Sequence record: NC_019185.1
Reading direction: 5' to 3' (one strand)
Length of the DNA: 5,142 bases
From: a plasmid
Part shown: positions 1 through 5,142 of the stretch, in pieces
How positions within the stretch are numbered: the stretch's first letter is position 1
Layout of the letters: each line of letters begins with the position of its first letter
Made by a program: the position numbers and the translations under genes
Notes under the pieces: model-generated
Seen by the model: the letters and a program-made list of their open reading frames with translations, nothing else
Database searches by the model: none
What the model was told of the DNA's origin: nothing

Positions 1-8
1 AAAAAACA

Positions 9-50
9 GGGCTGAAAGCCCAAAAAGAGCCGAAAGGCTCTATTTTTTTA
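9..50. terminator. Pair of adjacent GC hairpins forming a probable bidirectional intrinsic terminator at the replicon boundary
   Basis: gggctgaaagccc (9-21) and agagccgaaaggctct (26-41). Hairpin 2 is followed by tattttttta on the + strand. On the minus strand hairpin 1 is followed by tgtttttt (8-1). Confidence 0.5.
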
Positions 51-116
51 TATTTTATATTTTTATCTTGTTTTCGGATAGGCTAGAGCCTTTATTTGCA
101 AGGGTTGTGGATTTTA
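51..116. other. AT-rich putative DNA-unwinding region of oriV with a DnaA-box-like 9-mer
   Basis: Very AT-rich tract immediately upstream of the iterons. tgtggattt at 106-114 reads AAATCCACA on the minus strand, matching the TTATCCACA consensus at 7 of 9 positions. Confidence 0.4.
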
Positions 117-204
117 AATATGTAGAAATTTGTCGTTTAATATGTAGAAATTTGTCGTTTAATATGTAGAAATTTGTCGTTTAATATGTAGAAATTTGTC
201 GTTA
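117..204 (+). repeat. Four tandem 22-bp iterons (aatatgtagaaatttgtcgttt), Rep-binding direct repeats of oriV
   Basis: Exact 22-bp units at 117-138, 139-160 and 161-182. The fourth unit at 183-204 ends gtta. The 22-bp period is two helical turns. The units sit directly upstream of the rep gene. Confidence 0.85.
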
Positions 205-283
205 CTATGTAAACCATATTTACTTTTTACATAGTTTTGTTATTATGTAGAAAGATAATTTCTTTACATAGATTTGGTGACCT
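205..283 (+). promoter_or_regulatory. rep promoter/operator: candidate -35 tttact (219-224) and -10 tattat (241-246), overlapped by inverted half-iteron repeats; RBS ggtga 276-280
   Basis: Inverted repeat pairs ctatgtaaa (205-213) / tttacatag (226-234) and atgtagaaag (245-254) / ctttacatag (262-271) reuse the iteron core atgta(g)aaa. This is the usual autorepression operator arrangement for Rep_3 initiators. Confidence 0.5.
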
Positions 284-1276
284 ATGACAAATGACCTTAC
301 AGTGGTGAAAGCGAATAGTTTGATTGAGGCTAGTTATCGCCTGACATTGGACGAAATGAGATTGTTAGCTTTAACGATTGGAACAATGAACCCAAAAAGC
401 GATCAGCAAGTGTTCGAGTTTTCGGTGTCTGAATTTGTAAATCAATTTCCTGATGTGAACGTAGATAGGGCGTACACACAAATAAAATCAGCGATTGAGC
501 GTATTTCTGAACGTTGGGTAAAGACGGAAGATGAAAGGCACGTTACTAAATTTAGATGGGTGTCGTCTCAAACGTATTTCAAGAAAGAGGGGCGATTTAA
601 AATAGCCCTAACCAATGAAATTATGCCTTATTTAACGCAGTTAAAAGGGCAATTTACCCAATATCAACTTAATCATATCTCTGGTTTTACGAGTGTTCAT
701 ACAATGCGTTTTTATGAGTTGCTAACTCAATACAAACGGGTTGGACAACGCTATATCACTATTGAAGATTTGAAAAAATGGTTGCAACTTGAAGATAAAT
801 ACAATTTGTGGGCTGAGTTACAACGTTGGGTTATAAAACCGTCGTTAAATGAAATTAACGAAAAATCAGATCTCTTTGTTGAATATGAGCCAATGAAAAA
901 AGGGCGAAAAGTTACAGGTATTGAGTTTAGTATCACATACGAAAAACCAGTAAAAAAACGCCCAGCATTTCCGCATAAAAACAAGTACGGTACTTTCGTT
1001 AAATTTAATGCTCAAGATCCAAAATTCAGCTCTCACGAATATTCAGTTTATGCTAAAGATTGCCTAAAAATACTAGATGATTTTTATAGTGATCTAGCTG
1101 ATGTTACGTTAGAAGATTTGGTTTTTTATGCGAAGTTTTTAGCGGTCAATCAAAGCCATAAATCAAAGTTTGGGAAAGAGCGAAATATCTGGGCTGAATT
1201 GAAAAAGAGAGGTTATAAGCTATCGCAATATGAATTGGTTGAAATACCAAAAAATCAAATAGATTTTGTTGAGTAA
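284..1276 (+). CDS. rep: Plasmid replication initiator protein, Rep_3 (iteron-binding RepA/RepB-like) family, 330 aa
   Basis: The N-terminus [32 protein letters not shown] matches the conserved Rep_3 N-terminal motif (LVvK.N.LIeA.Y.L.L.EqRLlll). The size is typical of the family. The gene is preceded by iterons and an operator. Confidence 0.88.
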
Positions 1277-1311
1277 ACTATGAAAAAAATTGAACAATAA
1301 GGTGGTTTATA

Positions 1312-1401
1312 ATGTGTACTTTAATGCAAAAAGATAGCTTAATTCATTTAGTTGCTGAAGCTCAAGCAACATTAACATTAAGAATTGATCCAGGGGTCTG
1401 A
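1312..1401 (+). pseudogene. 5' fragment of a small ORF disrupted by the bla element. The present reading frame is a 29-codon fusion that terminates inside the Tn3 IRR.
   Basis: Good RBS (aaggtgg 1300-1306) and ATG at 1312. The frame continues exactly into the right flank at 2994-3152 once the element and one TSD copy are removed. Confidence 0.55.
1388..1392. repeat. 5-bp target-site duplication (atcca), left copy
   Basis: Identical pentamer at 2989-2993, immediately outside the other IRR copy. A 5-bp TSD is the Tn3-family signature. Confidence 0.75.
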
Positions 1402-1430
1402 CGCTCAGTGGAACGAAAACTCACGTTAAG
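1393..1430 (+). repeat. Tn3-family 38-bp terminal inverted repeat (IRR), left end of element
   Basis: ggggtctgacgctcagtggaacgaaaactcacgttaag is the canonical Tn3 IR sequence. Confidence 0.9.
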
Positions 1431-1454
1431 GGATTTTGGTCATGAGATTATCAA

Positions 1455-1478
1455 AAAGGATCTTCACCTAGATCCTTT
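1455..1478 (-). terminator. bla intrinsic terminator hairpin (aaaggatct/agatccttt)
   Basis: 9-bp stem with a 6-nt loop. On the minus strand it is followed by ttttt. A second copy lies at about 2903-2932 inside the inverted duplicate. Confidence 0.55.
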
Positions 1479-1539
1479 TAAATTAAAAATGAAGTTTTAA
1501 ATCAATCTAAAGTATATATGAGTAAACTTGGTCTGACAG

Positions 1540-2841
<1,302 letters not shown>

Positions 2842-2950
2842 CTGTCAGACCAAGTTTACTCATATATACTTTAGATTGATTTAAAACTTCATTTTTAATT
2901 TAAAAGGATCTAGGTGAAGATCCTTTTTGATAATCTCATGACCAAAATCC

Positions 2951-2988
2951 CTTAACGTGAGTTTTCGTTCCACTGAGCGTCAGACCCC
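2951..2988 (-). repeat. Second copy of the Tn3 38-bp IRR, inverted, forming the right end of the element
   Basis: cttaacgtgagttttcgttccactgagcgtcagacccc is the reverse complement of 1393-1430. Confidence 0.9.
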
Positions 2989-2993
2989 ATCCA
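2989..2993. repeat. 5-bp target-site duplication (atcca), right copy
   Basis: Matches 1388-1392. Both copies occupy the same codon phase of the interrupted ORF. Confidence 0.75.
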
Positions 2994-3152
2994 CAAGCTC
3001 CATTTTCTGATGATGAATTAAGACTAGGAGAAATTCATAATTTTATTTATGACAGTTCTCCTGATGATATTGATTTTAACTCTCTTTCAGAAGAAATTAT
3101 GAGCATAGACAGCAAATATAAGAGTCTTCCTATACTAGAACAGTATTTATAA
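2994..3152 (+). pseudogene. 3' fragment (52 codons plus stop) of the small ORF split by the bla element
   Basis: Open frame QAPFSDDELRLGEIHNFIYDSSPDDIDFNSLSEEIMSIDSKYKSLPILEQYL-stop. It is in phase with the 1312 ORF once the insertion is removed. There is no start codon of its own. Confidence 0.55.
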
Positions 3153-3189
3153 ATCTTTTATCGGAAAAATCTAATCATTGAAAATGCAA

Positions 3190-3228
3190 AAATAGCGTTA
3201 AATTGGCGTAGCCTGTTTAATGCTATTT
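3190..3228 (+). other. 13-bp imperfect inverted repeat (aaatagcgttaaa / tttaatgctattt) with a 13-nt spacer and a T-run after it: weak terminator or accessory oriT repeat
   Basis: 12 of 13 positions are complementary. It is followed by tttttgtatt. Confidence 0.3.
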
Positions 3229-3253
3229 TTGTATTCAGCAACCGAAGCGATAG

Positions 3254-3323
3254 CGTAGGGCGGTAGAACCCCGTAGGGCGAATGAACTTTGCTTGCAAAG
3301 TATAATGAGCTATACTTATGTAG
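3254..3323 (+). other. Putative MobV-type oriT: direct repeats cgtagggcg (x2), then overlapping inverted repeats actttgc/gcaaagt (3286-3301) and aagtata-atgagc-tatactt (3298-3317)
   Basis: It lies immediately upstream of the relaxase gene. The architecture resembles the pMV158 oriT (aaagtata-gtgtgt-tatacttta), recalled from memory. Confidence 0.55.
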
Positions 3324-3342
3324 TAAAAGTGGGGGGCAACCT

Positions 3343-4614
3343 ATGAGCAAATTAGTCTGTAATTTCGATAAATATAAGGGCGTTCAGCTCTACGGAATGG
3401 ATATTCATATCCAACGGAAAACGGACAACCATTCAAACAAAGATATTGATTTAAGTCGCAAGCATTTGAATTATGAATTGGTAGCCGAACATCAAAACGA
3501 GCACTATTACACAAGGGCGAAAAACCGTATCGAACAGGGTTACACGGGAAAGAGAAAAATCCGTAAAGACGGAGTTTGGACTGGGAACGTAATCATTTCG
3601 TCTGATCAGGAATTTTTTAAAAAACTTACCCCGGAACAAGAACGGGAATTTTTTAAAACCGCATACGATTTCTATTGCGAAAAATACGGAAAAGAAAACG
3701 TAATTTCCGCTATGGTTCACAAAGACGAAACCACACCGCATTTACACTTGTTAATTGTACCTTTAACGAAAGACGGTAGATTATGTGCGAAAGAATTATT
3801 TGATAGGGAAGCACTCAGATCATTTCACGATATTATTGCAAAACGCCTACAACAACGTGGTTTTAATATCGAACGTGGCGAACGCAACGCAAAAGTAAAG
3901 CGAATAGAAACGGACGAGTACAAACGCTTGAAAAAAGATAATCAAGTAACCGTAAAAATAAATCCAAATGATACCGTTGCAACCGTTTTAGAAAAGAAAT
4001 TGATTGGTGCTGATGTTAAGGAAACGCCCGAACAGATCGCAAATCGATTAACTCAAAAATACGTTAAACCATTAACTGATGAATTAACGGATTTGAGAAC
4101 GGAAAAGGCATTATCCGAAAAGAGAAATGACGCTATAAAATACGCTAAAGCATTTTCCCAAAGCCGAGAAAATGAGTTTATAGCCCTGTACCACTCGTTG
4201 AAAGAATTTGGCGAAAAACACGTTTCTACCGCACTAGAAAAAATCCAAAACCTAGTATCGAAGTTAAATACCGAAAAACAAAAAGAGCGTGAACAGCGAG
4301 CTCTAGAAAGAGAAAAAGAGCTGAAAGAAAAACAGCGTAACAATCAATTTGCCCAGTACCGTGAACCAGATAGCCTGTATTCTGTGCTTGATTTTGGTAA
4401 AGCTCCGTATCAGTTTGAAGATAACGGAAAACCGTCTTATTACATTGCCGTACAAGCCCAAAATGAACGCCCAAAAATCTTATGGGGAACAGAATATCAA
4501 GATCAAATTCAAGCATTGAATATTCGTAATGGCGATATTGTGCGGTTAAATGGCTCTAAAATCGAGCGTGCTGAAGAAATTAACCATAAGGCAAGCAAAG
4601 GTGTGAAAATTTAA
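3343..4614 (+). CDS. mob: MobV-family (Mob_Pre, pMV158 MobM-like) plasmid mobilization relaxase, 423 aa
   Basis: N-terminus MSKLVCNFDKYKG…HSNKDIDLSRKHLNYEL. Motif I HIQR is present, with the His at residue 22 as in MobM. Motif III is VHKDETTPHLHLLIVP (HxDE…PHxH). There is a lysine- and glutamate-rich, probably coiled-coil, middle region. The ATG at 3343 is preferred over 3289 because the MobV N-terminus begins there and a G-rich RBS (gtgggggg) precedes it. Confidence 0.9.
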   Translation: MSKLVCNFDKYKGVQLYGMDIHIQRKTDNHSNKDIDLSRKHLNYELVAEHQNEHYYTRAKNRIEQGYTGKRKIRKDGVWTGNVIISSDQEFFKKLTPEQEREFFKTAYDFYCEKYGKENVISAMVHKDETTPHLHLLIVPLTKDGRLCAKELFDREALRSFHDIIAKRLQQRGFNIERGERNAKVKRIETDEYKRLKKDNQVTVKINPNDTVATVLEKKLIGADVKETPEQIANRLTQKYVKPLTDELTDLRTEKALSEKRNDAIKYAKAFSQSRENEFIALYHSLKEFGEKHVSTALEKIQNLVSKLNTEKQKEREQRALEREKELKEKQRNNQFAQYREPDSLYSVLDFGKAPYQFEDNGKPSYYIAVQAQNERPKILWGTEYQDQIQALNIRNGDIVRLNGSKIERAEEINHKASKGVKI

Positions 4615-4672
4615 AAAAATCGCTTAAATCGCTTTAAATTGCGTTTTTTTTGCTAACGCCCTGCGGTTGTTG

Positions 4673-4720
4673 AACCCTTAAAAAACTCAAAAAACCAGTT
4701 TTTGAGCTTTTTCAAGGGTT
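4673..4720 (+). terminator. Long imperfect hairpin with an inner stem ctcaaaaa/tttttgag (4686-4706), loop accag, followed by cttttt: probable mob terminator
   Basis: Outer arms aaccctt (4673-4679) / aagggtt (4714-4720). The T-run is at 4708-4712. Confidence 0.45.
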
Positions 4721-4776
4721 ATGAGACTTCGGATTTACGGTCGTTTTTCTGACAAAAAATAAAAAAAACAAGGGTC
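4709..4776 (+). repeat. Direct repeat copy A (~68 bp; core gggttatgagacttcNNatttNcggtcgtttttctgacaaaaaa)
   Basis: It aligns with 5089-5142 plus the first ~10 nt of the window, with 3 mismatches and small A-run length differences. Confidence 0.85.
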
Positions 4777-4799
4777 ACCAGTAGAACCAGTAACCCTTG
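4765..4799 (-). terminator. Intrinsic terminator for the minus-strand lipoprotein gene: hairpin caagggt…acccttg (4769-4799), followed on the minus strand by a long T tract (complement of the A-run 4751-4768)
   Basis: 7-bp stem with a 17-nt loop. The minus-strand reading is acccttg…caagggttttttttattttttgtcag. Confidence 0.5.
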
Positions 4800-4811
4800 A
4801 AAACTTAGCAT

Positions 4812-4949
4812 TTAGTCGCTACACTTAGTGCAACAACAATTAACGCATACGTTTTTTTGTTGAGTGTCGTTTAAACCGCGAGTGCTTGCGCATCCGGCAA
4901 GATACAGGCAAGCTCCCACGGTTAGAACGGTTTTAATGAGTGAACTCAT
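4812..4949 (-). CDS. Small cysteine-rich lipoprotein precursor, 45 aa (MSSLIKTVLTVGACLYLAG|CASTRGLNDTQQKNVCVNCCCTKCSD)
   Basis: ATG at 4949-4947 with the Shine-Dalgarno AGAGGA 7 nt upstream (complement of 4957-4962). Canonical type II signal peptide: n-region with Lys, hydrophobic core, lipobox LAG-C. The mature 26-aa peptide has 6 Cys. The longer ORF-track start (5048) lacks an RBS and would bury the signal peptide. Confidence 0.6.
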   Translation of the reverse strand: MSSLIKTVLTVGACLYLAGCASTRGLNDTQQKNVCVNCCCTKCSD

Positions 4950-4991
4950 TTCAACGTCCTCTGTTGCGGTTCTACCTCGAATTGAACGAAG

Positions 4992-5019
4992 TTGATAACA
5001 CATCAGGGGAGCTTGTCGA
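4992..5019 (-). promoter_or_regulatory. Candidate sigma70 promoter for the lipoprotein gene (minus strand: -35 tcgaca = complement of 5014-5019; 16-bp spacer; -10 tatcaa = complement of 4992-4997)
   Basis: Hexamers read by eye, with appropriate spacing to the RBS and ATG. The -35 lies in the loop of the 5006-5038 hairpin. Confidence 0.3.
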
Positions 5020-5038
5020 GGAACTAAATCAGCTCCCC
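5006..5038. other. 8-bp GC-rich inverted repeat ggggagct…agctcccc with a 17-nt loop, overlapping the candidate promoter
   Basis: Perfect 8-bp arms. There is no flanking T-run, so it is not a terminator. It could be an operator or protein-binding site. Confidence 0.4.
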
Positions 5039-5064
5039 CGACACCCAAAAATTATTTTATCAGA

Positions 5065-5095
5065 AACCGTCCACTTTGGGCGGTTTTGTTTTTAT
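5065..5095 (+). terminator. Intrinsic terminator (+ strand): aaccgtcc-acttt-gggcggtt hairpin followed by ttgtttttat
   Basis: 8-bp stem (one G-U pair) with a T-run after it. It is positionally equivalent to the hairpin that precedes repeat copy A. Confidence 0.5.
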
Positions 5096-5142
5096 GGGTT
5101 ATGAGACTTCAAATTTGCGGTCGTTTTTCTGACAAAAAAATA
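5089..5142 (+). repeat. Direct repeat copy B. Homology continues across the window end into positions 1 to ~10.
   Basis: See copy A. The run …ctgacaaaaaaata|aaaaaacaggg parallels …ctgacaaaaaataaaaaaaacaaggg. Confidence 0.85.

What the first reader, a model, noticed from the sequence alone, without database searches (positions are those of the whole stretch)
4709..5142. Insulated cassette for a 45-aa cysteine-rich lipoprotein, bracketed by ~68-bp direct repeats
The ~330 bp between the two direct repeats (4765-5095) is a complete minus-strand expression unit. It has a candidate promoter, a strong Shine-Dalgarno sequence (AGAGGA), an ORF with a textbook lipoprotein signal peptide (MSSLIKTVLTVGACLYLAG-C), and its own terminator. 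A + strand terminator shields the far side. The mature product is only 26 residues, with Cys at positions 1, 16, 19, 20, 21 and 24 (CASTRGLNDTQQKNVCVNCCCTKCSD). There is no Asp at +2, so outer-membrane sorting is predicted. Its size and lipidation recall the bacteriocin-release (Kil) lipoproteins, the entericidin-type membrane toxins and the entry-exclusion lipoproteins of small plasmids. The CxxCCCxxC cluster is unlike any of these. It suggests metal binding or disulfide-locked folding. The direct-repeat bracketing suggests the cassette is a separately acquired, and separately deletable, module. I judge this the best candidate in the window for an undescribed plasmid-borne function, whether toxin/lysis, exclusion or metal handling.
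Basis: partly seen in the sequence, partly recalled or inferred. Interest (0 to 1): 0.78.

Follow-up and report, generated by a model that had tools for sequence, protein, structure and literature searches.

The report
Unannotated cysteine-rich lipoprotein cassette, Haemophilus plasmids
A small Haemophilus ampicillin-resistance plasmid carries an unannotated self-contained gene for a 45-residue cysteine-rich lipoprotein with no detectable relatives; the gene recurs on unrelated mini-plasmids, its mRNA is unusually tightly folded, and its function is unknown.

Summary
The ORF 4812-4949(-), its Shine-Dalgarno sequence, both terminators and the ~65-nt direct repeats are all present. The window is a 5142-bp Rep3/Mob_Pre/TEM-1 Haemophilus plasmid, nearly identical to pLFH49 and the same length as pA1209, which the literature describes with only three ORFs.

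The ORF looks like a real gene. A lipobox ORF with an SD occurs in 2 of 300 shuffled plasmids. The same cassette sits on RepL-type mini-plasmids of 2.8-3.1 kb. A second allele (…NVCICCCTQCNN) has an in-frame 3-nt deletion and keeps every Cys (random model P about 0.01-0.001).

There are no homologues in 1.84 billion representative proteins, and no Pfam, NCBIfam, PHROG, PADLOC or PDB match.

New points:
- The mRNA is extremely and strand-specifically structured (z -7.5 sense, -3.1 antisense), with the SD and AUG sequestered.
- The transcribed core differs at 0-2 of 199 nt between backbones, while its flanks differ by 30-50%.
- An antisense promoter-like site and an antisense-strand terminator are conserved.
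- The gene always converges on mob.

The direct repeats belong to one backbone, not to the cassette.

Best guess (about 0.35): a tightly repressed, envelope-active kil/toxin-like lipopeptide under antisense control. Function is untested.

The parts
4812..4949 (-). 45-codon ORF plus stop: precursor of a small lipoprotein (signal peptide residues 1-19, lipobox LAGC, 26-residue mature peptide with six Cys)
   Evidence: The ORF is 100% nt-identical on other backbones. A variant allele keeps the frame and all Cys.
4890..4901 (-). codons 17-20, lipobox L-A-G-C (Cys20 is the predicted lipidated +1 residue)
   Evidence: DOLOP-type rule met; strict PROSITE-type rule not met because of Tyr at -4
4821..4847 (-). 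codons 35-43, Cys cluster C-V-N-C-C-C-T-K-C
   Evidence: In the L005-L010 allele it reads C-I-C-C-C-T-Q-C, with one synonymous Cys codon change.
4957..4962 (-). Shine-Dalgarno AGAGGA, 7 nt upstream of the ATG. It is predicted to be base-paired: unpaired probability is 0.01 at the GGA core and at most 0.2 at every position but one (0.6).
4950..5047 (-). about 98-nt 5' untranslated leader. It has an 8-bp GC-rich hairpin (GGGGAGCU/AGCUCCCC). Its 5' end is predicted to pair with codons 27-31.
   Evidence: It differs at 0-2 of 97 nt between alleles whose flanks differ by 30-50%.
5054..5062 (-). putative sense promoter: -10 TAAAAT (5059-5054) with TG at 5062-5061. There is no recognisable -35.
   Evidence: Read. 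TAAAAT is conserved in all three alleles and the TGn motif in two. It was not detected by the sigma-70 scan.
4761..4799 (-). intrinsic terminator of the sense transcript (14-bp stem plus T run)
   Evidence: A functionally equivalent but diverged hairpin is present in L003 and L006.
5063..5097 (+). strong plus-strand intrinsic terminator. It would end any transcript that runs antisense through the cassette, whether from mob or from the internal antisense promoter, before it reaches ori and rep.
   Evidence: It is conserved in position, with compensatory changes, in L003 and L006.
4797..4825 (+). antisense promoter-like site, TTGAAA-17 nt-TACACT. It overlaps the foot of the sense terminator and codons 42-44.
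   Evidence: found in all three alleles. Both hexamers are invariant while the 17-nt spacer varies at several positions. One such site is no more than chance expects in a single sequence.
4709..4773 (.). direct repeat copy 1. Its first bases form the 3' arm of the hairpin that follows mob.
5089..5142 (.). direct repeat copy 2. It continues over the circular junction into window 1-11.
1..11 (.). end of direct repeat copy 2 (the plasmid is circular)
4673..4720 (+). long AT-rich hairpin after the mob stop codon (4614). It is conserved with compensatory changes in pGD2107-2 and does not meet the terminator scan's criteria.

Best explanation
The segment 4761-5097 is a real, autonomous gene cassette. 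A weak, -10-only promoter drives a transcript of about 285 nt. That transcript encodes a 45-residue prolipoprotein, which Lgt, LspA and Lnt would process to a 26-residue, triacylated, disulfide-rich peptide (CASTRGLNDTQQKNVCVNCCCTKCSD). With Ala at +2 the peptide would probably go to the outer membrane.

Expression is held down after transcription in two ways. First, the mRNA folds into a closed, very stable structure that buries the SD and the AUG and pairs the 5' end with codons 27-31. Second, the whole unit is transcribed in antisense, either by read-through from the convergent mob gene or from a conserved internal promoter (TTGAAA-17-TACACT). Those antisense transcripts stop at the strong plus-strand terminator.

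I infer that the product is harmful when made freely. It would be an envelope-active 'kil'-type or toxin-type lipopeptide that serves the plasmid, by killing or handicapping plasmid-free segregants or by permeabilising the host. This resembles a type I toxin-antitoxin module, but with a lipoprotein as the toxin.

Shown: the anatomy, the coding constraint, modular spread, RNA fold statistics and conservation. Inferred: lipidation, the promoter and transcript ends, antisense control, and toxicity.
For: The gene is real:
- A lipobox ORF with an SD occurs in 2 of 300 shuffled plasmids.
- The allele on L005-L010 differs at 10 of the last 36 coding columns. It has an in-frame 3-nt deletion, two synonymous changes, and keeps all five Cys and the stop codon. 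The random model gives P about 0.01, or about 0.001 with the indel included.
- The only indel in the leader is 1 nt. It destroys the upstream in-frame extension, so the ATG at 4949 is the start.

It is a module:
- The same cassette occurs on Rep3+Mob_Pre plasmids (window, pLFH49, L011-L016).
- It also occurs on RepL+Mob_Pre mini-plasmids with three different Mob genes (L003, L004, L005-L010).
- Sources.

RNA control:
- The sense RNA 4803-5048 has z = -7.5, against -3.1 for the antisense strand. For the ORF alone the values are -5.0 and -1.6.
- With DNA parameters the two strands are alike, -3.75 and -3.1. The excess therefore comes from G.U pairs, which make up 16 of 103 pairs.
- It is the most structured segment of the plasmid.
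- SD and AUG are mostly paired (unpaired probability at most 0.2 at all but one position, 0.01 at the GGA core), in a -11.8 kcal/mol hairpin.
- The leader and codons 1-34 differ at 0-2 of 199 nt between alleles, while the flanks differ at 16-26 of about 50 nt.

Antisense elements:
- The antisense promoter hexamers and the antisense-strand terminator are found in all three alleles.
- The scan finds no terminator between the mob stop codon and the cassette.
- The cassette converges on mob in every intact copy.

Context:
- Related small plasmids carry other tiny hydrophobic ORFs with strongly folded mRNAs (z -5.2 and -5.9).
- The one copy on a backbone without a called mob gene (L019) has lost its promoter, leader and codons 1-10.
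Against: - There are no expression, lipidation or toxicity data.
- The mature peptide is polar and not amphipathic, unlike pore-forming type I toxins, entericidins or Kil proteins.
- No homology to any toxin, lysis or exclusion family.
- The antisense promoter is a 9-of-12 consensus match, of a kind expected about once per region by chance. Part of its conservation follows from a conserved Cys codon.
- The invariant core could reflect recent recombination rather than selection. Mosaic alleles exist (P0003).
- Strongly folded mRNAs also occur for harmless abundant lipoproteins (lpp mRNA; my own knowledge).
- With only three alleles there is no real covariation outside the terminators.
Confidence: 0.35

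Rival explanations
1. The product is a harmless surface or periplasmic lipoprotein that serves mobilisation. The most likely role is entry or surface exclusion, or some other interaction with the helper's transfer machinery. Precedents are the small exclusion lipoproteins of conjugative and mobilisable plasmids (TrbK and Eex of IncP/IncN/IncW, MbeD/Exc of ColE1; my own knowledge). The disulfide-locked peptide would act as a ligand or decoy.
For: The cassette lies immediately downstream of a Mob_Pre relaxase gene and converges on it in every intact copy, across four different mob genes. The only copy on a backbone with no mob gene among the called ORFs is truncated. Size and lipidation fit the precedents.
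Against: No sequence similarity to any exclusion family. Exclusion genes normally belong to the element that encodes the mating channel, and these plasmids encode none. A sequestered SD and AUG, together with antisense transcription, fit poorly with a protein that must be present constantly. The reported mating attempt with pA1209 gave no transconjugants (PMC6992377).
Confidence: 0.2
2. The functional product is RNA. The conserved, highly folded sense transcript, its antisense partner, or both would regulate a plasmid function such as mob expression or insulation of ori and rep from convergent transcription. The ORF would then be incidental, or the RNA would have two functions.
For: The fold is extreme and strand-specific. 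The 97-nt non-coding leader is as invariant as the ORF. All synonymous sites in codons 1-34 are invariant. In the variant allele the three changes in the 3' hairpin all keep pairing, though each is one-sided.
Against: No Rfam family matches, even at E up to 10. The ORF has a well-placed SD, a canonical signal peptide and lipobox. Its pattern of change is that of a coding sequence: in-frame indel, Cys and stop kept. A purely regulatory RNA would not need these.
Confidence: 0.2
3. It is a single-strand DNA element (an sso- or ssi-type priming site) used to convert the transferred or displaced strand to duplex DNA. Such elements sit beside mob in pMV158-type plasmids. The ORF would be fortuitous.
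For: The region is highly structured and keeps a fixed orientation relative to mob on all backbones. Two of the backbone types have a RepL-type initiator. With DNA parameters it still folds better than shuffles, z about -3 to -4.
Against: With DNA parameters the two strands fold equally well. The large excess is seen only for the sense strand with RNA parameters, that is, through G.U pairs. The unit has its own SD, ORF, -10 element and two transcription terminators. The coding-type constraint is not explained. The same cassette sits on a Rep3 iteron plasmid.
Confidence: 0.07
4. It is a periplasmic or outer-membrane thiol-rich peptide that binds metal (Cu or Zn), or it acts on the human host as a small disulfide-knotted lipopeptide. 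This is the first reader's metal-handling idea plus a heat-stable-enterotoxin-like analogy.
For: Five free Cys lie within nine residues and are all conserved in the second allele. The peptide is plasmid-borne, small and secreted.
Against: No match to metallothionein, heavy-metal or enterotoxin families. Cys in the oxidising periplasm usually form disulfides (established knowledge). The AlphaFold model is of low confidence (pLDDT 66). Nothing in the context points to metals.
Confidence: 0.08

Closest known systems
Bacteriocin-release / Kil lysis lipoproteins of small ColE1-type plasmids (Pfam Lysis_col)
   Same: A plasmid-borne prolipoprotein of about 45 residues that gives a mature lipopeptide of about 26-28 residues, on a small mobilisable plasmid. 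The proposed harm when over-expressed is also the same.
   Different: No sequence similarity: nothing from this family appears in hmmscan at E up to 10. It is not part of a colicin operon, since no bacteriocin gene is on any carrier plasmid. It has a Cys cluster, which Kil proteins lack. It has its own promoter and terminators and a sequestered start.
Type I toxin-antitoxin modules (hok/sok and similar)
   Same: A tiny ORF with a hydrophobic N-terminus. A long, highly folded mRNA with a buried SD and a 5' end paired to a downstream segment. A candidate cis-antisense RNA with its own promoter and terminator. A compact, insulated, plasmid-borne cassette with very high nucleotide conservation.
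   Different: The product has a cleavable lipoprotein signal peptide and a polar Cys-rich mature part, not a membrane-spanning toxin. The putative antisense RNA would cover the whole mRNA (about 265 nt) rather than a short 5' or 3' segment. No family match. Toxicity and the antisense RNA are unproven.
Entericidin A/B lipoprotein toxin-antidote pair
   Same: A small (41-48 residue) prolipoprotein proposed to be bacteriolytic. After the lipobox Cys the sequence reads ASTRG, reminiscent of the N-T-x-R-G that follows the Cys in entericidins (from memory, a lead only).
   Different: No hit to the Pfam entericidin family at E up to 10. There is no second, antidote lipoprotein gene. The predicted C-terminal part is Cys-rich rather than an amphipathic helix.
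Small entry-exclusion lipoproteins (TrbK, Eex, MbeD/Exc)
   Same: A small lipoprotein linked to transfer genes on a plasmid.
   Different: No homology. The carrier plasmids encode only a relaxase and no mating channel. The regulatory anatomy is different.

Membership tests
Bacterial lipoproteins (Lgt/LspA substrates) | Lipobox [LVI][ASTVI][GAS]C with the Cys at position 15-35 | tested here: met
   L17-A18-G19-C20
Bacterial lipoproteins (Lgt/LspA substrates) | Positively charged n-region and an uncharged h-region of 7-22 residues | tested here: met
   Lys6; residues 7-19 are uncharged, mean Kyte-Doolittle hydropathy 1.7
Bacterial lipoproteins (Lgt/LspA substrates) | Strict PROSITE PS51257-type pattern | tested here: not met
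   Tyr16 at -4 is outside the allowed set. The pattern was re-implemented from memory.
Bacterial lipoproteins (Lgt/LspA substrates) | SignalP/LipoP SPII call; palmitate labelling; globomycin sensitivity | not testable with these tools
   No such predictor or experiment was available.
Kil / bacteriocin-release lipoproteins (Lysis_col) | Match to the family profile | tested here: not met
   hmmscan of Pfam-A at E up to 10 lists only Phage_lipoprotein, 14.5 bits against a cut-off of 27.
Kil / bacteriocin-release lipoproteins (Lysis_col) | Co-transcription with a bacteriocin and immunity gene | tested here: not met
   Carrier plasmids encode only Rep, Mob, TEM-1 and small unknown ORFs.
Entericidin | Match to the family profile, and a paired antidote lipoprotein gene | tested here: not met
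   No hit. There is a single ORF in the cassette.
Type I toxin-antitoxin | Small hydrophobic toxin ORF (under 60 aa) on a stable, highly folded mRNA with a sequestered ribosome-binding site | tested here: met
   45 aa. z = -7.5 for the sense RNA. Most SD and AUG positions are unpaired with probability at most 0.2, and the GGA core at 0.01.
Type I toxin-antitoxin | Cis- or trans-encoded antisense RNA antitoxin | tested here: inconclusive
   A promoter-like TTGAAA-17-TACACT and a strong terminator on the antisense strand are conserved in three alleles. It is only a consensus match and there are no transcript data.
Type I toxin-antitoxin | Toxicity of the peptide; post-segregational killing | not testable with these tools
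   Needs experiments.
Entry-exclusion lipoproteins (TrbK/Eex/MbeD) | Homology to a known exclusion family, or linkage to a mating-channel operon | tested here: not met
   No Pfam or NCBIfam hit. Only a Mob_Pre relaxase is adjacent.
Single-strand origins (ssoA/ssoU, ssi) | Strand-specific folding of the DNA strand | tested here: not met
   With DNA parameters z is -3.75 and -3.1 for the two strands. The asymmetry appears only with RNA parameters.
Known RNA families (Rfam 15) | Covariance-model match | tested here: not met
   Best hits are 10-21 bits, all far below their gathering scores.
Repeat-bounded mobile cassette (direct repeats as cassette ends) | The repeats travel with the cassette, and empty sites retain one copy | tested here: not met
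   No flanking repeats on L003 or L006. Homology to those plasmids ends at 4797 or 4756 and at 5093-5094, inside the repeats. pPN223 has the same ori without cassette or repeat. No precise single-repeat deletion was found among about 30 loci.

The most novel reading that the evidence does not exclude
The cassette is the first example of a lipoprotein toxin governed like a type I toxin-antitoxin system. A lipid-anchored, disulfide-rich 26-residue peptide would be kept silent by a closed mRNA fold and a full-length antisense transcript coupled to the relaxase gene. It would spread as a selfish stabilising or killing module among the small resistance and cryptic plasmids of human Haemophilus.
Probability: 0.2. 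Interest if true: 0.75.

Novelty: new variant of a known kind. Interest (0 to 1): 0.55.

Why it matters
The carrier plasmid family (pA1209, pLFH49) spreads TEM-1 in Haemophilus influenzae and H. parainfluenzae. Its exact relaxase sequence is indexed in 1193 blocks of the public assembly collection. The literature and the gene tables I could read (PLSDB for pLFH49, the metagenome gene calls) list only rep, mob and bla.

A conserved fourth gene is present. It is the only accessory gene on some 2.8-3.1-kb cryptic plasmids and it moves between unrelated replicons. It is therefore a candidate for what keeps these tiny plasmids in populations without antibiotic selection.

The protein is an orphan: a Cys-rich lipopeptide with no relatives among 1.84 billion cluster representatives. 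The regulatory design, a lipoprotein gene embedded in a hok-like RNA architecture, has no described precedent that I could find.

It is also a clear example of a real small gene that automatic annotation misses.

Tried and rejected
Searches that found nothing useful:
- Pfam, NCBIfam, PHROGs and PADLOC scans of the 45-aa protein gave nothing significant.
- The word-index protein searches found nothing for the 45-aa protein and only the query itself for P0001.
- phmmer against 1.84 billion representatives gave a single cluster, the variant allele.
- PDB sequence search gave only noise.
- tblastn against phages gave only noise.
- The IMG/VR scan gave none.
- Rfam at E up to 10 gave only sub-threshold noise.
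- AlphaFold2 of the single sequence gave pLDDT 66 and pTM 0.34, with two helices. It is uninformative, so no fold search was run.

Ideas dropped:
- That the direct repeat holds a DNA-uptake signal sequence. There is no exact Hin-type or Apl-type USS in the plasmid, and one-mismatch hits are at chance level.
- That the N-terminally extended 78-aa or 96-aa ORFs are real. A 1-nt indel in L003 and L004 breaks the extension.
- The antisense ORFs of 43 and 54 aa. They have no SD and no other support.

Other:
- A search for an empty site in the window's own backbone found none among loci that carry the identical Mob.
- The Sondergaard 2012 paper on these plasmids is not held.
- L030 joins the window's mob and cassette to a RepL backbone at the cassette. 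I do not count it as evidence of recombination, because a metagenome assembler can create such a junction at a shared 300-bp segment.
Full report
**What the window is.** The 5142 bases are a complete small circular plasmid.
- It has four and a half 22-bp iterons (114-210) and a Rep3-type initiator (284-1276).
- It carries a TEM-1 gene (1540-2400, minus strand) inside a Tn3-derived segment.
- It has a Mob_Pre/MobV relaxase (3343-4614).
- It is 98-100% identical to Haemophilus influenzae pLFH49 everywhere except around the transposon.
- Its length equals that of pA1209, which a published study describes as having three ORFs: rep, blaTEM-1 and a 'plasmid recombination enzyme' (PMC6992377).
- The finding concerns the 812 bp between the mob stop codon and rep, which crosses the circular junction.

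**Checking the observation.**
- The minus-strand ORF 4812-4949 encodes MSSLIKTVLTVGACLYLAGCASTRGLNDTQQKNVCVNCCCTKCSD. AGAGGA lies 7 nt before the ATG.
- The scan finds a minus-strand intrinsic terminator directly after the ORF (stem 4799-4769) and a plus-strand terminator at 5063-5087.
- The direct repeats are 4709-4759 and 5089-5139 at 90% identity. They extend to about 65 nt when the circle is closed.
- The signal peptide passes a DOLOP-type lipoprotein rule. It fails a strict PROSITE-type pattern because of Tyr at -4.
- A lipobox ORF with an SD turned up in only 2 of 300 shuffled plasmids.
- The weakest item is the promoter. The scan finds none on the minus strand. I can only point to a -10-like TAAAAT (5059-5054) with an upstream TG, conserved between alleles.

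**Is it a gene?** The protein has no detectable relatives.
- Pfam, NCBIfam, PHROGs and PADLOC gave nothing significant.
- PDB sequences gave nothing, and the word-indexed protein search gave nothing.
- phmmer against 1.84 billion cluster representatives gave one hit. That hit, P0001, is an over-extended gene call containing a second allele, …NVCICCCTQCNN.
- At the DNA level the two alleles are identical from the start of the leader to codon 34. They then differ at 10 of 36 columns: TGC to TGT (Cys, silent), ACT to ACC (Thr, silent), an in-frame 3-nt deletion, K to Q, S to N and D to N. All five Cys and the stop codon are kept.
- In a random-substitution model this outcome has P of about 0.01, or about 0.001 if the indel is included.
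- By contrast, the only indel in the leader is 1 nt (L003, L004). It breaks the upstream in-frame extension, so the ATG at 4949 is the start.
- I take the ORF to be translated. The exact 45-aa sequence, and the extended versions I tried, are not in the 15-billion-protein collection. It is not in the PLSDB gene table for pLFH49. Gene callers left the gap empty in ten further contigs.

**Is it a module, and are the repeats its ends?** Scans of genomes and metagenomes found the cassette on about twenty further contigs.

Carriers:
- The window's own backbone, with or without the TEM segment (L011-L016).
- RepL-type plasmids of 2.83-3.06 kb with three different Mob_Pre genes: L003/L017/L018, L004 and L005-L010. 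One comes from Haemophilus paraphrohaemolyticus. One comes from a bin labelled Streptococcus, which is probably a mis-binned plasmid.
- On the RepL-type plasmids, similarity to the window is confined to 4797-5093 or 4756-5094. The cassette is the only accessory gene there.

So it is a separately inherited module. The repeats, however, are a property of one backbone:
- RepL plasmids have no flanking repeats.
- L014 has most of repeat 1 replaced by another small gene.
- L019 has only repeat 2.
- pPN223 has the same ori and rep with neither cassette nor repeat.
- No derivative with one repeat and the cassette precisely removed was found, even among contigs with the identical relaxase.
- At 90% identity the two copies look like the scar of recombination between two related plasmids, not a target duplication (inference).

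- The predicted sense transcript is exceptionally structured. For 4765-5048 the MFE is -118 kcal/mol against -75 for shuffles, z = -8.5.
- Without the terminator z is -7.5 for the sense strand and -3.1 for the antisense strand. For the ORF alone the values are -5.0 and -1.6.
- In a 150-nt sliding scan the cassette gives the lowest z-score on the plasmid, on the minus strand.
- With DNA energy parameters the two strands fold alike, -3.75 and -3.1. The excess therefore comes from G.U pairs, 16 of 103 pairs. That points to selection on the sense RNA rather than on DNA hairpins.
- In the fold the 5' end (GGGUGUCG) pairs with codons 27-31. The SD and AUG sit in a -11.8 kcal/mol two-tier hairpin. 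Their unpaired probability is 0.01 at the GGA core and at most 0.2 at all but one of the SD and AUG positions.
- Conservation agrees. The 97-nt leader and codons 1-34 differ at 0-2 of 199 positions between alleles, while the flanking terminators, still alignable, differ at 16-26 of about 50 positions.
- Either the core is under several overlapping constraints (protein, RNA fold, antisense partner), or it has been homogenised by recombination. The mosaic allele P0003 shows that recombination does occur. With three alleles there is no usable covariation.

**Antisense transcription.**
- In every intact copy the cassette converges on the 3' end of a mob gene.
- The cassette's own terminator is one-directional. 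The scans find no terminator between the mob stop and the cassette. In the window there is only an AT-rich hairpin, 4673-4720.
- The strong terminator on the mob strand lies beyond the cassette (5063-5097) and is conserved with compensatory changes.
- Transcripts from mob should therefore run antisense through the whole cassette (inference).
- In addition, a promoter-like TTGAAA-17-TACACT (4797-4825, plus strand) is found in all three alleles. Both hexamers are invariant and the spacer varies.
- One such match is no more than chance gives in a single sequence. TACACT also overlaps a conserved Cys codon. This remains a hypothesis.

**Context.** Related small Pasteurellaceae plasmids carry other tiny hydrophobic ORFs with strongly folded mRNAs.
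- pGD2107-2 has a 27-residue ORF in the equivalent mob-ori interval, z = -5.9.
- pPN223 has a 39-residue ORF whose SD pairs with the 5' end of its leader, z = -5.2.
- Neither has a known family.
- L019, a pPN223-like backbone with no mob gene among its called ORFs, carries the cassette with its promoter, leader and first ten codons deleted.

**Most likely mechanism.**
- Shown: an insulated cassette; a coding-type constraint; modular spread; an extreme sense-strand RNA fold that hides the start; conserved antisense-strand elements.
- Inferred: the peptide is lipidated at Cys20 and sent to the outer membrane (Ala at +2, by the E. coli +2 rule). Its five remaining Cys form disulfides, and the odd number leaves one free for an intermolecular bond. 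Synthesis is normally kept very low by the mRNA fold and antisense transcription, because the product is harmful.
- This would make the cassette a kil-like or type-I-toxin-like selfish module. I give it about 0.35.
- Rivals are a mob-linked exclusion or surface lipoprotein (0.2), an RNA-only or dual-function regulator (0.2), a metal-binding or host-acting peptide (0.08) and a single-strand origin (0.07).
- None of the named protein families passes a membership test. The resemblance is in size, lipidation and design only.

**Verdict.** The cassette idea is right but the role given to the repeats is not. The function remains open. I rate it as a new variant of a known kind (small plasmid-borne lipoprotein or toxin-like cassettes) and of moderate to good interest.

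Noticed in passing
window 1393-2988 (flanks 1388-1392 and 2989-2993): The TEM-1 segment is bounded by two inverted copies of the Tn3 right end. These form a 346-bp perfect inverted repeat (1393-1738 / 2643-2988) that includes a duplicated 3' end of bla. The segment is also flanked by a 5-bp direct duplication, ATCCA. It therefore looks like a transposition product with two right ends.
   Followed up: partly
window 1312-1392 + 2989-3151: The transposon segment interrupts a small ORF (MCTLMQKDSLIH…). The ORF is intact in pPN223 (L020 1323-1583, annotated hypothetical). It has relatives on the RepL plasmids (68 aa, L003 625-831) and in L014 (79 aa, 575-814). No Pfam family.
   Followed up: partly
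window 2411-2518: A perfect-but-one 54-bp tandem duplication lies immediately upstream of blaTEM-1, in the promoter region. It resembles the repeat-type TEM promoter variant reported for Haemophilus (from memory, not checked).
   Followed up: no
window 4673-4720; L002 about 1339-1385: A long AT-rich hairpin follows mob. It is conserved in A. pleuropneumoniae pGD2107-2 with compensatory changes (CCCTTAAAAAA/TTTTTCAAGGG against CCCCGAAAA/CTTTCGGGG). Its role is unknown. It is not a canonical terminator.
   Followed up: no
L002 1480-1563 (-) and L020 about 3866-3985 (+): Two other small Pasteurellaceae plasmids carry tiny hydrophobic ORFs: MPNWLKWLIVIAICLMLSGDTVQSFVR and MKTSEIITLILLLALLVGAISLKVLAILDLLISVLSKLA. 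Each has a strong SD, flanking terminators and a very structured mRNA (z -5.9 and -5.2). They look like unannotated type-I-toxin-like genes.
   Followed up: partly
L019 174-420: A decayed copy of the cassette sits in a pPN223-like backbone with no mob gene among its called ORFs. The promoter, leader and codons 1-10 are deleted. Repeat 2 and the upstream terminator are retained.
   Followed up: partly
L023 (GCA_003493105.1, contig QQKZ01000004.1, 206,835 bp): The whole plasmid, cassette included, lies between two bla copies inside a 207-kb contig of a genome assembly. That suggests integration into a chromosome or ICE by recombination across the Tn3/TEM segment.
   Followed up: no
L030 4219-4749 and onwards: This contig joins the window's mob, repeat 1 and the cassette to a RepL-type backbone exactly at the cassette's upstream terminator. 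It is either a real cointegrate formed through the shared cassette or an assembly chimera.
   Followed up: no
(whole collection): The exact 423-aa relaxase of this plasmid is indexed in 1193 blocks of the public assembly collection. The plasmid family is therefore very common in sequenced samples.
   Followed up: no
window 1-120: The ori-proximal sequence matches about 90 PLSDB plasmids at 80-90% identity. They include Actinobacillus, Glaesserella and Pasteurella plasmids and the Neisseria gonorrhoeae penicillinase plasmids.
   Followed up: no

What the first reader, a model, noticed from the sequence alone, without database searches (positions are those of the whole stretch)
4709..5142. ~68-bp direct repeats, each preceded by a terminator hairpin and followed by a different hairpin, look like module junctions
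Copy A follows the mob terminator. Copy B follows a second + strand terminator and then leads, across the circular junction, into the replicon-boundary hairpins and oriV. The conserved core (gggttatgagacttc…cggtcgtttttctgacaaaaaataaaaaaaaca) is not coding and is not a recognisable Xer/dif site. It brackets exactly the lipoprotein cassette. It could be a conserved recombination hot-spot used for module shuffling between small plasmids. Recombination between the copies would cleanly delete the cassette. It could also be a cis-acting site.
Basis: seen in the sequence. Interest (0 to 1): 0.55.

Follow-up and report, generated by a model that had tools for sequence, protein, structure and literature searches.

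The report
Duplicated junction segment flanking lipoprotein cassette
The two ~66-base repeats are real, but they look like two diverged copies of one ordinary non-coding junction segment that sits between the transfer and replication modules of small Haemophilus-type plasmids, that is, a scar of module joining and not a dedicated recombination site.

Summary
The direct repeat is real. Copy A is 4709-4776. Copy B is 5089-5142 and continues to base ~12 across the circular junction. The period is 380 bp and identity is ~90%. It brackets a small orphan lipoprotein gene with its own terminators.

The window is most likely H. influenzae plasmid pA1209.

In related Pasteurellaceae and Neisseria Rep_3 plasmids (pJR2, pMVSCS1, pJD4, pPN223) the homologous stretch occurs once. 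It consists of the 3' arm of a conserved long hairpin, a short variable spacer and an A-run, followed by two small hairpins and the iterons. Here that stretch is present twice. One version is attached to the hairpin at the end of the mob module. The other is attached to oriV.

Relatives carry A without B (L033), B without A (L022), or neither with an identical Rep (pPN223). Their breakpoints fall at the T-run/A-run edges.

The specific core is confined to this plasmid family. None of about 20 independent natural contigs shows the predicted 380-bp deletion.

There is no Xer site, no Rfam hit and no convincing USS. I read the repeat as a module-junction scar (confidence 0.6). Weak rivals are a decayed iteron, a secondary relaxase site, and part of a priming signal.

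The parts
4653..4671 (+). Conserved 19-mer CTAACGCCCTGCGGTTGTT. It ends in the 8-mer CGGTTGTT that precedes the long hairpin.
   Evidence: Found with at most 1-2 changes in pGD2107-2, S25, pJR2, pAp-floR, pMVSCS1 and pRGI01177. A longer variant occurs in pJD4 and L012.
4673..4720 (.). Type-1 long nested hairpin. The outer stem is AACCCTT (4673-4679) paired with AAGGGTT (4714-4720), around the inner stem CTCAAAAA/TTTTTGAG. Its 3' arm forms the first bases of copy A.
   Evidence: Folded: 20 pairs, z = -5.9. Thirteen distinct homologous elements all have a 45-55-nt hairpin starting 1-2 nt after the 8-mer, with different stem sequences. See, I1.
4709..4776 (+). Direct repeat copy A. It comprises a T-run, CAAGGGTTATGAGACTTC, GGATTTACGGTCGTTTTTCTGAC and the A-run AAAAAATAAAAAAAACAAGGG.
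   Evidence: (D4).
4769..4799 (-). Minus-strand intrinsic terminator of the lipoprotein gene. Its T-tail is the A-run of copy A.
   Evidence: Its 3' arm TAACCCTTGAAAA (4791-4803) is 13/13 complementary to the start of copy A at 4709-4721 (I7).
4812..4949 (-). 45-aa orphan lipoprotein ORF (MSSLIKTVLTVGACLYLAGC...). This is the cassette cargo.
   Evidence: ORF, using the internal ATG. It has only sub-threshold family hits. In PLSDB it occurs only in pLFH49.
5054..5062 (-). Possible extended -10 promoter (TGATAAAAT on the minus strand) for the lipoprotein gene.
   Evidence: Read directly from the sequence; an inference only. L022 lacks 4921-5060 and so lacks the start of the gene.
5063..5087 (+). 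Plus-strand intrinsic terminator preceding copy B.
   Evidence: Homologous terminators occur in pGD2107-2 and L033, where they are joined directly to other DNA without a core.
5089..5142 (+). Direct repeat copy B, first part. It continues at 1-12 across the circular junction.
   Evidence: (D4).
1..12 (+). End of copy B: the A-run and CAGGGC.
9..40 (.). Two small hairpins, GGGCTGAAAGCCC and GAGCCGAAAGGCTC, that precede the AT-rich region and the iterons. With their flanking A/T runs they read as bidirectional terminators.
   Evidence: Conserved in 120 PLSDB plasmids of Pasteurellaceae and Neisseria. Compared.
114..201 (+). Four 22-bp iterons of the Rep_3 origin.
   Evidence: D1, D2. Rep3_N and Rep3_C domains in the Rep protein.

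Best explanation
The two copies are two diverged versions (about 10%) of one ancestral junction segment.

In related Rep_3 iteron plasmids of Pasteurellaceae and Neisseria this segment occurs once. Its order is: [8-mer CGGTTGYT + 45-55-nt hairpin] - [short variable spacer ending ...YCTGA] - [A-run] - [two small hairpins] - [AT-rich region] - [iterons] - rep. In this plasmid the stretch 'hairpin 3' arm + spacer + A-run' is present twice. Version A stays attached to the hairpin at the 3' end of the mob module. Version B stays attached to the origin. A small lipoprotein gene with its own promoter and terminators lies between them.

The repeat is therefore the footprint of a module-joining event. 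Either two plasmids that each carried this junction segment recombined, or the cassette was inserted with duplication. The event took place in an untranscribed spacer that lies between convergent terminators and tolerates insertions.

The repeat acts only passively. It offers 15- and 22-nt blocks of identity, too short for efficient homologous recombination, so the cassette is stable.

What is shown: the homology to single-copy segments, the natural variants with one copy or neither copy, and the positions of the breakpoints. What is inferred: the joining event itself and the absence of any function for the core.
For: 1. Single-copy homologues lie directly upstream of the origin hairpins in pJR2, pAp-floR, pMVSCS1, pRGI01177, a Glaesserella plasmid, L012 and pPN223. 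pJD4 has one before each of its two origins. All show the same order of motif, hairpin, spacer, A-run and hairpins. pJR2 shares CGGATTT with copy A and TTTGCG with copy B, so each copy carries its own derived changes from a common ancestor.

2. The copies segregate with different modules.
- L033/L049 has mob + hairpin + A + cassette + a plus-strand terminator joined to a RepL module, without B.
- L022 has B + a Rep_3 origin with different iterons and a truncated cassette, without A or mob.
- pGD2107-2 has the same flanking terminator and origin hairpins with only 'AGC' where core B would be.
- L023 has the 3' part of core A replaced by a 331-bp segment carrying an ORF.

3. Breakpoints in pPN223, L022, L023, L033 and pGD2107-2 fall at the edges of the A-run or T-run next to hairpins.

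4. pPN223 carries the identical Rep protein (WP_015060112.1, as in pLFH49) and the same iterons but has no window-type core. The core is therefore not needed for replication.

5. The core is unstructured (z about 0), non-coding and has no Rfam hit. It is absent from GTDB representative genomes and from PLSDB outside pLFH49.

6. No 380-bp deletion derivative was found. The motif-to-origin distance is 498 in 28 occurrences, 497 in one and 796 in one, and never 118.
Against: - Both copies are invariant in every family member, even where mob is only about 90% identical. This could reflect selection, but the family is also invariant across the whole of 4600-5142, so it is uninformative.
- Core B resembles the plasmid's own iteron with a 3-nt insertion: AAATTTG[CGG]TCGTTT, with 0.01 such matches expected by chance.
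- Each copy begins with the 3' arm of a stem. In copy B this is ACCCA/TGGGT, present in the centroid fold.
- A 13-nt perfect inverted repeat links the start of copy A to the lipoprotein terminator. A simple scar model does not explain this.
- The actual recombination event cannot be reconstructed. No cassette-free ancestor with the window-type core was found.
Confidence: 0.6

Rival explanations
1. The core is a decayed or accessory iteron, that is, a weak extra binding site for the Rep_3 initiator outside the minimal origin. It would titrate Rep or take part in handcuffing, and so contribute to copy-number control. The duplication would then double that site.
For: The gapped pattern AAATTTG N0-3 TCGTTT matches only three of the four iterons and core B, with 0.01 matches expected by chance. 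TATG precedes the match, as it does in the iteron. The pJR2 spacer has ATTTG-CGTTT against its own iteron ATTTGTCGTTT. pPN223, which has the same Rep, carries three ~21-bp iteron-like repeats (GGTGyACnGATTTT) at the equivalent position.
Against: The similarity needs two indels, which would break the spacing a Rep_3 monomer reads. Copy A lacks AAATTTG. L022 has different iterons but a 100% identical core B, so there is no co-variation. The pattern was chosen after seeing the sequence.
Confidence: 0.12
2. The repeat, together with the long hairpin it abuts, is part of a single-strand priming signal (sso/ssi-like) or of a structured origin-proximal element. It would work as folded single-stranded DNA during replication or after transfer.
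For: The hairpin element (8-mer + 45-55-nt hairpin) is conserved in structure but not in stem sequence across 13 distinct instances. A paralogous inverted copy lies next to oriT in this plasmid and in pGD2107-2, pJR2, pPN223 and L022. In several of these the loop carries the complement of the ssoA CS-6 hexamer TAGCGT (CS-6 and RSB as given in PMC4598088). In pMV158 the mob cassette is followed by ssoA.
Against: The core itself is unstructured. It is the variable, insertion-prone part of the element. pPN223 and pGD2107-2 lack it. No RSB-like sequence is evident. The hairpin next to copy A has no TAGCGT loop.
Confidence: 0.1
3. Each copy is a secondary recognition or nick site for the plasmid's MobV (Pre, 'plasmid recombination enzyme') relaxase. 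Relaxase-catalysed strand transfer between the two sites, or with sites on other plasmids, would capture, excise or shuffle the cassette.
For: Mob belongs to Mob_Pre (E = 3e-57). The genuine pMV158-like oriT is at 3286-3325, AACTTTGCTTGCAAAGTATAATGAG/CTATAC (compare PMC5863519, and pMV158). The 13 bases upstream of a putative nick in copy A (CAAGGGTTATGAG) match the oriT 13-mer AAAGTATAATGAG at 9 of 13 positions by direct reading, and they directly follow a hairpin arm, as in oriT. The 15-mer GGGTTATGAGACTTC is the perfectly conserved part of both copies. The L023 breakpoint lies 3 nt after that position.
Against: A 9/13 match in AT-rich DNA is expected by chance somewhere in the two copies. 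The stem-to-nick spacing is 5 nt, against 8 in oriT. pPN223 has GGGTTGAGATTT at the same place but no mob gene. pGD2107-2 has a related Mob but no ATGAG. No excision product was seen.
Confidence: 0.07
4. Copy B is a degenerate DNA uptake signal sequence that helps the plasmid enter naturally competent Haemophilus.
For: ATTTGCGGT fits the global Pasteurellaceae pattern ANNNGCGGT, and an AT tract (GTTTTT) follows in phase (PMC1626085). GCGG is the indispensable inner core (PMC7811141). The pentamer GCGGT occurs 16 times in the window against 5.8 expected.
Against: There are two mismatches to AAGTGCGGT, and such near-matches are not more frequent than chance (15 against 11.8). Copy A has ACGG, which destroys the inner core. 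The second AT tract is an A-run and not T-rich. The pJR2 and pJD4 homologues lack GCGGT. A perfect inner core alone does not raise uptake.
Confidence: 0.06
5. The repeats are sites for a host site-specific recombinase (Xer/cer-like multimer resolution).
For: Their position in a non-coding region near the origin resembles that of cer-type sites in small plasmids (general knowledge).
Against: No match to the dif/cer architecture at up to 3 mismatches. Matches to the XerD arm are not above chance, and none lies in the repeats. Two directly repeated functional sites would delete the cassette, which is not observed.
Confidence: 0.02

Closest known systems
Origin-upstream non-coding region of Pasteurellaceae and Neisseria Rep_3 iteron plasmids (pJR2, pMVSCS1, pAp-floR, pJD4 and the gonococcal beta-lactamase plasmids, pPN223)
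   Same: The order of parts and much of the sequence are shared: motif ending in CGGTTGYT, long hairpin, short spacer ending in CTGA, A-run AAAAA(T/G)AAAAAAA, GGGCTGAAAGCCC, a second small hairpin, AT-rich region and 22-bp iterons.
   Different: There the hairpin-arm/spacer/A-run stretch is single-copy. Here it is duplicated around a gene cassette, and the spacer is longer (33 nt against about 16-20).
Direct repeats of the gonococcal Asia-type plasmid pJD4, whose loss of one repeat unit gives the Africa-type plasmid
   Same: The whole element is directly repeated, once before each of the two origins, within a ~550-bp repeat spaced 1827-1829 bp. The Africa-type plasmid is copy-1-like up to L011 position 1091 and copy-2-like from position 1157. 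The crossover therefore lies in the hairpin/spacer of the homologous element. The 1,826-bp difference is described in PMC10438826.
   Different: The pJD4 repeat is about eight times longer and nearly identical, so ordinary homologous recombination suffices. The window's repeat is 66 nt at 90% identity, and no deletion product is seen. The pJD4 case is a single event, with about a 0.13 chance of landing in that interval if crossovers were uniform along the repeat.
ssoA-type single-strand origins flanking the mob cassette of pMV158
   Same: A MobV relaxase gene with a pMV158-like oriT is flanked by long hairpin elements. In related plasmids the hairpin loop carries the complement of CS-6, TAGCGT.
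   Different: The two elements here are in inverted orientation. No RSB is recognisable. The repeat under study is the unstructured spacer next to one of them and not the hairpin itself. The plasmid replicates by an iteron (theta-type) Rep_3 system.
Hin-type uptake signal sequence
   Same: Copy B has GCGGT preceded by A-N-N-N and followed by an AT tract.
   Different: Two core mismatches, copy A lacks GCGG, the motif is not conserved in homologues, and there is no enrichment of near-USS sequences.

Membership tests
Origin-upstream junction region of Pasteurellaceae/Neisseria Rep_3 plasmids | A conserved motif ending in CGGTTGYT, followed within 1-2 nt by a 45-55-nt hairpin | tested here: met
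   Window 4653-4720. Thirteen distinct instances were folded, each with 16-22 pairs and z from -2.8 to -7.1.
Origin-upstream junction region of Pasteurellaceae/Neisseria Rep_3 plasmids | A spacer ending in YCTGA, then an A-run, then GGGCTGAAAGCCC and a second small hairpin, then an AT-rich region and iterons | tested here: met
   Copy B + 1-201 shows the full order. Copy A has the spacer and A-run but is followed by the lipoprotein terminator instead.
Origin-upstream junction region of Pasteurellaceae/Neisseria Rep_3 plasmids | One copy per origin | tested here: not met
   There are two copies of the arm/spacer/A-run stretch for one origin. This is the feature that makes the window unusual.
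Xer (dif/cer) recombination site | 11-bp XerC arm, 6-8-bp centre and 11-bp XerD arm matching the consensus | tested here: not met
   No match at up to 3 mismatches. XerD-arm matches are at chance level and lie outside the repeats.
Uptake signal sequence (Hin-type) | 9-bp core AAGTGCGGT | tested here: not met
   Copy B has ATTTGCGGT, with 2 mismatches. Copy A does not appear at up to 2 mismatches. Near-matches number 15 against 11.8 expected.
Uptake signal sequence (Hin-type) | Intact inner core GCGG | tested here: inconclusive
   Present in copy B (5117-5120). Absent in copy A, which has ACGG.
Uptake signal sequence (Hin-type) | Actual preferential uptake by competent cells | not testable with these tools
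   Needs an uptake or competition assay.
Rep_3 iteron | Ungapped match to the plasmid's 22-bp iteron, co-varying with the iterons in relatives | tested here: not met
   The similarity holds only with gaps. L022 has different iterons but an identical core B.
MobV oriT / RSA site | A short inverted repeat followed 8 nt later by the nick dinucleotide within a conserved nick-region sequence | tested here: inconclusive
   The genuine site is at 3286-3325. The core has an adjacent hairpin arm and 9/13 identity to the nick-proximal 13-mer, but the spacing is 5 nt (direct reading).
MobV oriT / RSA site | Cleavage or strand transfer by the relaxase | not testable with these tools
   Needs a biochemical or genetic assay.
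Transposable element or MITE | Terminal inverted repeats at the ends of the inserted unit, plus a short target-site duplication | tested here: not met
   No inverted repeats at the two ends of the cassette. The 13-nt inverted repeat 4709-4721/4791-4803 brackets core A and not the cassette. A 66-nt repeat at 90% identity is not a target-site duplication.
ssoA-type single-strand origin | A long hairpin with RSB in the stem and CS-6 (TAGCGT) in the loop | tested here: not met
   The hairpin next to copy A has the loop CCAG and no TAGCGT. No RSB-like sequence was found. CS-6-like loops occur only in the inverted paralogues near oriT in relatives.

The most novel reading that the evidence does not exclude
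The duplicated stretch is an active cis-site and not a scar. One possibility is that hairpin arm + TTATGAG/AC forms a secondary nick or termination site for the plasmid's MobV/Pre relaxase. The two direct copies would then define a relaxase-mobilisable mini-cassette that can be excised or swapped between plasmids. The other possibility is an accessory pseudo-iteron used by Rep for copy control. Either reading would give small Pasteurellaceae plasmids a defined, protein-driven mechanism for exchanging cargo at the mob/oriV junction.
Probability: 0.12. Interest if true: 0.6.

Novelty: new member of a known kind. Interest (0 to 1): 0.3.

Why it matters
This plasmid family carries blaTEM-1 in Haemophilus and is common in public assemblies. 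Its exact Rep protein is listed in 854 index blocks and its exact Mob protein in 1193.

Cargo is swapped in the spacer between a conserved hairpin and the terminator-insulated origin. Knowing this explains the mosaic structures of pA1209, pLFH49, pPN223, pGD2107-2 and the gonococcal plasmids, and it helps predict where new resistance cargo can be accommodated.

The repeat itself, as a scar, is of modest interest. The conserved hairpin elements that flank the transfer module may be the more useful lead.

Tried and rejected
- BLAST of the core alone and of 4600-5142 against PLSDB found only pLFH49. The hits in pGD2107-2 and S25 lay upstream of the repeat.
- A degenerate pattern covering both the window-type and the pJR2-type core was run against GTDB representative genomes. 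It gave six chance hits in unrelated phyla.
- Rfam at a permissive threshold gave nothing in the region.
I replaced this with per-sequence folding.
- The Xer/dif search was negative.
- The USS idea is not supported statistically.
- The RSB of ssoA (TTATGCCGAGAAAATTT) compared with the core (TTATGAGACTTCAAATTT) matches only with two indels. I rejected it as a match.
- I first thought the 19-mer downstream of mob was an inverted oriT nick region. I dropped that idea once the pMV158-like oriT was located at 3286-3325.
- The lipoprotein has no family assignment.
- The original pA1209 paper (Sondergaard 2012) is not held in the library.
Full report
**What the window is**

The 5142-bp window is a small circular plasmid. 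It carries:
- a Rep_3 initiator (284-1276) with four 22-bp iterons (114-201);
- blaTEM-1 (1540-2400, minus strand) inside a Tn fragment;
- a Mob_Pre/MobV relaxase (3343-4614);
- a 45-aa lipoprotein ORF (4812-4949, minus strand).

Its closest PLSDB relatives are H. influenzae pLFH49 and pPN223. Its length and gene content match the 5,142-bp H. influenzae plasmid pA1209 as described in PMC6992377.

The backbone without the bla insert (1-1392 joined to 2989-5142) occurs as a cryptic plasmid in metagenomes (L019, L020, L025). The exact Rep protein is listed in 854 index blocks of public assemblies and the exact Mob protein in 1193.

**Checking the observation**

- The direct repeat is real. It has a 51-nt ungapped block at 90% identity (4709-4759 and 5089-5139, spacing 380). 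With a one-base shift in the A-run it extends to about 66-68 nt, and copy B runs across the circular junction to about base 12.
- Copy B is preceded by a canonical plus-strand terminator at 5063-5087.
- Copy A is followed by a canonical minus-strand terminator at 4799-4769.
- Copy B is followed by GGGCTGAAAGCCC and GAGCCGAAAGGCTC. With their flanking A/T runs these also read as terminators.
- The A-run inside each copy is thus the T-tail of a minus-strand terminator.
- The hairpin before copy A is more than a mob terminator. It is the inner part of a 48-nt nested hairpin at 4673-4720, and the 3' arm of that hairpin, AAGGGTT, forms the first bases of copy A.
- The core between the hairpins is unstructured (z about 0), is non-coding and has no Rfam match.

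**What the repeated stretch corresponds to elsewhere**

The region 1-79 (A-run, two small hairpins, AT-rich DNA) is conserved in 120 PLSDB plasmids of Pasteurellaceae and Neisseria. I read what lies upstream of it in pJR2, pAp-floR, pMVSCS1, pRGI01177, a Glaesserella plasmid, an H. parainfluenzae plasmid and pPN223. pJD4 has one such arrangement before each of its two origins. All show a common, single-copy arrangement:
- a motif ending in CGGTTGYT;
- a 45-55-nt hairpin;
- a short spacer ending in CTGA;
- the A-run;
- the two hairpins;
- the iterons.

pJD4 even has the same outer stem as the window, GAACCCTT/AAGGGTT.

The window has the same arrangement, but the stretch 'hairpin 3' arm + spacer + A-run' is present twice. 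Copy A is attached to the motif and hairpin at the end of mob. Copy B is attached to the origin hairpins.

pJR2 shares CGGATTT with copy A and TTTGCG with copy B. Each copy therefore carries its own derived changes from a common ancestor close to CGGATTTGCGGTCG.

**The hairpin element**

I examined thirteen distinct instances. Each has a 16-22-pair hairpin beginning 1-2 nt after the 8-mer, with z between -2.8 and -7.1. Their stem sequences are quite different: AACCCTT/AAGGGTT, AACCCCG/CGGGGTT, AATCCGCATT/AATGCGGATT, AACCCTAA/TTAGGGTT and others. This is structural conservation with sequence turnover.

A paralogous copy in inverted orientation lies at 3183-3262, just upstream of a pMV158-like oriT at 3286-3325 (AACTTTGCTTGCAAAGTATAATGAG/CTATAC). 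For comparison see PMC5863519 and pMV158 itself. In pPN223 and L022 the same kind of element precedes an RP4-like nick region, an inverted repeat followed by TATCCTGC.

I could not establish what these hairpins do. A priming signal or a transcription insulator are the obvious candidates.

**Natural variants**

- A metagenome scan for the core found seven contigs, all from this plasmid family. Both copies are identical in them apart from A-run length.
- L022 has copy B, 100% identical, next to a Rep_3 origin with different iterons. It has a truncated lipoprotein gene and no copy A or mob. Its left junction lies at the start of the A-run of copy A and joins pPN223-type DNA.
- L023 has the 3' part of core A (4729-4761) replaced by a 331-bp segment carrying an 80-aa ORF.
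- L033/L049 carries mob, hairpin, copy A, the cassette and a variant plus-strand terminator. These are joined directly to a RepL-type module with no copy B.
- pGD2107-2 has the same mob-proximal hairpin, a different small minus-strand ORF, the same plus-strand terminator and the same origin hairpins. Only 'AGC' sits where core B would be.
- pPN223 has the identical Rep protein and iterons. At the same place it has a different spacer, GAGATTTATTTTTATTG plus three ~21-bp repeats.

From these variants I draw four conclusions:
- Copy A travels with the mob/cassette module.
- Copy B travels with the Rep_3 origin.
- The core is dispensable for replication.
- Breakpoints cluster at the T-run and A-run edges next to hairpins.

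Recombination patches among relatives also occur elsewhere, in the mob N-terminus, the iterons and rep. The junction is therefore one favoured place and not the only one.

**Stability**

The predicted clean deletion, which would give a motif-to-origin distance of 118 in place of 498, was not seen. The 30 scored occurrences gave 498 in 28, 497 in one and 796 in one. Several loci come from the same contigs, so this represents roughly 20 independent sequences. The longest perfect blocks shared by the two copies are 15 and 22 nt. From general knowledge of RecA substrate requirements, these are short for efficient homologous recombination.

**A precedent in gonococcal plasmids**

In pJD4 the whole element is part of a ~550-bp direct repeat spaced 1827-1829 bp. 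The Africa-type plasmid is copy-1-like up to L011 position 1091 and copy-2-like from 1157. The crossover of the 1.8-kb Asia/Africa difference (PMC10438826) therefore lies in the hairpin/spacer of the homologous element. This is a single event and would happen about 13% of the time by chance, so it is only a precedent.

**Rival explanations considered**

- Xer/cer site: no match.
- USS: copy B has ATTTGCGGT followed by an AT tract. However, it has two core mismatches, copy A lacks GCGG, the homologues lack the motif, and near-USS counts are at chance level.
- Pseudo-iteron: AAATTTG[CGG]TCGTTT in copy B is unlikely by chance, and pJR2 shows a similar relation. But the similarity needs indels and does not co-vary with the iterons in L022.
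- Secondary relaxase site: there is 9/13 identity to the nick-proximal 13-mer next to a hairpin arm. That level is expected by chance, and the sequence is also present in mob-less pPN223.
- MITE or transposon: there are no terminal inverted repeats at the cassette ends. A 13-nt perfect inverted repeat (4709-4721/4791-4803) links the start of copy A to the lipoprotein terminator and remains unexplained.

**Verdict**

The interpretation as a module junction is supported. The interpretation as a widely conserved, active recombination hot-spot is not.

The most economical reading is a recombination scar. Two diverged versions of one ancestral junction segment were brought into direct repeat when a mob/cassette module and a Rep_3 origin module were joined. 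The joining took place in a terminator-insulated, insertion-tolerant spacer.

Noticed in passing
window 3183-3262 and 4653-4720; also L003, L005, L011, L012, L002, L022, L027, L004: A family of elements, the 8-mer CGGTTGYT followed by a 45-55-nt hairpin, occurs in 1-3 copies per plasmid on both strands. Stems differ in sequence but are always paired. One type lies next to the Rep_3 origin. An inverted type lies next to oriT, whether that oriT is pMV158-like or RP4-like. In the oriT-associated type several loops carry GACTACGCTA, the complement of the ssoA CS-6 hexamer TAGCGT. This may be a strand-specific priming signal that flanks the transfer module.
   Followed up: partly
window 3286-3325: This is a pMV158-type oriT: a 7-bp inverted repeat ACTTTGC/GCAAAGT, then ATAATGAG, then CTATACTTATG, 18 bp upstream of the mob start codon. 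pGD2107-2 has the equivalent ACACTTTACATAGTAAAGTATAGTGAGCTACAC. A Gram-positive-type MobV module thus sits on a Haemophilus theta plasmid.
   Followed up: partly
L002 (pPN223) 2915-3010; L022 about 1690-1830 (minus strand as displayed): pPN223 and L022 are typed as non-mobilizable. Both nevertheless carry an inverted repeat followed by TATCCTGC, which resembles the IncP/RP4 nick region. It sits at the place where the window has its MobV oriT. This is a possible orphan oriT.
   Followed up: no
window 1393-1738 and 2643-2988: A 346-nt perfect inverted repeat, made of the 3' end of bla plus the adjacent Tn sequence, flanks the bla gene. The whole insert (1393-2988) interrupts a small ORF (1312-1392 joined to 2989-3150) that is intact in bla-free relatives (junction 1392|2989 in L020 and L025).
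   Followed up: partly
window 2411-2518: A 54-bp tandem duplication lies just upstream of blaTEM-1 (98% identical copies). From memory this resembles the repeat-type TEM promoter variant reported in Haemophilus. I did not check this.
   Followed up: no
L011 (pJD4) 1092-1156 versus L026: The crossover of the 1.8-kb Asia/Africa difference between the gonococcal beta-lactamase plasmids maps inside the hairpin/spacer of the element homologous to the one studied here.
   Followed up: yes
window 27-39 versus L029 (pMV158) about 5268-5280: The 13-mer GAGCCGAAAGGCT of the second origin hairpin is identical to a 13-mer in the pMV158 ssoA, next to its CS-6 TAGCGT. This could be distant homology. It could also be the generic look of a GAAA-tetraloop hairpin.
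   Followed up: no
window 4709-4721 and 4791-4803: A 13-nt perfect inverted repeat, TTTTCAAGGGTTA / TAACCCTTGAAAA, links the start of copy A to the 3' arm of the lipoprotein terminator. CAAGGGTYA occurs at 4713 and 4769. This suggests alternative pairings or a rearrangement history that the scar model does not explain.
   Followed up: partly
L020 versus window 3300-3900; iterons in L019, L025, L037, L038, L047, L048: The family is mosaic. A ~600-bp patch in the mob N-terminal region of L020 shows about 35% mismatches, while the flanks are identical. The distance from the end of mob to the start of rep varies (812, 768, 913), probably because the number of 22-bp iterons varies; I did not check this.
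   Followed up: partly
L003 (pGD2107-2) 1500-1570 minus strand; L002 3867-3985; window 4812-4949: The same intergenic position holds a different tiny hydrophobic or lipoprotein-like ORF in each plasmid: 27 aa in pGD2107-2, about 40 aa in pPN223 and 45 aa here. All are orphans. This may be a recurrent small membrane-peptide cargo of unknown role.
   Followed up: no
L001 (pLFH49) 1805-3077 and about 1300-1330: The pLFH49 record splits mob into two CDS. It also has small indels in the plus-strand terminator before copy B, relative to all other family members. These are probably sequencing errors in the older record.
   Followed up: no
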